The notes under the pieces: model-generated | The model's database searches: none | Told to the model about the DNA's origin: nothing | Seen by the model: the letters and a program-made list of their open reading frames with translations, nothing else | Shown here: positions 1 to 64,000 of the stretch, in pieces | Layout: each line of letters starts with the position of its first letter | How positions within the stretch are numbered: position 1 is the stretch's first letter | Sequence record: PX092659.1 | Direction: 5' to 3' (one strand) | Length of the DNA: 64,000 bases | From: a phage | Position numbers and translations under genes: made by a program

Positions 1-1317
1 ATGGAAGTATCAAGACCCTACGTTAATACAGTAGATGTTATCGATTTCGGAATAGATAAGCGTTTCTTTCGTTTACCTGTTTCCGGAATACTAGCACAAG
101 AGGGTATCACGCCTAATGGCCCTCAAATAGCAATTATCAATGCCCTAGAAGACCCTAGACATCGTTTTGTAACGGCATGTGTATCACGCCGTGTAGGTAA
201 ATCTTTTATAGCGTATACACTTGGGTTCCTAAAATTGCTGGAACCTAATGTGAAGGTGCTAGTAGTTGCCCCTAACTACTCACTGGCCAATATCGGATGG
301 TCTCAGATTCGTGGTCTCATTAAGAAGTATGGCCTACAAACCGAACGTGAGAACGCTAAAGATAAAGAGATTGAGTTAGCTAATGGTTCTCTATTTAAAC
401 TAGCTTCTGCGGCTCAGGCTGACTCCGCGGTTGGACGTTCATATGATTTTATCATCTTTGACGAGGCGGCAATTTCCGACGTAGGTGGTGATGCCTTCAG
501 GGTTCAGCTGCGCCCTACCCTAGATAAGCCTAATTCTAAGGCTCTATTTATTTCCACCCCTCGTGGAGGTAACTGGTTTAAAGAGTTTTACGCCTACGGA
601 TTCGATGATACGTTACCTAACTGGGTGTCTATTCATGGTACATATCGCGATAACCCACGTGCTGATTTGAATGACATTGAGGAAGCACGTCGTACGGTTA
701 GTAAAAACTACTTCCGCCAGGAATACGAGGCTGACTTCTCTGTATTCGAAGGTCAGATCTTCGATACCTTTAATGCTATTGATCATGTTAAAGACCTTAA
801 AGGTATGCGTCACTTCTTTAAAGATGATGAAGCATTCGAAACATTGCTTGGTATTGACGTTGGTTATCGTGATCCTACAGCAGTTCTTACTATTAAATAT
901 CACTATGATACGGATACTTACTATGTATTAGAAGAGTACCAGCAAGCTGAGAAGACTACAGCCCAACATGCAGCGTATATTCAGCATTGTATAGATCGTT
1001 ATAATGTTGATCGTATCTTTGTTGACTCCGCAGCAGCTCAGTTCCGCCAGGATTTAGCTTATGAACATGAAATTGCATCAGCTCCAGCTAAAAAATCTGT
1101 CCTAGATGGTCTAGCATGTTTACAGGCACTATTCCAACAGGGAAAGATTATTGTAGACGCTTCATGCTCTTCATTAATCCATGCATTGCAGAACTACAAG
1201 TGGGATTTCCAAGAAGGTGAAGAGAAATTATCACGCGAAAAACCACGTCATGATGCTAACTCTCACCTTTGTGATGCGCTGCGCTATGGAATTTACTCTA
1301 TTTCCCGTGGTAAATAA
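1..1317 (+). CDS. terL: terminase large subunit
   Basis: 438-aa ORF beginning at window position 1 with ATG; Walker A-like VSRRVGKS and Walker B-like DFIIFDEAA in the N-terminal ATPase half, acidic nuclease-fold motifs (GIDVGYRD, VDSAAAQ) in the C-terminal half; lies upstream of portal as in T5-like phages. Confidence 0.88.
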   Translation: MEVSRPYVNTVDVIDFGIDKRFFRLPVSGILAQEGITPNGPQIAIINALEDPRHRFVTACVSRRVGKSFIAYTLGFLKLLEPNVKVLVVAPNYSLANIGWSQIRGLIKKYGLQTERENAKDKEIELANGSLFKLASAAQADSAVGRSYDFIIFDEAAISDVGGDAFRVQLRPTLDKPNSKALFISTPRGGNWFKEFYAYGFDDTLPNWVSIHGTYRDNPRADLNDIEEARRTVSKNYFRQEYEADFSVFEGQIFDTFNAIDHVKDLKGMRHFFKDDEAFETLLGIDVGYRDPTAVLTIKYHYDTDTYYVLEEYQQAEKTTAQHAAYIQHCIDRYNVDRIFVDSAAAQFRQDLAYEHEIASAPAKKSVLDGLACLQALFQQGKIIVDASCSSLIHALQNYKWDFQEGEEKLSREKPRHDANSHLCDALRYGIYSISRGK

Positions 1318-1488
1318 ATAAGTATAGGATGGGATACTACTCAGTTGGTATCCCATTCCTGCATTTTAAAATCCCCTTTACAAATTCGATACGATTATGT
1401 ATACTATATTCATTGATCGGGAGAACTTCTCCCATAATAGAACATAAACAAGAAAAATTAATGCTCTACATGGGGTGTAGGAGATTCT

Positions 1489-2163
1489 ATGGGTCGACAA
1501 AAGCTAACAATAAAAGATATAAATATTAGATTAGCTGATCGTGGAATCCAAATTGTCGGTGAATATGTAAACCAACGTACAAAAACAGTATTTAAATGCC
1601 AGAGAGCACACGTTTGGGAAGCAACACCACATTCTATACTCCATATGAGGAGAGGTTGTCCACACTGCTCCAATAATACAATATCGTTAGATGAAGTTAG
1701 TAATAGAATATCTAATATAGGGTATACTCTGTTAAGCAGCTATACTAATGCTAAAACAAAACTACATCTACGCTGCAATAATGGGCATGACTGTTTCATT
1801 ACCTTAGATGGATTGACTCAAGGTAAGAGATGTCCTTATTGTTCTCTTAAATGGGAGAATGGCGGATTCCTCTATATCATGTCCTCCTCTAGTGGTACTA
1901 AAGTAGGCATAAGCTTATACCCTGAGAAACGGCTGAATGAAGTTAAAAGAGAATCTGGATTTTCTGACCTATACTTGTTCACCGTGTATCATCTGCCAGA
2001 TAGAGAGACTGCTTTAGATTTAGAAAAGGAAGTTCACAGAGAATATTATAATAAAAACTGTGGGTTTTCTAATTTTACAGGAAGCACGGAATTTTTTAAT
2101 GTTGCTCCTGAGGATATAGTAATCTTTCTAAGTAGCTTTGGATTGGAGGATTATGGCCACTAA
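1489..2163 (+). CDS. zinc-ribbon plus T5orf172/GIY-YIG-like putative homing endonuclease
   Basis: 224 aa; two N-terminal repeats each ending in CPxC (CPHCS, CPYCS); C-terminal LYIMSSSSGTKVGIS...RL...GSTEFF resembles the T5orf172 (GIY-YIG superfamily) domain; SD TAGGAGA 7 nt upstream of ATG; paralogous to 42986..43651 and 54845..55708. Confidence 0.6.
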   Translation: MGRQKLTIKDINIRLADRGIQIVGEYVNQRTKTVFKCQRAHVWEATPHSILHMRRGCPHCSNNTISLDEVSNRISNIGYTLLSSYTNAKTKLHLRCNNGHDCFITLDGLTQGKRCPYCSLKWENGGFLYIMSSSSGTKVGISLYPEKRLNEVKRESGFSDLYLFTVYHLPDRETALDLEKEVHREYYNKNCGFSNFTGSTEFFNVAPEDIVIFLSSFGLEDYGH

Positions 2164-2590
2164 TACTAAGTACAAACGTGATGCCATTTCCATAATGAGA
2201 GATGGTATAAAATCTAGGTATAGTAAGGATGGTTGCTGTGCTATATGTGGTAGTAGTGAAGACCTAGAACTTCATCACTATCATACTATATCTCAGCTAA
2301 TAAAAAAATTTGCTAAAGAACTCCAGCTGGATTTCACTGATGAGAATATCGTCCTTTCAAATAGGGAAGCATTCTACAAGAAATATGAGCATGAGTTAGT
2401 TAGGGACGTGGTAACATTGTGCCAGCACCATCACCAATTATTACATAAGGTTTACACGAAAGAACCTCCTTTATTTTCTGCTAATAAACAGAAAACATGG
2501 GTTCAAAAGCAGAAAGACAAATTACAGAATCCTCAAGAAAAGACACAAGTCAAGACTGAAATAAAATCAGGATTCGCAAGGTTCTTATAA
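2153..2590 (+). CDS. HNH endonuclease (terminase-associated type)
   Basis: CAICGS...ELHHYH...CQHHHQLLH pattern (Cys pair plus His-rich HNH core); likely start is ATG 2153 with SD GGAGGA, track ORF extends to TTG 2138; stop overlaps portal start (TAATG). Confidence 0.72.
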   Translation: MATNTKYKRDAISIMRDGIKSRYSKDGCCAICGSSEDLELHHYHTISQLIKKFAKELQLDFTDENIVLSNREAFYKKYEHELVRDVVTLCQHHHQLLHKVYTKEPPLFSANKQKTWVQKQKDKLQNPQEKTQVKTEIKSGFARFL

Positions 2591-3807
2591 TGGGTTTAAA
2601 AAGCTGGATTACTGAAAAGTTAAATCCGGGTCAACGTATTATAAGAGACATGGAACCAGTTAGTCATCGCACTAACCGTAAGCCTTTTACCACTGGACAA
2701 GCCTATAGCAAGATTGAGATTCTCAATCGAACTGCCAATATGGTTATAGATAGTGCGGCGGAGTGTTCTTATACTGTCGGAGATAAATATAATATTGTTA
2801 CGTACGCTAATGGCGTCAAAACAAAGACTCTAGACACTCTCTTAAATGTACGACCTAATCCATTCATGGATATAAGCACATTCCGTAGACTTGTAGTCAC
2901 TGACCTACTTTTTGAAGGTTGTGCGTACATCTATTGGGATGGCACATCGCTTTACCACGTCCCGGCTGCTCTTATGCAGGTCGAGGCAGATGCCAATAAG
3001 TTTATCAAAAAATTTATATTTAATAATCAGATAGACTATCGCGTAGATGAGATTATCTTTATAAAGGATAACAGTTACGTGTGTGGCACAAACTCTCAAA
3101 TTTCTGGACAATCTCGTGTTGCTACTGTTATTGATTCTCTTGAGAAGCGTTCTAAGATGCTTAACTTTAAAGAGAAATTCCTCGATAACGGAACCGTGAT
3201 TGGTCTTATTCTTGAGACGGATGAAATCCTGAACAAGAAATTGCGTGAGCGTAAACAAGAAGAATTACAACTCGATTATAATCCTAGTACGGGTCAGTCT
3301 TCTGTCCTGATTCTAGATGGTGGTATGAAAGCTAAACCGTACTCCCAAATATCCTCTTTTAAAGATCTAGACTTTAAGGAAGACATCGAAGGATTTAATA
3401 AATCTATCTGTCTAGCCTTTGGTGTTCCGCAAGTACTGCTTGATGGTGGTAATAACGCGAACATTCGACCAAATATCGAACTGTTCTATTACATGACTAT
3501 CATTCCTATGCTGAACAAACTGACTAGTTCTCTTACTTTCTTTTTTGGTTATAAGATCACTCCTAATACTAAGGAGGTAGCTGCATTAACACCAGATAAA
3601 GAAGCTGAGGCTAAACATTTAACCTCATTGGTTAATAATGGTATTATGACTGGTAACGAAGCTCGTTTAGAGCTGAACCTTGAACCTTTAGATGATGAGC
3701 AGATGGATAAGATTCGTATTCCTGCTAACGTTGCTGGTTCTGCAACAGGTGTATCTGGTCAAGAAGGTGGCAGACCTCAAGGTTCCACCGAGGGAGATAA
3801 AGAATGA
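2590..3807 (+). CDS. portal protein
   Basis: 405 aa, position between terminase and prohead protease, size matches T5 portal (pb7-like); translationally coupled to neighbours. Confidence 0.82.
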   Translation: MGLKSWITEKLNPGQRIIRDMEPVSHRTNRKPFTTGQAYSKIEILNRTANMVIDSAAECSYTVGDKYNIVTYANGVKTKTLDTLLNVRPNPFMDISTFRRLVVTDLLFEGCAYIYWDGTSLYHVPAALMQVEADANKFIKKFIFNNQIDYRVDEIIFIKDNSYVCGTNSQISGQSRVATVIDSLEKRSKMLNFKEKFLDNGTVIGLILETDEILNKKLRERKQEELQLDYNPSTGQSSVLILDGGMKAKPYSQISSFKDLDFKEDIEGFNKSICLAFGVPQVLLDGGNNANIRPNIELFYYMTIIPMLNKLTSSLTFFFGYKITPNTKEVAALTPDKEAEAKHLTSLVNNGIMTGNEARLELNLEPLDDEQMDKIRIPANVAGSATGVSGQEGGRPQGSTEGDKE

Positions 3808-4298
3808 TTGATTATAATGGTCTAAAGACCATTTTTGGTGAAAAACTACCAGAACCTCATATCTTCTTTGCTACGGTTGCTGCGCATAAACATGTTCCTA
3901 GCTATGCTTTTCTGCGTAGAGAACTAGGAATTTCATCTGCGCATACTAACCGTAAAGTATGGAAGAAATTTGTAGAGGCTTATGGTAAAGCAATTCCTCC
4001 GGCTCCACCGGCTCCACCATTAACTCTTTCTAAAGATTTAACTGCGAGCATGTCAGTTGAAGAGGGAGCAGCATTAACACTTTCTGTTACTGCAACTGGT
4101 GGTACTGGTCCATATACTTATGCATGGACTAAAGATGGTTCTCCTATTCCGGAAGCTTCAGGAGCTACCTATACTAAGCCTGCAGCAGCTACGGAGGATT
4201 CTGGAGCCTATAAAGTAACTGTAACAGATAGTAAGCAAGTAAGCAAGGACTCTACTACATGTGCTGTGACAGTTAATCCTACTGTTCCTGGAGGCTAA
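3804..4298 (+). CDS. head decoration protein with C-terminal Ig-like domain (pb10-like)
   Basis: 164 aa; PPAPPAPP linker followed by Ig-like fold signature (LTLSVTATGGTGPYTYAWTKDGSPIP...SGAYKVTVTD); size equals T5 pb10. Confidence 0.6.
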   Translation: MIDYNGLKTIFGEKLPEPHIFFATVAAHKHVPSYAFLRRELGISSAHTNRKVWKKFVEAYGKAIPPAPPAPPLTLSKDLTASMSVEEGAALTLSVTATGGTGPYTYAWTKDGSPIPEASGATYTKPAAATEDSGAYKVTVTDSKQVSKDSTTCAVTVNPTVPGG

Positions 4299-4301
4299 TA
4301 A

Positions 4302-4934
4302 ATGACACAAGCTGCTATTGACTATAACAAGTTAAAATCAGCACCCGTTCATTTAGATGCTTATATTAAATCTATTGATAGCGAATCCAAAGAGGGCGTT
4401 GTAAAAATCCGTGGATTCGCTAATACAATTAGTAAAGATCGCGCTGGTGATGTAATTCCTGCTTCTGCGTGGAAAACATCTAATGCACTTACTAACTATA
4501 TGAAAAACCCGATTATTCTTTTCGGACACGATCATCGTCGTCCAATCGGTAAGTGTATTGATCTTAACCCTACTGAAATGGGTCTCGAAATAGAATGCGA
4601 GATCTATGAAAGTTCTGACCCGGCTATCTTTTCACTAATTAAAAACGGTGTACTGAAAACTTTTAGTATCGGATTCCGCTGCCTAGATGCAGAGTGGGAT
4701 GAAGCTACTGATATATTTATTATTAAAGATTTAGAACTATACGAAGTTTCGGTAGTTTCTGTACCTTGTAATCAGGACTCAACGTTCAATCTCGCTAAGA
4801 GCATGAATGGTCATGATTATACTGAATGGCGTAAATCTTTTACTGCAATAAGTTCTAAAGCTGTCCCAGCTCAAGAACGTAATCTTTCTGAACTAGAAAA
4901 ACTTGCGATAGCTTTAGGCTACGTTAAAGAATAA
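4302..4934 (+). CDS. prohead maturation protease
   Basis: 210 aa directly upstream of major capsid gene; HK97-like protease position and size (T5 pb11-like); conserved His (GHDHRRPIGK) and Ser-containing segments. Confidence 0.78.
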   Translation: MTQAAIDYNKLKSAPVHLDAYIKSIDSESKEGVVKIRGFANTISKDRAGDVIPASAWKTSNALTNYMKNPIILFGHDHRRPIGKCIDLNPTEMGLEIECEIYESSDPAIFSLIKNGVLKTFSIGFRCLDAEWDEATDIFIIKDLELYEVSVVSVPCNQDSTFNLAKSMNGHDYTEWRKSFTAISSKAVPAQERNLSELEKLAIALGYVKE

Positions 4935-4951
4935 CGGAGAATTATTTAAAA

Positions 4952-6328
4952 ATGACTATTGATATTAATAAGCTGAAAGAAGAACTTGGTCTGGGTGATC
5001 TGGCTAAATCTCTGGAAGGTCTGACCGCTGCTCAGAAAGCTCAGGAAGCTGAACGTATGCGTAAAGAGCAGGAAGAAAAAGAACTGGCTCGTATGAATGA
5101 CCTGGTTTCTAAAGCAGTTGGCGAAGATCGTCAGAAACTGGAACAAGCTCTGGAACTAGTTAAGTCCCTGGATGAAAAATCTAAAAAGAGCGCAGAACTG
5201 TTCGCACAGACTGTAGAAAAACAGCAGGAAACTATTGTTGGTCTTCAGGATGAAATTAAATCTCTGCTGACAGCTCGTGAAGGTCGTTCCTTCGTTGGTG
5301 ATAGTGTTGCTAAAGCACTGTACGGTACTCAGGAAAACTTTGAAGATGAAGTTGAAAAACTGGTTCTGTTATCTTATGTAATGGAAAAGGGCGTATTCGA
5401 GACCGAACACGGTCAAAAACACCTGAAAGCAGTGAATCAGTCTTCTTCTGTAGAAGTTTCTAGTGAAAGCTATGAAACTATTTTCTCTCAGCGTATTATC
5501 CGTGACCTGCAGAAAGAGCTTGTAGTTGGCGCACTGTTCGAAGAACTGCCGATGTCCAGTAAGATTCTTACTATGCTGGTTGAACCGGATGCTGGTAAAG
5601 CTACTTGGGTTGCTGCTTCTACTTATGGTACTGATGCAACTACTGGTGATGAAGTTAAAGGTGCTCTTAAAGAAATCCACTTCAGTACTTACAAACTGGC
5701 TGCTAAGTCCTTCATTACTGATGAAACTGAAGAAGATGCAATCTTCTCCCTGCTGCCACTGCTTCGTAAGCGTCTGATCGAAGCACACGCTGTTTCTATT
5801 GAAGAAGCCTTCATGACTGGTGATGGTTCCGGTAAACCGAAAGGTCTGCTGACTCTTGCTAGTGAAGATAGTGCTAAAGTTATTACTGAAGCTAAAGCTG
5901 ATGGTTCCGTACTGGTAACTGCTAAAACTATCTCTAAATTGCGTCGTAAACTGGGCCGTCATGGTCTGAAACTGAGCAAACTGGTACTGATTGTATCTAT
6001 GGATGCTTACTATGATCTGCTGGAAGATGAAGAATGGCAGGATGTTGCCCAAGTTGGTAATGATGCTGTTAAACTGCAGGGTCAGGTTGGTCGTATTTAT
6101 GGTCTGCCGGTTGTAGTTTCTGAGTACTTCCCAGCTAAAGCTACTTCCGCAGAGTTCGCAGTTATTGTTTATAAAGATAACTTCGTAATGCCACGTCAGC
6201 GTGCTGTTACTGTTGAACGTGAGCGTCAAGCTGGTAAACAGCGTGATGCTTACTATGTTACTCAGCGTGTTAACCTGCAACGTTACTTTGCAAATGGCGT
6301 TGTATCTGGTGCTTACGCTGCATCTTAA
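4952..6328 (+). CDS. major capsid protein precursor
   Basis: 458 aa; N-terminal coiled-coil delta/scaffold-like domain (KLKEELGLGDLAKSLEGLTAAQKAQEAERMRKEQEEKELARMNDL) followed by HK97-fold body; strongly E. coli-optimal codon usage; followed by intrinsic terminator. Confidence 0.9.
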   Translation: MTIDINKLKEELGLGDLAKSLEGLTAAQKAQEAERMRKEQEEKELARMNDLVSKAVGEDRQKLEQALELVKSLDEKSKKSAELFAQTVEKQQETIVGLQDEIKSLLTAREGRSFVGDSVAKALYGTQENFEDEVEKLVLLSYVMEKGVFETEHGQKHLKAVNQSSSVEVSSESYETIFSQRIIRDLQKELVVGALFEELPMSSKILTMLVEPDAGKATWVAASTYGTDATTGDEVKGALKEIHFSTYKLAAKSFITDETEEDAIFSLLPLLRKRLIEAHAVSIEEAFMTGDGSGKPKGLLTLASEDSAKVITEAKADGSVLVTAKTISKLRRKLGRHGLKLSKLVLIVSMDAYYDLLEDEEWQDVAQVGNDAVKLQGQVGRIYGLPVVVSEYFPAKATSAEFAVIVYKDNFVMPRQRAVTVERERQAGKQRDAYYVTQRVNLQRYFANGVVSGAYAAS

Positions 6329-6349
6329 TACAGGCTTTTCAGCCGATAA

Positions 6350-6374
6350 GGAGAGCTTCGGCTCTCCTTTTTTA
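6350..6374 (+). terminator. intrinsic terminator after major capsid gene
   Basis: GGAGAGC-TTCG-GCTCTCC hairpin (UUCG tetraloop) followed by TTTTTTA. Confidence 0.8.
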
Positions 6375-6387
6375 TTGGGAAAAATAA

Positions 6388-6900
6388 ATGCAAATAATCA
6401 CAGCTGAAGACTATAGATTATATGGTGGGTTAAAACGACCTGAACTAGAATCTGGAGTAGAGATGATGATTACTGCTGCCAATGCGCTGATTACTAGCCT
6501 TTTAGGTATGGATGATGCTGATGCGGTAGACCAGTTAATCAATACAAAACCTACTCGTAAAAAATACTTCTTAAGTTCTCCCTCGGCTACTTCAGTAACC
6601 AAAATGACTATTAACGACAAGGAGATAGATCCCGAACAGTATAAGTTGTACTCTGATGGGGTTATACTTCTTAAATTTAATCCTCCGGAAGGTTATATGG
6701 ATGTAGAATACACACAAGGTGGATTTAATCCAATACCTGAGGATCTCAAACTTGCAGCATGTATGCTAGTAGATCATTGGCATAAACAGGATTACCGTCA
6801 AGCTAAAACAATTGGCGGAGAAACAGTTACTTTTAATAATACTAAGTCTGGTATTCCAGAGCATATTCGTACTATTATTGAAGTTTACAGGAGAGTATAA
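6388..6900 (+). CDS. head completion / head-tail adaptor protein (p144-like)
   Basis: 170 aa immediately after capsid gene, synteny with T5 neck module. Confidence 0.5.
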   Translation: MQIITAEDYRLYGGLKRPELESGVEMMITAANALITSLLGMDDADAVDQLINTKPTRKKYFLSSPSATSVTKMTINDKEIDPEQYKLYSDGVILLKFNPPEGYMDVEYTQGGFNPIPEDLKLAACMLVDHWHKQDYRQAKTIGGETVTFNNTKSGIPEHIRTIIEVYRRV

Positions 6901-7667
6901 TGTCTCTTTCTGACTTAGCTACACAAATTATTAAGGAGCAACTAGATACTGCAGGACGATCTGAAAATAATAAGAATACTGTTGTATATTCTGTTGAAAC
7001 AGGATTAAAAGATCCCACTAGAGATGGTACTATTGCTCAAGTATCCTTTAAATTCTCAAAACCTGTATCCCAAGATCTCCTTAATGTTAGGACCGCTTCT
7101 ATTCTAAAAGCAGTTTCTTCTAGCTTAGATCTAACAGGAGACTTAGGTGCTTTAGAAAGTCTTATTCAAGCAACCGCCGGTAAAAAATCCTCTGTAGGTA
7201 AAAAACGTTCTACTGGTAGAGTTCAAGTAAACTTTGGGGATCCTAGAGATGTAGAAGATGGATATTCTGGTGCAGTAACAGGTGCTTCTGGTCGTTTTGT
7301 CTCAAATAGTAATATGAAGGTTATTCTGGAGTTGGTTGCTAAAGAATACTTAATAAAGGATATGAAAAAAGCAGGAGCTCCACTTAAATTTAGAACTGGT
7401 AGATTTGCAAATTCTCTAAAAATTAAAGATGTTATGCTTAGAGATGCAGAGACTAGTAAAGGTGCTCCCGAACTAAACGTGACGTATAATTATATGGTAC
7501 GCCCATATTCTGTATTTAATCCAGCAGTATCTACATATAGAAGATTATCTTTACGACCCTACCCAGGTGCTAGAAATCCACAAAAACTTATTGGTGAGGC
7601 TATAGCAAAAGCTGCAAGAGACCTGATTCACTCTAGATATAAAATCAAGGTTAATCAAGGAACCTAA
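6900..7667 (+). CDS. neck / tail completion protein (p143-like)
   Basis: 255 aa, ATGA-type overlap with upstream gene; synteny only. Confidence 0.45.
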   Translation: MSLSDLATQIIKEQLDTAGRSENNKNTVVYSVETGLKDPTRDGTIAQVSFKFSKPVSQDLLNVRTASILKAVSSSLDLTGDLGALESLIQATAGKKSSVGKKRSTGRVQVNFGDPRDVEDGYSGAVTGASGRFVSNSNMKVILELVAKEYLIKDMKKAGAPLKFRTGRFANSLKIKDVMLRDAETSKGAPELNVTYNYMVRPYSVFNPAVSTYRRLSLRPYPGARNPQKLIGEAIAKAARDLIHSRYKIKVNQGT

Positions 7668-7670
7668 TAA

Positions 7671-8156
7671 ATGGATCATAGAACAAGTATTGCACAAGCT
7701 CTGGTTGACCGTATATCTAAACAGTTGGATGGTTCTCAACCTGACGAATATTTTAATAACCTATATGGAAACGTTTCTCGTCAAACTTATAAATTTGAGG
7801 AAATACGAGAGTTTCCTTATGTGGCAGTTCATATCGGAACTGAAACTGGGCAGTATCTTCCTTCAGGCCAACAGTGGATGTTTTTAGAACTTCCAATCCT
7901 GGTGTACGATAAAGAGAAAACAGACATTCAAGAGCAACTTGAAAAACTCGTAGCGGATATAAAAACCGTCATTGACACAGGTGGAAATTTAGAATATACT
8001 GTTAGTAAACCTAATGGATCGACCTTCCCATGTGAGGCAACTGATATGATCATTACATCAGTTAGTACAGATGAGGGTCTACTGGCCCCATATGGTTTAG
8101 CAGAAATAAATGTAACAGTGAGGTATCAGCCTCCACGTAGGTCACTTCGCAGATAA
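7671..8156 (+). CDS. tail terminator protein (p142-like)
   Basis: 161 aa, located immediately upstream of tail tube gene; size equals T5 p142. Confidence 0.5.
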   Translation: MDHRTSIAQALVDRISKQLDGSQPDEYFNNLYGNVSRQTYKFEEIREFPYVAVHIGTETGQYLPSGQQWMFLELPILVYDKEKTDIQEQLEKLVADIKTVIDTGGNLEYTVSKPNGSTFPCEATDMIITSVSTDEGLLAPYGLAEINVTVRYQPPRRSLRR

Positions 8157-8182
8157 GTTACAGATTAGGAGAAAATAATTAA

Positions 8183-9577
8183 ATGTCTTTACAACTATTA
8201 CGTAATACTCGAATCTTCGTGTCTACGGTTAAGGCTGGTCATAATAAGACCAACACGCAAGAGATTCTAGTTCAGGATGATATTTCTTGGGGTCAGGACA
8301 GTAACTCAACAGATATTACTGTTAATGAAGCTGGTCCGCGTCCAACTCGTGGTTCTAAACGTTTTAATGACTCTTTAAACGCGGCTGAGTGGAGTTTCTC
8401 TACTTACATCCTGCCCTATATCAATAAAGATGATCAGAAGCAAATCGTTCCTGACTATATGTTATGGCATGCACTTTCTAGTGGTAAAGCTATTAACCTA
8501 GAAGGTAATACAGGGGCACACAATAACGAAGCTAACTTCATGGTTAACTTCAAAGATAACTCCTATCATGAGTTAGCAATGTTACATATTTATATCCTGA
8601 CTGATAAAGCATGGAGTTACATCGATTCCTGTCAGATTAATCAGGCAGAAGTTAACGTTGATATCGAAGATATTGGCCGTGTAACTTGGTCTGGTAATGG
8701 TAATCAGCTTATTCCTCTGGATGCGCAACCATTTGACCCAGATGAGTTAGGTATTGATGATGAAACTTATATGACTATCCAGGGTTCTTATATTAAGAAC
8801 AAACTAACGATCTTGAAGATCAAAGACATGGATACCAATAAGTCTTATGATATTCCTATTACTGGTGGTACTTTCACTATTAATAACAACATCACATACC
8901 TAACCCCGAATATTATGTCTCGTGTTAATATTCCAATTGGTTCTTTTACTGGTGCTTTTGAATTAACGGGTTCATTAACTGCTTATCTGAATGATAAATC
9001 TCTTGGTTCTATGGAGCTGTACAAAGATCTTATCAAGACTCTGAAGGTAGTTAACCGCTTCGAAATTGCTCTAGTACTTGGTGGTGAATACGATGAAGAA
9101 CGTCCTGCGGCTATTCTGGTAGCTAAACAAGCACACGTTAATATTCCTACTATTGAAACTGATGATGTACTTGGTACTTCAGTAGAGTTTAAAGCTATTC
9201 CATCTGATCTGGATGCTGGTGATGAAGGTTACCTAGGCTTCTCTAGTAAATATACCAAAACAACTATTAATAACTTGATTGTTAATGGTGATGGTGCTAC
9301 TAATGCTGTAACCGCAATTACTGTTAAATCTGCTGGTGATGCTACTACAGTAAACAACTCGGCTACTCTTCAAATGAGTGTTGAAGTTACTCCTTCTTCC
9401 GCAAAGAATAAGGAAGTTACTTGGGCTATCACTGCCGGCGATGCAGCTACTATCAGTGCAACCGGACTGTTAACAGCAGATGCTAGTAAAACTGGTGCAG
9501 TTACTGTAGAAGCTACTGCTAAAGATGGTTCTGGAGTTAAAGGTACTAAACAGATTACTGTAACAGCAGGTGGCTAA
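8183..9577 (+). CDS. tail tube protein with C-terminal Ig-like domain (pb6-like)
   Basis: 464 aa (same as T5 pb6); C-terminal approx 90 aa (nt approx 9300-9577) is an Ig-like domain (KEVTWAITAGDAATISATGLLTA...TVEATAKDGSGVKGTKQITVTAGG). Confidence 0.75.
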   Translation: MSLQLLRNTRIFVSTVKAGHNKTNTQEILVQDDISWGQDSNSTDITVNEAGPRPTRGSKRFNDSLNAAEWSFSTYILPYINKDDQKQIVPDYMLWHALSSGKAINLEGNTGAHNNEANFMVNFKDNSYHELAMLHIYILTDKAWSYIDSCQINQAEVNVDIEDIGRVTWSGNGNQLIPLDAQPFDPDELGIDDETYMTIQGSYIKNKLTILKIKDMDTNKSYDIPITGGTFTINNNITYLTPNIMSRVNIPIGSFTGAFELTGSLTAYLNDKSLGSMELYKDLIKTLKVVNRFEIALVLGGEYDEERPAAILVAKQAHVNIPTIETDDVLGTSVEFKAIPSDLDAGDEGYLGFSSKYTKTTINNLIVNGDGATNAVTAITVKSAGDATTVNNSATLQMSVEVTPSSAKNKEVTWAITAGDAATISATGLLTADASKTGAVTVEATAKDGSGVKGTKQITVTAGG

Positions 9578-9581
9578 TTAA

Positions 9582-10484
9582 ATGTACTACTCTCTAATGA
9601 GAGAGTCAAAAGTTATAGTTGAGTATGATGGTAGGGCATTTCATTTTGATGCCCTATCAAACTATGATATACAGACTTCCTACGAGGAATTCAAGACTCT
9701 TCGTAGGACTGTTCATCGTAGAACTAACTATGCAGACTCTATTATAAATGCTCAAACCCCCTCTTCTATCTCTTTAGCAGTAAATTTCAGTAATACTCTT
9801 ACTGAGGCTAACTTTTTTGAATGGCTAGGTTTTGATAGAAAAGGTAATACTTTCTTACTCCCACTATATAGTAGTAATATTGAACCTATTATGTTCAATA
9901 TATATATAGTAAATAAAGATAATAACTGTGTATATTTTGAAAACTGTTATGTATCTACAGTAGATTTTTCCTTAGATAAGAACATACCAATTCTTAATGT
10001 TGGTATTGAGTCTGGGAAATTCTCAGAAGTATCCACCTATAGAGAAGCAGCTTCTATTATACAGGGTGAAGTAATGTCTTATAGCCCAGTAATAGCTTCT
10101 ACTAATGGTAGCATCTTACCCGGTCTTATCTCTGCCTCTTTATCTTTCCAGCAGCAGTGCTCTTGGAGAGAAGATAAGAGTGTTTTTGATATAAATAAAA
10201 TTTATAATAATAAAAGAGCTTATGTAAATGAAATGAATGCTTCGGCAACCATTTCTCTATATTACTTAAAACGTTTTGCAGGAGATATGGTTTACAATAT
10301 CGAACCGGAGACAGATGTACCTTTAAATATAAGAAATAATAATATTTCTATAGATTTTCCTTTAGCACGTATTACAAAACGCCTAGATTTCTCAGATGTG
10401 TATAGAGTTGAGTGGGATATTATACCTACTGCTTCTTCAGACCCAGTGAGAATAGATTTCTTTGGAGAAATTAAAAATGATTAA
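9582..10484 (+). CDS. tail structural protein (p140-like)
   Basis: 300 aa, AT-rich, between tail tube and chaperone-position ORFs; synteny only. Confidence 0.4.
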   Translation: MYYSLMRESKVIVEYDGRAFHFDALSNYDIQTSYEEFKTLRRTVHRRTNYADSIINAQTPSSISLAVNFSNTLTEANFFEWLGFDRKGNTFLLPLYSSNIEPIMFNIYIVNKDNNCVYFENCYVSTVDFSLDKNIPILNVGIESGKFSEVSTYREAASIIQGEVMSYSPVIASTNGSILPGLISASLSFQQQCSWREDKSVFDINKIYNNKRAYVNEMNASATISLYYLKRFAGDMVYNIEPETDVPLNIRNNNISIDFPLARITKRLDFSDVYRVEWDIIPTASSDPVRIDFFGEIKND

Positions 10485-10881
10485 TTTAAAAGATATTACC
10501 CTTGATACTCGTACTGTTACTCTTTCCTACCCAGGTATGCCGAACTTTAAATTAGAACTTAACTATATGTCTCGTGCTACCTCTAAACGTGTTATTTCTT
10601 CTGCTAAACGCGATGAATGGGTTAATGGTACTTTGATTCAGGTACAGGATGATGATAAGTTCATTGAAGCCTTCGTTGACGCAGCTATTAAAGGTTGGAC
10701 CGGTTTGACTGTAGGTGACGTTGAAAAACTGATGCTGATTGAAACAGATGCTGATCCTGCTACTGAAGTTCCTTTTAGCCGCGATAATGCTGTAATGCTC
10801 ATGCAGAATTCTGCTGCGTTTGATTCTTGGATCAACCAGACAGTGTTCCACTTAGACACTTTTCGTAGCCCAAAAGCGTAA
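10477..10881 (+). CDS. putative tail assembly chaperone
   Basis: Small acidic ORF upstream of tape measure gene; ATG 10477 with SD GGAG 9 nt upstream (track ORF starts at TTG 10462). Confidence 0.4.
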   Translation: MINLKDITLDTRTVTLSYPGMPNFKLELNYMSRATSKRVISSAKRDEWVNGTLIQVQDDDKFIEAFVDAAIKGWTGLTVGDVEKLMLIETDADPATEVPFSRDNAVMLMQNSAAFDSWINQTVFHLDTFRSPKA

Positions 10882-10942
10882 AGAACTCCTAGATGCTGTT
10901 GCTGATTTTGCAGATAAGTGTATTAAAAGCTCAGCATCTAAA

Positions 10943-11311
10943 ATGACTAAACAACAATATTTAATACTTTGTGAATCAATGGGTATAGAGCCTGATCCTA
11001 AGGCTATGCCTGTTGAACTTGAAGACTTTCCACCTATTGTAGCTATTAGTATGAATATTTATAATAGTCTAATTGACTGTTTCATACCTGGTGACTTTCC
11101 TATTTTTATAGGTAAAGACAAAGCTGCTTTAGGTGTTTTATTTGATATTTATGGGATTACTGATCCTATAGAAAAAGAATTCGTTCTACACATTATCAAT
11201 ATATTTGATGCTAAAGCTGTAGATGCTGCACGTAAACGTGCCGAGAAGCATAAACCGCAAAACGGAAGGATTCCTAACGTTAAGCCACATGCTAGATCTC
11301 GTGCACGGTAA
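10943..11311 (+). CDS. putative tail assembly chaperone
   Basis: 122 aa, immediately upstream of tape measure gene; followed by terminator. Confidence 0.4.
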   Translation: MTKQQYLILCESMGIEPDPKAMPVELEDFPPIVAISMNIYNSLIDCFIPGDFPIFIGKDKAALGVLFDIYGITDPIEKEFVLHIINIFDAKAVDAARKRAEKHKPQNGRIPNVKPHARSRAR

Positions 11312-11346
11312 AAGTTTCCTCCAATGGGCGTTCCACGATGAGGCTT

Positions 11347-11378
11347 GGCTCTGGGTGATTTGCCCAGAGCTTTTTTAT
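11347..11378 (+). terminator. intrinsic terminator
   Basis: GCTCTGGG...CCCAGAGC hairpin followed by TTTTTTATT; directly followed by conserved GGGAAAAATAAA element and TMP start. Confidence 0.7.
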
Positions 11379-11393
11379 TGGGAAAAATAAAAT

Positions 11394-14300
11394 ATGACTG
11401 ATAAGCTAATACGAGAATTATTAATAGACGTTAAACAGAAGGGGGCGACTCGTACTGCAAAGTCTATTGAAAACGTAGCTGATGCATTAGAGAACGCTGC
11501 TGCTGCTTCTGAACTAACAAATGAACAGTTAGGTAAAATGCCCAGAACTCTATACTCCATTGAGAGGGCAGCAGATAGAGCAGCAAAAAGTCTTACTAAA
11601 ATGCAAGCTAGTAGGGGTATGGCTGGTATCACTAAATCCATTGATGGTATTGGTGATAAGCTAGATTACCTGGCTATCCAACTTATTGAAGTAACAGATA
11701 AACTAGAAATTGGATTCGATGGAGTTTCTAGATCTGTTAAAACAATGGGCAATGATGTTGCAGCTGCAACAGAGAAAGTTCAAGATAGGTTATACGACAC
11801 TAATAGGGCTTTAGGAGGTACGGCTAAAGGCTTTAATGATACTACTGGTGCTGCTGGTAGAGCTTCTAGAGCTATTGGTAATACTTCTGGTTCGGCACGT
11901 GGGGCTACCCGTGATTTTGCAGCAATGGCTAAGATCGGTGGTAGTTTACCTATTATGTATGCAGCTCTTGCTTCCAACATCTTCGTTTTGCAATCTGCAT
12001 TCGAACAACTTAAACTAGGTGATCAGCTAAATCGTCTAGAAAAATTTGGTGTTATAGTGGGTACTCAGACAGGTACTCCTGTTCAGTCCCTTGCTAGATC
12101 CCTACAAGAAGCAGCCGGGTACGCTATTTCCTTTGAAGAAGCTATGAGACAAGCATCCTCTGCTTCTGCATACGGTTTTGATGCTGAACAACTTAATAAA
12201 TTTGGTCTAGTAGCTCGTCGTGCTGCTGCTGTTCTTGGCGTTGATATGACTGATGCACTTAACCGTGTAATTAAGGGTGTATCTAAACAGGAAATAGAAC
12301 TTCTGGATGAACTTGGTGTTACTATTCGTCTTAATGATGCTTATGCTGATTACGTTAAGCAGTTAAATGCTGCAAACACAGGTATAACATATAATATTAA
12401 CAGCCTTACTACTTTCCAGAAACAGCAGGCGTATGCTAATGCTGTTATAGCAGAGTCTACTAAACGTTTTGGCTACTTAGATGAAGTTTTACGCGCTACT
12501 CCATGGGAGCAGTTTGCCGCTAATGCTGATGCCGCACTGAGAAAGATTCAGCAGGCTGCTGCTAAGTACTTAGGGCCAGTAATTGATGCTATCAACACAG
12601 TATTTTATACTTCTCAGGCTTCTGTATCTGCGGAGGCAGCTAGAGCTCAAGAAAAAACCAATAGACAGATAGACCCTACCAACGTTGGTGCTGTTGCTTT
12701 AAGTTTAACTGCTTCTGAAGAAGGCTATAATAAAGCTCTAGATATGTATAAGGAATCTCTTGATAAGCGTAATAAGCTAAAATCTGAGTTCGATAAACGA
12801 ATGGAACAAGCAGATTTCTATACAAAACTAGCTATACGTCAAGTTGGTGAAGGTATTCCTGTTGGTCTTGCAGCAGCAGGTGCTTCGGAGGCCAATAAGC
12901 AATTTGTAGCAGAAACTGCAGCTATGGGTCTACAAGTAACTAGACTTGGTAAGGAAGTAGAGGATTCTACTGAAAACCTTAATGCCTGGAAATCAGCGTA
13001 TCAAGCTGCTGGAGCTGCTGCTGCAAAAGCTAACCCCGAGTTTCAGAAGCAAATTAATCTACAGAGAGATACTACTGATCCTGATGCTGTATACGATTTT
13101 AACTCTACTGTATTAAAAGGACTAACCGAGCAGCAGAAAGCGTACAATCAGACTAAGAAAACTGCTAGTGACTTAGCTAATGATATACAGAACGTTGCTC
13201 AGAATACAGATACTGCTGCTAAAACTAGTGCTACTTTAGCAGATGCTATAAAAAACATAGAATCTCTATCTCTAGGTACGGGTAAAAGTGCAGATGAGTA
13301 TGTTAAAAATCTTAATTTAGGCTATAATACGTTATCTGAGATGAAAACTGCTTCTCAGGCCTTGTCCGAGTATGTTAAACTAACTGGTAATGAAACTAAA
13401 AATCAGTTAGCAGTTCAACAGAAAATAGCCGATGTGTATAATCAAACTAAGGATAAGGAAAAGGCTCAGGAAGCTGGTAGACGTTTAGAGTTGCAACAGT
13501 TAGAAGAGCAAGAAGCTGCTTTACGCCGTGTTCTTCAAACAAACCAGGGAAATAAAGCTGTTGAAAAAGAAATTGAAAAAATTCAGCTGGAGAAGCTTAA
13601 ACTTACTAATCAGGGTATGGAAGCCCAGAAGAAGGTTAAAGATTACACAGATAAAATTCTTGGTGTAGATCGTGAGATAGCTCTTCTGAATGACCGCACT
13701 ATGACTACTACTCAATATAGATTAGCTCAGCTAAAACTAGAACTAACTATAGAGAAAGAGAAGTACGAATGGTATACAAAACAAGCGGACAAACAGAAAG
13801 AGGCAGAACAGTCTAGACGTGCTCAAGCACAAATAAGTAGAGAAATATGGGAAGCGGAGAAACAGGCAACTGCCTCACATGTATCAGCTCTCATGGATGC
13901 GCTAGAGGTCAGTCAAACGCAGAGGAATGTTACTGGTCAATCTCAAATTCTTACTGAAAGATTATCCATTCTGCAGCAACAGCTGGAGCTGTCTAAGGGC
14001 AATACTGAGGAAGAAATTAAATATCGTAATGAGATTTATAAAACTTCGGCGGCCTTAGAGCAGCTTAGAAAACAGAGAGATACCCAGATGCAGCAACAGG
14101 TGGGATCTTCTGTAGGTGCTGTATATACTCCTACAACTGGACTATCTGGGGAGGATAAAGATTTTGCTGATATGCAAAATAGAATGGCCTCCTATGATCA
14201 GGCAATCTCTAAACTATCTGAGCTAAACTCTGAAGCAACCGCTGTAGCTCAAAGCATGGGTAACCTAACTAATGCTATGATTCAATTCTCTCAGGGATCT

Positions 14301-15074
14301 TTAGATACTACATCTATGATTGCTTCCGGTATGCAGACCGTAGCCTCTATGATTCAATATAGTACTAGTCAACAGGTTAGTGCAATTGATCAGGCTATTG
14401 CAGCAGAACAGAAACGTGATGGTAAATCAGAAGCATCTAAAGCTAAGTTGAAGAAGTTGGAAGCTGAAAAGTTGAAGATTCAACAAGACGCAGCTAAGAA
14501 GCAGATCATCATCCAAACTGCAGTAGCTGTAATGCAGGCGGCGACAGCTGTACCGTACCCATTCTCTATTCCTTTGATGGTGGCAGCAGGTTTGGCAGGT
14601 GCCTTAGCTCTTGCTCAAGCATCTTCTGCATCTGGTATGTCTTCTATTGCAGATTCTGGAGCTGATACCACTAGTTATTTAACTCTTGGAGAGCGTCAGA
14701 AGAACATTGATGTATCTATGTCTGCTAATGCTGGAGAACTATCTTATGTACGTGGTGATCAAGGTATTGGTAATGCTAATTCATTTGTGCCGCGTGCCGA
14801 AGGTGGTAATATGTACCCAGGGGTTAGCTATCAGATGGGAGAACATGGTACAGAAGTAGTTACACCTATGATTCCTATGAAAGCTACACCTAATGATGAG
14901 TTAAAAAATTCCTCTAATTCAACTTCAGGAAGACCTATCATCCTGAATATTAGTGCTATGGATGCTGCTAGTTTTAGAGAGTTCGCCTCTAGTAATAGCG
15001 GTGCTCTGAGGGATGCAGTAGAATTAGCTCTGAATGAAAATGGTGCTAGCCTAAAAACACTAGGAAATTCTTAA
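11394..15074 (+). CDS. tape measure protein (pb2-like)
   Basis: 1226 aa, long alpha-helical/coiled-coil protein, Ala/Gln/Lys rich; hydrophobic segment AVAVMQAATAVPYPFSIPLMVAAGLAGALALAQA near C-terminus; canonical position. Confidence 0.9.
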   Translation: MTDKLIRELLIDVKQKGATRTAKSIENVADALENAAAASELTNEQLGKMPRTLYSIERAADRAAKSLTKMQASRGMAGITKSIDGIGDKLDYLAIQLIEVTDKLEIGFDGVSRSVKTMGNDVAAATEKVQDRLYDTNRALGGTAKGFNDTTGAAGRASRAIGNTSGSARGATRDFAAMAKIGGSLPIMYAALASNIFVLQSAFEQLKLGDQLNRLEKFGVIVGTQTGTPVQSLARSLQEAAGYAISFEEAMRQASSASAYGFDAEQLNKFGLVARRAAAVLGVDMTDALNRVIKGVSKQEIELLDELGVTIRLNDAYADYVKQLNAANTGITYNINSLTTFQKQQAYANAVIAESTKRFGYLDEVLRATPWEQFAANADAALRKIQQAAAKYLGPVIDAINTVFYTSQASVSAEAARAQEKTNRQIDPTNVGAVALSLTASEEGYNKALDMYKESLDKRNKLKSEFDKRMEQADFYTKLAIRQVGEGIPVGLAAAGASEANKQFVAETAAMGLQVTRLGKEVEDSTENLNAWKSAYQAAGAAAAKANPEFQKQINLQRDTTDPDAVYDFNSTVLKGLTEQQKAYNQTKKTASDLANDIQNVAQNTDTAAKTSATLADAIKNIESLSLGTGKSADEYVKNLNLGYNTLSEMKTASQALSEYVKLTGNETKNQLAVQQKIADVYNQTKDKEKAQEAGRRLELQQLEEQEAALRRVLQTNQGNKAVEKEIEKIQLEKLKLTNQGMEAQKKVKDYTDKILGVDREIALLNDRTMTTTQYRLAQLKLELTIEKEKYEWYTKQADKQKEAEQSRRAQAQISREIWEAEKQATASHVSALMDALEVSQTQRNVTGQSQILTERLSILQQQLELSKGNTEEEIKYRNEIYKTSAALEQLRKQRDTQMQQQVGSSVGAVYTPTTGLSGEDKDFADMQNRMASYDQAISKLSELNSEATAVAQSMGNLTNAMIQFSQGSLDTTSMIASGMQTVASMIQYSTSQQVSAIDQAIAAEQKRDGKSEASKAKLKKLEAEKLKIQQDAAKKQIIIQTAVAVMQAATAVPYPFSIPLMVAAGLAGALALAQASSASGMSSIADSGADTTSYLTLGERQKNIDVSMSANAGELSYVRGDQGIGNANSFVPRAEGGNMYPGVSYQMGEHGTEVVTPMIPMKATPNDELKNSSNSTSGRPIILNISAMDAASFREFASSNSGALRDAVELALNENGASLKTLGNS

Positions 15075-15081
15075 AACTGGA

Positions 15082-15109
15082 GGAGGACTTTGAGTCCTCC
15101 TTTTCTTTA
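15082..15109 (+). terminator. intrinsic terminator after tape measure gene
   Basis: GGAGGACTTTGAGTCCTCC hairpin followed by TTTTCTTTA. Confidence 0.75.
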
Positions 15110-15127
15110 TGGAAAAATAAAAATTTC

Positions 15128-15156
15128 TTGATAAAATTTTCTAATACTATTATAAT
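15128..15156 (+). promoter_or_regulatory. sigma70-type promoter upstream of pb9-like gene
   Basis: TTGATA (15128-15133), 17-bp spacer, TATAAT (15151-15156); SD AAGAGGAG and ATG at 15184. Confidence 0.6.
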
Positions 15157-15183
15157 AATTGTATCTAAGAGGAGAAATTAACT

Positions 15184-15798
15184 ATGAGATTACCAGACCC
15201 ATACACGAATCCAGAACTTTCAGGATTAGGATTCGAAAGTGTTAACCTGATTGATAATGACCCAGTAATTCGTGATGAGTTACCAAATGGTAAAGTTAAC
15301 GAAGTTAAGGTATCTGCTCAATACTGGGGTATAAATATTTCTTATCCAGAATTATTTCCAGATGAATATAATGTTCTAGATGCTTTTATTCTAGAATACA
15401 AAAGGACTGGTAGTTATATAGATGTTATATTACCACAATACGAAGCTTTTAGAGTTAGAGGTAATACTAGTCTAGTAAATATACCTGCTGGACAGAAGGG
15501 TTCTAATATAACTATGGATACAAAAGGACTTCTTATCGGTACTCCAAAACCAGGGGATCTATTTAAGCTATCTAACCATCCAAAAGTATATAAAATAACA
15601 TCATTCAATAAATCAGGTAATACGTGGTCTATAAACTTATATCCTGATTTATTTATAACTACTACTGGGGCTGAGAAACCCATATTTAACGGAATACTAT
15701 TTAGAACAAAACTCATGAATGGTGATGCTTTCGGATCTACATTAAATAATAACGGAACATATTCCGGCATCTCATTAAATTTACGGGAAAGTTTATGA
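15184..15798 (+). CDS. distal tail protein (pb9-like)
   Basis: 204 aa, identical length to T5 pb9, directly downstream of TMP. Confidence 0.7.
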   Translation: MRLPDPYTNPELSGLGFESVNLIDNDPVIRDELPNGKVNEVKVSAQYWGINISYPELFPDEYNVLDAFILEYKRTGSYIDVILPQYEAFRVRGNTSLVNIPAGQKGSNITMDTKGLLIGTPKPGDLFKLSNHPKVYKITSFNKSGNTWSINLYPDLFITTTGAEKPIFNGILFRTKLMNGDAFGSTLNNNGTYSGISLNLRESL

Positions 15799-18644
15799 AG
15801 AAAATACTAGATAGTGCTAGAAACTACTTAAAAAATAATAGCAGAATAAAAACTGCTAGTCTAATTTCCCTAGAATTACCTGGCTCTACTGGTACTAGTA
15901 CTGCTTTTATTTATTTAACTGATTATTTTAGAGATGTACTATATAATGGTATTTTGTACCAGGCCGGTAAGGTTAAGTCCATTAGCACACATAAACAAAA
16001 TAGAGATTTATCTATTGGCAGTCTATCTTTTACTATTACAGGTACAGCGCAGGATGAAGTACTTAAATTAGTGCAGAATGGTGTGTCCTTTTTAGATAGA
16101 ATAGTATCAATCCACCAAGCAATTATTACAGAAGATGGTTCTATTTTACCGGTAGACCCAGACACAAATGGCCCTTTATTATACTTTAGAGGAAGAATTA
16201 CCGGTGGTGGTATTAAGGACAACATTAGTACTTCTGGGGTTGGAACATCCACAATTACTTGGAATTGTTCTAACCAGTTCTATGATTTTGATAGGGTTAA
16301 TGGTAGATTTACTGATGATGCTTCTCATAGAGGGCTTGAGGTTGTAGCAGGGCAGTTAGTTCCATCTAACGGGGCTAAAAGACTTGAATACCAAGAAGAT
16401 TATGGGTTCTTTCATGCCAATAAAAGTATCTCTATTCTAGCAAAATATCAGGTACAGGAAGAAAGATACAAGCTAAAGTCTAAGAAAAAGCTATTTGGCC
16501 TATCTAGAAGCTATAGTCTTAAAAAGTACTATGAGACTGTTACTAAAGAAGTAGATATAGATTTTAACCTTGCTGCTAAGTATATACCAGTAGTTTATGG
16601 TGTACAGAAAATACCAGGAATACCTATTTTTGCGGATACGGAATTACACAATCCTAATATAGTTTATGTAGTATATGCTTTTGCGGAAGGAGAGATAGAC
16701 GGTTTTCTTGATTTTTCCTTTGGGGATAACCCCATGATTTGTATGGACTCTAATGATAGCTCTGCTAGAACCTGTTTCGGTGTTAAAAAAGTAGCCGGAG
16801 ACACCATGCAAAGAATAGCATCGGGAATATCTTCTAGTAGTCCTTCTGTGCATGGTCAGGAATACAAGTATAATGATGGTAATGGTGATATAAGGATTTG
16901 GACCTATCATGGAAAAGCTGATCAAACGGCTTCTGAAGTATTAGTAAATATAGCGAAGGAACGTGGGTTCTATCTCCAAAATATGAACGGTAATGGGCCT
17001 GAATACTGGGATGCTAGATATAAACTATTAGATACTGCATACGCGATAGTACGCTTTACTATTAATGAAAATAGAACTGAGATTCCAGAAGTTAGTGCTG
17101 AGATTCAGGGTAAGAAGATAAAAATCTACCATTCTGATGGTAGAGTAACTGCTAATAGTACTAGTTTAAATGGTATTTGGCAAACACTTGACTACTTAAC
17201 TTCAGATAGGTATGGCGCTAATATTACCATTGATCAGTTCCACCTTCAGCAATTAATACAGGAAGCAGCTATTTTAGATATTATAGATGAATCCTATCAG
17301 GTATCTTGGCAGCCATACTGGAGATACGTTGGGTGGACTGATCCACTAGCAGAAAATAGACAAATAGTACAGATGAATACTATTCTAGACACATCTGAAT
17401 CAGTATTTAAAAATGTGCAAGGTTTATTAGAGTCCTACGGTGGGGCTATTAACAACTTATCTGGCCAGTACAGGGTTACTGTAGAAAAATACTCTAATAC
17501 TCCATTAGAGATTAATTTTCTAGATACTTATGGTGATTTGGAGCTATCAGATACTACTGGTAGAAATAAATTCAACTCAGTTCAAGCATCTATCGTAGAC
17601 CCAGCCCTTAGCTGGAAAACTAATTCCATTACATTCTATAACTCCAAGTATAAGGAACAGGACAAGAACCTGGATAAAAAATTACAACTATCTTTTGCTA
17701 ATATTACTAATTACTATACTGCAAGAAGTTTTGCGGATAGAGAACTTAAGAAATCCAGATACTCAAGAACACTTTCTTTCTCATTGCCATATCAATTCAT
17801 TGGTATTGAGCCTAATGATGCTATTGCATTCACATATGATCGTTATGGATGGGACAAAAAGTATTTCCTAGTTGATGAGGTTGAAAACTCTAGAGAGGGT
17901 AAGATAAATGTTACTCTACAGGAGTATGGAGAAGATGTATTCATTAACTCTGAGCAGGTTGATAATAGCGGTAATGATATACCAGATATTAGTAACAATG
18001 TTCTTCCTCCTAGAGATTTTAAGTATACTCCTACACCCGGTGGCTTAGTTGGTTCTATAGGTAAAAATGGTGAGTTATCCTGGCTTCCGAGTCTAACCAA
18101 TAATGTAGTTTATTACTCTATCGTGCACTCAGGCCATGCCGAACCTTACATAGTACAACAGTTAGAGACCAATCCTAACGAACGTATGATCCAAGAAATA
18201 ATTGGGGAACCAGCAGGTCTGGCTATATTTGAGATAAGGGCAGTAGATATTAATGGTAGAAGAAGTTCCCCGGTGACTCTGTCTATAGAACTTAACTCTG
18301 CTAAAAACCTTAGTGTAGTATCTAATTTTAGGGTAACTAATACTGCTTCTGGAGATGTAACTGAGTTTGTTGGCCCAGATGTGAAACTAGCCTGGGATAG
18401 AATACCTGAAGAAGATATAATAGAGAGTATATTTTATACCCTTGAAATACACGATTCACAAAATAGGATGTTAAGAAGTGTACGTATTGAAAATCAGTAT
18501 ACTTATGACTATTTATTAACGTATAATAAGGCAGACTTTGCTCTCCAGAACAGTGGTGCTCTAGGTATAAATAGAAAATTGTATTTTCGTATTAGGGCTG
18601 AAGGGGATGATGGAGAACAGTCTGTGGAGTGGGCATCCATTTAA
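15795..18644 (+). CDS. baseplate hub protein (pb3-like)
   Basis: 949 aa, same length as T5 pb3; position after distal tail protein. Confidence 0.75.
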   Translation: MKKILDSARNYLKNNSRIKTASLISLELPGSTGTSTAFIYLTDYFRDVLYNGILYQAGKVKSISTHKQNRDLSIGSLSFTITGTAQDEVLKLVQNGVSFLDRIVSIHQAIITEDGSILPVDPDTNGPLLYFRGRITGGGIKDNISTSGVGTSTITWNCSNQFYDFDRVNGRFTDDASHRGLEVVAGQLVPSNGAKRLEYQEDYGFFHANKSISILAKYQVQEERYKLKSKKKLFGLSRSYSLKKYYETVTKEVDIDFNLAAKYIPVVYGVQKIPGIPIFADTELHNPNIVYVVYAFAEGEIDGFLDFSFGDNPMICMDSNDSSARTCFGVKKVAGDTMQRIASGISSSSPSVHGQEYKYNDGNGDIRIWTYHGKADQTASEVLVNIAKERGFYLQNMNGNGPEYWDARYKLLDTAYAIVRFTINENRTEIPEVSAEIQGKKIKIYHSDGRVTANSTSLNGIWQTLDYLTSDRYGANITIDQFHLQQLIQEAAILDIIDESYQVSWQPYWRYVGWTDPLAENRQIVQMNTILDTSESVFKNVQGLLESYGGAINNLSGQYRVTVEKYSNTPLEINFLDTYGDLELSDTTGRNKFNSVQASIVDPALSWKTNSITFYNSKYKEQDKNLDKKLQLSFANITNYYTARSFADRELKKSRYSRTLSFSLPYQFIGIEPNDAIAFTYDRYGWDKKYFLVDEVENSREGKINVTLQEYGEDVFINSEQVDNSGNDIPDISNNVLPPRDFKYTPTPGGLVGSIGKNGELSWLPSLTNNVVYYSIVHSGHAEPYIVQQLETNPNERMIQEIIGEPAGLAIFEIRAVDINGRRSSPVTLSIELNSAKNLSVVSNFRVTNTASGDVTEFVGPDVKLAWDRIPEEDIIESIFYTLEIHDSQNRMLRSVRIENQYTYDYLLTYNKADFALQNSGALGINRKLYFRIRAEGDDGEQSVEWASI

Positions 18645-20701
18645 TGATTTCAAATAATGCACCAGCCAAAATGGTCTTAAATAGTATAATGACTGGATAT
18701 ACTTTGGCTTATGTCCAGCACTCCATTTATACTGATTATGATGTTATTGGTAGATCTTTTTGGTTAAAAATAGGAGAAAGTATAGATAGACGTGATTACA
18801 CCGGTATAGATACTTTCTTCGTAATGATTAATAATCTAACCCCCTCTACCTCCTATGAGATTCAGGGGGCTTTCTATGACTCAATTATTGACTCAGAGTT
18901 ACTGGAAGCTAAGATTGGTATCAACCTCTCTAATGAAACTAACTTTAGAACAAAGGAAAAGCCAATAATTACTGCAGCAAGATCTGAATCAGAACCCGTT
19001 GACGTTGGTGTTGGTGCTCCAATAGTTGTTGTAGAGACTGCTGGTGAAGCTAGTTACTGCACTATTGAATTAAAAAGTACTGCATCAGAAGATAGTGAAT
19101 GGGTTAAATATTATATAGGCGCACTGGGACCTACTATCAAATTTGGTGGTGTTCCTGTTGGCGACTATAAGATCAGAATATCTGGTCAAATTACGATGCC
19201 AGATGGTGTTACAGTTGACTCATCTGGTTATTATGAATATCCTAGCATTTTCACTGTAGCTTATAATTTTGTACCACCTACTGCACCTACTAACATTGCC
19301 TTTAAAGCTGCACGAATTGCAGATGGTAAGGAACGATATGATGTCAGAATAGAGTGGGACTGGGAACGTGGTGCGGGTGCTAATGTCCGTGAATTTCTGG
19401 TTACTTATATAAACTCTGAAGAATACGCTAAGACTGGCTGGGCTAAAGCTCAAAAGATAAACGTTGGGGCTGCTAGAGCTGCAACGATTATATCATTCCC
19501 GTGGAAAGTTGAGCATACTTTTAAGGTATCATCAATTGCCTGGGGACCAAATAAGCAAGATATAACAGAATCAGCTCCTGTAACATTTATATTAAATGAA
19601 GATACTCCTCTAGACAACAGCTTTGTCAATGAGACTGGTATTGATGTTAACTATGCCTTTATTAAGGGCAGCATGAAAGATGGAGAAATCTGGAGACAGA
19701 CATTCTTAATCGACGCAGCTACTGGTGCTATTAACATTGGTCTGCTAGATGAAGAAGGAAAAGCACCTATTTCTTTTGACCCTATAAACCGTGTTGTTAA
19801 CGTTGATGGTAAAGTAATTACTAGAGATATTAATGCTGCGAGCTTTATCATGACTAACTTATCTGGTAAGGATAATCCAGCAATTTACACTCAAGGTAAA
19901 TCTTGGGGTGATAATAACTCCGGTATTTGGATGGGTATGGATAATACTTCTGCCAAAGCTAAACTAGACATTGGTAACGCTACACAATGGATACGTTATG
20001 ATGGTACTACTTTGCGTATCTCTAGTGGTGTAGTAATTGGAACTCCTAATGGCGATGTAGATCTGGGTACTGGTATGCAAGGTAAGCAAACAGTATTTGT
20101 TTATAAGTTAGCAACATCTCTACCTGCTAAACCACTAGAACAAGATTATCCGCCCCCTGGTTGGTCAAAAACTCCGCCTAACCGTACAGATATGACACAA
20201 AATATCTATGCCACTACAGGTACGCTTGATCCAGTTACTAATAGGTTATTAGAGGGTACTAGCTGGTCGGATGCAGTTCAGTGGAGTGGTACTGAAGGTA
20301 CTATAGGGCATGATGGACAACGTGGTCCTGGGATGTATTCTGTAGGTATAGCAGGTTTAGGTGGTTGGGATGATGGACAAGCTAATTCCTTCTTTCAAAG
20401 TAACTTCGGTTCTCCACCAGTTAAATACGATGTATTAACTGAATTTAATAGTAATGCCCCCCAATCAGCATTTACAAGGCAATGGAATGGGTCTGGTTGG
20501 GTTAACCCTGCAATGGTTCTCCACGGAAACATGATTGTTAACGGAACGGTGACGGCAGATAAAATTGTAGCAGGAAATGCTTTCTTATCCCAGATCGGTG
20601 TTAACATCATTTATGATAGGAACGCTGCATTATCCGGAAACCCTGAGGCGTACTATAAGATGAAGATAGACCTAAATAGTGGGTATATCCATATAAGGTA
20701 A
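18644..20701 (+). CDS. central straight fibre / baseplate tip protein (pb4-like)
   Basis: approx 685-690 aa; ATG 18644 overlaps pb3 stop (TAATG), track ORF starts at GTG 18629. Confidence 0.62.
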   Translation: MISNNAPAKMVLNSIMTGYTLAYVQHSIYTDYDVIGRSFWLKIGESIDRRDYTGIDTFFVMINNLTPSTSYEIQGAFYDSIIDSELLEAKIGINLSNETNFRTKEKPIITAARSESEPVDVGVGAPIVVVETAGEASYCTIELKSTASEDSEWVKYYIGALGPTIKFGGVPVGDYKIRISGQITMPDGVTVDSSGYYEYPSIFTVAYNFVPPTAPTNIAFKAARIADGKERYDVRIEWDWERGAGANVREFLVTYINSEEYAKTGWAKAQKINVGAARAATIISFPWKVEHTFKVSSIAWGPNKQDITESAPVTFILNEDTPLDNSFVNETGIDVNYAFIKGSMKDGEIWRQTFLIDAATGAINIGLLDEEGKAPISFDPINRVVNVDGKVITRDINAASFIMTNLSGKDNPAIYTQGKSWGDNNSGIWMGMDNTSAKAKLDIGNATQWIRYDGTTLRISSGVVIGTPNGDVDLGTGMQGKQTVFVYKLATSLPAKPLEQDYPPPGWSKTPPNRTDMTQNIYATTGTLDPVTNRLLEGTSWSDAVQWSGTEGTIGHDGQRGPGMYSVGIAGLGGWDDGQANSFFQSNFGSPPVKYDVLTEFNSNAPQSAFTRQWNGSGWVNPAMVLHGNMIVNGTVTADKIVAGNAFLSQIGVNIIYDRNAALSGNPEAYYKMKIDLNSGYIHIR

Positions 20702-20707
20702 TAAATA

Positions 20708-21130
20708 ATGAGTACTGAAAATAGAGTTATAGACTTAGTGATAGATGAGAAAGTACCTTATGGTCTAATGATGCAATTCTTAGATGTTGATGATAGTACT
20801 TATCCACCTACAAATACCCCTGTTAACTTAACAGGGTATTCCCTAAGGGGTACTATAAAGGCCGGGCTTGATGAGAACGCGGAAACTTTGGCATCTTTTA
20901 CTACTAAAATTATTGATGCTGCTCAAGGTGCTATAGCTATAAGTTTACCTGTAGAGGCGGTAGATAATATTGGTGAAAAAGCTACCAAAGAGAGAGATAA
21001 GTATAACCCTCGCCAACGTTTTGCAGGATACTATGATATAATTATGACACGAGATGTCATAGGATCAGCTATTAGCTCTTTTCGTATAATGGAGGGTAAA
21101 GTATTTATCAGTGATGGGGTAACTAGATAA
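20708..21130 (+). CDS. collar protein (p132-like)
   Basis: 140 aa, between pb4-like gene and L-shaped fibre genes, same size as T5 p132. Confidence 0.5.
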
Positions 21131-23481
21131 TGGCAATAACTACTAAGATTATTGTACAACAAATATTAAATATTGATGATACTAAAGCTACTGCTAGTAA
21201 ATTTCCTAGATACACAGTAACTCTTGGAAATTCTATTAGCTCTATTACTGCTAATGAGTTAGTATCTTCTATAGAGGCTGCTGCTAAATCTGCTGCGGCT
21301 GCAAAAGATTCTGAAATAGCTGCTAAAACCTCAGAACTTAATGCTAAAAACTCTGAACAGGAAGCTGCTATTTCTGCTGGAGCTTCTGAAGCTTCTGCTA
21401 CTCAGTCTGCTACCTCTGCTACTCAGTCTGCCACTTCTGCTACTAAATCTGCAGAATCAGCTGCAGCTGCAAAAACCTCTGAAACTAATGCTAAGTCTAG
21501 TGAAACAAAAGCTAAAACTAGCGAAACTAATGCAAAAGCTAGTGAAACAAAAGCTAAAACTAGCGAAACTAATGCAAAAGCTAGTGAGGATAAGGCAAAG
21601 GCTAGCGAAACTAATGCTGCTGCATCGGCGGCTGATGCAAAAATTAGTGAAGATAAAGCAAAAACCAGTGAGACTAATGCAGCTCAATCAGCGGCTGATT
21701 CTAGCGGTTTTAGGAATGAGGCGGAAATATTTTCTGGGCAAGCTGCTGCATCGGCATCTGCGGCAAAAATCTCTGAAACCAATGCAAAAACCTCGGAAAC
21801 AAAAGCTAAGGCTAGTGAAACTAATGCTGCGGGATCTGCAACTTCTGCCAGCCAATCTGTAGCTGCTATTCAAGTACTTAAATCAGATGTCGAACAGTTA
21901 AAATCTGATACCCAAGCCATTAAAAATAGTGCTGTAACAGAGACAACAGCTTTAAAAGCGGATGTAGAACAGTTAAAATCTGATACCCAGGCCATTAAAA
22001 ATAGTGCTGTAACAGAGACAACAGCTTTAAAAAACCAAGCTGCAACTTCTGCAACTAATGCTGCTAATTCTGCAGCAGAAGCGGGGGGACAGGCTACTGC
22101 TGCTGCTAATAGTGCTAATACTGCTAAAACTGAAGCCGATCGTTCAAAAACTGAGGCTGATAGATCAGAAGCTGCTGCTAATTCTACCCCCGACATTCAA
22201 CCTCTTCCAGATGTATGGATACCGTTTAACGATTCTCTAGATATGATCACCGGCTTTGCACCAGGCTATAAAAAAATAACAGTCGGTGATGAGGAAATAA
22301 CACTGCCTAGTGACAAAATTGTCTCGTTTTCCCGCGCGAGTTCCGCGACCTATATCAATAAGTCCGGCGCTCTTACCATTGCAGAAATTAATGAGCCACG
22401 TTTTGAAAAAGAAGGGCTGTTAATTGAAGGGCAGAGAACTAACTATCTAAAAAATTCTAATACACCGGAATTGTGGTACTACCACAGTTTACTGGCGAAA
22501 GAGTATGGGGTTGATAATTACGGTTTTAATTATGCAACCGTCACCGTGACAGACAGCCTTGTAGGCACAACCAGTAGTTATCAGATTCATAGTGTAACTG
22601 GAGAGAACAGGTTTTCTCTGTCCATCGGTGAAACCTGCACTTTTTCTGCCCGCTTTCGTGGAGTTAATTCACGTTGTCGCGTCCATATATCTCTTGTTAT
22701 TGGCGAAAATGTTAAAACATCTGTTGATGTATGTCTGGAGCCAGATACAGGTGAGGTTAAGGCGTACGGTAATAAGGCGCTGGTGACATTCAGAACGGAA
22801 AAACAGGGGGACTGGTGTTACTTTGAAACAACATATACCGCCGCAGAGAATATTGACGAAGTGGTATGCGGTTTTTTTATAACCAATCCTGAAGATGGTG
22901 GTTTTTCTTCTGATTCGTCATTAACAATGACTACGCCACAAATTGAAAAGGGGTCATGTGCTTCATCATTTATAATCACAGGAGAAACGCCAGCAACTCG
23001 CGCTAGTGACATGGTTTTTATACCAACCGATTGCAATGAACCATCATCTATACCGTTAAGTCTACTTGTTGAGGTAAATAGAAATTGGGATATAGCCCCA
23101 AACTCAGCTCCAAGGATAGTACATGTAGCAAATTTACCAGAAGACCAGTTATTAGTTGCTTTCAGGGTTCCATCAAGCGATACAGTAGAGCCGCTGCCTT
23201 ATTCTCAGTTGGGGGTCAGTCAGTCATTTACGCCAGTATCAACAAAAACAAGCGGGAAAATGGTGACGGGTTTTGTTTGCAACAAAAGCTCAGAATTAAG
23301 ATGCGTAACAAACGCTGTGTTCGGTGCGCCTGTGAAAACAACATGGAAAGCTGGTTTATCTAAAAATCTTCGTATCGGCGGCATAAGTGCAGATGGTGGT
23401 AAACATCTTTTCGGGCATGTCAGAAATTTTAGAATCTGGCATAAAGAATTAACGGATCGTCAAATGAGGGAGTCTGTGTGA
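21130..23481 (+). CDS. ltfA: L-shaped tail fibre protein A (LtfA-like), C-terminal lectin-like receptor-binding domain
   Basis: 783 aa; N-terminal Ala/Ser/Thr/Lys-rich repeat shaft (SETNAKA-type repeats), C-terminal domain with composition shift and ...GHVRNFRIWHKELTDRQM ending resembling LamG/concanavalin-like domains. Confidence 0.68.
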   Translation: MAITTKIIVQQILNIDDTKATASKFPRYTVTLGNSISSITANELVSSIEAAAKSAAAAKDSEIAAKTSELNAKNSEQEAAISAGASEASATQSATSATQSATSATKSAESAAAAKTSETNAKSSETKAKTSETNAKASETKAKTSETNAKASEDKAKASETNAAASAADAKISEDKAKTSETNAAQSAADSSGFRNEAEIFSGQAAASASAAKISETNAKTSETKAKASETNAAGSATSASQSVAAIQVLKSDVEQLKSDTQAIKNSAVTETTALKADVEQLKSDTQAIKNSAVTETTALKNQAATSATNAANSAAEAGGQATAAANSANTAKTEADRSKTEADRSEAAANSTPDIQPLPDVWIPFNDSLDMITGFAPGYKKITVGDEEITLPSDKIVSFSRASSATYINKSGALTIAEINEPRFEKEGLLIEGQRTNYLKNSNTPELWYYHSLLAKEYGVDNYGFNYATVTVTDSLVGTTSSYQIHSVTGENRFSLSIGETCTFSARFRGVNSRCRVHISLVIGENVKTSVDVCLEPDTGEVKAYGNKALVTFRTEKQGDWCYFETTYTAAENIDEVVCGFFITNPEDGGFSSDSSLTMTTPQIEKGSCASSFIITGETPATRASDMVFIPTDCNEPSSIPLSLLVEVNRNWDIAPNSAPRIVHVANLPEDQLLVAFRVPSSDTVEPLPYSQLGVSQSFTPVSTKTSGKMVTGFVCNKSSELRCVTNAVFGAPVKTTWKAGLSKNLRIGGISADGGKHLFGHVRNFRIWHKELTDRQMRESV
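21499..21582 (+). repeat. exact 42-bp tandem duplication inside fibre repeat array
   Basis: agtgaaacaaaagctaaaactagcgaaactaatgcaaaagct occurs twice in tandem (21499-21540, 21541-21582), in frame (SETKAKTSETNAKA); part of degenerate repeat array approx 21280-21870. Confidence 0.85.
21886..22035 (+). repeat. 75-bp tandem direct repeat (2 copies) in ltfA
   Basis: 21886-21960 and 21961-22035 differ at 2-3 positions; encode 25-aa repeat DVEQLKSDTQAIKNSAVTETTALKA. Confidence 0.85.
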
Positions 23482-23756
23482 AAGATATAATATTAAAATT
23501 TAAAGACAAGAACGAATATAAAAATTTCTTAGTTGGAATAAACTGGCAAGAAAATGAAGAGTTACTAGATATGTTTCTCCTGGACGAGATTGGCTATACT
23601 TATACTGAAATCTCCGCACCAGGCGATGAGGAACCTAGATACATCCGTAATGAAGGATACTATGTTAATGTAAGGATTCTTGATGAATCCTTTACTTATG
23701 AATACTTTGAGCCTTTTATAGTTCAGTTGGAACAGCCTCTTAGAGAGTGGGCGTAA
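23478..23756 (+). CDS. hypothetical protein between fibre genes
   Basis: 92 aa, GTG start overlapping ltfA stop (GTGA), acidic; possible fibre assembly factor (inference from position only). Confidence 0.4.
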   Translation: MKDIILKFKDKNEYKNFLVGINWQENEELLDMFLLDEIGYTYTEISAPGDEEPRYIRNEGYYVNVRILDESFTYEYFEPFIVQLEQPLREWA

Positions 23757-23765
23757 GGTTTTATA

Positions 23766-25496
23766 ATGGTAACTAAAACAGTAATTCCTACGGATATTAC
23801 AAAACTTAAAAATGAGTCACTTAACAAGAATAATAATTTAAGTGACTTAGCAGACCGTGCAGCAGCATGGTTAAATGTGCGTCCTATTGGGTCCACCCCT
23901 CTTGCGGGGGATCCTGTTGGGGACTATGATGCCGCAACTAAACGTTGGGTAGAGAATAAGATTAACACTGGTACAGTCGGTCCTACTATGAACGGCGTTA
24001 TGAATTACGGGGTTGGTGATTTCCACCTTCGAGATAGTCGTGCGTATATCCAACCGTACGAAGTGGTTTCTGACGGTCAATTACTGAATCGTGCAGACTG
24101 GCCTGAACTCTGGGCATACGCTCAAATGGTTGGTGTTATAGAGGATTCCGTATGGTTAGCGGATAAATTTCAGCGTGGTAAGTACTCATCTGGGGATGGG
24201 ACAACAACCTTTCGTGTTCCAGATAAGAATGGGGTGCAGGAGGGATCAATACGTGCTCTTTATGGCCGTGGAGATGGTGGGAATAGTGGTGCAAATGGGC
24301 AACTGTTCGAATCCGCTGCGCCTAATATTACAGGTTTTTTCACCACTTATGCCTCTCAAACCTACGGCCAAGTATTAGGTCAAACAGGTGGTTGTTTTAA
24401 TGCAAACAATAATGCTTTCCCTGACGGAAGAGGTGACGGAATCCCACCAGGAAGTACAGCTCTTTCTGGACGTTATAACACCTGTGACTTCAATGCTTCA
24501 ATTTCAAGTCCGATTTATGGCGCATCCACTGATGAAATCCTTACGCGCAACTTTGTCGGTGTGTGGGTAATCCGCGCGTCGGGGGGATTCGTTGCTGCAA
24601 ATACATCATGGAGTGTTATTAACGCTGATAAAACAACTCCCAATTCAGGTGTTGTTGTTTTTGGTGGCAGTGTTAAATCTGAATATAAATCACCCGGTGC
24701 AAATGTAACAGCGGAACTAAAATCAAGTAAAGTAATTAATGGCGCATGGGGTGTTAGCTTAACTATAACAGATGATAGAGGGATCCCTGTAAGCATTAAG
24801 TATGACAGTAATGGTCAGTTTTCAACATCTCATAGGCCATCTGGAGTCGGTACTGGGAGTTCCTATACTCATTGCGCTTATCGCGCGCCAGACTGGTGGA
24901 ATAACACAGCATATAGTGCCTTCGTACCAATTCTTGGAGGTGGTAGCGGTAACTCACTAAAGAACTATAGATCTTTTGCTTGTTTTGGACAAATATCTTA
25001 TCCTGATTCTAGTAATAGTTATCCTAGAGCTGCAATTGCTCAAGTAAGGGATTGGGCACTACCAGATGGTGAACAAGGTAACGGCAAGAGTATTACCGTG
25101 TTTACGTTTATTGATAATTCATTTGACCTTCAATATGGGTACAACGATGGTTCGCTAAACTATATTTTTTCAAAATCTCCAATTTGTGATGAAAGATTAA
25201 AGAAAAATATTGAATCCATTGATACTAATATTGCAATAAGTAATATTAAGCAGATGTTATATAAATCATACATCTATAAAAATGACGAGAATGAACAGGT
25301 GCGCCGTGGTTTTATAGCTCAGGATTTACAGAAAATAGATCCCCAATATGTGCGGGAATATGGAGATCCTGGAAGAGAGAAAACGTTGGCCATTGATGAA
25401 AACGTTATGTTGCTTGATTCAGTTGCTGCGGTTAAGTGGCTTATTAATAAAGTTGAGGAGTTGCAAGAAGAAATAAATGTATTGAAAGCTAAGTAA
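23766..25496 (+). CDS. ltfB: tail fibre protein with phage-tail-collar domain and C-terminal intramolecular chaperone domain (LtfB-like)
   Basis: 576 aa; N-terminal region with collar-domain-like segment (LNRADWPELWAYAQ...TTFRVPD); C-terminus RRGFIAQDLQKIDPQYV...LAIDENVMLLDSVAAVKWL matches S74-type intramolecular chaperone/autoprotease module. Confidence 0.7.
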   Translation: MVTKTVIPTDITKLKNESLNKNNNLSDLADRAAAWLNVRPIGSTPLAGDPVGDYDAATKRWVENKINTGTVGPTMNGVMNYGVGDFHLRDSRAYIQPYEVVSDGQLLNRADWPELWAYAQMVGVIEDSVWLADKFQRGKYSSGDGTTTFRVPDKNGVQEGSIRALYGRGDGGNSGANGQLFESAAPNITGFFTTYASQTYGQVLGQTGGCFNANNNAFPDGRGDGIPPGSTALSGRYNTCDFNASISSPIYGASTDEILTRNFVGVWVIRASGGFVAANTSWSVINADKTTPNSGVVVFGGSVKSEYKSPGANVTAELKSSKVINGAWGVSLTITDDRGIPVSIKYDSNGQFSTSHRPSGVGTGSSYTHCAYRAPDWWNNTAYSAFVPILGGGSGNSLKNYRSFACFGQISYPDSSNSYPRAAIAQVRDWALPDGEQGNGKSITVFTFIDNSFDLQYGYNDGSLNYIFSKSPICDERLKKNIESIDTNIAISNIKQMLYKSYIYKNDENEQVRRGFIAQDLQKIDPQYVREYGDPGREKTLAIDENVMLLDSVAAVKWLINKVEELQEEINVLKAK

Positions 25497-25503
25497 AAGA
25501 AAA

Positions 25504-25545
25504 CCCCAGAGGGCTATCCCTCTGGGGTTTATTATTATTATTTAT
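25504..25545. terminator. bidirectional intrinsic terminator between convergent late and early modules
   Basis: CCCCAGAGGGCTATCCCTCTGGGG hairpin flanked by A-run upstream and TTTATTATTATT downstream; lies between stop of ltfB (+) and stop of dut (-). Confidence 0.8.
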
Positions 25546-25557
25546 TTGATACGTAGA

Positions 25558-26004
25558 TTATTTACTTCCTGAGCTTCCAAAGCCGCCTTCTCCACGATTA
25601 GTCTCCCCTAGTTCGTCAACGATTTCAAAATTATGGGTTGAATAGTGGGGTAGTACCACTAGCTGACAAAGTCTTTCAAAATTTTCCAAAGTTTGAATTT
25701 CAGAACCATAGTTGAACAGGTTCATCTTAATAGTTCCACGATAGTCTGAGTCGATCACTCCTGCAGTATTTGCAATCATCAGATGGCGTTTACCTAAAGA
25801 GCTGCGTGGAACTACCAAACCGAACCAACCTCGCGGAATTTCCACCGCGACACCGGTGTCAATCATTAAGGATTTGCCTGGTGCAATAGCCCGTAAATCT
25901 GCAGCAGGGTTAGTACCAAAGAATGCTCGCAGATCCATACCTGCGGCATCTTCAGAGCCGATCTTAGGCATACAATCTGGATGAGTTAACTTAATTTTAA
26001 TCAT
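25558..26004 (-). CDS. dut: dUTP pyrophosphatase
   Basis: 148 aa; dUTPase motifs AAGMDLRA, RSSLGKRH, GVIDSDYRG, and C-terminal RGEGGFGSSG. Confidence 0.88.
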   Translation of the reverse strand: MIKIKLTHPDCMPKIGSEDAAGMDLRAFFGTNPAADLRAIAPGKSLMIDTGVAVEIPRGWFGLVVPRSSLGKRHLMIANTAGVIDSDYRGTIKMNLFNYGSEIQTLENFERLCQLVVLPHYSTHNFEIVDELGETNRGEGGFGSSGSK

Positions 26005-26876
26005 TGTTCTGCAATCTCCAAAATATCTTTTGTAAACTTATCTAATACGTCTTGACCTACAGCAGCAATAGCATCCACACAGTAGGTAGGTAAATCAACC
26101 AGAATTAGGTTTCGATAAAGCAATTCTTCCGAAGCATTTAAATTCTGTATATATTTCTGTTTTCCAGGTAGTGGAAGCTGATCAATAATATCCAGAACGT
26201 TACCAAATTCACGAATAATATTATATCCGCGTTTTGCCCCAATACCTTCAACACCCCGGATATTATCCCCTAAATCACCCATAATTGCCTTTAGAGAGAT
26301 GAACTGCTCTACATCGTCAACATTATGATGCTCATACATATCACGAAGATGATATTCACGACGTGTTGTGAAAGAGAAGCGAGAAACTTTATCTGTTAGT
26401 AAAGTATCCCAGTCACCGTCTGTAGAGATTAACCAAACATGATCATATAGATGCCCAATGAGTTTAACAATATAAGCCGCCATATCATCTGCTTCTACAC
26501 CACGAATGGTGAAAGTTGGGAATGTAGTTTCACATAATTCGAAAGCATCTTTCAAATACTCGAAGAACTGCTCATCTAGCGCTTTCTCCTCTTCCGTACG
26601 CTGCGAGTATTTCTCATCTCGGTTCCCTTTATACTCGGGGAGATGTTCTAAGCGGAATACAGATTTCCCCTTATCTCCTAAAACTATTGTAGTTCTAGCA
26701 GAATAAGATTTTGCAAGAGATTGAATAGTGGAAACATAACTTGAGGCAAATGGTTTTTTACTATTATTATGTTTGAAGCGAAAGCCTAAGTTAGTTCCAT
26801 CGACAATCATTAGGTTACGACGGGAAGCCATTTCAGCTTCCTCTTCTTCAATAAATTTTCCCCAGGATTTACTCAT
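26001..26876 (-). CDS. flap endonuclease / 5'-3' exonuclease (T5 D15-like)
   Basis: 291 aa (same as T5 D15); FEN motifs LMIVDGTNL, VVLGDKGKSVFR, GVEADDMAAY, ISTDGDWDTL, helix-hairpin-helix GVEGIGAKRG. Confidence 0.88.
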   Translation of the reverse strand: MSKSWGKFIEEEEAEMASRRNLMIVDGTNLGFRFKHNNSKKPFASSYVSTIQSLAKSYSARTTIVLGDKGKSVFRLEHLPEYKGNRDEKYSQRTEEEKALDEQFFEYLKDAFELCETTFPTFTIRGVEADDMAAYIVKLIGHLYDHVWLISTDGDWDTLLTDKVSRFSFTTRREYHLRDMYEHHNVDDVEQFISLKAIMGDLGDNIRGVEGIGAKRGYNIIREFGNVLDIIDQLPLPGKQKYIQNLNASEELLYRNLILVDLPTYCVDAIAAVGQDVLDKFTKDILEIAEQ

Positions 26877-27358
26877 TATTTAATTAAGTCCTCAACAGAT
26901 GCATGATGTAGCCACGGCTCAAATAAACCAATTACGATTTCCATGTCTTTCTTATTTAACACCATATGGGTACGACTCATTAAGTTGTCAACCATCGGGT
27001 CTGAGCTATCCAAAGCTATTAACCACTGTCCTCTGTCTTTTTTGAATATTAATGCAGGCTTGGAGTTCATCTGCTCACCTTCACGTGAGCACTGCTGCCA
27101 CCACTTCTCTAGAGTGGATTCACCAACATTAAATAAATTACTTGATATATTATCATCTTTATACCACTTAACCTCGAAGCAGTATTTACTAATGTGTCCG
27201 CTTTGTGGTGGAAGGTAGATGTCGCCCTTCAGTCCATGGCTCTGGCCAAAAGCACCAGAACCAGGAACACGTTCCCACTCAAGACCCGTACGTTCACGTA
27301 AAATATCTCTTACCTGATATTCACCACGTTTACCCTTCTCTCTACTATCTACAGCCAT
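26876..27358 (-). CDS. putative Holliday-junction resolvase-like PD-(D/E)xK nuclease (D14-like)
   Basis: 160 aa; KGKRGEYQVRDIL...PGSGAFG...GDIYL...FEVKW pattern resembles Hjc/RecU-type resolvases. Confidence 0.45.
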   Translation of the reverse strand: MAVDSREKGKRGEYQVRDILRERTGLEWERVPGSGAFGQSHGLKGDIYLPPQSGHISKYCFEVKWYKDDNISSNLFNVGESTLEKWWQQCSREGEQMNSKPALIFKKDRGQWLIALDSSDPMVDNLMSRTHMVLNKKDMEIVIGLFEPWLHHASVEDLIK

Positions 27359-27361
27359 GTT

Positions 27362-29200
27362 TTATTCTAAGTAGGAAAATCCTTCTGCATCTTTTTTGAC
27401 AGTAATCTTATGGGCTAGTGGATGCGTATGCCCATGAGAAACAATGATAGAGTTTAGACTTTCTTCCTCATTTAATAGTTCAACAAGGGTGTCAAGTCCT
27501 TTAGTATCAATAAAGCTAATTACTTCATCAAGGAATAGAAGATTAATATTAACTTTACTAATAGATGTTAACAGCATCCGAATAGCTAACAGGGTTGCTA
27601 GATTAATTCGACTTTGCTGACCAGTAGAGCAGTTCTCCATACTGGTACGGTTTCCATCATTGAAGATTACTACTTGTAATTTTGTTTCATCAAGCTCAAA
27701 TCCAAGTGCGAACTTACCACCAGTCATAATGGAAAGGTATTTATTGATAAGCTCTTCAAATACTTTCACACTATGTTCTAGTTTATACCCTACCAGATTT
27801 TTCAATGCGGCGATCAGAATATCGAGGTCAGCAACAGCTTCTGATACTTCATTTAGTTTGGAAGTAATCTCAGACATTTCTGCCTCAGCTTTCTCAATCT
27901 GTTCTAGTTTCGCTTTATATTTTGCATTGGCTAATTCAACATTTGCATTATGCTCTTTGGCAATTGCAACCTTAGAGCGGCCATCAGCGATTTCCTGTTC
28001 TAATTGTCGGATTTGCACCTGTAGGATTTGCACATTGAGTTCTTCAAAAGAAGCATCACTCATTGAATTTTTGAACTCGTCTCTAGCTACCACTGCTTTA
28101 TCCAAAGCATCCTTTGCTCTAGTATACGCAACGTACTCAAGTTGTTCTTTCTTCAACTGTTCTAGCTTAGCTTCTAGAGATTGCTTCTCTTTGAACAGAG
28201 GATCATATTCTACTCTAGCCATATCCATTGCTTTTTGAGCAGCAGTTGTATCCAGATGAGTACCACAAGTAGGACATTCAGTATTTGAAGCCTCTTGCTT
28301 GAACTTCTGATAACGTTTCTTAACTTCTCCTGCACGTGAGGTTACAATCGTTAGGTCACGCGTAACACTCGAGATCTCTTCATTTTGGTCAGTGGGCGCA
28401 GGCAAATTTTTGAAAGGCTCGAAAGATTGTTCGGCAACTTGTACAGCTTTGTCCAAATTACGCAATTTAGTAATATTAGCCTCTTGAGACTTGGCTAATG
28501 CCGCCTTAATTTTCGATTCAGTAAGTTCTTGTGCTAATGGCTCTTCATCAAACTCCGGTACTTCTACAGGTTCCTGCAAAGTACCTAGATTATTTTTCCC
28601 ATTAAGGATTTTCGTAATTACAGCCATCTGGCCCTGCAAATTATTTAAGGTATTTGCTATTTCTTTACGATCAGCCTTAATAGTTTCTGACATTTCTTTG
28701 TACTGTTCTTGATTGAACAAGTTGACAAGAAAAGCCTTACGTGTTGCATCTGTTGCTTTTAGAAAGTCTAGATTGGAACCCACTGATTGATAAATTAGTT
28801 TGGTGAATGTTTGGAAGTCACCACCCATAATCTCTTCAATCATCTTGTATGTTTGGGTTGCCGTGTGTCCACTAATATCTTCTCCATTCTTAATAAGAGT
28901 TACTTTAGCAGTTGATTTAACTACTTTGTGTAGTTCATACTCATCTTCATCTTTTGAGAAGTAAGCGTGCATATCATACTCTTTCTTCGGAGAAGACCAG
29001 GAGAACAGAGCATCCTTCTTAATACCGCGTGAGTTCTTATTATAAAAGAGTTCTTCAATAATAGTAGCAATGGTGGATTTCCCTAGCCCATTGCCACCAA
29101 TTAGTTGAGTAACTGGATTCTTATCGAAATGAATTACGATGTCCTTACCGTAAGACATAACGTTACTAAATTTTAGTGTCTTAATTGTAATCTTTGACAT
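27362..29200 (-). CDS. sbcC: SbcC/Rad50-like ATPase (D13-like)
   Basis: 612 aa; Walker A GGNGLGKST at N-terminus, long central coiled coil, C-terminal signature and Walker B (LLFLDEVISFID). Confidence 0.8.
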   Translation of the reverse strand: MSKITIKTLKFSNVMSYGKDIVIHFDKNPVTQLIGGNGLGKSTIATIIEELFYNKNSRGIKKDALFSWSSPKKEYDMHAYFSKDEDEYELHKVVKSTAKVTLIKNGEDISGHTATQTYKMIEEIMGGDFQTFTKLIYQSVGSNLDFLKATDATRKAFLVNLFNQEQYKEMSETIKADRKEIANTLNNLQGQMAVITKILNGKNNLGTLQEPVEVPEFDEEPLAQELTESKIKAALAKSQEANITKLRNLDKAVQVAEQSFEPFKNLPAPTDQNEEISSVTRDLTIVTSRAGEVKKRYQKFKQEASNTECPTCGTHLDTTAAQKAMDMARVEYDPLFKEKQSLEAKLEQLKKEQLEYVAYTRAKDALDKAVVARDEFKNSMSDASFEELNVQILQVQIRQLEQEIADGRSKVAIAKEHNANVELANAKYKAKLEQIEKAEAEMSEITSKLNEVSEAVADLDILIAALKNLVGYKLEHSVKVFEELINKYLSIMTGGKFALGFELDETKLQVVIFNDGNRTSMENCSTGQQSRINLATLLAIRMLLTSISKVNINLLFLDEVISFIDTKGLDTLVELLNEEESLNSIIVSHGHTHPLAHKITVKKDAEGFSYLE

Positions 29201-30158
29201 ATTTTGCAGCTCTAGCTAAGATTCTATCAATATCGCCTTGAGATAGCTTCTCGACTTCACGGAAGTAAAGTTCAAGTTCACCTAACATATCAAGATCAAC
29301 AAGATTTAACTTAGCGTCTTTAGTGACTCGATGATTAATCTTCTTATCTAATAAATCAGAGTCTTTGATAGACTTTAATTGAACAACGTCACCAGTAACT
29401 TCATAGACTACACGATCATAATCACTAGGTTCCATCTCTTCACCAGCTCCGATTGTTTTACGAATCAGTTGTGGTAAATCACCGAGTTCAATCCATTCTA
29501 CTTTTAATGTGTCGGTATCAACGATAAAACAACCATTTGTACCTTTTGTGCGTTCTCTATGGAACGATGTAGTTAATGGAGATCCTGGGTAGAGAAGTCT
29601 AGTAGATCCGATAGTCTGGCTATTAGTATAAGAATGTAAATCGCCAGCAATTACAGTATCATAACAGTTGTACTTAGTTAGATCAATTTCTGGTTTTACA
29701 TGTGGAGGGATTTCACCACGAACATGTGTGAAACATAGTTTTGATTCAGATGGTTTCCATTTGGATTTATGGATCTCATCATATGGAACAATATCAAATT
29801 CAGGGGAACGATATGGTTTGGTAATTACTTCCCACTTACCACTCGTTACTTTATTAATAACCCCCGCATAATGATATAGACATGAAATGGTTTTAGTTAA
29901 CATTTCATGATTTCCAGTAAAGATTTTGCCTGGATGGTCAAGTCTTGACATGAACTGTTCAAGCAGTTCTATTTCTTCTGACGACGGGTCGGCAACATCA
30001 AGTATATCACCACCAGCAATATGAAGATCACAGTTATGATTATGGAATATATCATTTAACCGTTCTCCTAGCATCAGGAAGCGACGCTTCTGCCATTCTT
30101 TAGGTATCTTATCTTGGCCCAACTTAATATGATGATCAGCACTAAATAGTATTTTCAC
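29181..30158 (-). CDS. sbcD: SbcD/Mre11-like nuclease (D12-like)
   Basis: 325 aa; calcineurin-like phosphoesterase motifs (FSADHHI, GDILD, GNHE); GTG start; overlaps sbcC-like start. Confidence 0.8.
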   Translation of the reverse strand: MKILFSADHHIKLGQDKIPKEWQKRRFLMLGERLNDIFHNHNCDLHIAGGDILDVADPSSEEIELLEQFMSRLDHPGKIFTGNHEMLTKTISCLYHYAGVINKVTSGKWEVITKPYRSPEFDIVPYDEIHKSKWKPSESKLCFTHVRGEIPPHVKPEIDLTKYNCYDTVIAGDLHSYTNSQTIGSTRLLYPGSPLTTSFHRERTKGTNGCFIVDTDTLKVEWIELGDLPQLIRKTIGAGEEMEPSDYDRVVYEVTGDVVQLKSIKDSDLLDKKINHRVTKDAKLNLVDLDMLGELELYFREVEKLSQGDIDRILARAAKYVKDYN

Positions 30159-30618
30159 TTAATAGACTATCATATACTGCATTTGCTACAGTCTCTGCTT
30201 CATATATGGAATCTGTGTATCCATAATGCTTACCTTTAATTTGAACAAAATATCTACCAGTTGAATGTTTTAAGAAAACACCTTTTGGTAATTCTTTATT
30301 ACTGTTTTTGTTTCTATTCAACTGATTGCGTGACTTAGAAGAGTCTAGTAAATTATCTATGGCATTATTTAATGGATTCCTATCCTTATGGTCAATTTCT
30401 TCTGGAATGTACCCATACACGTATAAGAAAGCTAGCTGATGTGCTTTGTACCTTTTACCGTCAATTCGGATTTCCAATCTGATATAGTTATCAGATACCC
30501 ATACTTCCGTCCCTGCTATGGAGCCTTTTGATACTCTTCCTCTGGAGACTTTCCATCTAAATATACCAGTTAGATGGTCATAGTCCAATAACTCTTTAAG
30601 TCTATCTTGTGTAATCAT
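30142..30618 (-). CDS. HNH homing endonuclease with AP2-like DNA-binding domain
   Basis: 158 aa; N-terminal MITQDRLKELLDY...AHQLAFLYVYGYIPEEIDHKDRNPLNN HNH core plus C-terminal AP2-like module; no SD; sits between D11-like and sbcD-like genes. Confidence 0.8.
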   Translation of the reverse strand: MITQDRLKELLDYDHLTGIFRWKVSRGRVSKGSIAGTEVWVSDNYIRLEIRIDGKRYKAHQLAFLYVYGYIPEEIDHKDRNPLNNAIDNLLDSSKSRNQLNRNKNSNKELPKGVFLKHSTGRYFVQIKGKHYGYTDSIYEAETVANAVYDSLLSENTI

Positions 30619-30620
30619 AA

Positions 30621-30648
30621 AGATATAAGAAAAGGGGCCGAAGCCCCG
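30621..30648 (-). terminator. intrinsic terminator after D11-like gene
   Basis: minus-strand GGGGC-UUCG-GCCCC hairpin followed by UUUUCUUAU. Confidence 0.7.
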
Positions 30649-30655
30649 CTATTTA

Positions 30656-31429
30656 TTAGTCGTCCAGATCGCTTGCAGCTTCTTGGTCAATACCTTTCTG
30701 GGAACCAGCATTGCTGTTACCAGATTTGGCATCATCATCTTTATTCTCACGACCTTCCATGAAGGCTTGAATTGCTTCCTTCTGCTCTTCATAGGTAGGA
30801 ACCGGATAGGTTTGTTCCAGAGAAGGAACTTTTTCGAACTTAATGATGTCACCATCTTCATCACACATAGCTTCACCGATCAGATCTACATCCGCAGCAT
30901 ATTGCTTAGATTCCGCACTGTTAGGATCTTGCAGCTTAATCTGGAACTGCATAGCAGCAATCTGCTGTACATCATACTCAGTATCGAAACCTTTACCTTT
31001 TTTCTCGATAGAAATATCAATATCAAACGGAGTTGCCAGGTTCAACTGCTTCATGATAGACTGGATGCCTTTCAGAATAGTAGCCTTGACTTCCATTACT
31101 TTCAGTTTGTTATCAGAACGGTCAATAACAAAAGCAATATAGTTTTTCTTCGGTTTCAGCGGAACACGATTACCGTCTTTATCCAGCTCTTTCTCAAAGA
31201 AGCCCATCTCATGAACCGGATCGGCTTTACCACGAACAAAGCTCTCTTTGTCACGGTTGAAACGAAGACATTCGAAAGGAGCTACGCTACCCTCTTTATT
31301 AGTCAGCCAATAGACATAACGTGGAAGAACACCAGAAACGATACGAACACGAGTGATACCGTTGTTGAACTTCAGGAATTCGATTTTATCGTTAGAACCG
31401 CCAGTAGTTTCGCCCCAAGACTTAGCCAT
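30656..31429 (-). CDS. D11-like abundant early protein, possible ssDNA-binding protein
   Basis: 257 aa, strong SD AAGAGGA, E. coli-optimal codons, acidic C-terminal tail (DQEAASDLDD) reminiscent of SSB tails; function is inference. Confidence 0.4.
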   Translation of the reverse strand: MAKSWGETTGGSNDKIEFLKFNNGITRVRIVSGVLPRYVYWLTNKEGSVAPFECLRFNRDKESFVRGKADPVHEMGFFEKELDKDGNRVPLKPKKNYIAFVIDRSDNKLKVMEVKATILKGIQSIMKQLNLATPFDIDISIEKKGKGFDTEYDVQQIAAMQFQIKLQDPNSAESKQYAADVDLIGEAMCDEDGDIIKFEKVPSLEQTYPVPTYEEQKEAIQAFMEGRENKDDDAKSGNSNAGSQKGIDQEAASDLDD

Positions 31430-31706
31430 ATTTTATTTCCTCTTTAAAGATTAATTTCGATTTGTTAATTGCGATTAGTGGGTTAGTGTCGATTACTAAA
31501 CGTGGTATCCATACTGGAACATATTGTATGTCCAAACTAGGATCGTTTGTAAACTTGTATTCGGCATAATTTCGTAGACTTAAAATTCCTAGATATTCTG
31601 CCAGTTGTCTATTAGACAATTTATTTGGATTATCAACTATTGTTGATTCATTCAAAATGAATGAGGAACCGACCAATAATTGGTGAGCATCAGGCTCCAT
31701 AAGCAT
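31422..31706 (-). CDS. hypothetical small ORF (questionable)
   Basis: 94-aa ORF downstream of tandem promoters; no SD, rare codons; may be untranslated leader of the D11-like gene. Confidence 0.25.
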   Translation of the reverse strand: MLMEPDAHQLLVGSSFILNESTIVDNPNKLSNRQLAEYLGILSLRNYAEYKFTNDPSLDIQYVPVWIPRLVIDTNPLIAINKSKLIFKEEIKYG

Positions 31707-31813
31707 TCTTTTGAATAGCTTAATAATTAAGTCGGAATTTCCTCTAGCTAGTAAGTATAGCTTTTCATAATCGAAGAATTTAATTTTTGTTTTCTCCTCG
31801 AATTTATGTATAT

Positions 31814-31843
31814 ATTATACTAGATTTCGAGAGAATTTAGCAA
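31814..31843 (-). promoter_or_regulatory. T5-type early promoter (copy 1 of tandem pair)
   Basis: minus strand TTGCTA(31843-31838)-18 bp-TATAAT(31819-31814) followed by ATAAATTCGAGGAG start region. Confidence 0.6.
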
Positions 31844-31914
31844 CTAAAATTTTTATTTTTCTGCTTCGGACTTTCTTATCAATCCGAAACTTTCTCTCTC
31901 AAATTTATGTATAT

Positions 31915-31943
31915 ATTATACATCATTTATGAGCTGTTGCCAA
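31915..31943 (-). promoter_or_regulatory. T5-type early promoter (copy 2 of tandem pair)
   Basis: minus strand TTGGCA(31943-31938)-17 bp-TATAAT(31920-31915) followed by ATAAATTTGAGAGAG; -35 lies inside 3' end of helicase gene. Confidence 0.6.
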
Positions 31944-33279
31944 ATGCAATTTTAGCTAATTGAACTGCTTTCTCCGGAGTCATAGTAATAGTTTTCCACC
32001 CGTTGTTACGATATACTGCCATACGTCCAGAAGCCTGTCTTAGTCCAGTGCCACCTTTCATAATTAGATCTACAACAATAGGGTCGAGTTTACCCTCGAC
32101 AATACGTTGAACACGGCCTGCAAGCTGTTCAATGAGAGATTCATTATTAATGAGGCTTCCCATTATTAAACAAGATAGCTCATTAAGGGAAATACCTTCA
32201 GAGAAGATACTTTGAGCTGCTGCAAGTACACAAGGGCCACCTTTTGCTATATCTTCCTGAATTTTTAACCGATCATCAAGTGGGGTTGCGCCAATAATCT
32301 CATAGGTTGTGACGCCTCGCTGAGATAGTGCTTCTAGTACTGTTTGGATTAACTCTGTTCTATCACTTACAATGAGTACTTTATGTCCCATATTCACATA
32401 TAAATGTGCTAGGTTTATAATAGTCTCTCGATATTCATGGTGATTATATACATCGTTAGCACGTAATGCCCATGGTACGTTTTGGTTCCCTGATAACTCA
32501 ACAGGTACGGAGTATCTATGGATTGTAGGTGCAACAGTATTATTAACCGGTGGGCTAAAGATCTTATATCCAAAGAAATCTTTGAACATAACTTGTAGAC
32601 CATCTTTACGTTTTAATGTTCCAGATAGCCCAATCTTATAGCGAGCACATGATATTTCTAGGAAGTTAGTGAAAGTTGTAGCCACACAATGGTGAACTTC
32701 ATCAACTATAACAGTACCGAATACTTTAGAAAGATTATTCGCATGTTTATTCACTGTTTGAATATTACTGACCACAATTGGTGGATCAATATTGTATTTT
32801 CCAGAACCTATGATACCAGGTTCAAACCCAAACCATTTACGAACTTCTGCTGCCCACATTTCACGAATGGATGTATTCGTACAGATTACCAAAGTTTTCT
32901 GGCCAAATTTATACGCAAGTGCAAGGGCTAGGATAGTTTTACCAAATCCAGGCTTACCATTAATAATACAGGTATCATCACACTCTTCATATATTGGGAG
33001 CTGGTCTTCTTCACGCAGTTTGAACTTAGGTTTTGGTATATCTACCGGAGCTAATGTGCGTTTATCTACTAATTCGTATTTTACTCCTTTAGCATCTAAT
33101 AAATCTAGACGCGTGATAGGAATCCACTTAATCTCTTTGGCAACAACACCACTATTCTTATACATAATAGGGTATTTACTAGTCATTGTCTCAATGTGAT
33201 AAGTGGTTTGCTTACTACAATAATCCCAAAGTTCATCATCGGGCTTGAAATAGGCTTTATTAGATATAACAACCTTCAT
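31927..33279 (-). CDS. SF2 DNA helicase (T5 D10-like)
   Basis: 450 aa; Walker A GKPGFGKT, DExH box VIVDEVHH, helicase C-terminal domain motifs. Confidence 0.8.
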   Translation of the reverse strand: MKVVISNKAYFKPDDELWDYCSKQTTYHIETMTSKYPIMYKNSGVVAKEIKWIPITRLDLLDAKGVKYELVDKRTLAPVDIPKPKFKLREEDQLPIYEECDDTCIINGKPGFGKTILALALAYKFGQKTLVICTNTSIREMWAAEVRKWFGFEPGIIGSGKYNIDPPIVVSNIQTVNKHANNLSKVFGTVIVDEVHHCVATTFTNFLEISCARYKIGLSGTLKRKDGLQVMFKDFFGYKIFSPPVNNTVAPTIHRYSVPVELSGNQNVPWALRANDVYNHHEYRETIINLAHLYVNMGHKVLIVSDRTELIQTVLEALSQRGVTTYEIIGATPLDDRLKIQEDIAKGGPCVLAAAQSIFSEGISLNELSCLIMGSLINNESLIEQLAGRVQRIVEGKLDPIVVDLIMKGGTGLRQASGRMAVYRNNGWKTITMTPEKAVQLAKIAFGNSS

Positions 33280-33773
33280 AATTTTATTCTAAGTCTAGGA
33301 ATTTCAGGCTCCTCTTGATGGACTTGATAAATAACAGGGCTATTATTTACCAGAATATAGCTTATATAAGCTGGAACATAGGATAATACAAATGGATATG
33401 GAACTTTAGCTACATAGCATTGGTATTTTCCGTTATAAATTCTAGCTGAATGCAAAACTTTAGAGGTGACAACATCATAGAACGTAGTTTTCTTCCAGTT
33501 AATAAGATTTCCATCAGAATCTATAAATTGGCTACGCTTTGACCCAACTAATTGAGACAACATTGATATTCTACCTCTAATAGGATAGAGCTTGTATGGT
33601 AATTCTTTCCGTTTCTCAAATAGAATAAGTCTACGTTGAGAAAAAGTGCCAGGCAACTTCCTGTTATCTAGCACATATTTATTATACCTTGTTATAATTA
33701 CGGAATAATCACCTTCTTGCTCAATTGATACAAACGCCCGTAAAGCATATACGGGCAATTTGAAATCAAGCAC
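33276..33773 (-). CDS. hypothetical protein
   Basis: 165-aa ORF uninterrupted in AT-rich sequence, GTG start overlapping DNA polymerase stop; rare AGA/AGG/ATA codons. Confidence 0.4.
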   Translation of the reverse strand: MLDFKLPVYALRAFVSIEQEGDYSVIITRYNKYVLDNRKLPGTFSQRRLILFEKRKELPYKLYPIRGRISMLSQLVGSKRSQFIDSDGNLINWKKTTFYDVVTSKVLHSARIYNGKYQCYVAKVPYPFVLSYVPAYISYILVNNSPVIYQVHQEEPEIPRLRIKL

Positions 33774-36333
33774 CGAGAATCCTTCTCACGTTATCCAAAT
33801 CTTTACATACAGCAATAAACTTATCATCCTTGTATTTGCTATGATCTGGATGCTCTTTATCCATTGCAGCTAGTTTCTTATACTCGAATTCTGCATCAAG
33901 TAATACACCCTTGACATAACGAGTATATTCATCATCATCAATACAAGCGATTGATGGATGCTGCTTCTTCATCTTACCACAAGAGTAGTCACGAGAACCT
34001 CCAGCTTCAGAATCAGAATCAATACCAATCGGACAACCAGGAATACTGATACCGCGGTCTTTCTGAATATTACGAATCAGGATTTCATTGTATTGGTCGA
34101 TCAAATCCTCACGAACAATAGCAACTACGGAGTCGTGAACCAGCATAACAATCTTCATCTCTTGTTCTAGGCCAAGAGAAATGATCTCATTATCTGCATC
34201 TACAGCACCTAAAAGGAGGCTATCAGAGGAAGCAGACTGAATGATTGCGTTAAATCCAGAACGAATTTCTTCACCCTGAACACCACGGTCTTCGGAGTGG
34301 ATATTGTGCAGACGACGCTTACGACCAAAGTGACTATAGATAAATCCATGATTCTTGATCTGATCGTGGCACTTATCAATCCAACGCTTAAGCTGCGGGA
34401 ACTGACCGAAGTAAGTTTCGATATACTCTTTAGCATCTGCAACCGTACATTCTACAAACGGTTCGCCTGTCTTAGCAGCCTGTTCCAGAAGAGCTTCGTT
34501 AACAGAATGAGCTACTTTAGCTGGGCCAGAACCATACAAAATACCGAAGGTAATTGCCTTAGCAGCCTGACGCAGAGCTGGGAATAACTTTTTAACATCA
34601 CGAGGTTCACATTGCAATTTAAATACCATGTGGGCGATGTTAGAGTGGAAGTCGGGGTATTTATCAGGTTCATTTCTCATGTTGATAAATACCTGTTGCA
34701 TATTTCTATCACCAGATAGAACAGCAGCATAATAAACTTCCGCAGTTGTTAAGTCCCATGCGATTACACGATACCCGGGAGGAGCTACTACACAACCCTT
34801 GATAATAGATTCATCACGAGGTAACTGTTGCAGGTTCAGTTTACCAGAAGAACTCAGACGACCAGAAGTAGTCATATGTTCATGGAAACCAGTACGAATG
34901 CAACCATCAGCATCAATGCTCAGAAGAATCTTCTCAACGTAAGTAGAGATTAGCTTAGTCAGCTTACGAATCTCTAGTAGAGTCTTAGCAATTGGATGCT
35001 GTGTAGACAGTTCGTTCAGAGCTTCTGCATCTGTAGAGTCTGCTCCAGTATCCGTCAATTTACCTGTTGGAGTTAAGCCAACATAATCAAACAGAAGAAC
35101 ACGTAGCTGCTTAACAGAGTTTGGGTTAAACGCTTCGTTCTGATCTTTCTCTAGCTGAACGACTTCTGGATAAGTATACAGCTTTTCACGAGCTTTATTC
35201 AGATTATGAGTTAACTGGTACTGAGCTTCTTTTAAACGATCAATAGAAATAGGTACACCACGATCCTCAACACGCTGGAGAAATACACAACCAGGCATTA
35301 GAACATCATAATACAGACTGCAAAGTTTTTCATTCTTCTCAATTTTTGGTAAGAAGAAATTGTGCAAACGTATGGTGGCATCGGTATCTTTTGCAGCGTA
35401 AGGCCACATAATATCAAACGGAATTAAATCATATGTGAAATCTTCTTTCTTGATTTTATGTGCTTTGCAGTAATCATCTTTGAACTTATCTAGTTCAAAG
35501 TCATAGTCACCCATATCTGTATACTTCATTGCTAGAGATTTCAAGCCATGAGTACCACGACGCTCATCTAGAACATAATGCTGCAACATAGTATCATGGA
35601 GCCTGCGTTCTTTATGTGCTTTATCAAAAGTAAGTCCCAGATGGTACTTATAAAAGTGCATATCAAACTTCAAGTTGTGAAAAACAATAGTGTGGTTTTC
35701 ACTATCCAGAATTTTCTGGAGATAATATACTGCAACCTCTGTGAGACAATCAGAATCGATATATACACCCTGGTACTCTTGGTGAGATATAGAAACACCA
35801 AGCAGATAACCATCTCGACAGTATAGTGCTGAGGTTTCGGAGTCGAATGCGACAGGTCCGATAACCATATTATACACCATCTTGATATATTCTTCCGCCT
35901 CGTCAGGGTCAGTAATAGGACGGTAATCACCAGCTTTTGCAATCTTCTCACGACCATTGATAATATCGTGGATATTCTCTACTGTTGCATCGAAAACTGG
36001 TTTCATTTCAGGCTTAAAGTGTAACTGGGCTGGGCTGATACTCGCAATCCAGTTAGCATATCCATTATACTCTACACGTTTACCAGTATAGTCACCAATG
36101 CCTTTCTTACCTGCGAAATACAGGAAAGGTTCAGCACCTACTAGTATAACAAAATCATAATCATTCGGGTCAAATGGGTTTTCCGGGGTCCCGATAGTAA
36201 TATGTTTTTTGAGCAAACGACCGGACAACTTCTCGTTACACATATGGAATACATCAACTTCCTCGCCGTATAGCTGGAAATGTTTATCGTAACGAGTGTT
36301 GTTTAGAGCTTTATCAACTACTGCGATTTTCAA
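33766..36333 (-). CDS. DNA polymerase, family A, with 3'-5' exonuclease domain
   Basis: 855 aa (same as T5 polymerase); exo motif VAFDSETSALY; pol motif B RQAAKAITFGILYGSG; motif C MLVHDSVV; TTG start with SD GAGGAG. Confidence 0.92.
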   Translation of the reverse strand: MKIAVVDKALNNTRYDKHFQLYGEEVDVFHMCNEKLSGRLLKKHITIGTPENPFDPNDYDFVILVGAEPFLYFAGKKGIGDYTGKRVEYNGYANWIASISPAQLHFKPEMKPVFDATVENIHDIINGREKIAKAGDYRPITDPDEAEEYIKMVYNMVIGPVAFDSETSALYCRDGYLLGVSISHQEYQGVYIDSDCLTEVAVYYLQKILDSENHTIVFHNLKFDMHFYKYHLGLTFDKAHKERRLHDTMLQHYVLDERRGTHGLKSLAMKYTDMGDYDFELDKFKDDYCKAHKIKKEDFTYDLIPFDIMWPYAAKDTDATIRLHNFFLPKIEKNEKLCSLYYDVLMPGCVFLQRVEDRGVPISIDRLKEAQYQLTHNLNKAREKLYTYPEVVQLEKDQNEAFNPNSVKQLRVLLFDYVGLTPTGKLTDTGADSTDAEALNELSTQHPIAKTLLEIRKLTKLISTYVEKILLSIDADGCIRTGFHEHMTTSGRLSSSGKLNLQQLPRDESIIKGCVVAPPGYRVIAWDLTTAEVYYAAVLSGDRNMQQVFINMRNEPDKYPDFHSNIAHMVFKLQCEPRDVKKLFPALRQAAKAITFGILYGSGPAKVAHSVNEALLEQAAKTGEPFVECTVADAKEYIETYFGQFPQLKRWIDKCHDQIKNHGFIYSHFGRKRRLHNIHSEDRGVQGEEIRSGFNAIIQSASSDSLLLGAVDADNEIISLGLEQEMKIVMLVHDSVVAIVREDLIDQYNEILIRNIQKDRGISIPGCPIGIDSDSEAGGSRDYSCGKMKKQHPSIACIDDDEYTRYVKGVLLDAEFEYKKLAAMDKEHPDHSKYKDDKFIAVCKDLDNVRRILGA

Positions 36334-36394
36334 ATTTAATCTCCTCTTGGTAAGTAAGTATAACTTCAGTGTTTCTTCTCTAACTTACCAATAT

Positions 36395-36424
36395 ATTATA
36401 CCAAATCTTTGAGCGATTCAGCAA
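36395..36424 (-). promoter_or_regulatory. T5-type early promoter upstream of DNA polymerase gene
   Basis: minus strand TTGCTG(36424-36419)-18 bp-TATAAT(36400-36395); overlaps 3' end of primase gene. Confidence 0.5.
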
Positions 36425-37286
36425 CTAAAATTTCAATACGTTTTGCTAACATATCAATTTCATCTTTGTTTAAATCACCTGGGTCTTTACCTTCAGGCAG
36501 AAGAAAGTTAGCCACTACAGGCGTTAAACGCGTTTTTGTACGAATTAGCTTGGCCAACGCTTGTGCAGCTTTATTACCAGAAGCATCATTATCTAGTAAG
36601 ATAACAACAACTTTTACACCAGCAATAATATAAGGACTGAACTTATCTGCAATGTTATCCGAGGTAAACTGATGTGTACCAAAGCAGCAAGAAGCATAGT
36701 CTATACCATTATCCTCTAGGTTCAGCATATCAAAGATACCTTCAACTAGAATAAGAACTGGAGTATTATATCGTACAGGGAAAATCGGTGGTGAAACTTG
36801 TTTTGGTTTTACTAAGTATTTAGGAGGGGCAGAACTGTTTATAGAACGACCCAAAAATAGGATATTGCGTCCAACAGCATCTGTGATTGGGAATACAATT
36901 CTGCCTTCCCAATTTTCTTGGTGTTGGAAAGCAAAATATTTCTTCAAGGTCTTAGAACTTATACCTCGGAAATCACCTTCGAAAAGAAAGGCAGATTCTG
37001 GGATTGCAAGATTCGTAGATCCATTTCTAATTTCAGAAATTTTTTTACGTACTTGGGATAGTCTTGGAGATTGTCTATATTGAGTTTCATTAAAATAATG
37101 ATAAATACTAGGTATACCTTTGCCAAAACCGCAACTCAAACAGTGCATAATCCCGGTTTCAGGATCAATACGCAAACTTGGGTGTTTATCGTCATGATCT
37201 GGATTCAGGCAGCATATAAGAATATCTCCTCCAGTATCTTTATACTCAATTCCTTTCAGATCAAGTAGTTCTGTTATTCTACTCAT
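36396..37286 (-). CDS. DNA primase (zinc-finger CHC2 plus TOPRIM)
   Basis: 296 aa; zinc finger CCLNPDHDDKHPSLRIDPETGIMHCLSCG; TOPRIM motifs LVEGIFDMLNLEDNG and LLDNDASGNKAA. Confidence 0.82.
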   Translation of the reverse strand: MSRITELLDLKGIEYKDTGGDILICCLNPDHDDKHPSLRIDPETGIMHCLSCGFGKGIPSIYHYFNETQYRQSPRLSQVRKKISEIRNGSTNLAIPESAFLFEGDFRGISSKTLKKYFAFQHQENWEGRIVFPITDAVGRNILFLGRSINSSAPPKYLVKPKQVSPPIFPVRYNTPVLILVEGIFDMLNLEDNGIDYASCCFGTHQFTSDNIADKFSPYIIAGVKVVVILLDNDASGNKAAQALAKLIRTKTRLTPVVANFLLPEGKDPGDLNKDEIDMLAKRIEILVAESLKDLV

Positions 37287-37816
37287 GCGTTTAGCTCCTC
37301 TAATGCAGGATAATTAGACGGGTCGAATATTTCTTGAATAGCGTTTTCCCCATGGAACTGTAGTCGTAGCTTATTAATCTTATCTATTGCTGATTCTAAA
37401 TTCTGGTACTCAAAATATCCACCGAATACTTTCTTTTTATTGGTATCTCTTAGTTGAACTTGCCATTTTTGCCTTTGTTTATTCCAACTAACTCCTATAT
37501 ACCCTGATTTACTTTTAGCTGCTTTATTCCTACTATTCTCTTGGTGAGAAGAATCTTTAAGATTAACCCAACGATTATCACTTCGTATACGGTTTATATG
37601 GTCTACCTCTTCAGGTAAATAACCTTCCATATAGAGAAAAGCTAGTTGATGAGCATAGTAAGGCTTTCCATCTACCCATATACATATATAATCATCTTTT
37701 CTTAAAGAACCAGCTATACTACCAGCTCTTTGATTGCCTCTAGATACTTTTCTAGTAAACTCCCCAGTTCCTGGGGAGTAATCAAATAACTCTTTTAGCC
37801 TTTCCTGTGTTATCAT
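37283..37816 (-). CDS. HNH homing endonuclease with AP2-like domain
   Basis: 177 aa; HNH core AHQLAFLYMEGYLPEEVDHINRIRSDN; YIGVSWNKQRQKWQVQ AP2-like; ATGA overlaps with both flanking genes (helicase stop and primase start). Confidence 0.8.
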   Translation of the reverse strand: MITQERLKELFDYSPGTGEFTRKVSRGNQRAGSIAGSLRKDDYICIWVDGKPYYAHQLAFLYMEGYLPEEVDHINRIRSDNRWVNLKDSSHQENSRNKAAKSKSGYIGVSWNKQRQKWQVQLRDTNKKKVFGGYFEYQNLESAIDKINKLRLQFHGENAIQEIFDPSNYPALEELNA

Positions 37817-39279
37817 ATATCGCTGGCCTGTTCACCTGTTGAATTTTCAGCTTTGTCTTTCTTAGCACGTTTAGGTTGAGCCGGCTTATCCTTCTCAATA
37901 GGGATAACGAACTCAGCTTCCATTTGAGATATATCTTCCATTGCTAGGTTGGTAGTGTTATCCATTCGCAGAGTTTCCCAGTTCATTTTAGGCATAAACT
38001 TCACGCTATCAGAAGAACGAGTCTTAACGAAGTCAAACATAATAGCACCTTGACCATTATCAGCTTTTGCAGCATTAAGATTAGCAGCCATGTCTGCGGA
38101 ATCAAGAATCCCCTTTGACATACGTGTTCTACCATCCTGATCGATCTGGTAAGGAGCTACACCAGCCACGTTATGTTTCTGGCAGATAGATTTGAAAGAC
38201 GAGCTAACAACCATCTGTTCTTTCCAGTCATACATATCAATGGTTTTAGAATCTGGAAGTCGGGTTTGGTTAATATAGTCCAGTAAAGCTACTGTAACTT
38301 TATCACCATATCTAGCAACTAATTTATTTAACTCTACATCAACTGTTGTAATGGACAGTTCAGGGTCATAAACGATAATCATAGGAGTATGTAGTTCATA
38401 CCCCTCTATTAGTTTACTCTCCATATCGTAGAAATCACTCATCTTAGCCATTGTGTACTGTTTAACAAAGTTATCGAAAAGCTCTTCACCACCATTAAAC
38501 ATTCTAGCTCTAGTTCTGGCTAATCTCAACAGAGCTGCACCTTCTAGAGTATTATTACGCATTGCTAGTGCTGATACACCAGCTAACATGGCTAGATTAC
38601 GTCTAAATACTTCATGTTCTTTCATCTCAATTGAGAAGTATGGAGCAATATCTCCATTCAAATATTGCTGAACCTGTATGTTTGAACAGATAATGGATTT
38701 ACCAGTACCACGCCAACCACCAAGCAGTAACGTTTCTGTGCGAGCTAAACCAATTTGAGCGTCGAACTCATTACAAATACCAAGAGCGATTAAGTTCAGT
38801 TTGGTATCTTCTTCTCTCTGGAAAATACGCATGTTATCTGCGTTGAATACTTTTCCAGTATTCGTTACTTTCTCTTCTAATTTTAAGTGAAGGGAGGCAA
38901 CTCGGTTGAGAATTTCTCCCTGATCCAGCATTGTTAAATCTTGAAGCACGTCTGTTTCTAGAAGCTTCAGGAATAAATCCTGTGTATATTCGGCCTCTAG
39001 GACTTCAAGTGCCTGTTCCATGCTCACTTCTGGAATTTGAGTGTTAGCTAAGACGACTAGAGCTTGAGAAAGGCGGGCGTTCCTATTAGCTTCAAGCATA
39101 AGTGCGTCAATGGACGGCATTGTGTTATATTTTTTATAATAATTCTGGACGGCTTGGTAAATTGAGGAGAAAGCGTCATTAAAATGATCTTTATGCAGTT
39201 TTGAGAATGTTTCCAATGCTATTTGCTTCTGTTCGGAAGCTAGAAGCATCTTCAACACTACAGCTTGCACGTTAAACAT
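37813..39279 (-). CDS. replicative DNA helicase, DnaB-like RecA-fold ATPase
   Basis: 488 aa; Walker A LLLGGWRGTGKS, Walker B-like IIVYDPELS; N-terminal helical domain; adjacent to primase. Confidence 0.65.
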   Translation of the reverse strand: MFNVQAVVLKMLLASEQKQIALETFSKLHKDHFNDAFSSIYQAVQNYYKKYNTMPSIDALMLEANRNARLSQALVVLANTQIPEVSMEQALEVLEAEYTQDLFLKLLETDVLQDLTMLDQGEILNRVASLHLKLEEKVTNTGKVFNADNMRIFQREEDTKLNLIALGICNEFDAQIGLARTETLLLGGWRGTGKSIICSNIQVQQYLNGDIAPYFSIEMKEHEVFRRNLAMLAGVSALAMRNNTLEGAALLRLARTRARMFNGGEELFDNFVKQYTMAKMSDFYDMESKLIEGYELHTPMIIVYDPELSITTVDVELNKLVARYGDKVTVALLDYINQTRLPDSKTIDMYDWKEQMVVSSSFKSICQKHNVAGVAPYQIDQDGRTRMSKGILDSADMAANLNAAKADNGQGAIMFDFVKTRSSDSVKFMPKMNWETLRMDNTTNLAMEDISQMEAEFVIPIEKDKPAQPKRAKKDKAENSTGEQASDI

Positions 39280-39853
39280 TATCTAGCAGCTCCTCTGTAA
39301 AGTTATCCGCTATATTCTGCGGTTTAACCCTCTCTATATCTAGAGCATCTAGAGCTGCGAAATCTCCATACAGGGCTAAAAGCAGCTTATCTCTATACCA
39401 CAGAGCTTCTCCTAGAGTTTTTAGGGTTTTTCTAAATACTTTGGAGTTTTTAGATATGGTTACTTTAAATGTGTTATTTTTTGTTACTTCTATATTACGA
39501 ATGCCTAGCTTGTTACCTATAAAGCTATTAGCGGAATTTTGAGAGGAAGTAACTTCACGTAAGTTATTCCAAGTATTATCAGTTTTAATTCTATTTTTAT
39601 GATCTACCTTGTCAGGAATTTCTCCTTCCATGTATAGAAAGGCCCACCTATGCGCTCCCATAGATTTTTGTATACCTGACTCTAAGGTTATCTTTATATA
39701 AATGTAGCCCGATGAATGCATATAGCCTGCAGGTTTGTTAGCGTGCTTAGCATTGAACGCAGGATTATTTTCTCTAGGTAGCCAGTAAAAATTTCCAGTA
39801 TCAGGCTCATATCTTAATAATGTTTTAAGATACTGCTGGGTAATCTCCCCCAT
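39272..39853 (-). CDS. HNH homing endonuclease with AP2-like domain
   Basis: 193 aa; HNH core AHRWAFLYMEGEIPDKVDHKNRIKTDN; C-terminal AP2-like segment. Confidence 0.75.
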   Translation of the reverse strand: MGEITQQYLKTLLRYEPDTGNFYWLPRENNPAFNAKHANKPAGYMHSSGYIYIKITLESGIQKSMGAHRWAFLYMEGEIPDKVDHKNRIKTDNTWNNLREVTSSQNSANSFIGNKLGIRNIEVTKNNTFKVTISKNSKVFRKTLKTLGEALWYRDKLLLALYGDFAALDALDIERVKPQNIADNFTEELLDNV

Positions 39854-39861
39854 TATGTAGC

Positions 39862-39897
39862 CTTCTAATATACAAGAAAGGAGAACCGAAGTTCTCC
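39862..39897 (-). terminator. intrinsic terminator after D5-like gene
   Basis: minus-strand GGAGAAC-UUCG-GUUCUCC hairpin followed by UUUCUUGUAU. Confidence 0.7.
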
Positions 39898-39912
39898 TTA
39901 TCTGCCTTCTAA

Positions 39913-40680
39913 TTATTCAGCAGCCGCAGCTTTTGCATCCAGTTTAGCACGCTTAGCGGCACCATCATAGTCCTTAGCAACCAGACCACGACGGGACAGC
40001 ATAGATTTAACACCACGCTCAGACTTACCAGTTTTCTCAGCGATCTCAGCAACAGTCATGTTAACCAGATCCAGACCTTCTAACAGATCTTCACGAGTTT
40101 TAGCACTTGAAGTTTCCTGTACCGGCATAGCCGCAATACGACCTTCACGGAGCAGGCTCAGAGCTTTACCACGGATCTGCTTAATATTGCGACCGAAGTG
40201 AGCAGCGATAGCTTCAATAGTAGCACCAGCAACAACCTGATTAACAAAGTCAGTTTCTTCATCCGGAGTGAAGGAACGAACAGCAGCAGCTTTTTCAGTT
40301 GGTTTAACAGAAGCGGTCATTTCCAGACTCAGGATCTTACCCTGTACCTGTTTAGCACCAAACTGACCACCAGCTACAGCAGCAGCGATTTCAGCATAAG
40401 TATACTGACCAGCATGAGCGTTCAGGAAATCAACCAGTTCAGCTTCCTGCTCAGGAGTCCACGGGGATTTCTGTACTTCGTTAGCTTTCTGTACTTCGAA
40501 ACCTTCTTTACGCAGCTTAGAGCCAACAGAGCGAGCGGTAACGTCTTTGCCAGTTTCAGCAGCCAGTTCAGCAGCGATAGCCGCTACTTGTTCTTGAGAG
40601 ATTACAGCAACACCCAGAGCAGTGGCTTTTGCTTTCAGAGACTCGGTTACACCTTCTACGTTCCAGTTCAGTTTAGACAT
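39913..40680 (-). CDS. abundant early DNA-binding protein with three internal repeats (D5-like)
   Basis: 255 aa, Ala-rich, E. coli-optimal codons; three repeated helix-turn-helix-like modules (TYAEIAAAVAGGQFGAKQVQGKILSL / TIEAIAAHFGRNIKQIRGKALSL / TVAEIAEKTGKSERGVKSMLSR). Confidence 0.5.
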   Translation of the reverse strand: MSKLNWNVEGVTESLKAKATALGVAVISQEQVAAIAAELAAETGKDVTARSVGSKLRKEGFEVQKANEVQKSPWTPEQEAELVDFLNAHAGQYTYAEIAAAVAGGQFGAKQVQGKILSLEMTASVKPTEKAAAVRSFTPDEETDFVNQVVAGATIEAIAAHFGRNIKQIRGKALSLLREGRIAAMPVQETSSAKTREDLLEGLDLVNMTVAEIAEKTGKSERGVKSMLSRRGLVAKDYDGAAKRAKLDAKAAAAE

Positions 40681-41452
40681 TATTATTTTTCTCCAATAGT
40701 TCTTTAATCGACAGGATTTCTATCCCATTCGTTTCGGCTTTCTTATAAGATGAGGAAGAACGCTTCGATTCATCCTCACAGATTAGGTATTTGACGTCTT
40801 TGGTAACGGATTTCTTAACCGTATATCCTAGACCTTCTAAATAGTTTGTTGCATCCGTTCTATTTGCAAAATCTTGCAAAGATCCGGTAATACATACCGT
40901 TATTCCGTTTGGTTGGGCTACTAGACCATCAGTGATGATGACCTCAGCTTTAGCACCTTTAATACCGGTTGTGAATTTCCATGGTAATTCGATAACATCC
41001 TTGCCTTGTGGGGAATTTAGCCAGGCTTTATAATTTTCTCCAGCTTTGCCATCAGCTCTCACATCATGGAAGCTAGTGCAATTTTGGGATAATTTCTTTG
41101 CTGCAACCTCTCCAATTAGAGGGATTCCTAAAGAACCGAGAACTGAACCAAAGTCAATGTCTCCGCGAACTTTAGTATTTAATTCGCTAATTAACTTAGC
41201 GGCAACCTTGCTACCCACGGCTCTAACCAAATCTTCTTCGGTTAGGTAAAATAGTTCTGAAATCTTCGTCAGCTCCAGCTTCTCAATAGTTTTTGGGCCA
41301 AAGCCCTTTAACTTCATTTTTGTACAGAAGTTCTCAATTAACTTACTTGACTGCGCTGGACAGTTGGACTTATTCCTACAGAATAATTGTCCGTTGACAA
41401 GATCTAGCTTAGAACCACAAGAGGGACATTGTGTTGGAATTTCGATTTTCAT
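40673..41452 (-). CDS. ligB: NAD-dependent DNA ligase, C-terminal part (Zn finger, HhH, BRCT) - subunit B
   Basis: LigA-type zinc finger CPSCGSKLDLVNGQLFCRNKSNCPAQ, HhH GFGPKTIEKL, C-terminal BRCT-like; ATG 41452 with SD AGGAAG. Confidence 0.8.
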   Translation of the reverse strand: MKIEIPTQCPSCGSKLDLVNGQLFCRNKSNCPAQSSKLIENFCTKMKLKGFGPKTIEKLELTKISELFYLTEEDLVRAVGSKVAAKLISELNTKVRGDIDFGSVLGSLGIPLIGEVAAKKLSQNCTSFHDVRADGKAGENYKAWLNSPQGKDVIELPWKFTTGIKGAKAEVIITDGLVAQPNGITVCITGSLQDFANRTDATNYLEGLGYTVKKSVTKDVKYLICEDESKRSSSSYKKAETNGIEILSIKELLEKNNNV

Positions 41453-41482
41453 CAAATTTCTTCCTTATCAATTTATATAAAT

Positions 41483-41511
41483 ATTATAGCAAGTATTTAA
41501 GCATTTAGCAA
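41483..41511 (-). promoter_or_regulatory. T5-type early promoter between ligase halves
   Basis: minus strand TTGCTA(41511-41506)-17 bp-TATAAT(41488-41483) followed by ATTTATATAAATTGA. Confidence 0.6.
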
Positions 41512-41654
41512 CTACAATTTTAACTAACTTTGCTCACCCTCGCCATAACTTTCTATCCCTCAACTGAATGATAATAGTATATACCTAAGCGGCGAAAATG
41601 TCAATAACCACTTTATAATTCCGATATGGTAGATGGGTAGCAAAGGGTTATGTA

Positions 41655-42626
41655 TTAATCATATACTCGCTCTACTATGCACGGGATTACACCACCAGCA
41701 CGAATCACTCGAATCTGGCAACCGATCTCTAGATCGAGAGAGTTAATATAATCAACGTTATTAAGAGTCGCTTTAACAATTGTAGCATCATCAATAATTA
41801 CCGGTTCGAAATAACCAACTGGAGTTACTTTACCAGAAGCCCCTACCTGCCACTCAACTTTAGTAAGAGTTGTAATCTCGCCTTCTTCATCCTCTTTAAC
41901 AGCAAATGCTCCACGAGGGAATTTATTAGTCCAGCCTTCACGGAAGAATTTGTTGTTGTCATTAATACGAACAACTTTACCGTCCGTCGGAATCCATTTA
42001 AAGAAGGAACGCACATTAACAACTGTTAAGAAGTTCTCATTCTCTAGCCAAAGCATATCTTTTAAGTATGCTTCTGTAATACCTACAGATTCAGCAGAAC
42101 ACTGGATACCATAAGCAACAAAGATTAAACCACCTTCCCCGATACGTTGTACGAAATCATCACTATCTTTGAGGTTAATAGCACCAGAGGCAAAGTTACG
42201 TTTATTTTCTACTTCTTTTGTAATTAGAACTTCACCAGTGATTTGAGTTGGTACTTTTTGGGAAATCTTTTTAGGGATATTCAGCAGTCTTACGTTGCTT
42301 GTGACATCATTCCCTAGAATACCATTACCACGAGTTAGTGCTTGAACAAATTCGCCATTAATATATAGTAGAGAAATCGCACAACCATCTAACTTGTCAG
42401 TTTCTACCTGACCTAATGGGTTAAATGGGGGTTTATCTCCACGATTATAATAAACTTTCTGTAAAGAATACATACGATACAGATGTGGAATATCGCCCTT
42501 AGGCCCGATCTCTTCTTCTAACGGAAATCTTTTAATCAGACGATCATATTCTTCGTCAGAGATTAAAGACATTCCCTGGTAATATGCTTCTTGACAGCGT
42601 TTAATAAATTCTTTTACATTGGTCAT
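41655..42626 (-). CDS. ligA: NAD-dependent DNA ligase, N-terminal adenylation/OB part - subunit A
   Basis: 323 aa; adenylation motif KLDG (ETDKLDGCAISLLY), NAD-ligase nucleotidyltransferase and OB-fold region; ends where Zn-finger domain would begin. Confidence 0.85.
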   Translation of the reverse strand: MTNVKEFIKRCQEAYYQGMSLISDEEYDRLIKRFPLEEEIGPKGDIPHLYRMYSLQKVYYNRGDKPPFNPLGQVETDKLDGCAISLLYINGEFVQALTRGNGILGNDVTSNVRLLNIPKKISQKVPTQITGEVLITKEVENKRNFASGAINLKDSDDFVQRIGEGGLIFVAYGIQCSAESVGITEAYLKDMLWLENENFLTVVNVRSFFKWIPTDGKVVRINDNNKFFREGWTNKFPRGAFAVKEDEEGEITTLTKVEWQVGASGKVTPVGYFEPVIIDDATIVKATLNNVDYINSLDLEIGCQIRVIRAGGVIPCIVERVYD

Positions 42627-42657
42627 TTATTTATATCTCTCATTAATTTATATAAAT

Positions 42658-42686
42658 ATTATATAACAAAACTGAGTTGAAAGCAA
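42658..42686 (-). promoter_or_regulatory. T5-type early promoter upstream of ligA
   Basis: minus strand TTGCTT(42686-42681)-17 bp-TATAAT(42663-42658), A/T-rich upstream, ATTTATATAAATTAATGAGAG start region. Confidence 0.65.
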
Positions 42687-42692
42687 ATACAT

Positions 42693-43004
42693 TTATTCTT
42701 TTTCCGCCAGGCGTTTAGCTTCTTTTTCTACTTCTAATAAAACCTCACTATTAGATAATATTTTAGTAAATGCCTTAAATAAATGAGATGTTGTTTCTAG
42801 AGTGTATGGCATACTGAATCCACTTTTTGTTGGAAACCATTCACCTTCTATATCTTGGAGCCAGTACCTAATTCCTAAGTATAGATTCCCCCTAAACTCA
42901 GATACAGTTAGCCTAACCTGTTGGCCATCTTCTCTTTCCCAGATAACTATGGACTGATCATCTACATGTCCAACATAATCCTGATTTACATTATCTCCCG
43001 ACAT
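42693..43004 (-). CDS. putative PC4-like ssDNA-binding protein
   Basis: 103 aa; RLTVSEFRGNLYLGIRYW...WFPTKSGFS pattern resembles PC4/YdbC-like fold; assignment by motif only. Confidence 0.4.
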   Translation of the reverse strand: MSGDNVNQDYVGHVDDQSIVIWEREDGQQVRLTVSEFRGNLYLGIRYWLQDIEGEWFPTKSGFSMPYTLETTSHLFKAFTKILSNSEVLLEVEKEAKRLAEKE

Positions 43005-43651
43005 TTTATTGCTCCCTGACTTAGGAGATATTCCTCTGCCTCCTCTGGTTGAATATTAAAAAACTCAGTAGAACCATCAAATATTGATTCTGTAAATATC
43101 TGTGTAGTACTAAAAAATCTATGAGCTTTATTTTCTAGATTATACGCTGACTCATCATAAGAGTATACTCCATATATACTCAAGTCCTCCAGATTAGAAT
43201 CTTTTTTGATCTCTAAAAGTCTTCTATCTGGACTTTTAGATGTTCCTATTTTTGTGCCTAGTTGTGGGCTATAAAATACGTATAAATAGCTAGTAGATTT
43301 ACACATAGGGCATGATCTACCAGCATTTTTAACTTTATCTACACTACTAGTCCACGTGTGTCCGTGGGTGCACTCAAATATTGCCGGACTTTGGGAATTT
43401 ATATAGGAGGATATAAGTTTTATACCTTTAGTACTTAACTGTTGATTTATGACCTCTACAGTTAGTTTAGCTTTGCCACTACAATAAGGGCAGCCACTAC
43501 CTTTCCGTATATTACTTAAATATCCCTTCCATTGATGACCTTTTGAACACTCAAATATAGCGGGTGTTCTTATATTAGCCCATTCACTCACTATATGAAA
43601 ACCTAGTGGCTCTAACTCTTTATTTATTTGCTCTTCTGTTAATTTTTTCAC
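42986..43651 (-). CDS. zinc-ribbon plus T5orf172/GIY-YIG-like putative homing endonuclease
   Basis: 221 aa; two repeats ending in CPYC/CPMC; C-terminal YLYVFYSPQLGTKIGTSKSPDRRL...GSTEFF; GTG start; paralog of 1489..2163 and 54845..55708. Confidence 0.6.
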   Translation of the reverse strand: MKKLTEEQINKELEPLGFHIVSEWANIRTPAIFECSKGHQWKGYLSNIRKGSGCPYCSGKAKLTVEVINQQLSTKGIKLISSYINSQSPAIFECTHGHTWTSSVDKVKNAGRSCPMCKSTSYLYVFYSPQLGTKIGTSKSPDRRLLEIKKDSNLEDLSIYGVYSYDESAYNLENKAHRFFSTTQIFTESIFDGSTEFFNIQPEEAEEYLLSQGAIKCREIM

Positions 43652-43671
43652 TATAATTTACATATGACAAA

Positions 43672-43700
43672 GGAGAGCCGAAGCTCTCCTTTTCTTTATT
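43672..43700 (+). terminator. intrinsic terminator-like hairpin oriented on + strand within minus-strand gene block
   Basis: GGAGAGC-CGAA-GCTCTCC followed by TTTTCTTTATTATTTTTT on + strand; exact reverse complement of the capsid-gene terminator stem. Confidence 0.5.
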
Positions 43701-43989
43701 ATTTTTTGCCTACTGGCGTAGCTCTATCAAGTTCACTAGACAATGAAGTGACACGTTTCACCTTATTTACAGGAATAAATCGGAAGCTATCATTAGTGCG
43801 ACTAAACACTAGAATTTCGTCATCTTTTGGTTGACGGATACGCTCCTGAGCAAAACGTTTACTTAGGTACTTATCAGTAAAATCCATAGTGCCCTGTAAA
43901 TAGGTAGTGCCCTTTTGACGGAGCTTTTCGTAATGAAGATAAAATTCATTATGAGCTTCACATGCGGAGATAATTTCTTGCTTAGTCAT
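43699..43989 (-). CDS. hypothetical protein
   Basis: 96-aa ORF with ATG start, between two early genes. Confidence 0.4.
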   Translation of the reverse strand: MTKQEIISACEAHNEFYLHYEKLRQKGTTYLQGTMDFTDKYLSKRFAQERIRQPKDDEILVFSRTNDSFRFIPVNKVKRVTSLSSELDRATPVGKK

Positions 43990-44004
43990 TTTTAATCCCC
44001 CTTA

Positions 44005-44415
44005 TTACTTAGTGATAGCTCGGATTGCTTCTGCCAGATGAGCAGCCGCTTTACCGGTCAGTTTGTCGATAATTGCATCATCCAGAAAATCTGGTGCTAA
44101 GCCAGCATCAGAGAACGCTGAACGAAGATCAGCATGAGCTTGGGCTTTGGAGGTACGAGAGCCACCGGAAGCTTTTTCTCCAGTAGATGCACTAGATTTA
44201 GAAGTAGAACCAGCAGCTTTCTTGATATACAAACCTGCTTTAGTCAGTTTCATACGAAAACCGTTCGGAGTTACACCATTTTCCTGGGCAATTTCACTAA
44301 CAATTTCCATGCTAACGCCCGGACGTTCATCCTCTGGGAATTGCTCCATACGAGCAACGTATTCGGAAGACATTTTTTCGAACAGTTCATCAGTCCACTG
44401 AGTTGGAGTAGTCAT
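44005..44415 (-). CDS. hypothetical abundant early protein
   Basis: 136 aa; E. coli-optimal codons; Ser/Ala-rich central linker; promoter immediately upstream. Confidence 0.45.
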   Translation of the reverse strand: MTTPTQWTDELFEKMSSEYVARMEQFPEDERPGVSMEIVSEIAQENGVTPNGFRMKLTKAGLYIKKAAGSTSKSSASTGEKASGGSRTSKAQAHADLRSAFSDAGLAPDFLDDAIIDKLTGKAAAHLAEAIRAITK

Positions 44416-44472
44416 ATTTTATATTTCCTTAATTAAGAATTAAACAGAATAGTTCTTTCAAACTATGAGAAT

Positions 44473-44501
44473 ATTATATCAAGAATTATAGGATTAAGCA
44501 A
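44473..44501 (-). promoter_or_regulatory. T5-type early promoter
   Basis: minus strand TTGCTT(44501-44496)-17 bp-TATAAT(44478-44473). Confidence 0.6.
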
Positions 44502-44518
44502 CTGAAATTTTTAAGTAG

Positions 44519-44794
44519 TTACTCCACTAGGCCAACAGCGAGCATATCATCAATGCTGGCAACCTCCCAATCGTCCGCAATAGCTTCGCATACTGTTAAT
44601 GAAACAACCTCGCTATATGGATAGTTACCGGCTACCCAGGTATGCTGAGTAGCTACATCCGAGTCAGCATCTAAAGTTAGTAACACTAAGCCGTTATTAT
44701 CGTTATCCCAGCTTCTGCGATATAGTGTTTTTACTTCCCCATCTTTAAGTAAATCAGTTAGTTTACTCACGGCGTTTTCCTTTTTCTTTATCAA
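44519..44794 (-). CDS. hypothetical protein
   Basis: Track ORF 91 aa with TTG start; a GTG at 44770 with SD AAGGAAAA overlapping the upstream stop is the more likely start (83 aa). Confidence 0.35.
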   Translation of the reverse strand: MIKKKENAVSKLTDLLKDGEVKTLYRRSWDNDNNGLVLLTLDADSDVATQHTWVAGNYPYSEVVSLTVCEAIADDWEVASIDDMLAVGLVE

Positions 44795-45467
44795 GTTTCA
44801 AGGCAGCCTTAACAGCTTCGTTAATCAGTGTGATAACTTCTTCCCGGGACCATTTGTACCCCAGAGACTTTACATCAACCCCTAACTTTTCCAGATGTTT
44901 AACAGAAGCCAGCTCGTAATTCATATAATGAACGTTCTGTTGTTTGCCTTCCGATAGTAACCAGACTCGATAACAACCAACAGGATTATCCATTGCTTTT
45001 TTGATTTCACCGATACACTGGTATCCAGGAACCCAAACTAGTTCTCCAACTTCAAATTCTTCTGCTACAGCATCATCAGGAATAATTGGAGGATTCAATG
45101 GATCTACAATATCGTTCAAACGAAGTAGAGCACCATATCGTTCCAGAACAGATTTAACCATTGCTACAGAGCGATAATTACGATCGGCAATCTCTTCAAA
45201 AGAATCGCCAGATAGATACTGTTCAATAACGTTGGCCAACTCAATACCTTCAATGAGTGTACCACGTTTCTTTTTCTTCATCTCAGCAACTTGAATCTGG
45301 CGGTCTTGCCATTCTTCAATCATCCTTTCCATAGTTGGGTTGGATGATACACCGAGCATTTCACATGCTGCTTTCTTAGTACCACCGTTCTCCAGATGCT
45401 CTATAACTTTTTTAAAGACTTCATCCGGGATTTCATGGATATGTTTTTTTCTGCGAGAACCAGCCAT
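44763..45467 (-). CDS. putative helix-turn-helix DNA-binding protein
   Basis: 234 aa; N-terminal HTH-like segment (GTKKAACEMLGVSSNPTMERMIEEW); driven by PN25-like promoter with SD GAGAGGAG. Confidence 0.5.
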   Translation of the reverse strand: MAGSRRKKHIHEIPDEVFKKVIEHLENGGTKKAACEMLGVSSNPTMERMIEEWQDRQIQVAEMKKKKRGTLIEGIELANVIEQYLSGDSFEEIADRNYRSVAMVKSVLERYGALLRLNDIVDPLNPPIIPDDAVAEEFEVGELVWVPGYQCIGEIKKAMDNPVGCYRVWLLSEGKQQNVHYMNYELASVKHLEKLGVDVKSLGYKWSREEVITLINEAVKAALKLDKEKGKRRE

Positions 45468-45498
45468 ATTTAAACTCCTCTCTCAAATTTATGAATCT

Positions 45499-45527
45499 AT
45501 TATACAGAAAATTTTTCCTGAAAGCAA
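45499..45527 (-). promoter_or_regulatory. strong T5 early promoter, PN25-like
   Basis: minus strand reads AAAAATTTATTTGCTTTCAGGAAAAATTTTCTGTATAATAGATTCATAAATTTGAGAGAGGAG; TTGCTT(45527-45522)-17 bp-TATAAT(45504-45499); near-identical to the T5 PN25 promoter as I recall it. Confidence 0.8.
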
Positions 45528-45535
45528 ATAAATTT

Positions 45536-45769
45536 TTACGATTCCTTGAGTAAAGAAGAAAGTTCAGCATATACTTTATCTAACTCAAACCCTATGCGAA
45601 GAGATACGTTAGTCCTCCGTTGTTTAAGTAACCACTCGGATATGTTAGGGATACCAGCTAATCTATGTGGTACCACCCTACATAGCTTTTCCGAAGTGTC
45701 ATAAACAGGAACTTTACGTTCTTTTACTGGGAACTTCCTTGTTTCCCATTTCTTATTCTTCACTGTCAT
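45536..45769 (-). CDS. hypothetical small protein (questionable)
   Basis: Track ORF 45536..45877 overlaps HNH gene by 125 nt; internal ATG at 45769 gives 77-aa product MTVKNKKWETRK... Confidence 0.25.
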   Translation of the reverse strand: MTVKNKKWETRKFPVKERKVPVYDTSEKLCRVVPHRLAGIPNISEWLLKQRRTNVSLRIGFELDKVYAELSSLLKES

Positions 45770-46283
45770 ATCTCTCCGAGGGATTAAATTCACCAAACAG
45801 CTCTTTAACTCCCCTAAGGTATAGCTGATGGGCTTCTTCCGGGGTATCTCGTCTACCAAAAATATGTTGCTTTCCATCGCAGTAAGCGTAGGCCATATAC
45901 CTATTACCTCGTTTTACAACTCCAGTGAATCCGGTAGAATTAGTAGAACACTTCTTATTCTTCCCATTTTCGGAATAGGTAGCCTTACGTAAATTATCCC
46001 ACAAGTTGTTTAAACTATCGCCGTCTTTATGGTCAATAGTTTTACCCCCAGGATCTTCACCTGTCTTTATAAACCAGATTATTCTATGGGCTAAGTAAGC
46101 TGTCCGCTCCCCATTTATCGTAAACTCTAGCTGTCTCCCAGTTTTCATTTTGGAGCCCGCTACCTTTCCCTTCCTTGGGCCAGATAACCAAATTAAGTCC
46201 CCAGTACTTTCGTCATACCTAAGCTTTTCTAGGATAAATGCCATAGGAGGCATTGGTTTATGCATTTTCATTAGTTGCTCCAA
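45753..46283 (-). CDS. HNH homing endonuclease with AP2-like domain
   Basis: HNH core AHRIIWFIKTGEDPGGKTIDHKDGDSLNN; AP2-like FTGVVKRGNRYMAYAYCDGKQHIFGRRDTPEEAHQLYLRGVKELFGEF; start overlaps 3' end of origin-binding gene. Confidence 0.75.
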   Translation of the reverse strand: MEQLMKMHKPMPPMAFILEKLRYDESTGDLIWLSGPRKGKVAGSKMKTGRQLEFTINGERTAYLAHRIIWFIKTGEDPGGKTIDHKDGDSLNNLWDNLRKATYSENGKNKKCSTNSTGFTGVVKRGNRYMAYAYCDGKQHIFGRRDTPEEAHQLYLRGVKELFGEFNPSERYDSEE

Positions 46284-49044
46284 GTTCGGACAGTACTTCT
46301 TCTGCCATAGCCTTCTCTTCCTCTGTCATGAATTTGAAAGGAATTGGCATACACTCGATTTTACAATAGGTTCTGTACCAGTCTACGATATTCTCCGTGT
46401 TCATATCTTTACCAATACCCATCATACCAAGATACATTCTAGCATATTTTGGGTTAGCACTCTGACCTGTTTTAAGGAAGAAGTCCTTCTTCTTACCTTT
46501 CAGAGCCTCTATGAATGGTTTAATGGTCACATTTGAACACTTCTTAATATCTTCCCAGAACATCTCGTGCATCTTATGGAAGAATGCAGCTCGATCATTC
46601 GGTTTATCTTTGATATATTGTTCAACATGCTCAACTGTTACATCTTTAATAGACTCGAGATGATAATAGCGAACAAGAAGTAGCTTAGCTTCATATGCAT
46701 CCGCATGGCGCGGAGCACAATAATCAGGAGTTGAGTGCAGAATAGCTTTGATTCGCTCCTCTGTGTACTCTTTACCAGCACCTTCAATAGTTCCCCAGCT
46801 TTCACTGAAAATATCAATAGTTGCACCCTGATCAAGCAAGTAATAACGTAAAGTACTAGTATAGTTCCTAGATTCTAATTCCCTGCGACGTGCGTATAAT
46901 TGCTGTGCTAACTCCAGCCAACCTTCATCAATATTATATTGTTCAGAACCTGCGGAGAATCCACTCGTAGATTTATCAATAAAATAATAGATATTTTGAG
47001 CACCACGGTCGCGCCTGATTGCTTGGAAACGCATGTTTGGCGCTTGATTACTAGTTCTAGTAATAACGAATACGTTATCAAAATAGTTGAAGTCAACACC
47101 ACTCGTTACGGATGGACTACATAATAAGCAATCAATTTGTTGATCAATTAGCTCATTAGTTGTGTAATCCAGAATACGTCTAATATCTACATCAGACGTA
47201 GAGTTTGAGTGGATTTCCTTAACTAACGCACCCGTATTACGACGCAACGCCATGCCCTTCTCATTCAGTTCATCTGGCCCACAGTCAGATACTAGGATAG
47301 ATTTCTCACCCATCTCCAGGGAAGTCTGAAGTGCAACCCAAATACTAGACTCATCAGGGAACTCATAAGCATGAGCTTTTGATAGCATTTTACGGTGGTG
47401 ATTGTAAAATGCAACCGGTTTATCAAACTCAATCAAAGAACCATATGCTTCAATTGTTTCTGCACTAATATCCCCATCAGATAATATAATGATTTTTGCA
47501 GTTGCAAGAATATCCCGAAGAACCTGAATACATTCACGACGTTGTTTAACAACCGGGGCGAATAATAGGTCATTCATTACAGCGTCACATTCATCGATAA
47601 AGATTGCATCGATTTGACCAATAAAACTCTTGAACTTATGTAAAGAGTGAATAGTTGTGGACATACGGTCAATAGCGCCACGCTTAAAATTAAGCATATC
47701 TACAGACTTATCATATTGTCCTGCACTAAATTTCTTAGCATTTGAAGATACCAGTGCTCGAGTATTGGTAATTGCTAAGAAATTACCTTTAATAACTCCT
47801 GAATCTAACCAACGAACAACAGCCGTTGTTTTACCCGTGCCTAGGCTTGCTTTTACAAAAGTCATATAGCCTTCTGGTGGTACAGTATTTAATTTCAAGA
47901 AGTTGTCGGTCTCTAGTGAGTTAGTCTCTAGTTTTTTAAGTGGAATACCTTTTAAAACATCAGGTATATCACGTTTAGAATTATTCACAAAGGCTTTTAA
48001 CGCCTGCTTACGACCGTTATTAAAGTAATCTTGAATATTACGACTATTATCTTTAGTTGCAATATACTCAGATAAAGCTGGGCGGATCTCCTTCTCTAGC
48101 CAGCCAAAATCTACACCATCCTCTAGTGCTCGGTGATAGAGTTTAGGAATAATACGTAGATATACACCATCCTCAGCTTCTTCTAACTCGCTGATGGTTT
48201 CTTCTACTTTATCAGAGGCAGCTTTTTTACCCTTAATTTGGTCTAGTAAAGAGTAGAACTCTTCCTTAAACTCACCTCTAGTTGTTTCATAGTCAACTAG
48301 ATTATTAGGTAAATTTACTTTTGAGCCTTTAACAAATACCAGACGTGAAGCACCCTCCGCTTTAAACGGATCTACTATACCATCAGTGAATAAAGGATCT
48401 GCAAAGTAATGGAGCTGTACGGAAGAGTAATAAGCTAAGTCGGCAATATCAAAGCCATACTTTTGTCTACTACTTTCGTTGATAGATGTAAATAAGAATT
48501 TGATTTGACCCTGAGTTACTTTAACATTAGATTCTAGTATTAAGTGCATTCGGATACCTGGTTTTAGCCCAGCCGAAGACGATGCATGAGCGATAAACCC
48601 TGCATCAAGAGGAAACATATCCTCACTAATACTATTTAACATTCTAATAATATGTCGAGCCATGCCAACAAGATCAAACTTGTTACAACCACCTGTATCT
48701 ACAATACCATCCACGTCCATTGCAATTATATGACTTGGGTTAGATACATTAAAGTTGCCCTTCTTACGTCGCACATTATTTTTAGGTGCAAGACATCGAC
48801 CTCGTACCGCAACGATATGAGGGTCAGACGTTAAACGTCTCATAAGAGGAAGCATTTCTACTAGGGTTTGAGGATCAACTTCATCAATTACATCAAACTT
48901 GAAGGGCATTGAAGCTGGTTTACCTTCAGGATGCTTTGAGGAAAATCTTTTAGCAAAAAGATAGTCTTCTGCTTTAACTTCTCGCCAATTGCCTGTGGCT
49001 AAATCGCGATGAAATCCTGCATGACCTTGTAGGATTGAAAACAC
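46258..49044 (-). CDS. putative replication origin-binding protein / DNA helicase-like ATPase
   Basis: Walker A SLGTGKTTAVV and Walker B IFIDECDAV in central region; track ORF extends to TTG 49122 but GTG 49044 has SD AGGAG 7 nt upstream. Confidence 0.6.
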   Translation of the reverse strand: MFSILQGHAGFHRDLATGNWREVKAEDYLFAKRFSSKHPEGKPASMPFKFDVIDEVDPQTLVEMLPLMRRLTSDPHIVAVRGRCLAPKNNVRRKKGNFNVSNPSHIIAMDVDGIVDTGGCNKFDLVGMARHIIRMLNSISEDMFPLDAGFIAHASSSAGLKPGIRMHLILESNVKVTQGQIKFLFTSINESSRQKYGFDIADLAYYSSVQLHYFADPLFTDGIVDPFKAEGASRLVFVKGSKVNLPNNLVDYETTRGEFKEEFYSLLDQIKGKKAASDKVEETISELEEAEDGVYLRIIPKLYHRALEDGVDFGWLEKEIRPALSEYIATKDNSRNIQDYFNNGRKQALKAFVNNSKRDIPDVLKGIPLKKLETNSLETDNFLKLNTVPPEGYMTFVKASLGTGKTTAVVRWLDSGVIKGNFLAITNTRALVSSNAKKFSAGQYDKSVDMLNFKRGAIDRMSTTIHSLHKFKSFIGQIDAIFIDECDAVMNDLLFAPVVKQRRECIQVLRDILATAKIIILSDGDISAETIEAYGSLIEFDKPVAFYNHHRKMLSKAHAYEFPDESSIWVALQTSLEMGEKSILVSDCGPDELNEKGMALRRNTGALVKEIHSNSTSDVDIRRILDYTTNELIDQQIDCLLCSPSVTSGVDFNYFDNVFVITRTSNQAPNMRFQAIRRDRGAQNIYYFIDKSTSGFSAGSEQYNIDEGWLELAQQLYARRRELESRNYTSTLRYYLLDQGATIDIFSESWGTIEGAGKEYTEERIKAILHSTPDYCAPRHADAYEAKLLLVRYYHLESIKDVTVEHVEQYIKDKPNDRAAFFHKMHEMFWEDIKKCSNVTIKPFIEALKGKKKDFFLKTGQSANPKYARMYLGMMGIGKDMNTENIVDWYRTYCKIECMPIPFKFMTEEEKAMAEEVLSELGATNENA

Positions 49045-49643
49045 AACAATACTCCTGTGTTGGAAATGGAATAAGTTTTCTTTAGGACTATTCAGAAAGA
49101 ATAGAACAACTGTTACTGTCAATTTCTCAACAAATTAATTGCAAATACTGAAGTGGGGTGGCAACTTCCACTTTCACGCTGCGCTGCTGCCTCATTATAC
49201 CGCACAAATCCTTGAGGATGGCCGCTAAGCCAGATTTGCTCACCTAATGCTTCATATACTAGCTCATACTAGATGCAATATAACTTACAGAATCACGTCT
49301 CGGTAGTTTTTCACTCCTCCCATCTCACTTCACAACCACCTCATACTAGGTTGCTTCGAGGCCTTACCAGGGTTCCTATGGGACGCAGATCGCTAAGTAT
49401 TCTATTAACTATTTGCTTAAAAACTAACACGTAACAGTTAAAACAACCCTTAATGGGGCAGCCTAACTGTTCCGTATCGCGGATTGTAAACAAGAAAAAA
49501 CTTTTTCGTAAAGCTCTAGCAACGTACCTTATGCAGCTATTTACGGGTCATCGATTCCTCTCGCCGTAAATCTCTTGTCAGCTTCACTAAGAAAAATTAG
49601 TAAAAGATCAATTTTTACTAATGTCTCTCAATTCAATATAAAT
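49045..49643 (-). other. long promoter-proximal noncoding region (candidate structured leader, ncRNA or replication origin)
   Basis: No ORF of 60 aa or more on either strand; lies between promoter (-10 at 49644-49649) and origin-binding gene start; contains CTAGTATGAG-like decamer x3 and hairpins. Confidence 0.4.
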
Positions 49644-49672
49644 ATTATAGCAAGATTTTGAGCATCATGCAA
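49644..49672 (-). promoter_or_regulatory. T5-type early promoter
   Basis: minus strand TATAAT(49649-49644) followed by ATTTATATTGAATTGAGAGA start region; weaker -35 TTGCAT(49672-49667). Confidence 0.55.
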
Positions 49673-49704
49673 GTAGATTTTTAAAGAGAATGCTATCAGT
49701 GTCT

Positions 49705-49740
49705 TTGAGCACAGAGAAAACCGAGCCAAAATGACTCGGT
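49705..49740 (-). terminator. intrinsic terminator
   Basis: minus-strand ACCGAG-UCAUUUUGG-CUCGGU hairpin followed by UUUCUCUGUGCU; immediately precedes next promoter. Confidence 0.55.
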
Positions 49741-49748
49741 TATACGGA

Positions 49749-49943
49749 TTAATCATAAAAAAGACCACGAATAGTATTAGCAAATTTAAGTATAATAGCG
49801 CGGTTTGAGCTACTTAACTTTTTAATATCGAAAGTGGGATCAGTCAAATATCTCGCCATAAATTTTACTTGTTTAGCTGAAAGTTGACCCTTATTCCACT
49901 TTTTAATTTTACCATAACATACCCAATATTCTTTATTCATCAT
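49749..49943 (-). CDS. hypothetical small protein
   Basis: 64-aa basic ORF at end of early small-gene operon. Confidence 0.35.
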   Translation of the reverse strand: MMNKEYWVCYGKIKKWNKGQLSAKQVKFMARYLTDPTFDIKKLSSSNRAIILKFANTIRGLFYD

Positions 49944-50325
49944 TTAGTCCCGGAACATAGATCCCAACACGATTTAATTGTTCTTTAGCTTCTTTGAGAA
50001 TATCTGGAGTGTACTCCCAAATATCATCTTCCACCTGTAAAAGATGTGGCGAACAACCGTCATCAGGCACACGACATATGGCCAAACCACGTGGATGGAA
50101 CAAAGAGAAATTTAGGGCAACAATCAAGCCCATAGCAGACAATTCATTCCAATCCAATTCCCATTCCCTGGCATATCCAGACAGGAAAATGCCAATGCAT
50201 GGATCATCTATTTGCTGCTCCGGAAAAGTGAAGGAGGCTTGTCTTACCCCCAACCAACGTTGTAGCAGCTTCTCCGCACGCTTCACCAAACTAGGATCAA
50301 TCTGACGCCAGTATACTTGTTCCAT
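49933..50325 (-). CDS. hypothetical protein, paralog of 50335..50763
   Basis: 130 aa; shares PCIG...W.ELD...MGL(I/V).ALN..LF.P...W.Y(S/T)P...G..(I/V)PGL pattern with upstream neighbour. Confidence 0.45.
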   Translation of the reverse strand: MEQVYWRQIDPSLVKRAEKLLQRWLGVRQASFTFPEQQIDDPCIGIFLSGYAREWELDWNELSAMGLIVALNFSLFHPRGLAICRVPDDGCSPHLLQVEDDIWEYTPDILKEAKEQLNRVGIYVPGLNDE

Positions 50326-50334
50326 TATGCCTCC

Positions 50335-50763
50335 TTAGGCAGTTAAACCCGGAATTTGATAACCAAAACGGCGAAGTTTTTGGATACCATCATTTACTTC
50401 TTCCGGTGAGTAAGACCAACCATAACGTTCATTAACCTGAAAACCAGGAGATTCACTAGTTTTATAGTTAACAACGAGGCGATGCTTAGCAGGCATAAAC
50501 AGCTTATAGTTTAACGCAAAAACTAAGCCCATTTCATCTAACTCTTTCCAGCCGACAATTTCTTCAAGACCATCCTCTACCTGCACAATTAAACCAATAC
50601 AGGGAGCCTCATCAATATCATCTTTAAAAGCAAAGGAGATTTCGTTATTCTCACACCATATTTTCAAAGAGTTAATAGCCTCATTATACAGGCTAGCTGG
50701 GAGAGTACGCCAAAAGTTAACCAAAATTGGGTTAGCTTCTTTAGAGAGTACATTATTGAACAT
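50335..50763 (-). CDS. hypothetical protein, paralog of 49933..50325
   Basis: 142 aa; same conserved motif series as downstream neighbour. Confidence 0.45.
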   Translation of the reverse strand: MFNNVLSKEANPILVNFWRTLPASLYNEAINSLKIWCENNEISFAFKDDIDEAPCIGLIVQVEDGLEEIVGWKELDEMGLVFALNYKLFMPAKHRLVVNYKTSESPGFQVNERYGWSYSPEEVNDGIQKLRRFGYQIPGLTA

Positions 50764-50765
50764 AT

Positions 50766-51272
50766 TTACACCTTAAATTGTTGTAAGGATTTACACATTT
50801 CAAGATCTGGGCTAAATTCTAGCATATAGCTAACAGCTTTTAAATCTTGAAGATTTATCCCAGTCCTACCGTTGACTATAACTGTTGGATACTGATACAT
50901 CATAGCACCCGCATCATCAAGTACACACCAATGTTTGAGCTTATACTTTTCAACGAAACGAAGAACAGAATTACCCCTAGATAATCCACCTCCAGTAAAA
51001 TCCGTTGTACCAAGAAAACGATCGATAAGACCTAATCTGGTCATAATCTGAACGTTCTCCATCTCATTTCTAACAGAGAACCAAGATGATACTCCAACAA
51101 TCATTATCGGAGAAGGACGAATAAAGTCCTGAAAAGCCTTGAGAAGCGGTTTGAAAACCCAGTCACTTCCAAAGAAAATCTTTTCATCATCAGGTGCATG
51201 ATGGTGGGAGATGCTCGAATTGAGCACCCCATCAATGTCTAGAAAAATAATCGGAGTATTACTTATTTCCAC
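50766..51272 (-). CDS. HAD-superfamily phosphatase-like protein (possible nucleotidase)
   Basis: 168 aa; N-terminal motif I FLDIDGVL (DxDG), downstream VLDDAG-like motif. Confidence 0.5.
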   Translation of the reverse strand: MEISNTPIIFLDIDGVLNSSISHHHAPDDEKIFFGSDWVFKPLLKAFQDFIRPSPIMIVGVSSWFSVRNEMENVQIMTRLGLIDRFLGTTDFTGGGLSRGNSVLRFVEKYKLKHWCVLDDAGAMMYQYPTVIVNGRTGINLQDLKAVSYMLEFSPDLEMCKSLQQFKV

Positions 51273-51441
51273 TTTTGTCCCTTTCTAAGAACGTATCATA
51301 CTCAACCGTATCAACATATATGACACCATAGTCATCGGATTTATAGTCCATTTCCCACAGCTCACAGCGATAGCACCAACTACCGTCCGCCCATACAAAT
51401 ATATCATCAGGGTGTGCATACACAGATTTAATTATGGACAT
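51259..51441 (-). CDS. hypothetical small protein
   Basis: 60-aa ORF overlapping both neighbours by 14 nt; ATG start. Confidence 0.3.
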   Translation of the reverse strand: MSIIKSVYAHPDDIFVWADGSWCYRCELWEMDYKSDDYGVIYVDTVEYDTFLERDKSGNK

Positions 51442-52255
51442 ATTTGTTCCCCGGCATATAAGGCCTACCCTCTAGATGAGCTTCTACACGAGCAATAAAA
51501 TCAGGGTCACTGAAGGCATCTACAGCCCCTTTACCCCAGTAAGGGATACCGCGTTCTTCCAACTGGTACATCTCACTACGAGTCATGCCTTGATAGCCAG
51601 GTTCCGCTGCTAGGGCATTATCATAGTAGTTAACAACCATTAGCTTGGCAGCAGTAAGGTTAAGAATAGGAAATAATTCCCAGTAGAAGTTAATTACTTG
51701 GTTAGAGCAACCAACCACAATGATCATATCTTGACTGGTAATACCATCAAAAACATTGTACATTTCTGTATATGCTGGAGCATGCTCACCAAAGAAGATG
51801 ACATTAGGTTTAACCCATTTATAGTCATCTGGGTCAATAGAGTTATACCCAACATCAATAATTCGTTTATTACTACTATTGTAGCTATCAGCTACAACAA
51901 CCTCCTTTAAGTATCCATGAATGTGGAGAATATCATTATGGGGAACACCAGCACGCTCAATAAGGTCATCAACGTTAGTAGTCAAATTTACTACTTGACC
52001 TGGGTATTGTTTATACCACTCACCAATACGAAGATGCGCAAGGTTAGGTTCAACAGTTTTTAGCTCTTCACGACGCTTGTTGTAAAACATATGGGTTTTA
52101 TGATAAAAATTACCACGAAAGGCATGAATATTACATACTTCTTCTAGATCATAATCATCCCACAATGCTTTACCACTAGCAGTATCAGTACGAAAGGCTC
52201 GTACACCACTTTCAACGCTCAAACCCGCACCGCTAATAATAATTAATCTACGCAT
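51428..52255 (-). CDS. Sir2-family (sirtuin-like) NAD-binding protein lacking zinc ribbon
   Basis: 275 aa; sirtuin motifs ISGAGLSVESGVRAFR (GAGxS...G(I/V)xxFR), TTNVDDL (TQNxDxL), catalytic His in LHIHGYL, VIFFGE, IIVVGCS; no CxxC zinc-binding pairs. Confidence 0.65.
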   Translation of the reverse strand: MRRLIIISGAGLSVESGVRAFRTDTASGKALWDDYDLEEVCNIHAFRGNFYHKTHMFYNKRREELKTVEPNLAHLRIGEWYKQYPGQVVNLTTNVDDLIERAGVPHNDILHIHGYLKEVVVADSYNSSNKRIIDVGYNSIDPDDYKWVKPNVIFFGEHAPAYTEMYNVFDGITSQDMIIVVGCSNQVINFYWELFPILNLTAAKLMVVNYYDNALAAEPGYQGMTRSEMYQLEERGIPYWGKGAVDAFSDPDFIARVEAHLEGRPYMPGNKYVHN

Positions 52256-52469
52256 TTTTCACCTGTTCTCTGAAGTTTTGCCCAATACTGTCTAATAGCT
52301 CAGCTAATTCTTTATTGCCTTTCTCCATTAAGGTATTAGCAATAACTTCTAGCATAGTAGCGCAGGATTCAACACCATCCTTATAGCCAGTTTCCCAGTG
52401 CTGCATTAATGCGTTTTCCAAAGCGGCGTTTAAACCCTTATCTGGTAGTATCGGCTTCAAGAATGCCAT
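52248..52469 (-). CDS. hypothetical small protein
   Basis: 73 aa; ATG 52469 with strong SD GAGGAG; overlaps upstream ORF by 32 nt. Confidence 0.4.
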   Translation of the reverse strand: MAFLKPILPDKGLNAALENALMQHWETGYKDGVESCATMLEVIANTLMEKGNKELAELLDSIGQNFREQVKNA

Positions 52470-52641
52470 AAAGTTTCTCCTCTAATTCCATAACACGATT
52501 TTCATAAGAGGCACGCAACTTTTCAATTGCCAGTGCACGCACCGTAACCTCATTAGAATTAATAGCTAATTGGGCCAGATCTTCTGTTTCCATACGTCCG
52601 TTGTAAATTAAGCGATATTTAAGATGTTTTACGTTTTTCAT
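52438..52641 (-). CDS. hypothetical small protein
   Basis: 67-aa ORF with predicted helical C-terminus. Confidence 0.35.
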   Translation of the reverse strand: MKNVKHLKYRLIYNGRMETEDLAQLAINSNEVTVRALAIEKLRASYENRVMELEEKLYGILEADTTR

Positions 52642-52650
52642 TCTTGTTCC

Positions 52651-52932
52651 TTAGTTCTGTACTGTAAATTCATTCTTATCACAGTGAGCATAATAATACC
52701 CATACATACGATAAATCTTCACAGCCTTAGTAGACCCCTTCGATTCTTCGTAATCAATCCAGAGCCACTTGTCTTTACCTACATAATGTACCCGAAACTT
52801 CTTAACTTTCTTATCATTCCATGTTGCAACAACACGACGATAATCAAATCCGCCCAACCAATCCAGAGCTTTACGTTCTTCACTAGGCTCTCCAAGATGG
52901 GAGACATCTACTTTAGGAAGCAACTCGCTCAT
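52651..52932 (-). CDS. hypothetical protein
   Basis: 93 aa; first gene after promoter, SD GAGAGGAG. Confidence 0.45.
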   Translation of the reverse strand: MSELLPKVDVSHLGEPSEERKALDWLGGFDYRRVVATWNDKKVKKFRVHYVGKDKWLWIDYEESKGSTKAVKIYRMYGYYYAHCDKNEFTVQN

Positions 52933-52960
52933 AACTTTCTCCTCTCAAATTTATAAATCT

Positions 52961-52989
52961 ATTATATATAAATTTTTGGCTGAAAGCAA
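52961..52989 (-). promoter_or_regulatory. T5-type early promoter
   Basis: minus strand TTGCTT(52989-52984)-17 bp-TATAAT(52966-52961) followed by ATAGATTTATAAATTTGAGAGGAG. Confidence 0.7.
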
Positions 52990-53024
52990 ATAAAATAAAA
53001 GCCAGGTCGACTAGCAACCCGGCT
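52988..53024 (-). terminator. intrinsic terminator after nrdD
   Basis: minus-strand AGCCGGG...CCUGGCU hairpin (one G-U pair) followed by UUUAUUUUAUUU. Confidence 0.6.
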
Positions 53025-53031
53025 GATTAGC

Positions 53032-54858
53032 TTACTTAAGATTTAAGTGTTTTACTCTACCAAGAACTTCTTTTTGTTTCCCAGAATTGAAAGGCCTACT
53101 GCCAGGAGATCCCAGGTACCCGCAAACCCTACGTGTAACCTCTATTTCTTCAGACCCACAACTCGGACATACAAACCCACGTTCAGAGGCAACAGATTCA
53201 CCCATATACCCACAGTTGAAGCACTCATCAATTGGTATATTAACACCAATATAATGGCTACATTCTAGCCCCTTATCCACCACATACTCAAGAGCTTTGT
53301 GGAACTTTTTCATTTGAGGTAGTTCCACAAATGATATATTACCACCATTAGCTATTTTGGTAAAATGAGCCTCGTACTCAAATTTAGTATCTGGAGCTAC
53401 CTTCTCTCTTACGTCCAAATGGTGACTATTAGTAAGATAGCCTTTGTCTGTTAACCAAGAATACTCTGGGAATCTACGTTCTAGTAATTTATTAAAACGA
53501 TTACATAGAGACTCACTAGGAGTAGCATACAAGCTAAACCCAAGATTAGTCTCATTAGCTTTAACTTCGCAACGATTTTTTAGGTGAGTGAGAACTTCCT
53601 CTGTAAATTCAATACAGTCCCTATGGGTCTGTGGTAAACTAAACATTATTTGGCACATCTCATAGACCCCAATATACCCAAGAGATACAGAGGATCTACC
53701 CTCAAAAATAGGCCATACATATTCTTCCCCTTCTAAACGTGCACCAAACCCACCGTGCATATAAAGAATAGGGGCTTGTTTAGCCTTAACTTTCTTCAGT
53801 CTGTTTAAGAAGAAGTCATGCGCTTCAAAAGCCTCATCCACATATTTGTCTAGAATACCCCAGAAATCTTCAAAAACTCCATCTGCCTCAGCAGCAACCA
53901 TAGGTAGATTGATAGACACAACACCTAAATTATTACGTCCTGCAATTTCTCCAGAGGGGATAGCAGATAAAAAACTACGACAACCCATAGGGGCTTTAAA
54001 ATCACCAGTAACAGCTACAACTCTCTCGTAACTTAAATAGTCTGGATACATACGAGTAGCAGAACACTCAAGTGCTAGCTGTTTTATATCATAGTTAGGA
54101 TCACCTGGGTTTTTATTTAACCCTTCTTTAACTGAGAATACTAGTTTAGGGAAGATAGGGGTTGACTCAGCAGCACCTAAACCTTTAATGCGATTTTGGA
54201 GGATGGCTTTCTGAATCATCCTTTCCTCCCACTCCTGCCCTAATCCAAAGCCAAGCGTAACAAAAGGGGTCTGCCCATTAGAGTTAAATAATGAATTAGT
54301 TTCATACTCTAGAGCTTGGAATGCATCATAACACTCTTTTTCAGTAAGCTCAGTAGCATACACAGCAGCTTTTCTTTCATCCTTGAGCCAACGTAGCCCA
54401 CGACCCAGATGTTTATTGTAAGACTTTCTGACATACGGGGCTAGAACCTCGTCGATACGATCAATAGAGGTGCCACCATACTGAGCACCAGATACTTGGG
54501 CAATAATCTGAGCAGTGATTGCACATGCAGTAGTTATGGATTTAGGAGTTTCAATATTTGCATTACCAATTTTAGTACCATTCTTCAGCATGCCACCAAG
54601 GTCTACTAAGCAACAGTTAGTGTACCCCTGCGCCCTGTAATCCATATCATGAATGTGTATCTTACCTAGATTATGTGCGTCTAATAGATGTTTGGGTAAT
54701 TCCTGCGATACTAAATACTTGTTGATTTCTCCGGCTAATAAGTCTCTTTGAGTATGGAACATCTCACTAGGCTTATTAGCATTATTATGTTGTAAGTCCT
54801 TGTCAGCAGTTAGAGTGAGCAGGCCTTTGCAATTCTCAATTAATTCATTCTCTGTCAT
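53032..54858 (-). CDS. nrdD: anaerobic ribonucleoside-triphosphate reductase
   Basis: 608 aa; C-terminal glycyl-radical motif RVCGYLGSP and zinc site CFNCGY...CPSCGS; catalytic Cys region. Confidence 0.9.
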   Translation of the reverse strand: MTENELIENCKGLLTLTADKDLQHNNANKPSEMFHTQRDLLAGEINKYLVSQELPKHLLDAHNLGKIHIHDMDYRAQGYTNCCLVDLGGMLKNGTKIGNANIETPKSITTACAITAQIIAQVSGAQYGGTSIDRIDEVLAPYVRKSYNKHLGRGLRWLKDERKAAVYATELTEKECYDAFQALEYETNSLFNSNGQTPFVTLGFGLGQEWEERMIQKAILQNRIKGLGAAESTPIFPKLVFSVKEGLNKNPGDPNYDIKQLALECSATRMYPDYLSYERVVAVTGDFKAPMGCRSFLSAIPSGEIAGRNNLGVVSINLPMVAAEADGVFEDFWGILDKYVDEAFEAHDFFLNRLKKVKAKQAPILYMHGGFGARLEGEEYVWPIFEGRSSVSLGYIGVYEMCQIMFSLPQTHRDCIEFTEEVLTHLKNRCEVKANETNLGFSLYATPSESLCNRFNKLLERRFPEYSWLTDKGYLTNSHHLDVREKVAPDTKFEYEAHFTKIANGGNISFVELPQMKKFHKALEYVVDKGLECSHYIGVNIPIDECFNCGYMGESVASERGFVCPSCGSEEIEVTRRVCGYLGSPGSRPFNSGKQKEVLGRVKHLNLK

Positions 54859-55708
54859 TGATTATTTCCTCGATAAACTTTATAGCTACTTTTGGTTCAA
54901 TATTGAAGAATTCCGTAGCGCCATCAAAATCTTTGTAATGGCAATTCTGTTCTTTAAAGTAGTTATGAGCTAATTTTTCGATTCGAACTGCACTACTATA
55001 TTCGCCAATTTCAAATACTTTAAGTATTTCCAAATCAATAAGGTGGCCACTAGATTTAATATGTAGAAGCCTACGCTCTGGATTGTTAGACCTACCTATT
55101 TTAACTCCATGTGTGGGGCTATGCATAACATATATCTTAGTACTTTCTAAATCTCTATAGCTACAGTAAGGACAACCGTTCCCTCTTAATACAGATCCTG
55201 GAGTAGCTCCCCACCTATGCCCTGCGCCACAGAGAAAGGTAGTCTTAGTATTCGCATTAACATATTCACCTACTATTCTGATATTTCTGGCAGTAAGACG
55301 ATCATTTATAACACTAATACTAAGTTTCTGCTTATTAATAGCACAAGACGGACAGCCACTCCCCCTATTAATTATGCTATTAAGCGTAGTAGTCCACTCA
55401 TGACCACAAATACACCTAAATTTAGTGTTTATATCAACACTATTTTTATATCCCCCCAACAATGTAATACCTCTGTCCTGTAATACAGAACTAATTTTAT
55501 CAATATCTAGTTTACGGCTATTAGTAGAGCAAGTAGGACAATTGGTCTTTCCATTCCTAATAGCGTCAAATTTAGCTGTCCATTGATGGCCATATTCACA
55601 CTGATACGTATGCCTATACCTAGAATTTTGATACGGCTTATCCACCATAGTAAAACCACGCTCGGCTAGGCATTTATCTACTTCTTCTTGGGTTAATTTT
55701 TTCGGCAT
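54845..55708 (-). CDS. zinc-ribbon plus T5orf172/GIY-YIG-like putative homing endonuclease
   Basis: approx 288 aa from ATG 55708 (track extends to TTG 55765); four repeats ending CPTC/CPSC/CPYC; C-terminal IYVMHSPTHGVKIGRSNNPERRL...GATEFF; consensus promoter upstream. Confidence 0.6.
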   Translation of the reverse strand: MPKKLTQEEVDKCLAERGFTMVDKPYQNSRYRHTYQCEYGHQWTAKFDAIRNGKTNCPTCSTNSRKLDIDKISSVLQDRGITLLGGYKNSVDINTKFRCICGHEWTTTLNSIINRGSGCPSCAINKQKLSISVINDRLTARNIRIVGEYVNANTKTTFLCGAGHRWGATPGSVLRGNGCPYCSYRDLESTKIYVMHSPTHGVKIGRSNNPERRLLHIKSSGHLIDLEILKVFEIGEYSSAVRIEKLAHNYFKEQNCHYKDFDGATEFFNIEPKVAIKFIEEIINDRE

Positions 55709-55736
55709 TACTCTTCTCCATAGAATTTTTACATTT

Positions 55737-55765
55737 ATTATACTAAACATTATCCACCATGTCAA
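55737..55765 (-). promoter_or_regulatory. consensus sigma70 promoter
   Basis: minus strand TTGACA(55765-55760)-17 bp-TATAAT(55742-55737), then SD GGAGAAGAG and ATG 55708. Confidence 0.7.
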
Positions 55766-55902
55766 TTAAAATTTTCTTTCGCCATCTAATACTGTAATAT
55801 TTCGCGTATAAATAGTTGAGTATCTAGTATCACACATCCCACGTTAAAAGCAAGCAAATTTTTTATTTAAATGCAATATCATAGGCTTATTTAAAATTGT
55901 AG

Positions 55903-55931
55903 TTGCTTTTTACTGTATATATTGGTATAAT
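55903..55931 (+). promoter_or_regulatory. T5-type promoter upstream of phoH (divergent from 55737..55765)
   Basis: TTGCTT(55903-55908)-17 bp-TATAAT(55926-55931) with TG at -15/-14 (extended -10). Confidence 0.65.
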
Positions 55932-56004
55932 ATATTTGTAAGTTGATAAACAAGATCTTTTTGTTGATCCTCTGTTAGCGAAGTACACTATAGGAGTGTT
56001 ATTT

Positions 56005-56757
56005 ATGGGAAAAGCACGTCAAAAAAGAGAGAACCGCAACGGTTCAAGAAAGCGTGGCAACAAATATGAGAATAACGTAATTCAGGCGGATTTTTCTAAT
56101 GATTACGCTAACCCAGTTGCTAAATCCCTAGTAGGTAAAAACCGCGAGCAAAAATCATATATCAATATGATCAAGAACAACACAGTGACTGTGGGTATTG
56201 GTGAGCCGGGTACAGGTAAAACCTTTATTCCGTCTGTTCTTGCAGCTCAGGAACTCGTAGACATTCACTCAGATATTGAGCAAGTGATCCTCGTACGTCC
56301 TAATGAACCTCTAGGTAAGTCTCTTGGTATGCTTCCTGGTGATCTAGCGGAAAAGCTAGAGCCTTGGTTGGAGCCAATAGCTGATGGTATGAAATGGGCC
56401 ATCGGCGATCATGCGTATAAAGGATATGTCGAACGTCAGAAAATTAAATTTTTGGCTGTCGAACATGCTCGTGGCAGAACTTTCAACAACTCCTATGTAA
56501 TTGTCGATGAAGCTCAGAATATTTCCGTTGAGGCAATGATTTGTCTCCTAACTCGTGTAGGACAAGACTGCCGTTTAATTATCTGCGGAGATATAGCTCA
56601 GAAAGACATTAAAGGTGACTCAGGTCTAGCACTCCTTATGGAAGTCTATGAGAAATACGAAAATGCCCCATTCTCAATGATCGAATTGATTGATAACGTT
56701 CGTTCTGTCGAGTCTAAAGCATTCTATGATATTTTTAAAGACATGGGGAAGGTGTAA
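56005..56757 (+). CDS. phoH: PhoH-like ATPase
   Basis: Walker A GEPGTGKTF, Walker B VIVDEAQN; ATG 56005 with SD TAGGAGTG (track ORF begins at GTG 55996). Confidence 0.85.
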   Translation: MGKARQKRENRNGSRKRGNKYENNVIQADFSNDYANPVAKSLVGKNREQKSYINMIKNNTVTVGIGEPGTGKTFIPSVLAAQELVDIHSDIEQVILVRPNEPLGKSLGMLPGDLAEKLEPWLEPIADGMKWAIGDHAYKGYVERQKIKFLAVEHARGRTFNNSYVIVDEAQNISVEAMICLLTRVGQDCRLIICGDIAQKDIKGDSGLALLMEVYEKYENAPFSMIELIDNVRSVESKAFYDIFKDMGKV

Positions 56758-56758
56758 T

Positions 56759-56980
56759 ATGGGAAACGTCGTTCATCTGAGCCGTAAAACTAAAATACAT
56801 CGTACTTCACTGAGTGCTGCTAATATTATTACACGTAAAGAAGGAGAAGAAAGTCCTAAGACAACCCTAGCGTGGAAAATTGTAACCTCAAACCCAAATA
56901 AACCCTTCAATTATAACGAGCTGAGCACCTCCATAGATATTCTATTAAAAGAAGTAGCTAGAGCTAAAGTAATTGAATAA
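56759..56980 (+). CDS. hypothetical small protein
   Basis: 73 aa from ATG 56759 with SD GGGGAAGGTG; overlaps phoH stop (track ORF 56690..56980 extends upstream in-frame). Confidence 0.4.
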   Translation: MGNVVHLSRKTKIHRTSLSAANIITRKEGEESPKTTLAWKIVTSNPNKPFNYNELSTSIDILLKEVARAKVIE

Positions 56981-57122
56981 GCTAAAAAGCTAGACTGGTA
57001 ATATACAGGGCCTGGGTATGAAAATACTCGGGCCTTTTCTATCAGAAAATTTTATTTGCCTAATGACCAATAATAATGTAGAATATTCCTTAAATCCTGA
57101 TAACTATAAAAAGGAAAGCCAA

Positions 57123-59453
57123 ATGAGCCATCGCATTGAAAAAGTAATTAAACGTGACGGTACTGTAGAAGACTTTGCTCCTGAAAAACTCAATGGTTGG
57201 GCAGAGTATGGTTGCAAAACAGTTGATGTAAGTTGGTCAGCCATTACTATGGCTGCTCAAAAAACTCTACCTAAAGGGGTTGTAGATTCCGACACTCTGA
57301 TGGACGCATTAATTAAAGCTGCTGAAAGTCTTATCAAAGATAACCCAGCATACGATGTGCCAGCAAAGGAATTACGTCTTGCGCAAATGCGTAAGCGCCT
57401 TTATGACTCTTTCGAACCACCTTCTCTACGTTTCTTCCATGACCATATGGTTAGCGTAGGTGCATGGGAAGACATGAGTGCATGGATTACCGATGAGCAA
57501 TTTGAAGCTCTGAATCAGGTTATCGATCATGATCGTGACCGTCTTTTTACTAGTGGTGGACTGAAACAGTTCTTTGATAAGTATTCCCGTCGTAACATAG
57601 CCACTGGTGAAATTTATGAAACCCCGCAGTTTGCCTACATGGGTATGGCAATGGCGATGTTATCTCAACCTAACTGGACAATTCTAGATGCAATCGACCT
57701 CTACAACGCAATGTCGCTCCACAAAATCAACGTTCCTACGCCGCCACTGGTTGGTCTGCGCTCTAGTGACCGTGGATTTGCTAGTTGCTGCCTCGTGGAT
57801 TCCACTGACACGTTGGATTCAATCGACACCGCCGAGCACATCGTCTTCAAAATGGTCGCAGCCAGAGCGGGAATCGGGTATCATCTTGAAAGCCGATCAA
57901 TTGCTGATCCGGTGCGAAATGGGGCATTCCCGCATTCCGGAAAACTGCCATATTATAGACACATTGACCGCTCAGTAAAGGCCAATACTCAGCAAACTCG
58001 TGGGGGTTCTGCCACAGTGTCTTATCCATACTTCGACCCTGAAATCATTCAATTGATGCAGGTTAAGCAACAACGTGCTACAGATGAGAATAAAATCGAT
58101 AAGATGGATTATTCTCTGAGCTTCAACAATCTTTTGTTAAAACGTTATCTGAAAAATGAAGATATTACGCTAATGTCATACTTCTATGCTCCAGAAGTTC
58201 ATGAAGCGTTTTATAGTGATGACGAGGCTAAATTTGAAGAAATCTACGTGGCAGCGGAGAAACGTGTGGCATCTCTTACAAAGATCGACCACGAAGGAAA
58301 AACAGTTCCTGCAGCTCCTAAAGTCTCTGCAAAAGAAATCCTAGATACTTGGCTACGTATCCGAATGGAAACAGGACGTATGTATGCTCATCACATCGGG
58401 GAATCTAATCGTCACGGTAACTTCCTTGATCCGATCCGTATGACAAACCTTTGTGTTGAGATTACTCAGCCTACGCGCCCGTTCCATCATATCACAGAAC
58501 TGTATAAGACAAAAGAGCAGCTTGATCAAATGAAGCCGGAGGATATTGGTGAAGTATCTCTGTGTAACTTAGGTGGTGTTGTACTTGGGCGCATGGAATC
58601 TCTGGCTGAGTGGGAAAAAACTTGCTACATCCTTCTGAAATTCGTTGATACAATTATCGAAATTCAGGATTATCCGTTCCCAACTATGGAATATACGGCT
58701 AAGAAACGTCGTAATGTTGGTATTGGTCTAATGAACGCAGCAGGTGCAATGGCAGCAGAAGGTCTGGCTTATGAAGGTATTGAAGCCCGTAACTGGATTC
58801 ACCGTGAGGCTGAAAAACTGTCTTACTTCCTGCATAAAGCCTCTGTACGCCTAGCTAGAGAACAGGGCGCATGTGAGTGGTTTGATCGTACTAAACCATC
58901 TAAAGGAATTCTGGTAATCGACACGTACAAGAAAACTGTTGATGAACTGGTATCCGTAGGTCTAGAAATGGATTGGGAGTCTCTGCGTGCAGATATTCTG
59001 AAATACGGTATGCGTAACTCTGTTCTGACTGCTCAGATGCCGGGGGAAAGTTCCTCTGTTCTGTTAGGTGTTACTAACTCTATCGAACCGCCTCGTAAGA
59101 TTGTATCTATCAAGGGTAGTGCAGTAAATAAAGTAATTGCAATTGCTCCAGGTGCAACCGATTGGGAAACGTTAATGAGCTATAAATTGGCTTATGATGT
59201 AGATCGTATCGAGTGGATCAAATGGGTAGCAACTATGCAGAAATTCTTCAGTCAGTCTATCAGTACGAATATGTACTATGACTACACTAAGTTTGAGAAT
59301 GAAATCATTCCTGGCCCAGTAGTAGTTCGTGATTTCATGACTGCTGTTAAGTATGGGTGGAAAACTTGGTATTATGCTAACTTCAATACCGCAAATGGTG
59401 GAGGTGCTGGAGAAGAAGCAGCCGGTTGTGCATCAGGTGGTTGTACTATTTAA
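57123..59453 (+). CDS. nrdA: ribonucleoside-diphosphate reductase large subunit
   Basis: 776 aa from ATG 57123 (SD AAAAAGGAAAG); N-terminal ATP-cone (HRIEKVIKRDGTVEDF), catalytic Cys regions, C-terminal Cys pair CASGGCTI. Confidence 0.9.
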   Translation: MSHRIEKVIKRDGTVEDFAPEKLNGWAEYGCKTVDVSWSAITMAAQKTLPKGVVDSDTLMDALIKAAESLIKDNPAYDVPAKELRLAQMRKRLYDSFEPPSLRFFHDHMVSVGAWEDMSAWITDEQFEALNQVIDHDRDRLFTSGGLKQFFDKYSRRNIATGEIYETPQFAYMGMAMAMLSQPNWTILDAIDLYNAMSLHKINVPTPPLVGLRSSDRGFASCCLVDSTDTLDSIDTAEHIVFKMVAARAGIGYHLESRSIADPVRNGAFPHSGKLPYYRHIDRSVKANTQQTRGGSATVSYPYFDPEIIQLMQVKQQRATDENKIDKMDYSLSFNNLLLKRYLKNEDITLMSYFYAPEVHEAFYSDDEAKFEEIYVAAEKRVASLTKIDHEGKTVPAAPKVSAKEILDTWLRIRMETGRMYAHHIGESNRHGNFLDPIRMTNLCVEITQPTRPFHHITELYKTKEQLDQMKPEDIGEVSLCNLGGVVLGRMESLAEWEKTCYILLKFVDTIIEIQDYPFPTMEYTAKKRRNVGIGLMNAAGAMAAEGLAYEGIEARNWIHREAEKLSYFLHKASVRLAREQGACEWFDRTKPSKGILVIDTYKKTVDELVSVGLEMDWESLRADILKYGMRNSVLTAQMPGESSSVLLGVTNSIEPPRKIVSIKGSAVNKVIAIAPGATDWETLMSYKLAYDVDRIEWIKWVATMQKFFSQSISTNMYYDYTKFENEIIPGPVVVRDFMTAVKYGWKTWYYANFNTANGGGAGEEAAGCASGGCTI

Positions 59454-59462
59454 TAAAAACAA

Positions 59463-59489
59463 GGAGATCTTCGGGTCTCCTTTTTCTTT
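59463..59489 (+). terminator. intrinsic terminator after nrdA
   Basis: GGAGATC-TTCG-GGTCTCC hairpin followed by TTTTTCTTT. Confidence 0.75.
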
Positions 59490-59499
59490 GAAATTTTAC

Positions 59500-59528
59500 T
59501 TGCTAATCGCTACCAGATTTGCTATAAT
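59500..59528 (+). promoter_or_regulatory. T5-type promoter upstream of HNH gene and nrdB
   Basis: TTGCTA(59500-59505)-17 bp-TATAAT(59523-59528) with TG extended -10. Confidence 0.7.
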
Positions 59529-59554
59529 ATCTCCATTAGTTAAGGAGATTAGTT

Positions 59555-60070
59555 TTGATAACACAAGATGAATTAAAAAGGATTCTGGAGTATAATCCAG
59601 ATGAAGGAACATTTACTTGGTTAAATAACCAAGAAGTACACAATAAAGTAAGAGGATTACCTGCTGGCTGTTTAAAACCACACTCAGTAGACCCTAACCG
59701 AAAAGACTTAGTGATACAAATCAAGGGCAAGAAGTACCCTGCACAAAATATTGCCTTCCTGTACATGACAGGAAACTTACCTAAAGTTATGGTTGACCAT
59801 ATAGATGGAGATTCACTAAACTATAAGTGGACTAATCTAAGAGAAGCAGACTGGCAATTAAATAGTCAAAATAGAAAAACCAGTAAAAACAATATATTGG
59901 GTACTAAGAATATTCGGAAGAAAGGGTCTGGATTTCAAGTTAGAAAATCCATTAACGGAAAAGAATATGTGAAAACTCTTCCAACTCTAGAAGAGGCAAT
60001 AGAGTATCGAGATTCTTTAATCCTCTCTATAACCAAAGATCCAACACTACTTAGAAACACAGATAAATAG
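59555..60070 (+). CDS. HNH homing endonuclease with AP2-like domain, between nrdA and nrdB
   Basis: 171 aa; TTG start with SD TAAGGAG; HNH core AQNIAFLYMTGNLPKVMVDHIDGDSLNYKWTN; paralog of 30142..30618 (both begin MITQD.LK). Confidence 0.8.
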   Translation: MITQDELKRILEYNPDEGTFTWLNNQEVHNKVRGLPAGCLKPHSVDPNRKDLVIQIKGKKYPAQNIAFLYMTGNLPKVMVDHIDGDSLNYKWTNLREADWQLNSQNRKTSKNNILGTKNIRKKGSGFQVRKSINGKEYVKTLPTLEEAIEYRDSLILSITKDPTLLRNTDK

Positions 60071-60078
60071 GAGAACTA

Positions 60079-61224
60079 ATGACAACTTTACTTAACTTAA
60101 ACTGGGATCATACCAATAAAGATCTATTTCTCGGTGATTCTCTTGGTATTGCAGATTATGTACGAGTAGCCCATCCAGAGCTGGAAAGGCTGGCGTTATT
60201 AGCTCGCTCTCAATTTTGGACTGAAACTGAAATCAGTCTGGAAGCAGATAAGAAACAATGGCCTAATCTCCCACGAGAAATTCAGGAAATTACACTCCTG
60301 AACTTAGCATGGCAGACTCAAACTGATTCCTTTATCAGTCGTGCCCCTGAAGCAGCTATTATGCCACTTGTAAGTCGTCCAGAATTGGAAGGTATGCTCA
60401 AACAGTGGAGCTATTTTGAAGACTTGCATAGTCGTGCTTATAGCAATATTATTCGTAATGTGCTGACTGATCCAGCAGAATTTATTGATTCTGTAACCAA
60501 AAACCAAGAAGCATTCGCGCGCATCGCTGATTCTGTTGAACTATTCGATGAACTGTACCAGTTAGGTCAGTATTTCATCGCAGTACGCGATCATCGTGGC
60601 GACAATACATACCCAGAAACGGAGTTTCCTGAAGTTAAACGTGAAACTCAGGCTAAACTATTAGATGCTTACTTTGCTATCTATGGTCTGGAAGCAATGC
60701 AGTTTTACGCATCCTTTGCATGTACCTTTGCATTAGCAGAGAACGATATTCTGCAAGGTATTGCTAAAAATCTGCAATTAATCGCTAAAGATGAAGCTCT
60801 GCACACTCAGATGTCCAAAGCAATCATCCAGATTATGTTCCAGCAGTTTGACAAAGACCTAGTAGATGAAGCAGTGGCTAAAGCACCAGCACAGCTCCTG
60901 AAAACCCTGAAAACTGAAATTGAATGGGGTCATTTCATTTTCAAAGGTCGTAGTCTGATTGGCTTGAATGCAGAACTTCTAGAAGAATATCTGTACTTTG
61001 TGGGGCGTAATGCATTTATGCACATCGGTGTAGAATGGCCTAGTCATTTACCAGTAATCACCAAAAACCCTATTCCGTGGATTATGAACTGGTTGGATAC
61101 TACTTCTCTACAGCCTGCTCCACAAGAAATTCAGATTGGTGCAGCCTACCGTGTAGGTCAGGTAACTGAGACCTCTACTGATACTCTGAAAGATCTGGGT
61201 AATGAATTTGGAGATTTCTTATGA
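60079..61224 (+). CDS. nrdB: ribonucleoside-diphosphate reductase small subunit
   Basis: 381 aa; di-iron ligand motifs (FEDLHSRAY, EALHTQ) and ferritin-like fold signature. Confidence 0.9.
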   Translation: MTTLLNLNWDHTNKDLFLGDSLGIADYVRVAHPELERLALLARSQFWTETEISLEADKKQWPNLPREIQEITLLNLAWQTQTDSFISRAPEAAIMPLVSRPELEGMLKQWSYFEDLHSRAYSNIIRNVLTDPAEFIDSVTKNQEAFARIADSVELFDELYQLGQYFIAVRDHRGDNTYPETEFPEVKRETQAKLLDAYFAIYGLEAMQFYASFACTFALAENDILQGIAKNLQLIAKDEALHTQMSKAIIQIMFQQFDKDLVDEAVAKAPAQLLKTLKTEIEWGHFIFKGRSLIGLNAELLEEYLYFVGRNAFMHIGVEWPSHLPVITKNPIPWIMNWLDTTSLQPAPQEIQIGAAYRVGQVTETSTDTLKDLGNEFGDFL

Positions 61225-61754
61225 TTACAGCAATGTATGCAGTTGGGCCGAATGGGGAGTTCGGCCTCCGAGGTAAACTTCCCTGGGGTTCCTTCAAAGA
61301 AGAACTAGATGCTTTCTATTCTCAACTGGACGTGTTGAATCCAGATAACATCATCATTGGTGCGGGTACTTATTTAGCTCTTCCATACGCCGTTAGAGAA
61401 CGTATGATTGGAGCTTCTGACCTATTTATTCGTGCTGATCGTCCACTGCCAGACGATATTACACATGATATTTACACTCCAATTTCTAAGATTGGGGATG
61501 CTTTACCTACATTTCTGAAAGATCAGCAGACAGTAGTTCTAGGTGGGGCTAACCTTCTTCTAGAAATGTATATTCATGGACATATTGAAAGTGCTTTTGT
61601 ATCTACAATCTTTAGTGATCAAAAACTAGAGGCAGATACACACCTAGATAGTATGATACTGGATTATAACTATGAATCCACTCGATTAGTCTATGCAGTT
61701 GGCGCAAACAGTGATAACAGCCTGCGATTTGTACAGGAATTGGTTACTTATTAA
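61221..61754 (+). CDS. dihydrofolate reductase-like protein
   Basis: 177 aa; N-terminal ITAMYAVGPNGEFGLRGKLPW resembles DHFR start; located between nrdB and thyA; ATGA overlap with nrdB. Confidence 0.6.
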   Translation: MITAMYAVGPNGEFGLRGKLPWGSFKEELDAFYSQLDVLNPDNIIIGAGTYLALPYAVRERMIGASDLFIRADRPLPDDITHDIYTPISKIGDALPTFLKDQQTVVLGGANLLLEMYIHGHIESAFVSTIFSDQKLEADTHLDSMILDYNYESTRLVYAVGANSDNSLRFVQELVTY

Positions 61755-62593
61755 TGCAACAATACTTAAAAATTTTGACAGATGTAATTTTACTAGGTGA
61801 ACCCCGTAATGACCGTACAGGAACAGGCACAGTTTCAATTTTTGATTCTTACGCTAAATTCGATCTACGTGACGGGTTTCCTGCTGTCACTACCAAACGT
61901 CTAGCTTGGAAATCAGTAGTAGGAGAACTTTTATGGTTCTTGTCTGGTTCTACAAATCTTCATGATCTACGTGTATTCACATTTGGTCGTGACGAAGGAC
62001 AGTGGACCATCTGGACTCCAAATTATGAAGACCAAGCTATAAGTATGGGTTATGATAAGGGTAATCTAGGACCAGTATATGGTAAACAGTGGCGTAACTT
62101 TGGTGGGCGAGATCAGATTCTAGAACTCATTGAGGGACTCAAAAATAACCCGCATGGCCGTAGACACCTAGTATCTGCATGGAACGTAGCTGAACTGGAC
62201 AAGATGGCATTACCACCATGTCACTATGGTTTCCAATGTTACATAAGTAATGATGGATACTTAGATCTTAAATGGACACAACGCTCTGTGGATTGTTTCC
62301 TCGGTTTACCTTTCAATATTGCTAGTTATGCTTTATTAACGCATATATTAGCAAAACTGACAGGATTAAAACCTCGTTATCTTATCTTTAGTGGCGGTGA
62401 TACTCATATCTATAATGACCACATGGAACAGGTAGAAGAACAGGTAAAACGTAAACCTCGTCCTTTACCGACTCTAGTAATGCCAGAATTTGTAGATCTT
62501 TACGACTTACTAGAAAATAATACGGCAGCTTGGTCATTCCATTTAGAGGGGTACGATCCTCATCCAGCTCTTAAAGCTAAAATGTCCTCTTAA
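61754..62593 (+). CDS. thyA: thymidylate synthase
   Basis: 279 aa; active-site LPPCH, RRHLVSAWN, DxxxHxYxN-like motifs. Confidence 0.92.
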   Translation: MQQYLKILTDVILLGEPRNDRTGTGTVSIFDSYAKFDLRDGFPAVTTKRLAWKSVVGELLWFLSGSTNLHDLRVFTFGRDEGQWTIWTPNYEDQAISMGYDKGNLGPVYGKQWRNFGGRDQILELIEGLKNNPHGRRHLVSAWNVAELDKMALPPCHYGFQCYISNDGYLDLKWTQRSVDCFLGLPFNIASYALLTHILAKLTGLKPRYLIFSGGDTHIYNDHMEQVEEQVKRKPRPLPTLVMPEFVDLYDLLENNTAAWSFHLEGYDPHPALKAKMSS

Positions 62594-62597
62594 ATTA

Positions 62598-62630
62598 AAT
62601 AGCCCTTCGGGGCTATTATATTTAAATTTC
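62598..62630 (+). terminator. intrinsic terminator after thyA
   Basis: TAGCCC-TTCG-GGGCTA hairpin followed by T-rich tract. Confidence 0.7.
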
Positions 62631-62632
62631 AT

Positions 62633-62661
62633 TTGCTTATTTAGTGAAATTTAAATATAAT
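62633..62661 (+). promoter_or_regulatory. T5-type promoter
   Basis: TTGCTT(62633-62638)-17 bp-TATAAT(62656-62661), SD GGAGG before ATG 62687. Confidence 0.7.
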
Positions 62662-62686
62662 ATATTTTATAAATTGGAGGTATACA

Positions 62687-62968
62687 ATGATTTCAGCCAA
62701 AGAAGCCCAAGAACTTGCAGGATTAACAGAAGTACCCGCATTTCTAAAGTTTATAGAAGAAAAGATTGTAGAAGCTGCTAAGTCTGGAAATACAGAAGTA
62801 ATTATTCGAGATAATCCTTACGCTAGGTGGCTATATAATCCTAGAGAAATGCCAGGAGCCGCTAAATCGGTACTAAAAACCTTATCGGATAAGGGGTATC
62901 ATCACTCACAATACTACCGAGAAGCCGCCTTTGTAGACATGGGTCTTAAAATTAGTTGGGGGGTATAA
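62687..62968 (+). CDS. hypothetical protein
   Basis: 93 aa, good SD, stop overlaps RNase H start. Confidence 0.45.
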   Translation: MISAKEAQELAGLTEVPAFLKFIEEKIVEAAKSGNTEVIIRDNPYARWLYNPREMPGAAKSVLKTLSDKGYHHSQYYREAAFVDMGLKISWGV

Positions 62969-63444
62969 TGTCGGTTTTCCACATTTACACAGATGGTGCT
63001 TGTAAGTCTAATCCGGGTCCAGGTGCTTGGGGTTTTATTGTCTATGATGATAACGACGATCGTTTAGGTTCTAAATCTGGTTATAATCCTAAAACTACAA
63101 ATAATGAGATGGAACTCACAGCTATTGTAGAAGCTCTACGTTGGTCTGTTAAAAAAGATAATAGACCAATTGCTATCTATACTGACTCTGCTTATTGCAA
63201 AAATGGTATGGAAAGTTGGATGTTTTCTTGGCAAAGGAAAGGCTGGAAGAAAGCAGATGGTGAAGTTCCTCTTAATCTAGAACTTTGGCAGGAAGCATTT
63301 AAATTAACACAGCAGTATATCAACTTTCATAATACTAACCCTACTTTTATTAAGGTTAAAGGACATTCTGGTATTAGTGGTAATGAAGCTGTAGACGCCT
63401 TATGTAACACAGTTATTACTGAAGCTGAAATGGCTGAGATGTAA
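62968..63444 (+). CDS. rnh: ribonuclease H
   Basis: RNase H catalytic motifs HIYTDGACKSNPGPGAWG (Asp), NNEMELTA (Glu), IYTDSAY (Asp), GHSGISGNEAVD; ATG 62968 (track starts at TTG 62956). Confidence 0.85.
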   Translation: MSVFHIYTDGACKSNPGPGAWGFIVYDDNDDRLGSKSGYNPKTTNNEMELTAIVEALRWSVKKDNRPIAIYTDSAYCKNGMESWMFSWQRKGWKKADGEVPLNLELWQEAFKLTQQYINFHNTNPTFIKVKGHSGISGNEAVDALCNTVITEAEMAEM

Positions 63445-63464
63445 TAAATAAATTAAAAATTCTC

Positions 63465-63493
63465 TTGCTTAAAGCCCTCTAATTTAGTATAAT
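63465..63493 (+). promoter_or_regulatory. T5-type promoter flanked by inverted repeat
   Basis: TTGCTT(63465-63470)-17 bp-TATAAT(63488-63493); AAAGCCCT (63471-63478) and AGGGCTTT (63512-63519) flank the -10 and SD. Confidence 0.65.
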
Positions 63494-63520
63494 ATTCGTA
63501 TTGAAAGTGAGGAGGGCTTT

Positions 63521-63799
63521 ATGCGGATTTATAACTTAAATTCATTAGGATTTAAACCATTGAGAAAACGTGCACAATCACCTCGTCAAATAAGAAAGGC
63601 TAATATTGGTGAGCCAGAAACACGTCTTCCACCTCCTCCAGAACAACGTTTAGTTTATCTGGATGAAGAATTAGCCGAACGCGAAAGAAAAGCTCAAGAA
63701 GAGATTGAGCGTAAGAAAATGTGTACTGCTCCAGCATATAATAAAGGAGCGTATCAATATGTTTCCGATGCAGAACAAGCCAAGATGGTTGGTAGATAA
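63521..63799 (+). CDS. hypothetical protein
   Basis: 92 aa; SD GAGGAGG; Pro-rich centre, charged helical segment. Confidence 0.4.
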   Translation: MRIYNLNSLGFKPLRKRAQSPRQIRKANIGEPETRLPPPPEQRLVYLDEELAERERKAQEEIERKKMCTAPAYNKGAYQYVSDAEQAKMVGR

Positions 63800-63815
63800 T
63801 TTTTAAAAAATTCAT

Positions 63816-63844
63816 TTGCTAAACGCTTCAAATTCTTGTATAAT
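63816..63844 (+). promoter_or_regulatory. T5-type promoter
   Basis: TTGCTA(63816-63821)-17 bp-TATAAT(63839-63844) then ATAAATTGA start region. Confidence 0.65.
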
Positions 63845-63882
63845 ATACTTCATAAATTGATAAACAAAAAGGAAAACAAATA

Positions 63883-64000
63883 ATGGCTAAGCAGAAAAAC
63901 GCAAAAACTCAAGCAGCTACTACAGTTAAAACTTTCCCGCAGACTGAGGCTAACCGCAAAGCTCGTCTGGAACGCCACCTGCGCAAGCACCCTACTGATG
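63883..64000 (+). CDS. hypothetical protein, 3'-truncated by window end
   Basis: ATG 63883 after SD AAAAAGGAAAAC; open to window end (MAKQKNAKTQAATTVKTFPQ...), E. coli-optimal codons. Confidence 0.3.
   Translation, partial: MAKQKNAKTQAATTVKTFPQTEANRKARLERHLRKHPTD

What the first reader, a model, noticed from the sequence alone, without database searches (positions are those of the whole stretch)
49933..50763. Tandem paralogous gene pair of unknown function
The adjacent 130-aa and 142-aa proteins share an extended motif series (PCIG, W-ELD, MGL(I/V)-ALN, LF-P, W-Y-(S/T)-P, (I/V)PGL at the C-terminus), indicating a tandem duplication followed by divergence.
Basis: seen in the sequence. Interest (0 to 1): 0.42.

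Follow-up and report, generated by a model that had tools for sequence, protein, structure and literature searches.

The report
Ancient paralog pair in T5-like phage
Two neighbouring early genes of a T5-like phage are real, ancient duplicates (the known hypothetical genes T5.106 and T5.107), members of a catalogued phage protein family, DUF7415, whose function nobody has determined.

Summary
On the minus strand, 50335-50763 (142 aa) and 49933-50325 (130 aa) encode paralogs: 31% identity over 124 residues, BLASTP E 2e-19, z = 28 against shuffles. The window is a T5-like phage, and the genes are orthologues of T5.106 and T5.107 (94-95% identical). Both belong to Pfam DUF7415 and PHROG 2502, function unknown.

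The duplication is old. Klebsiella T5-like phages carry both genes in the same order with one-to-one orthology, and dN/dS is 0.06-0.09.

The C-terminal lobe is a ~53-aa domain that also occurs alone or fused in P2-like prophages and T4-like phages, in unrelated genome positions. Divergence is asymmetric: the T5.107-type copy keeps the canonical signature (66 bits), while the T5.106-type copy has decayed (26 bits).

Function remains unknown. My best guess, at low confidence, is a non-enzymatic, acidic binding module that acts early in infection, with the two proteins working as a heteromer. A published knock-down screen gives T5.107 a marginal fitness effect.

Overall this is an ordinary, already catalogued feature.

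The parts
50335..50763 (-). 142-aa protein, orthologue of T5.106 (upstream paralog), DUF7415 family
   Evidence: ORF. 93.7% identical to T5.106. Pfam DUF7415 120.8 bits. PHROG 2502 at 3e-62. AF2 pLDDT 88.3, pTM 0.82. dN/dS 0.065-0.084.
50566..50727 (-). N-terminal lobe of the 142-aa protein (about residues 13-66): strand, helix, beta-hairpin; carries W-R, W and PCIG
   Evidence: Secondary structure of the model. The equivalent half of the 130-aa paralog passes the Pfam DUF7415 threshold on its own; this protein has two Pfam stretches, the best at residues 15-62. My own profile comparison with the canonical domain is only marginal.
50404..50565 (-). C-terminal lobe of the 142-aa protein (about residues 67-120): degenerate copy of the canonical DUF7415 domain (FMP instead of FHP; R and G of the signature lost)
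   Evidence: 26.3 bits against a profile of single-domain family members only. hhalign against the canonical alignment E 1.9e-35 for the pooled lobes of both paralog groups.
49933..50325 (-). 130-aa protein, orthologue of T5.107 (downstream paralog), DUF7415 family
   Evidence: ORF. 95.4% identical to T5.107. Pfam DUF7415 107.6 bits. PHROG 2502 at 3e-61. AF2 pLDDT 92.2, pTM 0.86. dN/dS 0.061-0.088. T5.107 called 'Fit', marginally, in CRISPRi-ART (PMC11879866).
50167..50325 (-). N-terminal lobe of the 130-aa protein (about residues 1-53)
   Evidence: Pfam DUF7415 57.8 bits when scanned alone. Secondary structure strand-helix-strand-strand.
50005..50166 (-). C-terminal lobe of the 130-aa protein (about residues 54-107): well-preserved canonical DUF7415 domain (DWNELS..GL..LN..LFHP.GLA..R.P..G.SP.LL...D.WEY)
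   Evidence: 65.9 bits against the profile of single-domain members only. Pfam 54 bits when scanned alone.
50326..50334 (-). 9-nt spacer with GGAGG Shine-Dalgarno between the two genes (close coupling)
   Evidence: Sequence. The same 9-nt spacing occurs in T5. The genes overlap by 4 nt in the Klebsiella phage.
49719..49741 (-). Intrinsic terminator that ends the early operon containing the pair
   Evidence: 10-bp stem plus T-run. Conserved in T5 and fp01 and annotated as a terminator in T5.
50766..52932 (-). Upstream genes of the same tightly packed operon: three small ORFs (52651-52932, 52438-52641, 52248-52469), Sir2 (51428-52255), a 60-aa ORF (51259-51441) and a HAD_SAK_2 phosphatase (50766-51272)
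   Evidence: ORFs with gaps or overlaps of no more than about 10 nt. Pfam SIR2 7e-25 and HAD_SAK_2 3.9e-19. Terminator-like site after nrdD at 53000-53024. T5 annotation places a promoter and terminator around T5.100-T5.107.

Best explanation
SHOWN. The two genes are the T5.106 and T5.107 orthologues of a T5-like phage (Tequintavirus-type). They are ancient tandem paralogs of the DUF7415 / PHROG 2502 family. They are co-transcribed at the end of an early operon (small ORFs, Sir2, HAD phosphatase, pair, terminator) that lies between nrdD and the origin-binding helicase gene. Both are under strong purifying selection. Each protein is small and acidic (pI 4.6-4.7) and has a confident two-lobed alpha/beta model: strand-helix-hairpin twice, then a C-terminal helix and a conserved G-x-x-I/V-PGL tail. 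The C-terminal lobe is the canonical ~53-aa DUF7415 domain, which also exists as stand-alone 60-100-aa proteins in many phages and prophages of gamma-proteobacteria. The downstream paralog keeps that domain's signature. The upstream paralog has lost much of it, and this holds in two distant phage lineages.

INFERRED. The domain is a non-enzymatic binding module, and stand-alone versions probably homodimerise into the two-lobed shape. In T5-like phages the two paralogs probably work together as a heteromer in which only the T5.107-type lobe retains the ancestral binding surface and the other lobes serve as scaffold. The complex acts early in infection by binding a conserved host or phage macromolecule. 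The target is unknown. I rate the descriptive part at about 0.95 and the mechanistic part at about 0.35-0.4.
For: Paralogy.

Identity with T5.106/T5.107 and synteny.

Family membership.

Age of the duplication and one-to-one orthology.

Presence in essentially every enterobacterial T5-like genome in the collection, two copies in every listed record: Salmonella 271, Escherichia 129, Klebsiella 82 records, against 267/130/81 for the neighbouring helicase gene.

Purifying selection.

Tight coupling and operon structure.

Fold and confidence.

No enzyme-family, PDB or defence-model match.

Acidity.

Stand-alone and fused versions of the canonical domain.

Asymmetric retention of the signature in both lineages (65.9 and 50.1 bits against 26.3 and 8.9 bits).

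Knock-down of T5.107, but not T5.106, scored as mildly deleterious in a genome-wide T5 screen: -2.90, KS p 0.0215, against -3.28, p 0.167 (PMC11879866 supplement).
Against: No direct evidence of heteromer formation.

No target is known.

The fitness call for T5.107 is marginal and uncorrected for about 160 genes. The screen also missed clearly essential genes such as the primase and T5.108.

Homology between the N-terminal lobe and the canonical domain rests on the Pfam model and the repeated secondary-structure pattern. My own profile-profile tests gave E 0.26 (strict) and 0.017 (permissive, collinear over 63 columns), and an iterated HMM found nothing significant.

The strongly conserved polar residues (N, S, H-P, R, G-x-S, D-G, W-x-Y) could equally reflect a catalytic or ligand site.
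Confidence: 0.4

Rival explanations
1. Accessory factor of phage DNA-precursor or replication metabolism, for example an adaptor or regulator attached to ribonucleotide reductase, dNTP-handling enzymes or the replication initiator, rather than a host-directed binder.
For: In T5-like phages the pair lies between nrdD and the origin-binding helicase gene.

Stand-alone family members are inserted between nrdD and nrdG in Jiaodavirus T4-like phages and between nrdA and nrdB in a viral contig (L011).

Fusions exist to dATP/dGTP pyrophosphohydrolase (2 proteins) and thymidylate kinase (1 protein).

The gene is adjacent to Nudix in Slopekvirus and to the gpA replication initiator in many P2-like prophages.

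Most 'Fit' genes in the T5 screen are replication genes, and T5.107 is among them.
Against: The same domain also sits between head-completion gpL and tail gpX in Pseudomonas P2-like prophages, and near portal/MuF, helicase and methylase genes elsewhere.

P2 itself lacks it. No copy lies within about 7 kb of the helicase gene in Proteus and Vibrio T5-like phages, which have the same replication genes.

None of 63 viral loci had HAD, Sir2 or NrdD homologues nearby.

Spaces between RNR genes are common landing sites for unrelated small genes (own knowledge).
Confidence: 0.25
2. Anti-defence protein (anti-CRISPR-like or other immune inhibitor): a small acidic inhibitor that blocks a host immune complex by binding it.
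For: The protein is small, acidic, expressed early and has no enzymatic signature.

The family occupies variable 'moron-like' slots in unrelated phages, including the P2 region downstream of gpA next to Old/Tin-type genes.

One GenBank record labels a family member 'anti-CBASS protein acb1'.

Against: There is no sequence relation to any PDB chain, including Acr and Acb1 entries.

The domain is unusually well conserved across distant phages (61% mean column identity) and is fixed in all enterobacterial T5-like genomes, unlike typical fast-turnover anti-defence genes.

No aca-type regulator is adjacent.

The marginal fitness effect was seen in a laboratory E. coli strain.
Confidence: 0.2
3. Small-molecule binder or sponge: a dimeric or pseudo-dimeric pocket that sequesters a nucleotide-derived metabolite or signal (for example an NAD-derived product of the neighbouring Sir2/HAD enzymes, or an immune second messenger).
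For: Many invariant polar and aromatic residues in a 53-aa domain (N, S, H, R, D, W, Y).

Neighbourhood with Sir2 and a HAD_SAK_2 phosphatase in T5-like phages.

Fusions to nucleotide-handling enzymes.

The size and acidity resemble known phage sponges (own knowledge; not tested).
Against: No fold or sequence similarity to known sponge families such as Tad1, Tad2 or Acb2 appeared in PDB searches.

The Sir2/HAD neighbourhood is not kept outside T5-like phages, and the Klebsiella phages lack the HAD gene.

The conserved residues sit at helix caps and turns, so they may be structural.
Confidence: 0.1
4. The similarity is compositional or accidental, or the ORFs are not real genes.
For: None found.
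Against: z = 28 against shuffles and E 2e-19. Conservation in more than 500 genomes. dN/dS below 0.1. Confident structure models.
Confidence: 0.01

Closest known systems
Phage T5 genes T5.106 and T5.107 (hypothetical proteins YP_006934, YP_006935)
   Same: 93.7% and 95.4% amino-acid identity. Same order, the same 9-nt spacing and the same flanking genes and terminator.
   Different: In the window (and in phage fp01) an extra 64-aa ORF follows the pair before the terminator, and there is only one copy of the small ORF between Sir2 and HAD.
Pfam DUF7415 (PF24187) / PHROGs 2502, 3954, 33705, 1812
   Same: Both proteins match DUF7415 far above the gathering score and match PHROG 2502 end to end. 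Their C-terminal lobe matches the stand-alone members (PHROG 3954).
   Different: Most family members carry a single canonical domain, alone or fused. The T5-type proteins add an N-terminal lobe and a C-terminal helix and tail, and they come as a diverged pair.
P2-like prophage early-region proteins (Orf83/DUF5405-type fused to DUF7415, e.g. Enterobacter L004 7701-8174)
   Same: They carry the same canonical domain and are encoded in an early operon next to the replication initiator.
   Different: They have a single domain fused to DUF5405. P2 itself has only the DUF5405 part. Other P2-like prophages place the gene in the late operon or downstream of gpA.
Anti-CRISPR AcrIC4 (PDB 8dfo chain M)
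   Different: Sequence identity is 14% and it gives no sequence-profile match. The score is below significance, and no functional or genomic link was found.

Membership tests
Pfam DUF7415 (PF24187) | Match to the family HMM above the gathering score (27 bits) | tested here: met
   107.6 bits (130 aa) and 120.8 bits (142 aa), two stretches each. For the 130-aa protein, the halves scanned separately give 57.8 and 54 bits.
PHROG 2502 | Full-length match to the family profile | tested here: met
   E 3.2e-61 (residues 1-129 on profile 4-134) and 3.2e-62 (residues 11-142 on profile 2-134).
T5.106 / T5.107 orthologous groups | Reciprocal best similarity and conserved gene order | tested here: met
   94-95% identity to the respective T5 protein against 31-32% to the other paralog. 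Same neighbours.
Internal repeat (two DUF7415 domains per protein) | N-terminal lobe detectably homologous to the C-terminal canonical domain | tested here: inconclusive
   The Pfam model hits both halves and the secondary-structure pattern repeats. Against that, pairwise alignment is at chance. hhalign gives E 0.26 strict and 0.017 permissive. An iterated lobe-1 HMM finds no canonical domain.
Anti-CRISPR AcrIC4-like | Significant fold or sequence similarity to AcrIC4 | tested here: not met
Anti-CRISPR AcrIC4-like | Inhibition of type I-C Cascade | not testable with these tools
   Needs a plaque or interference assay.
Acb1 (anti-CBASS 2H phosphodiesterase), as one GenBank record labels a relative | Sequence or fold similarity to solved Acb1 structures; about 150 aa with catalytic His motifs | tested here: not met
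'Exonuclease', 'tail tube protein', 'tail protein' (labels in some GenBank records) | Match to a nuclease or tail-protein family; location in a structural module | tested here: not met
   Only DUF7415 was found in Pfam, and nothing in NCBIfam. The genes lie in an early operon next to replication genes. The labels vary between near-identical records.
Known anti-phage defence proteins (PADLOC) | Match to a defence-system model | tested here: not met
   No hits at E <= 1.

The most novel reading that the evidence does not exclude
DUF7415 is a structurally new, widespread phage effector domain that binds one highly conserved gamma-proteobacterial target, either an immune component or a core replication or nucleotide-metabolism protein. 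In this reading T5-like phages have turned an ancestral homo-oligomer into a fixed hetero-oligomer of two duplicated genes, in which only one of four lobes keeps the binding surface.
Probability: 0.2. Interest if true: 0.6.

Novelty: already known. Interest (0 to 1): 0.3.

Why it matters
As it stands, this is a correct but routine observation. The pair has been annotated in T5 since 2005 as hypothetical proteins, and both genes are filed in the same Pfam and PHROG families.

The residual value is as a well-defined piece of phage 'dark matter'. The family has a 53-aa domain with an unusually conserved signature and confident structure models without solved relatives. It is present in T5-like, T4-like and P2-like phages, and one published hint suggests T5.107 contributes to T5 fitness. 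Finding its binding partner would assign a function to hundreds of phage and prophage genes. It would also give a clean example of a homo-oligomer replaced by a duplicated, asymmetrically decayed heteromer.

Tried and rejected
1. Sequence searches of the PDB with the full-length and domain profiles found nothing.

3. PADLOC and NCBIfam gave no hits.

4. Literature searches for DUF7415, PF24187, the PHROG ids and T5.106/T5.107 in main texts found nothing. P2 orf83/orf91 and T5 early-gene searches were not informative. Only the CRISPRi-ART supplement mentions the genes.

6. A conserved partner gene downstream of stand-alone DUF7415 genes does not exist. The immediate neighbours are heterogeneous and unrelated to either lobe.

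7. A general link to Sir2, HAD or NrdD was not found in 63 viral loci. Sir2 itself is far more widely distributed than the pair.

8. The first genome-contig scan used a single protein instead of the alignment and returned only one locus. This wasted the only scan of that collection.

9. The weak MicF Rfam hit next to the pair was rejected as a terminator hairpin artefact.

Full report
**What is there.** The region holds two minus-strand ORFs of 142 aa (50335-50763) and 130 aa (49933-50325). They are separated by 9 nt containing GGAGG and lie in the same frame. BLASTP between them gives 31% identity over 124 residues with a single gap, E 2e-19. A Smith-Waterman score of 158 compares with 27.8 +/- 4.6 for 2000 shuffles, z = 28. 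The N-terminal and C-terminal halves each contribute (z = 13 and 14). The observation and the 'tandem duplication plus divergence' reading are therefore correct.

**Identity of the genes.** The window is a T5-like phage: 3.5 kb around the pair is about 95% identical to Escherichia phage fp01 and matches 450 phage records. The two proteins are 93.7% and 95.4% identical to T5.106 and T5.107, with the same flanking genes. Both match Pfam DUF7415 (120.8 and 107.6 bits; gathering score 27) and PHROG 2502 end to end. Both families have unknown function. GenBank labels for near-identical proteins ('exonuclease', 'tail tube protein', 'tail protein') are mutually inconsistent and unsupported by any family match.

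**Operon.** The pair closes a tightly packed minus-strand operon, with gaps or overlaps of no more than about 10 nt. It starts after a terminator-like site downstream of nrdD (53000-53024) and ends at a conserved intrinsic terminator (49719-49741). It contains three small ORFs, Sir2 (51428-52255), a 60-aa ORF, a HAD_SAK_2 phosphatase (50766-51272), the pair, and in this phage an extra 64-aa ORF. T5's own annotation places a promoter before T5.100 and a terminator after T5.107. Downstream lies the origin-binding helicase gene.

**Age, conservation and selection.**
- A tblastn search with the 142-aa protein finds 524 phage records, nearly all covering the full length, with two places in every listed record.
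- Counts by host genus (Salmonella 271, Escherichia 129, Klebsiella 82) match those of the neighbouring helicase gene (267/130/81). The pair is therefore fixed in enterobacterial T5-like phages.
- In Klebsiella phage P5010 the first gene is closest to T5.106 (35%, 5e-24) and the second to T5.107 (37%, 1e-23), with weaker cross-matches. The duplication predates the split of these lineages, and gene order has been kept.
- The Proteus (Novosibvirus) and Vibrio (Thalassavirus) T5-like phages I examined carry the helicase gene but have no DUF7415 within 7 kb. The pair is therefore not required for the T5-like lifestyle as such.
- dN/dS among the window, T5 and fp01 is 0.06-0.09 for both genes.

**Structure.**
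- AlphaFold2 with family alignments gives confident models: 142 aa at pLDDT 88.3, pTM 0.82, and 130 aa at pLDDT 92.2, pTM 0.86.
- Both show the same order of elements: strand, long helix, beta-hairpin; strand, broken helix, beta-hairpin; a C-terminal helix; and an ordered tail ending in G-x-x-I/V-PGL.
- Both proteins are acidic (pI 4.6 and 4.7).

**Domain anatomy.**
- An exhaustive profile search found 156 relatives at E <= 0.001. Most share only profile positions about 56-110, which is the C-terminal lobe.
- This is a ~53-aa domain with consensus IDWNELSxxGLIxRINxEILHPLGLAxxRxPxTGxSxGALVAxDGxWEY and 61% mean column identity among 34 diverse members.
- It occurs as stand-alone 60-100-aa proteins in Pseudomonas, Aeromonas, Vibrio, Klebsiella, E. 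coli and other prophages, and in T4-like phages.
- It also occurs fused to dATP/dGTP pyrophosphohydrolase (2 proteins), DUF3850/ASCH (2), thymidylate kinase, Cox, DUF551, PGDYG and a ClpX zinc finger (1 each of 79 scanned).
- Pfam's model also hits the N-terminal lobe (57.8 bits when scanned alone), which suggests each T5-type protein is itself an internal duplication.
- I could not confirm that independently. Pairwise alignment is at chance. hhalign gives E 0.26 in strict mode and 0.017 in a permissive but fully collinear alignment. An iterated HMM of 62 N-terminal lobes does not find the canonical domain.
- The repeated secondary-structure pattern favours duplication. I rate it likely but unproven. 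The C-terminal helix and tail weakly resemble the start of lobe 1.

**Asymmetric divergence.** I scored the lobes against a profile built only from stand-alone members.

| C-terminal lobe | Score (bits) |
|---|---|
| T5.107-type, window | 65.9 |
| T5.107-type, Klebsiella | 50.1 |
| T5.106-type, window | 26.3 |
| T5.106-type, Klebsiella | 8.9 |

The T5.106-type copy has lost the H-P, R and G positions of the signature. The same asymmetry in two distant lineages indicates that the downstream gene conserves the ancestral surface while the upstream gene has drifted towards another, probably supporting, role.

**Genomic contexts of the family.** They are heterogeneous:
- in P2-like prophages, directly upstream of the gpA replication initiator, fused to a DUF5405/Orf83-type domain, although P2 itself lacks the domain;
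- downstream of gpA near DUF3850 and Old-type genes;
- between head-completion gpL and tail gpX in Pseudomonas;
- between nrdD and nrdG in Jiaodavirus, and between nrdA and nrdB in a viral contig;
- next to Nudix in Slopekvirus;
- near portal/MuF, helicase or methylase genes elsewhere.

There is no conserved partner gene and no general link to Sir2, HAD or NrdD.

**Experimental hint.** No paper in the library names DUF7415. The CRISPRi-ART genome-wide knock-down of T5 (PMC11879866) lists T5.107 among 17 'Fit' genes and calls it 'of entirely unknown function'. The values are modest: -2.90, KS p 0.0215 for T5.107, and -3.28, p 0.167 ('Not Fit') for T5.106. The background is about -3.5 to -4.5 and strong hits reach +2 to +4. 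Essential genes such as the primase and T5.108 were missed. This is weak support that T5.107 matters in a laboratory host, and it fits the asymmetry above.

**Interpretation.**
- Shown: a real, ancient, co-transcribed paralog pair of a catalogued family, with a distinctive fold and asymmetric decay.
- Inferred, at about 0.35-0.4: a non-enzymatic binding module that acts early in infection. The two proteins form a heteromer that replaces an ancestral homo-oligomer, and the T5.107-type lobe provides the conserved binding surface. The target is unknown.
- Rivals: an accessory role in dNTP or replication metabolism (0.25), supported by RNR-operon insertions and enzyme fusions but contradicted by late-operon locations and by the absence of a copy near the helicase gene in Proteus and Vibrio T5-like phages; an anti-defence inhibitor (0.2), supported by moron-like distribution and the weak AcrIC4 resemblance but contradicted by high conservation and clade-wide fixation; a nucleotide-ligand sponge (0.1).
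- Chance similarity is excluded.

**Verdict.** The finding is correct, but it describes an already annotated and catalogued feature of T5-like phages. The function is still unknown. Interest is modest (0.3), with some upside if the conserved domain turns out to target a specific host factor.

Noticed in passing
window 50766-51272 (-): The 168-aa protein just upstream of the pair is a HAD_SAK_2 phosphatase by Pfam (3.9e-19, full length). RefSeq T5-like records (T5.105 and its orthologues) label it 'Sir2 (NAD-dependent deacetylase)'. The PHROG carrying that label covers only its C-terminal half. This is probably an annotation carry-over from the real Sir2 two genes upstream.
   Followed up: partly
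window 49749-49943 (-): A 64-aa basic ORF (pI 10, PHROG 29527) overlaps the 3' end of the T5.107-type gene by 11 nt and sits before the operon terminator. It is present in fp01 and this window but absent from T5, as an indel of about 190 bp.
   Followed up: partly
window c. 49431-49499 (-): A 69-nt non-coding block in the leader of the origin-binding helicase gene is identical in T5, fp01 and this window, while its flanks diverge. It folds into a stable hairpin (-23.1 kcal/mol, z = -3.2 against shuffles). It may be a regulatory leader or a replication-related element.
   Followed up: partly
window c. 49500-49596: An insertion of about 97 nt lies in the same intergenic region relative to both T5 and fp01. 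It contains a short inverted repeat (TTTACGG...CCGTAAA).
   Followed up: no
window 51259-51441 (-) versus T5 T5.103/T5.104: T5 carries two adjacent small ORFs of PHROG 5116 between Sir2 and HAD, which is another tandem pair. This window and fp01 carry only one.
   Followed up: no
window 49713-49800 (-): A weak Rfam MicF match (33.7 bits against a gathering score of 79, E 0.015) overlaps the terminator hairpin. I judged it a chance match.
   Followed up: yes
L011 1872-2285; L006 3001-3243: Stand-alone DUF7415 genes are inserted inside ribonucleotide reductase operons in two unrelated phage lineages: between nrdA and nrdB, and between nrdD and nrdG.
   Followed up: partly
L090 7001-7210 (Pseudomonas asiatica P2-like prophage); phiCTX 7542-7718: In Pseudomonas P2-like prophages a 69-aa DUF7415 gene sits in the late operon between head-completion gpL and tail gpX. 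In the phiCTX record no feature is annotated under the match.
   Followed up: partly
L005 3001-3258 (Klebsiella phage Roth27): An 85-aa DUF7415 protein (PHROG 3954) is annotated 'anti-CBASS protein acb1'. No sequence or fold evidence supports that label.
   Followed up: yes

Follow-up and report, generated by a model that had tools for sequence, protein, structure and literature searches.

The open reading frame at 51428..52255 on the minus strand of the window (the 64,000-nucleotide stretch of phage DNA analysed here) is a real gene encoding a sirtuin of 275 amino acids. Its assignment draws on the ORF list, Pfam, PHROG, an AlphaFold2 (AF2) model and identity to phage T5, and its sequence marks it as the Tequintavirus ortholog of the T5 gene T5p100. 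The sequence and the model suggest that the product may well be a CobB-like protein deacylase, a reading that we prefer but hold tentatively; participation in RNA repair, which we consider rather unlikely, is its main rival.

Identity, fold and spread of the phage sirtuin

The SIR2 profile (PF02146) matches the protein significantly (E = 7e-25, 88.4 bits against a cutoff of 24), as an earlier note on this DNA had anticipated. The match covers model positions 1–178 of 180, and the model ends at about residue 187 of the phage protein; PHROG 2162 matches the ORF over its full length (E = 4.5e-121). The closest PDB sequence is Escherichia coli CobB (E = 1.9e-17 with the single sequence and 1.5e-29 with a profile of the phage clade), followed by Sir2Af1/2 and SIRT5. 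The AF2 model (pLDDT 88, pTM 0.87) has a CobB-like fold in which, by the model and by Foldseek, both the Rossmann NAD-binding core and the small domain are present. The top Foldseek matches are CobB–peptide complexes (E = 3e-18, TM score 0.83–0.85 on the target, 265–273 aligned columns), and all 50 best neighbours are lysine deacylases: CobB, SIRT5, Sir2Af, Sir2Tm and SIRT2. The best NCBIfam models are also CobB-type deacylases, all far under cutoff (NF040867, NF001753 and related models; 99.7 bits against 243 and 90.1 against 320), and the phage protein is therefore not a CobB ortholog.

The protein is 92% identical to T5p100 (AY692264, AAU05239), which the T5 record labels ‘NAD-dependent protein deacetylases SIR2 family’ and which has orthologs in BF23, SPC35 and other phages. 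In T5, as in the window, the gene lies between nrdD and the D2 helicase gene and is followed by a small ORF, a HAD gene and two DUF7415 genes. There is no substantive difference between the two loci; the window joins a T5/NBSal003-type allele to an S124-type nrdD. Genes of this type have been annotated for twenty years, an identity missed by the earlier note, which had described a sirtuin-like NAD-binding enzyme; the protein is indeed a sirtuin, and its NAD site is intact.

Members of the family are found in 978 of 50,697 phage records (about 2%, by tblastn), almost always under a Sir2-like label, and the carriers include the model phages T5, BF23, rV5 and KVP40 as well as many candidates for therapy. 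Megablast counts (233 records for Sir2, 51 for nrdD and 410 for HAD) are not prevalence estimates because of allele mosaicism, and tblastn was used instead. Among 24 alleles the median pairwise dN/dS is 0.09, a sign of purifying selection. In phage DT57C, the sirtuin gene is reduced to a deletion remnant, part of a Sir2–HAD deletion chimera; since DT57C is viable with this remnant only, the gene is dispensable. It is an accessory gene, conserved and under purifying selection yet dispensable for plaque formation.

Active site and zinc-free small domain

All the sirtuin motifs that the earlier note had listed for this minus-strand ORF are present in the translation: GAGLS (residues 9–13; 52217..52231), the NAD pyrophosphate-binding loop; FR (21–22); TTNVD (92–96; 51968..51982), the catalytic Asn/Asp motif; LHIHG, with the catalytic His113 (51917..51919) in an HxHG motif aligned with that of CobB; FGE (155–157; 51785..51793), the substrate-tunnel loop; and VVGCS (180–184). 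By its residues (Asn, Asp, His and GAGxS all kept), the protein belongs to the sirtuin superfamily. It also has the Y-x-x-R motif of class III sirtuins, as Y58-N-K-R61 (52073..52084, minus strand), identified from the CobB alignment and clade conservation. Across 31 diverse clade members, G9, A10, G11, S13, F21, R22, Y58, R61, R62, N94, D96, H113, F155, E157 and V187 are unchanged in every one, G156 of FGE is variable, and some 60 columns do not vary even between lineages as little as about 55% identical. Column equivalences with CobB are anchored by named CobB mutants in the PDB alignments (Y92, I131 and V187). Y58 is aligned with CobB Y92, a position at which the PDB variant Y92A (6RXS) shows Ala; V95 aligns with CobB I131 and F155 with CobB F190.

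Two substitutions set the clade apart. The Gln of TQN(I/V)D, otherwise universally conserved, is Thr throughout the phage clade, and Asn replaces the Pro of V-Y-P in the substrate loop. We compared 146 more distant relatives, drawn from a representative protein library without source labels, of which 52 are zinc-free and 94, with at least three Cys in the zinc-module segment, are zinc-bearing. In this set the Gln-to-Thr change co-occurs with Cys loss, and Y-x-x-R persists in 40 of the 52 zinc-free and 63 of the 94 zinc-bearing proteins.

The phage sirtuin has only two Cys residues, C41 and C183, and therefore no Cys4 (CxxC...CxxC) zinc site of the kind found in the small domain of canonical deacylases; residues 114–149 are free of Cys in all 31 clade members. 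The earlier note had described a sirtuin without zinc ribbon, which is correct for the Cys4 site and not for the module as a whole. The segment H113–K149 is 37 residues long, versus 37–42 in Cys4-bearing relatives, and AF2 predicts three strands in it (114–122, 131–134 and 147–152; pLDDT ~89–96). By length and predicted fold, the small β module (residues 114–149; 51809..51916, minus strand) is retained at normal length and the metal ligands alone are lost. The 60-residue ORF downstream, which contains a CYRC motif, was considered as a source of a zinc site in trans and rejected, as its second Cys is not kept elsewhere (CYRS, CYGH).

Nor are the C-terminal 100 residues unrelated to sirtuins, as had been proposed. 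In the AF2 model, residues 176–261 form the final strands and helices of the Rossmann fold, the Foldseek alignments with CobB extend across this part, and the clade profile alignment with CobB runs through the VVN strand at about residue 209; the C-terminal part is thus modelled as completing the Rossmann fold. The parts without a CobB counterpart are a disordered tail (residues 270–275) and an insertion of about 26 residues (210–235; 51551..51628, minus strand). In the alignment of 31 clade members this insertion is found in T5-type alleles and a few others and is gapped in most of the rest, and it is predicted to form a loop and a helix (226–234).

These features point to a complete sirtuin of the CobB/SIRT5 (class III-like) lineage, predicted to be catalytically competent. 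NAD+ would be bound by the Rossmann domain and activated by N94, D96 and H113 for attack at ribose C1'', while the acyl-lysine side chain would enter a hydrophobic tunnel lined by F21, V95, F155 and V187. Y58 and R61 are placed where CobB and SIRT5 recognize negatively charged acyl groups. The tunnel residues and this pair make lysine deacylation the most likely reaction: acetyl, succinyl or similar groups would be taken off lysines of host or phage proteins in an NAD+-dependent manner, yielding nicotinamide and O-acyl-ADP-ribose. The small domain would keep its β-ribbon shape, held together without zinc. The substrate class would be acyl-lysine, and the uniformly acidic character of the phage clade (median pI 5.2, net charge −11) fits basic, lysine-rich protein clients better than RNA. 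Against the deacylase reading stand the Gln-to-Thr and Pro-to-Asn changes and, as described below, RNA-end-processing neighbours; no biochemical data on any member of the phage clade were found in the literature. Host CobB is reported to have restrained T4 and lambda in a study of sirtuins as viral restriction factors, and a phage-borne CobB-like enzyme is therefore less obviously useful. Sirtuins are described as conserved factors of this kind in PMC4271551.

Gene neighbourhood and competing reactions

The sirtuin gene is part of a unit of small genes on the minus strand, bounded by two terminator-like hairpins found by a consensus scan: one after NrdD at the upstream limit (53000..53024; 10-bp stem and T run) and one at the downstream limit (49719..49741; 10-bp stem). 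A Shine–Dalgarno-like AGGTGA (52259..52264, minus strand), noted by reading the sequence, lies 3 nt ahead of its ATG; the ORF overlaps the upstream ORF by 8 nt at its start and the downstream 60-residue ORF (51259..51441, minus strand; PHROG 5116, E = 1e-28) by 14 nt at its 3' end. This small ORF, directly 3' of the sirtuin in three sirtuin lineages, is all that separates the sirtuin gene from a gene for a HAD_SAK_2 phosphatase-like protein of 168 residues with a DxDGV motif (50766..51272, minus strand; PF18143, E = 3.9e-19, 69.8 bits, cutoff 27.5). A PDB sequence search with the HAD protein gave no match. Its ‘Sir2’ label in RefSeq and PHROG 18062, which would make it a second sirtuin, is a mislabel that arose because of the Sir2–HAD deletion chimera in DT57C. 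In T5 the corresponding region is one of early genes, and by analogy the sirtuin gene is probably expressed early. In some other phages, relatives of the sirtuin have NAPRTase, PRPP synthetase and NADAR genes within a few kb.

The pairing of a sirtuin with a HAD_SAK phosphatase was described in 2022, with a predicted role in RNA repair (Iyer, Burroughs, Anantharaman and Aravind; PMC9503650). The window has the gene arrangement of neighbourhood type 3 in that study, the prototype of which is Escherichia phage SP15, itself a Tequintavirus. On this reading, the sirtuin would work in the manner of KptA/Tpt1 and transfer ADP-ribose from NAD+ onto the 2'-phosphate of an RNA end that had been broken or joined again, the phosphate being released as ADP-ribose cyclic phosphate; the adjacent HAD_SAK_2 protein would either prepare the RNA end or clear the product, and the pair would restore tRNAs, of the phage or the host, that anticodon nucleases of the host had cleaved. 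The name of the HAD family (‘HAD domain in Swiss Army Knife RNA repair proteins’), the exact match to the published prototype and the ~18 tRNA genes of T5-type genomes (none was found in the 64-kb window) all speak for it. So do seven other lineages in which the sirtuin sits in a cluster reading Metallophos, T4-type RNA ligase 1 (Rnl1), cREC, AAA_33 kinase, SIR2, DNA ligase and MazG. At the residue level, the invariant Y58, R61 and R62 could bind phosphate instead of carboxylate, and the clade, with Thr invariably in place of Gln, has a divergent ribose pocket.

The wider distribution of neighbours is less favourable. Sirtuin and HAD_SAK_2 are both present in all 24 T5-type loci, and HAD_SAK_2 adjoins the sirtuin in three of five Demerecviridae-type lineages, but the remaining two Demerecviridae lineages, L055 and L056, hold the sirtuin without the HAD gene. 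RNA-end-processing neighbours (HAD_SAK_2 or the Metallophos–Rnl1–cREC–kinase cluster) occur in 10 of 24 sirtuin lineages, and the other 14 have no recognizable RNA-repair neighbour within 8 kb. In the closest T5-type reference genome, tblastn found no homologs of Rnl1, cREC or the AAA_33 kinase, and there is no annotated RNA ligase or polynucleotide kinase in that genome apart from ~6 kb left out; a distant Metallophos match (E = 2e-5) lies far from the sirtuin locus of the T5-type genome. The published prediction was made because of RNA-end-processing neighbour genes, that is, from gene context alone, and in the mosaic early regions of phages adjacency counts for less as evidence than it would in a bacterial operon. 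The clade has kept every acyl-lysine tunnel residue and is strongly acidic, and the fold matches peptide-bound CobB. A broader form of the proposal, in which the clade as a whole switched from proteins to nucleic acids and performs NAD+-using RNA-end healing with HAD_SAK_2 or with RNA ligase 1, kinase and phosphoesterase, seems to us unlikely. Two further elements belong to it and would hold only jointly with it, with an equally low probability: protection of the phage's own tRNAs against anticodon nucleases of the host, and zinc loss with the Gln-to-Thr change as the structural signature of the switch.

Sirtuin chemistry also permits ADP-ribosyl transfer to protein. The phage enzyme could then be a protein mono-ADP-ribosyltransferase, like SirTM or in part SIRT4 and SIRT6, that reprograms a host protein early. 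The lost zinc site and the Gln-to-Thr change are divergences from standard deacylases, and the surrounding unit consists of small genes that look host-directed. We nevertheless regard this as improbable: the clade retains both the catalytic His and a Y-x-x-R of the deacylase type, its closest structures are those of deacylases and not SirTM, and no Macro domain (the hallmark of SirTM) is encoded among the eight neighbouring ORFs.

The earlier note had favoured NAD-based host takeover or interference with NAD-consuming defences. An enzyme consuming NAD+ or destroying an NAD signal could act against Thoeris, DSR or SIR2–HerA, or deplete NAD+ in takeover. Conserved motifs indicate that NAD+ would be bound, TTN(V/Y)D may resemble the motif of defence-type SIR2_2 domains, and there are the NAPRTase, PRPP synthetase and NADAR genes near relatives in other phages. 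Membership of a defence system was, however, rejected on the searches: no PADLOC SIR2 model matches the sirtuin (the one PADLOC match is a spurious REase at E = 0.038), and Pfam reports PF02146 alone at E values up to 1, with no SIR2_2 match. No defence sirtuin is among the 50 best structural neighbours, all deacylases. The protein retains the FGE loop, substrate tunnel and Y-x-x-R residues that typify deacylases, no SLOG, HerA, TIR or pAgo gene was found among its neighbours, and its transcription unit in the window contains no NAD-salvage or ADP-ribose-processing partner. The T5 DNA ligase is NAD-dependent, and depletion of NAD+ would harm a phage with such a ligase; the laboratory phage DT57C, moreover, is viable without the gene. 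We therefore consider this reading very improbable. Finally, that the gene is what remains of a captured host cobB, decaying or no longer functional, as the lost zinc ligands and the deletion in DT57C might suggest, is contradicted by the low dN/dS, the ~60 invariant columns, the 978 records and the confidently predicted fold.

Relation to known sirtuins

The best match in sequence and fold is E. coli CobB (1S5P, 6RXJ–6RXS), a class III deacetylase/desuccinylase (full-length TM score ~0.85). The two proteins share aligned GAGxS, FR, Y-x-x-R, N-x-D, HxHG and FGE motifs at ~24% identity. The phage protein differs in its lack of zinc-binding Cys, in Thr for the Gln of TQNID and Asn for the Pro of V-Y-P, in the extra 26-residue insertion near the C terminus and in scoring below the NCBIfam CobB cutoffs. 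Human and zebrafish SIRT5 (desuccinylase/demalonylase/deglutarylase) have Y-x-x-R and a class III-type N-terminal half in common with it (profile E ~1e-19), whereas they have a Cys4 zinc site of their own and a larger helical module, and the sequence match is limited to residues 2–120. Defence SIR2 NADases (ThsA, DSR1/2, SIR2–HerA and SPARSA) share the Rossmann core with Asn and His and also have no zinc site; they show no detectable profile similarity to the phage protein and have sensor domains but not the FGE/tunnel architecture, in contrast to a stand-alone enzyme of 275 residues.

Both the zinc-free state and the gene pair are known. CobB-like sirtuins without zinc ligands were described in the Vibrio phages KVP40, phiSt2 and phiGrn1 and modelled on 1S5P with a conserved acetyl-lysine tunnel, and T5 was listed as a carrier (Skliros et al. 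2016, PMC5107563); these proteins are ~35% identical to that of the window and adjoin NAD-salvage genes, not HAD_SAK_2. The type 3 clade of 2022, with SP15, has the same gene pair as the window (PMC9503650). That study assigns a KptA-like role from context, whereas the residue and fold evidence presented here argues at least as strongly for ordinary deacylation. Our findings add nothing beyond the T5 annotation and these two papers.

The gene is widespread, in about 2% of phage genomes, and under strong purifying selection. If its product is a plain deacylase, phages would edit the acyl-lysine proteome of the host, or their own, in early infection. Should the product instead act on RNA ends, sirtuins would gain a chemistry beyond that known for them: it would be the first sirtuin shown to take part in RNA repair, with the function of Tpt1/KptA but an unrelated fold. 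Both outcomes are within experimental reach, given a small soluble protein and the natural deletion phage DT57C.

Fold and identity of the sirtuin

The minus-strand ORF at 51428–52255 (275 codons) encodes, without doubt, a sirtuin. Pfam SIR2 (PF02146) matches it over the whole model (E 7e-25; 88 bits against a gathering score of 24) and PHROG 2162 ('Sir2') over its full length (E 4.5e-121), in agreement with the earlier note, which had recognized a Sir2-like protein by its motifs. These motifs are present in the translation: GAGLS (residues 9–13), FR (21–22), TTNVD (92–96), HIHG with H113, FGE (155–157) and VVGCS (180–184). The nearest solved structures by sequence are Escherichia coli CobB (1S5P, E 1.9e-17), archaeal Sir2Af1/Af2 and SIRT5. 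With a profile of 31 members of the clade (the phage sirtuins around this protein), the CobB match strengthens to E 1.5e-29 and extends as far as the VVN strand (residue ~209).

An AlphaFold model generated from the 31-member clade alignment (mean pLDDT 88, pTM 0.87) is poorly defined only in the flexible cofactor loop (22–29) and the last six residues. The predicted fold is confidently CobB-like and has the expected Rossmann core: the best Foldseek matches in the PDB are CobB–peptide complexes (E 3e-18, 265–273 aligned columns; TM 0.83–0.85, normalised on CobB), and the top 50 are all lysine deacylases (CobB, SIRT5, Sir2Af, Sir2Tm and SIRT2). The Pfam model ends at about residue 187, and the C-terminal 100 residues had been taken to be unrelated to sirtuins. 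They are not: residues 176–261 form the last Rossmann strands and helices and superpose on CobB. The only parts without a counterpart are a disordered tail and a 26-residue insertion (210–235), the latter found in T5-type alleles and in a handful of other members of the clade.

As an object, the gene is already known. Its T5 orthologue, T5p100 (92% protein identity), is labelled 'NAD-dependent protein deacetylases SIR2 family; similar to Bacteriophage KVP40 Sir2/CobB protein' in AY692264, an annotation that is textbook-level. Skliros et al. 2016 (PMC5107563) reported the zinc-free state for the CobB-like sirtuins of KVP40 and phiSt2 and listed T5 among the carriers. Iyer, Burroughs, Anantharaman and Aravind 2022 (PMC9503650) set apart a 'distinct clade' among viral sirtuins and named SP15, a Tequintavirus, for the pairing with a HAD_SAK phosphatase; the missing zinc and the HAD partner are thus both published. 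By tblastn, the family occurs in 978 of 50,697 phage records, nearly all labelled Sir2/deacetylase, with carriers among T5-like, rV5-like Vequintavirus, Mydovirus-type Klebsiella, KVP40-like Vibrio and several jumbo phages. Literature searches turned up no experiments on any member of the clade.

Active site and small module

The clade alignment is invariant at the NAD loop (G9, A10, G11 and S13), F21 and R22, the catalytic N94, D96 and H113, the tunnel residues V95, F155 and V187, and Y58, R61 and R62. Equivalences to CobB were fixed through PDB entries of engineered variants: the substituted residues of CobB Y92A (6RXS), I131C (6RXM) and V187Y (6RXS) fall in the columns of Y58, V95 and V152, respectively. 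In CobB and SIRT5, Y-x-x-R is the motif that binds succinyl or malonyl groups through their carboxylate. Because Y58 aligns with CobB Y92 through the variant and Y58 and R61 are invariant, this class III motif is, as judged from the alignment, intact. Throughout the clade, two positions deviate: Thr takes the place of the Gln in TQN(I/V)D, and Asn or Asp that of the Pro in the V-Y-P loop. The clade is also uniformly acidic (median pI 5.2, net charge −11).

C41 and C183 are the protein's only cysteines. A zinc ribbon had been described as absent, which is correct for the metal ligands, as the small-module segment has no Cys in any of the 31 aligned members, but not for the module itself, which is retained. 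The segment from the catalytic His to the KPNV strand measures 37 residues, against 37–42 in four-cysteine relatives, and its three strands (114–122, 131–134 and 147–152) are predicted at pLDDT ~89–96. An exhaustive profile search (7,117 matches at E up to 1e-3) provided 146 usable representatives, among which replacement of the Gln, mostly by Thr, coincides with loss of the zinc cysteines: 79 have Gln with at least three Cys, 43 have another residue with two Cys or fewer, and 24 are mixed (Fisher p 2e-15, without phylogenetic correction), a hint that the replacement at residue 93 (51977–51979) and the cysteine loss (114–149) are a coupled change of ribose pocket and small domain. Y-x-x-R is retained in Cys-bearing and Cys-poor groups alike.

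Operon, selection and dispensability

The window phage is a T5-like, Tequintavirus-type member of the Demerecviridae, and its sirtuin gene shares 95.7% nucleotide identity with that of Phage NBSal003. The gene overlaps the stop of an upstream 73-aa ORF by 8 nt and the next ORF by 14 nt, and a Shine–Dalgarno-like AGGTGA (52259–52264, minus) lies three bases ahead of its ATG; it is thus one of nine consecutive minus-strand ORFs that are closely packed and probably coupled in translation. These nine are bracketed by terminator-like minus-strand hairpins at 53024–53000, directly after nrdD, and at 49741–49719. Past nrdD come three small ORFs (PHROGs 7953, 5236 and 5827), the sirtuin, a 60-aa ORF (PHROG 5116; 51259–51441, minus), a 168-aa HAD_SAK_2 protein with a DxDGV motif (50766–51272, minus; PF18143, E 3.9e-19), two tandem DUF7415 paralogues of two repeats each (50335–50763 and 49933–50325, minus; E 2.6e-35 and 3.5e-31 for the pair) and a 64-aa ORF. 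The 60-aa ORF has a conserved DD..VW.DG.WCY core and a non-conserved CxxC; in three distinct sirtuin lineages, among them those of non-T5 phages of ~90 kb (L036 and L038), it lies immediately 3′ of the sirtuin gene. The DUF7415 pair is kept downstream in all Demerecviridae-type loci.

T5-like phages circulate two sirtuin alleles of ~52% protein identity. A mosaic joint lies at ~52840–53400: the nrdD side (52837–56000) is 96% identical to an S124-type locus (L047), and the sirtuin operon (49940–53403) is 92% identical to an NBSal003-type locus (L017) and only 67–71% to L047. Just upstream of nrdD, a 306-aa ORF (54845–55765, minus) combines repeated zinc-finger-like CxxC units with a C-terminal part resembling GIY-YIG/T5orf172-type homing endonucleases; S124 is annotated 'endonuclease' at this position. 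The start of this ORF contains a perfect sigma-70 consensus (TTGACA, 17 nt, TATAAT, 12/12; 55737–55765, minus), by its sequence likely a strong early promoter.

Across 24 distinct T5-type alleles (pairwise Nei–Gojobori), mean dS is 0.32, mean dN 0.029 and median dN/dS 0.09. These values clearly show selection to keep the protein and exclude a decaying relic of a captured gene. It is nevertheless not essential, since the viable Tequintavirus DT57C carries in its place (NC_027356, 46493–46765) a 90-codon deletion chimera joining sirtuin residues ~171–212 to HAD residues ~128–168; most of the HAD gene is gone, as are the intervening 60-aa ORF and the portions of the sirtuin and HAD genes needed for catalysis. 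DT57C is thereby a natural, ready-made knockout for phenotype tests. Its record labels the chimera 'Sir2-like protein (defective)', the source of a propagating annotation error: RefSeq-style annotations and PHROG 18062 call HAD_SAK_2 (50766–51272; NC_048856 gp070; 2480–2752 of the DT57C locus, L066) 'Sir2 (NAD-dependent deacetylase)', an identity that we reject.

Proposed function and alternatives

We tentatively read the protein as an ordinary, CobB-like sirtuin deacylase, a reading towards which all of its intrinsic features point: its nearest relatives, a fold that matches peptide-bound CobB along its full length, the retained acyl-lysine tunnel, Y-x-x-R and the acidic surface charge. NAD+ would occupy the Rossmann cleft and the tunnel between the two domains would take in an acyl-lysine, whose acyl oxygen would attack C1'' with loss of nicotinamide; H113 would then activate a ribose hydroxyl, and free lysine and O-acyl-ADP-ribose would be released. 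Its substrates may be phage proteins, or host proteins of metabolism or transcription.

Less likely is the published proposal of a KptA/Tpt1-like activity of the clade on RNA ends, but its neighbourhood evidence is real, if partial (10 of 24 lineages). We clustered ORFs from 59 related viral loci and three others, defining sirtuin lineages at <80% identity. Six lineages (Mydovirus-type and relatives) have the cassette Metallophos–T4-type RNA ligase 1–AAA_33 kinase–SIR2–DNA ligase–MazG-like, four of these six with an additional cREC, and only Metallophos, DNA ligase and MazG are present in a seventh (L052). Mydovirus-type phages also have NAPRTase-family, PRPP synthetase and NADAR genes within a few kb of the cassette (Klebsiella phage loci L002/L003, 1–1133 and 12000–12720), thus placing an NAD-salvage and ADPr-processing set close to the sirtuin. 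HAD_SAK_2 occurs together with the sirtuin in three Demerecviridae lineages. Six rV5-like lineages have DUF7277/DUF7275, unknown proteins and a protein without a Pfam match whose FxGxG and PC motifs give it, by eye, a likeness to C5 DNA methyltransferases; nothing was recognisable among the neighbours in the other lineages.

The T5 group gives the least support for action on RNA ends: it lacks a ligase and does not always carry the HAD gene, two Demerecviridae lineages (L055 and L056) being without it in otherwise identical synteny. The closest T5-type reference genome has ~18 tRNA genes and, over all but ~6 kb of its length, no homologue of RNA ligase 1 or of the Mydovirus-type cREC or AAA_33 kinase; the only phosphoesterase match is a distant one, away from the sirtuin locus. 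Protein ADP-ribosylation is improbable, the sirtuin having no macrodomain partner among its neighbours. The NAD-dependent takeover or anti-defence role proposed in the earlier note is more doubtful still and finds no support, with no PADLOC or SIR2_2 similarity and none of the top 50 structural matches being a defence sirtuin.

A role in RNA repair would, if true, be of high interest.

Follow-up and report, generated by a model that had tools for sequence, protein, structure and literature searches.

The analysed stretch of phage DNA, hereafter the window (64,000 nt; record PX092659.1), comes, by its sequence, from a member of the T5-like phages (Tequintavirus). Identity to Salmonella phage EH1 is 96% across the region, to which 445 T5-like records in GenBank also show a match. 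On the minus strand, a transcription unit is laid out in the order promoter, endonuclease gene, nrdD, and terminator. The putative free-standing homing endonuclease gene (54845..55708) encodes 287 amino acids from an ATG at 55708..55706, which is preceded by GGAG at 55719..55716. The program-made open reading frame extends further, to 55765, only because the −35 hexamer of the promoter supplies its first TTG. The downstream gene, nrdD (53032..54858), specifies an anaerobic ribonucleotide reductase of a 608-aa allele class. The two genes overlap by 14 nt, nrdD starting before the endonuclease stop, and the Shine–Dalgarno sequence of nrdD, GAGG, sits within the 3′ end of the endonuclease gene. 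The unit is closed by a strong intrinsic terminator (53000..53024, minus strand) consisting of a 10-bp stem followed by a T-run, and a terminator is also annotated after nrdD at the equivalent place in the T5 record. No terminator-like site was found between the promoter (55737..55765, minus strand) and nrdD. The endonuclease gene is very probably transcribed from this promoter as the first cistron, and the arrangement of the unit suggests a bicistronic mRNA that would carry both genes.

The zinc-finger repeat region of the endonuclease protein (approximately residues 20–185; 55154..55651, minus strand) comprises three C...H / CPxC units, i.e., DNA-binding repeats of the DUF4379 and CapR types. 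Pfam returns the DUF4379 treble-clef zinc finger three times (55 bits, three stretches) and CapR in two stretches (43 bits); the CPxC cysteines are conserved in the homologue alignment, and a β-β-α unit is repeated three times in the AF2 model of the region. The C-terminal T5orf172/GIY-YIG nuclease domain follows at residues 189–287 (54848..55144, minus strand). The protein matches the Pfam families PF10544 T5orf172 (41.0 bits; cut-off, 20) and PF13455 MUG113 (44.1 bits over residues 192–282; cut-off, 22.3), and a GIY-YIG α/β fold is predicted for the nuclease domain from the AF2 model and fold comparison. Tyr193, Lys203, Gly205, Arg213, Glu244, His248, and Glu266 are invariant in an alignment of 28 homologues and are all present in the window protein, which suggests catalytic roles for these residues. 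A sequence search of solved structures with the endonuclease protein recovered the DUF4379 zinc finger alone, and weakly (E = 0.055); the nuclease domain found no match there.

The protein is further assigned to PHROG 681, "endonuclease" (E = 1e-63), and orthologues of the gene carry the annotation putative homing endonuclease or GIY-YIG nuclease. Taken at the level of sequence, the identification of the 54845..55708 product as a putative homing endonuclease of the T5orf172 type, within the GIY-YIG superfamily, is supported. Intact copies of the gene show a dN/dS of about 0.17, as compared with 0.02 for nrdD, and they look functional by this measure, by their invariant nuclease residues, and by the predicted GIY-YIG fold. 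The earlier note had named a T5orf172-like gene and a putative homing endonuclease at this position; the first designation is upheld by the open reading frame, the ATG with its GGAG, and the Pfam match, and the second by the family profile together with the sporadic presence, degenerating copies, and recombination-boundary position described below.

The consensus promoter and its counterparts in T5-like phages

The promoter at 55765..55737 matches the σ70 consensus TTGACA-17-TATAAT at 12/12 positions, and its −10 hexamer lies 28 nt from the endonuclease ATG. As the earlier note had claimed, it stands directly upstream of the gene and diverges from the phoH promoter, with which it is arranged back-to-back. 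The latter (TTGCTT-17-TATAAT with a TGn extended −10; 55903..55931, plus strand) is of the typical T5 type, and promoters are annotated at its position in the T5 and AKFV33 records. Transcription of the endonuclease–nrdD unit is predicted to start near 55730, which would give a 22-nt leader (55709..55730, minus strand) with the Shine–Dalgarno GGAG 7 nt before the ATG. The fold of 55640–55730 has an energy of −11.5 kcal/mol (z = 0.22), and the ribosome-binding site is unpaired in the centroid; no RNA structure of the kind known from T4 I-TevI or segB, sequestering the ribosome-binding site of either the endonuclease gene or nrdD, was found, the fold energies being no better than those of shuffled sequences.

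This is the sole perfect TTGACA-17-TATAAT within the 64 kb. Shuffled sequence is expected to yield 0.12 such matches per window, and at least one appeared in 11 of 100 shuffles, so that the hexamer match by itself only marginally exceeds chance. The promoter is nevertheless considered real because it is intergenic, correctly oriented, and followed after 28 nt by a start codon that has a Shine–Dalgarno sequence, and because it has T5-type flanks (AAAATTTTAA upstream, forming an AT-rich block near −43, and TATAATA) and an equivalent element in all 29 + 6 related loci. A chance match was thus rejected on conservation and not on the weak shuffle statistics.

A T5 early promoter family, including P-N25 and others, has been described with its consensus (PMC3326045). 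Strong σ70 promoters are the norm for the T5 early region. The window promoter shares the spacing (17–18 nt in the family), the AT-rich block, and TATAATA with this family but carries TTGACA in place of the consensus −35 hexamer TTGCTT/TTGCTA. Of the 13 T5-type promoters in the 64-kb window, no other does so, the remaining 12 having TTGCTT/TTGCTA. One of the 13 precedes an HNH gene: the gene at 59555..60070 has TTGCTA-17-TATAAT at 59500..59528 and AAGGAG directly upstream, and at least one further HNH gene has a plausible Shine–Dalgarno sequence at an internal ATG. The earlier contrast, with HNH genes said to be devoid of promoters and Shine–Dalgarno sequences of their own, therefore fails for the gene at 59555..60070. 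Furthermore, perfect hexamers should not be equated with maximal output, since escape from the promoter can turn into the limiting step (PMC10911233). No T5 transcriptome or transcription start-site map was found in the literature, and the main text of a CRISPRi-ART fitness screen of T5 (PMC11879866) mentions neither "nrdD" nor "ribonucleotide reductase".

The relatives reveal to which gene the promoter belongs. Among T5-like loci from IMG/VR, TTGACA-17-TATAAT is found on the nrdD strand in 29 of 29 (26 at 12/12 and 3 at 11/12), with spacers and flanks of at least five unrelated types, and the TTGACA −35 hexamer at the nrdD locus is conserved in all relatives. The endonuclease gene is present in 6 of these loci; in 19 of the 29, including T5, it is missing and the promoter lies approximately 30 nt before nrdD. 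In T5 itself, which has no endonuclease gene between phoH and nrdD, TTGACA-17-TATAAT is located 29 nt before nrdD, inside the feature annotated as "regulatory promoter, nrdD" in NC_005859 (53884..53958). The T5 nrdD promoter and the window promoter are alike in position and orientation relative to phoH and the first cistron, in the perfect TTGACA-17-TATAAT, in the AT-rich block, and in TATAATA; they differ in spacer and flanks, and in the window, the first cistron is the endonuclease gene and not nrdD. A consensus promoter before nrdD is thus universal in T5-like phages, with or without the endonuclease gene.

We therefore regard it as highly probable that the perfect promoter is the early promoter of nrdD, read by the host RNA polymerase, and that a free-standing homing endonuclease occupies the first-cistron slot before nrdD. 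The endonuclease gene would be parked between the nrdD promoter and nrdD and, by virtue of this slot, would be transcribed along with nrdD without incurring a regulatory cost. The strength of the promoter would reflect selection on nrdD and on T5 early expression, and not selection on the endonuclease. Since all T5-like phages use it for nrdD, the promoter is real but ordinary and gives no sign of domestication. The earlier view that this promoter drives the endonuclease accordingly holds in part: the gene is very probably its first cistron, but the claim that the promoter is the gene's own is not supported, the same element preceding nrdD elsewhere.

Sporadic endonuclease gene within a divergent nrdD module

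An intact endonuclease gene is present in 27 of the 445 T5-like GenBank records (~6%) and a remnant in a further 14 (~3%), while it is missing from about 90% of them, including T5; T5 biology therefore does not need the endonuclease. In Kenya-K44 and HildyBeyeler, a 673-nt internal deletion has reduced the gene to a frameshifted stump, which is further decayed in Gostya9, DT57C, and DT571/2. These remnant-bearing relatives keep the promoter unchanged, as well as the Shine–Dalgarno sequence. The same intergenic slot holds other T5orf172 alleles in AKFV33 (orf100, 48% identity) and L009 (41%), and an HNH gene occupies the phoH–nrdD slot in L011.

These observations bear on the proposal of the earlier note that so strong a promoter may point to a domesticated endonuclease, recruited for host-DNA degradation or recombination; under this reading, the consensus promoter would have evolved to give strong expression. 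Purifying selection on the intact copies, an open ribosome-binding site, and the position of the gene directly behind a consensus promoter would fit such a role, and co-opted T5orf172-type precedents are known in CapR of PLE (PMC8096241) and Odn of ICP1 (PMC8263062). Yet the gene is absent from the great majority of T5-like records, viable isolates carry deleted or frameshifted remnants while retaining the promoter, in phages without the gene, nrdD is under the direct control of the same promoter, the slot interchangeably holds diverged alleles or an HNH gene, and selection on the endonuclease is far weaker than that on nrdD (0.17 vs. 0.02). Moreover, host-DNA degradation in T5 is a pre-early, A1-dependent function that is encoded elsewhere. 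The gene also differs from domesticated derivatives of the CapR/Odn type in being sporadic and decaying with its nuclease domain and motif residues intact. Domestication is thus not borne out, and we consider it very unlikely.

A second alternative is a dual-function protein, endonuclease and regulator, whose zinc fingers bind the divergent phoH–nrdD promoter region and autoregulate the unit, which would explain the tolerance of a strong promoter. I-TevI autorepresses transcription at its own promoter through an operator resembling its homing site (PMC2988022), and repression by CapR-type zinc fingers is known (PMC8096241), with CapR acting at the ICP1 capsid promoter; three such fingers are encoded by the window gene, which lies within 150 bp of two back-to-back promoters. 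However, these promoters are at work in phages that lack the protein, whether they bear a remnant or no endonuclease gene at all, and this reading appears extremely improbable.

The surroundings of the gene raise the question of what travels with it. In blastn against T5, the window is 93.8% identical down to 55817, 68–69% identical in nrdD, and again ~90% identical from 52638. This delimits a divergent module of 3.2 kb (52640..55817) that contains the promoter, the endonuclease gene, the nrdD allele, and a small ORF, within DNA of 92–98% identity to T5. At the phoH-side edge of this module stands the endonuclease gene, beside nrdD, a conserved and important gene, and at a recombination boundary; the breakpoint of homology with T5 at 55817 is about 50 nt upstream of the −35 hexamer. 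The NrdD class of 608 aa shares about 60% protein identity with the 624-aa class of T5, and NrdD class tracks the endonuclease perfectly in the sample: the 608-aa and 615-aa proteins occur with the gene or its remnants and the 624-aa proteins without. Additionally, in its exact form, the 141-nt promoter segment is confined to the 41 records in which the endonuclease gene is intact or survives as a remnant. Because this segment is endonuclease-linked and inside the divergent island, the promoter copy in the window travels with the module and not with the backbone.

It could thus be argued that the promoter is part of a mobile cassette, either brought in by the endonuclease or forming one cargo with the endonuclease gene and the nrdD allele. 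The restriction of the 141-nt segment, the position of the breakpoint, and the perfect correlation of NrdD allele class with endonuclease status all speak for this, as does the discordance, in some pairs, between the endonuclease gene and nrdD in their synonymous divergence. Against it, endonuclease-free modules have an equally perfect promoter, identically placed with respect to the first cistron and preceded by similar sequence (GAAAAATTATATTGACAT against GAAAATTTTAATTGACAT); the consensus promoter of nrdD therefore predates the endonuclease gene and is independent of it. The remnant-bearing phages, too, retain the promoter under selection without the gene. As an account of the promoter, the cassette is improbable. 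Functionally, it is compatible with a resident nrdD promoter, and the two differ in history alone.

In a broader form, the endonuclease gene, the consensus promoter, and the divergent nrdD allele might constitute a single 3.2-kb mobile module, with early expression driving the replacement of rival modules; we hold this to be a rather unlikely, though conceivable, arrangement. Sliding-window identity among the endonuclease-bearing phages displays mosaicism with no clean co-conversion tract. A full HEG-island as defined by Barth et al. (2023) was rejected, since a nuclease gene is present at one edge only: divergent cargo within conserved flanks is found, but not the bracket of two endonucleases, and, at the opposite edge, ORFs 52651..52932 and 52438..52641 match PHROGs whose function is unknown and which carry no nuclease annotation.

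Comparison with known endonucleases and biological meaning

The closest described systems are the T5orf172 genes of Barth, Dunham & Seed 2023 (PMC10448857), which are enriched in T5-like phages and of which 33% adjoin ribonucleotide reductase genes. They share with the window gene the domain architecture with repeated CapR/DUF723/DUF4379 zinc fingers, the phage group, the ribonucleotide reductase neighbourhood, variable presence, in-frame or frameshift decay, and a position at boundaries of genetic exchange; the edge-of-divergent-module pattern is thus already described for T5orf172 homing endonucleases. Unlike a HEG-island, the nrdD module of the window is flanked by one endonuclease gene and is not two-sided. 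The promoter-proximal, first-cistron placement is absent from that discussion, in which the word "promoter" occurs 0 times. Homing of T5orf172 genes is experimentally unverified even in ICP1 (PMC10448857), and for the window protein, homing and the cleavage of endonuclease-free phoH–nrdD alleles are put forward as a proposal. The endonuclease would cut the endonuclease-free phoH–nrdD alleles of co-infecting T5-like phages, and the recipient would then gain a copy of the endonuclease gene through repair, often together with the promoter and nrdD allele linked to it.

In T4, free-standing endonuclease genes make use of promoters upstream of them and become part of polycistronic messages; promoters specific to an endonuclease are of the middle or late class, and often the ribosome-binding site is sequestered or a terminator curbs expression (PMC2988022). 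The seg/mob genes of T4, such as mobE between nrdA and nrdB (Edgell, Gibb & Belfort 2010, PMC2988022), are likewise intergenic beside nucleotide-metabolism genes, likewise use a resident upstream promoter and a polycistronic message, and have short overlaps with their neighbours. In contrast, the window gene is the predicted first cistron of an early σ70 unit with an unstructured ribosome-binding site, and its nuclease subfamily is T5orf172 and not classical GIY-YIG or HNH. Expression of the window endonuclease thus looks early and unrestrained from its sequence context, a real difference from the T4 paradigm. CapR (PLE) and Odn (ICP1) have a zinc-finger DNA-binding module homologous to that of the window gene and demonstrate that the family can be co-opted; CapR is the DNA-binding part acting as a repressor, and Odn has a swapped RepA_N specificity domain. 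In the window, by contrast, the gene keeps the standard zinc-finger plus nuclease architecture and, with its sporadic and decaying distribution, shows no sign of co-option.

A textbook-perfect promoter directly before a selfish gene is therefore not evidence of domestication, as the promoter here belongs to nrdD. The retention of an exact TTGACA-17-TATAAT before nrdD across modules that are 68% identical gives a natural, and rare, example of a full-consensus promoter that has been conserved. If the single mobile module were true, σ70-driven early expression would allow endonuclease-free co-infecting T5-like genomes to be cut before they replicate, and the allele of a metabolic gene would be replaced by a single-sided endonuclease cargo unit expressed early and not late as in T4. 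Given the apparent early, unrestrained expression and the linkage of endonuclease allele to NrdD class, we propose that the BASEL phages Bas34 SelmaRatti, with an intact gene, and Bas33 HildyBeyeler, with a remnant, constitute a ready experimental pair for T5orf172 homing.

The promoter and its transcription unit

The window comes from a T5-like phage: across 53000..57100 it shares 96% identity with Salmonella phage EH1, and the same region is matched by 445 T5-like records (Demerecviridae, Tequintavirus). The minus-strand TTGACA-17-TATAAT promoter at 55765..55737 matches the consensus at 12/12 positions and is the sole perfect match within 64 kb. It stands back-to-back with the plus-strand promoter of phoH at 55903..55931 (TTGCTT-17-TATAAT, TGn-extended), an arrangement that the earlier note had described correctly, together with the endonuclease ORF and the coordinates of gene and promoter. 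By itself, the match is weak evidence because at least one perfect promoter also occurred in 11 of 100 shuffles of the window (0.12 expected). The mechanical minus-strand ORF, which ends with the stop at 54845, opens at position 55765 with a TTG that is itself the first half of the -35 hexamer; the real start of the T5orf172-type gene (54845..55708, minus strand, 287 aa) is the ATG at 55708, which is preceded by GGAG at 55719..55716. The -10 hexamer lies 28 nt before this ATG, and transcription is predicted to start at about 55730, leaving a leader of 22 nt that, folded with the first codons, displays no significant structure (z = 0.22).

The stop codon of the endonuclease gene (54845..54847) lies 11 nt inside nrdD, the anaerobic ribonucleotide reductase gene, whose ATG is at 54858; the two genes overlap by 14 nt, and the nrdD Shine-Dalgarno sequence, GAGG, is located within the 3' end of the endonuclease gene. 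A search from the promoter to nrdD revealed no terminator, and a minus-strand terminator with a 10-bp stem and a T-run is positioned at 53024..53000, 8 nt beyond the nrdD stop. Based on this layout and the like annotation of T5 in RefSeq, where the equivalent order is promoter, nrdD, terminator and next promoter, the promoter heads a two-gene unit of the endonuclease gene followed by nrdD, along which the predicted transcript would run. The proposal that a homing endonuclease is transcribed from the consensus promoter is supported.

On the other side of the divergent region, a 73-aa ORF downstream of phoH (56759..56980, plus strand) falls into PHROG 5357, a family that bears the label 'tail length tape measure protein', and RefSeq records give the gene in that slot the same name (T5.097, annotated at 159 nt). 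This label is implausible, given how short the protein is and that the region is one of nucleotide metabolism, and it is likely a propagated mis-annotation.

Conservation of the promoter in relatives

Kenya-K44 and HildyBeyeler have each lost codons about 6 to 225 of the endonuclease gene to an internal deletion of 673 nt. No zinc finger survives, the nuclease domain lacks its first half, and the frame is shifted; in HildyBeyeler it reaches a stop after 18 codons. In Gostya9, DT57C and DT571/2, the gene is reduced to a decayed 3' stump. The promoter hexamers, their spacing and the Shine-Dalgarno sequence are unchanged in all five. The T5 locus contains no endonuclease gene; TTGACA-17-TATAAT with another spacer is located 29 nt before nrdD and is labelled 'promoter, nrdD' in the T5 record. 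In AKFV33 the slot is filled by another T5orf172 gene, which has two fingers and 48% identity and lies behind TTGACA-17-TATACT. Furthermore, among 29 T5-like IMG/VR loci retrieved through PhoH, a consensus promoter is present on the nrdD strand in every one (12/12 in 26 loci, 11/12 in three). Its spacers and flanks represent five or more unrelated backgrounds, and 19 of the 29 loci have a promoter-to-nrdD interval without an endonuclease gene.

Since the promoter is kept in relatives with a decayed endonuclease gene or none, these comparisons are decisive: the consensus promoter is a conserved feature that belongs to nrdD and its transcription unit, and the first-cistron position held by nrdD in T5 is exactly the place taken by the endonuclease gene in the window. 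We consider it very probable that the endonuclease gene is a passenger on the nrdD promoter; in this reading its transcript, cleavage by its product and homing are predicted steps. The suggestion that a promoter of its own points to domestication is unsupported: the promoter belongs to the nrdD unit, the gene is sporadic and decaying, and T5 lacks it. Host-DNA degradation in T5 is a pre-early, A1-dependent function.

The endonuclease gene and its probable mobility

The product matches the Pfam families DUF4379, a treble-clef zinc finger, in three stretches (55 bits), CapR (43 bits), T5orf172 (41 bits, cut-off 20) and MUG113 (44 bits). The nuclease residues Y193, K203, G205, R213, E244, H248 and E266 are invariant across 28 homologues, and dN/dS is about 0.17 among intact copies (0.02 for nrdD). 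Of the 445 GenBank records with the locus, 27 contain an intact orthologue and 14 contain remnants. The copy of phage H8 (L021, AC171169) carries a one-base insertion just past the ATG, ATGCCCGAAAA vs ATGCCGAAAA, which would frameshift the gene; the gene may be on its way to becoming a pseudogene, or the extra base may be a sequencing error.

Other T5orf172 alleles occupy the phoH-nrdD intergenic region elsewhere, namely allele B in AKFV33 and locus L016 and allele C in L009 (41% identity). Additionally, the IMG/VR T5-like phage L011 contains a 163-aa HNH-type ORF (3327..3818, plus strand; motif HRMIF...HIDRDKENNRIENL) between the phoH and nrdD promoters, running in the phoH direction, opposite to the nrdD-side endonuclease genes; thus, the divergent promoter region is an insertion hot spot for endonuclease genes of multiple families. 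Elsewhere in the window there are two further T5orf172 genes and five HNH_3 genes. The two T5orf172 paralogues, each with two zinc fingers, lie at 1489..2163 (plus strand) and 42986..43651 (minus strand), with 33% and 36% identity to the 54845..55708 protein, respectively; the latter begins with a GTG directly after a terminator hairpin, and no obvious Shine-Dalgarno sequence is present at that start. Sporadic presence, remnants, alternative occupants, paralogues, dN/dS and invariant residues together suggest an active, mobile and dispensable homing endonuclease, not a fixed phage function.

The nrdD module and the expression context

Identity between the window and T5 is 92-94% on either side of a stretch from 55817 to about 52640, where it collapses; within it, nrdD shares 68% DNA identity and about 60% protein identity with its T5 counterpart. 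The small ORF past the nrdD terminator is replaced in T5 relative to the window: this ORF (52651..52932, minus strand, 93 aa, PHROG 7953, unknown function) gives way to unrelated sequence in T5 (T5.100) and also in several phages that are close relatives in other respects. The divergent island has its far edge at this ORF. NrdD (53032..54858 in the window; loci L007-L035) falls into three sharply distinct classes of about 60% protein identity, despite flanks that are 92-98% identical. Within this sample, class and endonuclease status correlate perfectly: the 608-aa class always accompanies allele A or C, or remnants, the 615-aa class accompanies allele B, and the 624-aa T5 type never occurs with an endonuclease gene. 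T5 itself has an nrdD ORF of 574 aa, although its closest relatives have 624 aa, and the ORF of L019 is 440 aa long; C-terminal truncations, frameshifts or sequencing errors are possible causes. Since the exact 141-nt promoter segment is limited to the 41 records with the endonuclease gene or its remnants, the window's promoter copy travels with the nrdD module, with the endonuclease gene at the module edge. T5orf172 genes, which contain repeated CapR/DUF723/DUF4379 zinc fingers, are enriched in T5-like phages, adjoin ribonucleotide reductase genes in 33% of cases and are located at boundaries of genetic exchange (Barth, Dunham and Seed, PMC10448857). The window shows this pattern; unlike the two-sided HEG-island of that study, the window module has a nuclease gene on only one edge.

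The window contains 13 T5-type promoters (TTG[AC][CT][AT]-16..18-TATAAT) with AT-rich blocks upstream, including one at the T5-annotated P-N25 position and one immediately before the HNH gene at 59555. This HNH_3 gene, between nrdA and nrdB (59500..60070 with its promoter, plus strand), has a TTG start codon with AAGGAG directly ahead and its own promoter, TTGCTA-17-TATAAT, at 59500..59528 (plus strand), where T5 annotates a promoter ahead of hegH. It is a second endonuclease gene placed as promoter-first cistron beside a ribonucleotide reductase gene, and the earlier note's contrast with HNH genes, said to lack promoters and Shine-Dalgarno sequences of their own, is partly wrong in that it fails for this gene. 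The minus-strand promoters at 52961..52989, after the nrdD terminator, and 45499..45527, the position annotated 'promoter P-N 25' in T5, are each TTGCTT-17-TATAAT followed by AGATT(C/T)ATAAATTTGAGAG; because they are near-copies (reciprocal 87% blastn matches), promoter cassettes are duplicated inside the genome.

T5-like phages contain about 32 strong host-polymerase promoters (PMC3326045), and a full consensus does not guarantee maximal output, since promoter escape can become limiting (PMC10911233). Free-standing endonuclease genes of T4 commonly harness resident upstream promoters, usually middle or late ones, with RNA structure as a restraint (PMC2988022). The gene family, its architecture, its neighbourhood and the T5 nrdD promoter have all been described or annotated before. 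The one real difference from the T4 paradigm, and the sole remaining point of interest, is the apparently early, unrestrained placement of the endonuclease gene.

Follow-up and report, generated by a model that had tools for sequence, protein, structure and literature searches.

The T5-like phage studied here appears to bring only the catalytic subunit of an anaerobic ribonucleotide reductase, NrdD, and the radical on Gly580 of this enzyme is most likely installed by the radical-SAM activase of the host, NrdG. We infer both the activator and the benefit to the phage, and put the probability that NrdG already present in the host activates the phage enzyme at roughly 70%. Glycyl-radical enzymes need a radical-SAM activase. 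In E. coli K-12 nrdG adjoins nrdD, and in Salmonella, too, nrdG lies beside nrdD, with the nrdDG operon expressed anaerobically. The observation of a phage nrdD without nrdG is an ordinary one: the 2009 RNRdb listed 30 phage NrdD proteins against 21 phage NrdG proteins (PMC2795772), and the nrdD-only pattern of T5, SPC35, and EPS7 is in print under the name "Enterobacteria phage cluster 4" (Dwivedi et al., 2013; PMC3653736). The pattern in the T5 group is therefore already known, having been documented since 2009–2013. The interpretation that host NrdG supplies the radical is supported by the evidence below.

The nrdD locus and its setting

The window, by which we mean the whole 64-kb stretch of DNA that was analyzed, comes from a T5-like phage (Demerecviridae, Markadamsvirinae). 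In a megablast search, positions 52600–56000 matched 443 phage records, all of them T5-like, and the top full-length match was Salmonella phage EH1 at 96% nucleotide identity (Demerecviridae; Markadamsvirinae; Epseptimavirus). No record in the phage collection matched the 64-kb window end to end; the best, covered to 88% at 94.7% identity, was the 25-kb match to Escherichia phage HildyBeyeler. A preliminary description of this DNA had assigned nrdD the range 53032–55708. This range does contain nrdD, but it also spans a second gene, which encodes an endonuclease (Table 1).

Table 1. Features of the nrdD locus, in window positions
Feature	Position	Strand	Remarks
Small ORF (ORF93), T5-group-specific protein	52651..52932	minus	93 aa; directly downstream of nrdD, in the place expected for nrdG
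Intrinsic-terminator-like hairpin	53000..53024	minus	10 pairs (6 G-C), then a T-run; from a scan
nrdD, predicted class III (anaerobic) ribonucleoside-triphosphate reductase	53032..54858	minus	608 aa, without ATP-cone
Homing-endonuclease-like gene, free-standing	54845..55708	minus	287 aa; Pfam DUF4379, CapR, MUG113, T5orf172
Sigma-70 promoter	55737..55765	minus	12/12 consensus: TTGACA, 17-nt spacer, TATAAT; from a promoter scan

Membership by curated models, the glycyl-radical motif, and the active-site and zinc residues all point to a bona fide NrdD. The protein matches Pfam NRDD (PF13597; 5.4e-157, 524 bits against a cutoff of 26), passes the equivalog cutoff of NCBIfam PRK09263 (NF006732; 792 bits against 657), and scores 535 bits against a cutoff of 326 with TIGR02487. 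The motif RVCGYLGSP, which had been described as intact, is indeed so: it occupies residues 577–585, the C terminus matches Pfam Gly_radical (8e-14), and the radical Gly580 aligns with Gly580 of T4 NrdD. The presumed thiyl-radical Cys293 aligns with T4 Cys290, and the other hallmark residues, Cys82/Cys83 and Asn310 (T4 reference sites Cys79 and Asn311), are present in conserved context. The zinc site is formed by Cys546, Cys549, Cys564, and Cys567 (T4 Cys543, Cys546, Cys561, and Cys564). Among PDB entries, 9d3x and T4 NrdD (1h78) are the nearest solved structures; T4 NrdD is 51% identical overall and resembles the phage protein in length (605 aa), in having no ATP-cone, and in its catalytic Cys, Asn, Zn-Cys4, and Gly580 residues.

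Since the match to PRK09263 begins only at model position 103 (positions 103–707 of 712), the phage NrdD lacks the N-terminal ATP-cone. In keeping with this, BLASTP aligns it with residues 98–706 of E. coli NrdD, at 52% identity. The protein does not belong to the ATP-cone-regulated, E. coli type; E. coli NrdD has an N-terminal ATP-cone region of ~100 residues and an adjacent nrdG, and the phage has neither. Among phage proteins, it is 99.7% identical to NrdD of Salmonella phage S124 and 57–62% identical to the T5 and HASG4 proteins. The gene is of the Epseptimavirus type, an allele about 60% identical to that of Tequintavirus.

The gene upstream of nrdD had been called a zinc-ribbon endonuclease, and domain searches agree. 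Pfam finds three DUF4379 treble-clef zinc-finger stretches together with a T5orf172/MUG113 nuclease-like domain, and PHROG 681 assigns the product as an endonuclease. Between the stop of this ORF and the nrdD start there is a 14-nt overlap. Only 27 phage records contain the gene at full length, compared with the 443 that match the wider locus, and it is absent from the annotation of the nrdD locus in T5, HASG4, Klebsiella phage Kpn02, and Providencia phage PR1. HildyBeyeler carries a remnant, consisting of ~17 nt of the 5′ end and 172 nt of the 3′ end, behind the same promoter. The nuclease domain, the sporadic presence, and the decayed remnant together indicate a free-standing homing endonuclease of the T5orf172/GIY-YIG-like kind, and its distribution, judged from these records, is that of the usual homing-endonuclease cycle of gain and decay. 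The nrdD gene of T4 is likewise ringed by homing endonucleases (I-TevII and mobC).

The sigma-70 promoter is kept in HildyBeyeler, which lacks the body of the endonuclease gene, and an annotated promoter of T5 abuts nrdD on its upstream side. In the phage described here, unlike in T5, the endonuclease gene lies between promoter and nrdD, and the promoter probably drives an endonuclease-nrdD transcript. Downstream, the terminator noted in the preliminary description corresponds to a hairpin that begins 8 nt past the nrdD stop, and terminators are annotated at the equivalent position 3′ of nrdD in both T5 and HASG4. Given this promoter and this terminator, the transcription unit would consist of promoter, endonuclease, nrdD, and terminator.

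Selection on nrdD

If no activase is encoded, is the enzyme ever used? One possibility is that T5-like phages retain nrdD as passive baggage, a dispensable or non-functional relic whose product is never activated. The lack of a cognate activase would fit such a relic, as would the T5 reference genome, where a 50-codon in-frame deletion, recognizable by comparison with the 99%-identical HASG4 protein, removes a conserved segment of the barrel. This deletion implies that nrdD is dispensable, at least in aerobic laboratory propagation. It is, however, missing from the phage described here, and other observations argue against decay. Compared with EH1, nrdD has 26 synonymous and 5 non-synonymous differences (dN/dS 0.05; the corresponding ratio for the endonuclease gene is 0.22), and is under strong purifying selection. 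In the comparison with Kpn02, dS was saturated and the ratio unusable. The catalytic, zinc, and glycyl residues are all conserved across genera whose NrdD proteins share only 60–72% identity, hundreds of independent isolates carry the gene at full length, and it retains a strong promoter and a terminator of its own. Judged on these features, nrdD is not a decaying relic, and we consider this explanation unlikely, although it survives better than the other alternatives discussed below.

Search for an activase in the window and in related genomes

The preliminary description had stated that no ORF in the window carries the radical-SAM motif CxxxCxxC, and both a six-frame motif scan and a profile search bear this out. 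Translation of the 64-kb window in six frames yields five occurrences of the motif, each in a stop-to-stop fragment of 18–37 aa and none in a real ORF. We also built an NrdG HMM from four sequences (E. coli, T4, VMJ710, and Dax) and ran it with filters off. The positive controls (T4 and Dax) scored 260–274 bits, and nothing NrdG-like in the window was better than E=0.28. A complete phage-encoded system as in T4, with NrdD and a cognate NrdG of ~155 aa that has an N-terminal CX3CX2C, is thus lacking from the window.

The best match to the NrdG HMM in the window, 8 bits over 24 aa ("GKDKWLWIDY" against "GKDIWLWTGY"), falls in ORF93, which belongs to phrog_7953, a family of unknown function. We considered this ORF as a decayed nrdG and rejected it: the NrdG-like segment is not conserved in the 79-aa members of the family, hhalign gives a probability of 0.1%, and there is no match in Pfam or NCBIfam.

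As the window represents ~64 of ~110 kb, absence of nrdG beyond it is judged from the genomes of relatives. In the complete genomes of EH1 (109,346 bp) and HildyBeyeler (111,607 bp), the NrdG HMM found no NrdG-like sequence in any of the six frames, and no ORF of activase size contains CX3CX2C. The matches to CX3CX2C that do occur in these two genomes lie mostly in antisense or very short frames and were set aside; the single real gene among them encodes a 104-aa protein that is considered below. Record counts from tblastn agree. NrdD-positive records number 399 for Salmonella phages and 1056 for Escherichia phages, and NrdG-positive records, at E<=1e-3, number 126 and 928. The differences, 273 for Salmonella and 128 for Escherichia, correspond closely to the numbers of T5-like records (271 and 130), which indicates that nrdG is missing from essentially all T5-like phages of Salmonella and Escherichia.

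Gene order points the same way. In T5, SPC35, and EPS7, as here, nrdB-nrdA-phoH is divergent from nrdD, which is followed by a terminator, small ORFs, and Sir2, with nrdG absent. The same nrdG-free arrangement (nrdB-nrdA-phoH / nrdD-small ORFs-Sir2) is found in T5, HASG4, Klebsiella phage Kpn02, and Providencia phage PR1, so that the synteny spans Tequintavirus, Sugarlandvirus, and Priunavirus. As far as these genomes allow us to judge, nrdD without nrdG is a clade-wide trait of the T5 group and no peculiarity of the 64-kb window.

Could the phage nonetheless encode its own activase beyond the window, as the preliminary description had allowed? The share of the genome beyond the window and the lack of an end-to-end match in the phage collection leave room for this, and there is a precedent within the family: Vibrio phages of the genus Thalassavirus (Demerecviridae), such as Dax, have nrdG three genes downstream of nrdD. 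The NrdD of Dax is about 51% identical to the phage protein and, like it, has a host-like glycyl loop. Unlike it, Dax NrdD is full length with an ATP-cone and is accompanied by an NrdG that is 57% identical to that of E. coli. Dax NrdD is also nearer to E. coli NrdD (59% identity) than to NrdD of the T5 group (51–54%), so the Dax nrdDG pair is probably a separate acquisition. Because the precedent involves a different, more bacterial type of NrdD, because two complete close relatives are negative in both scans and the record counts are negative for the T5-like phages of Salmonella and Escherichia as a group, and because nrdD-only phages have been reported before, we regard an activase elsewhere in this genome as very improbable.

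A second glycyl-radical protein in related phages

Outside the range covered by the window, the relatives encode a 122-aa autonomous glycyl-radical protein resembling GrcA/YfiD (motif RVSGYAV; Pfam Gly_radical, 4e-18), again with no activase. Since these phages carry a second client, reliance on host activases would not be confined to NrdD. Beside the grcA-like gene lies a conserved gene with a GTG start, mis-annotated as shorter ORFs, for a 104-aa Cys-rich protein (phrog_4499, function unknown).

This neighbor bears on another explanation, namely that NrdD receives its radical from an activator other than NrdG, either a different host activase such as PflA or an unrecognized phage factor such as the 104-aa protein. 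The latter holds the sole co-directional CX3CX2C in the genomes of the relatives, and essentially every T5-like record has a conserved copy, next to a glycyl-radical gene. However, only ~55 residues follow its motif, and half of these form an acidic tail. Against the NrdG HMM it reaches 3 bits; it has no match in Pfam, and it has homologues in jumbo phages of unrelated hosts. A protein of 104 aa is too short for the partial barrel of a radical-SAM enzyme, NrdG at ~155 aa being among the smallest. We therefore rejected it as a candidate activase on the grounds of its size and its lack of similarity to NrdG. Glycyl-radical activases are, moreover, specific for their own substrate enzymes. Activation by a factor other than NrdG thus seems highly unlikely. 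Equally improbable, in our view, is the broader proposal that T5-like phages systematically parasitize host radical-SAM activases, with two clients and no activase, or, in its radical variant, that the 104-aa CX3CX2C protein acts as, or with, a minimal activase.

The glycyl loop resembles that of host NrdD

The preliminary description had presumed that the phage relies on host NrdG or else encodes the activase elsewhere, and the first of these options gains support, as an inference, from its fit with the purifying selection on nrdD and with the likeness of the glycyl loop to that of the host enzyme. NrdD is presumed to contact NrdG through its C-terminal Zn/Gly domain (PMC4493059). Within this domain, the glycyl loop of the phage protein (residues 572–606) is 74% identical to that of E. 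coli NrdD, compared with 52% for the whole protein, and the stretch VTRRVCGYLGSP is shared exactly by the two loops. T4 NrdD, whose own NrdG is encoded downstream of nrdD, shows the reverse, with 53% identity to E. coli NrdD in the loop and 59% overall.

We extended the comparison to phages of enterobacterial hosts, using the last 78 residues of E. coli NrdD as a tblastn query. Over these C-terminal 78 aa, T5-like phages are 60–65% identical to E. coli, the highest values among phages of enterobacterial hosts; rV5-like phages reach 58–59%, phAPEC8/PVP-SE1-like phages 55–58%, and T4-like phages 44–48%. An NrdG is annotated beside the C-terminal match in the phAPEC8/PVP-SE1-like hits and in one T4-like phage (S16). 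Vibrio phage Dax, with a host-like loop despite its own NrdG, counts against the argument from the loop. The pattern is the one expected if NrdD of the T5 group must stay a substrate of host NrdG and, with few independent lineages to compare, is suggestive.

Discussion

Taken together, the locus is an ordinary nrdD unit of the T5 group: nrdD, preceded by a strong early-type promoter and an optional homing endonuclease and closed by a terminator. How, then, would the enzyme become active? We favor activation by the NrdG that is already present in the host when infection begins. Since the glycyl radical persists through many turnovers (PMC4493059), this pre-existing pool may suffice. As the phage NrdD lacks the ATP-cone, it would also escape feedback by dATP, and a dATP-insensitive NrdD would be predicted to raise the supply of dNTPs in anoxic hosts such as gut bacteria.

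In the literature searched, we found no experiment in which host NrdG was tested on a T5-type NrdD. When produced in E. coli, T4 NrdD reportedly depended on the NrdG of T4 itself; if that holds, cross-activation cannot be taken for granted.

Should host NrdG indeed activate the phage NrdD, T5-like phages would depend on one particular host gene for their replication under anaerobic conditions. T5-like phages are widely used as candidates for biocontrol or therapy directed at Salmonella and E. coli. Dependence on NrdG, if true, would bear both on how these phages perform in the gut and on the routes by which their hosts become resistant.

A second glycyl-radical protein in relatives

In a region beyond the window, the genomes of T5-like relatives contain a gene for a GrcA/YfiD-like autonomous glycyl-radical protein of 122 amino acids, which carries the motif QLTIRVSGYAVRF, matches Pfam Gly_radical at 4e-18 and is annotated in Escherichia phage HildyBeyeler as a "putative formate acetyltransferase". 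Since we found no PflA-like activase in the relatives that encode it, this protein is a second glycyl-radical client, and one that would need a host activase.

Directly downstream of the grcA-like gene, and likewise outside the window, lies the gene for a conserved 104-amino-acid protein (family phrog_4499), with a GTG start and an AGGAGA ribosome-binding site. Its N terminus is basic and its tail acidic, and it contains a CICSCWMCGNPRK cluster; existing annotation covers it merely as fragments of 30–58 amino acids. It is found in essentially all T5-like records, with distant relatives in jumbo phages.

Genes flanking nrdD

A full-length copy of the T5orf172 endonuclease gene, which lies upstream of nrdD, occurs in just 27 phage records. 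In HildyBeyeler, a remnant of approximately 17 nt of the 5′ end and 172 nt of the 3′ end follows the same promoter. Between the window and Salmonella phage EH1, the endonuclease (dS 0.21, dN/dS 0.22) has diverged more than the adjoining nrdD (dS 0.07).

Downstream of the nrdD unit, the same strand carries further genes (49933-52255, minus), including those for a Sir2-family protein, a HAD_SAK_2 domain protein and two tandem DUF7415 paralogues, all conserved in T5.

Coordinates of nrdD alleles, neighboring genes and glycyl-radical-associated genes
Feature	Source	Position	Strand
nrdD	Window	53032-54858	minus
nrdD	T5 reference (L008, NC_005859.1)	3959-5683	
nrdD	HASG4 (L011)	3959-5833	
T5orf172 endonuclease	Window	54845-55708	
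Endonuclease remnant site	HildyBeyeler (L012)	2440-2990	
Sir2-family protein	Window	51428-52255	minus
HAD_SAK_2 domain protein	Window	50766-51272	minus
DUF7415 paralogue	Window	50335-50763	minus
DUF7415 paralogue	Window	49933-50325	minus
GrcA/YfiD-like protein	EH1 (L001, OR413342.1)	28604-28972	minus
GrcA/YfiD-like protein	HildyBeyeler (L014)	29678-30046	plus
104-aa protein	EH1	28226-28531	minus
104-aa protein	HildyBeyeler (L014)	30128-30442	plus

Diverged nrdD alleles and the T5 reference strain

Comparison of the window with other Markadamsvirinae revealed two deeply diverged nrdD alleles in T5-like genomes that are otherwise closely related. Amino-acid identity between the two, the window type (at least 95% in about 51 records) and the T5/HASG4 type, is only about 60%. 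Although HildyBeyeler is classified as a Tequintavirus, it carries the window-type allele, which suggests that nrdD alleles have been exchanged by recombination.

Compared with the 99%-identical protein of phage HASG4 (624 amino acids), NrdD of the T5 reference (574 amino acids) has undergone an in-frame deletion of 50 codons that removes the conserved barrel segment "RASVSLGYIG...". Given the loss of this segment, the NrdD of laboratory T5 is probably inactive.
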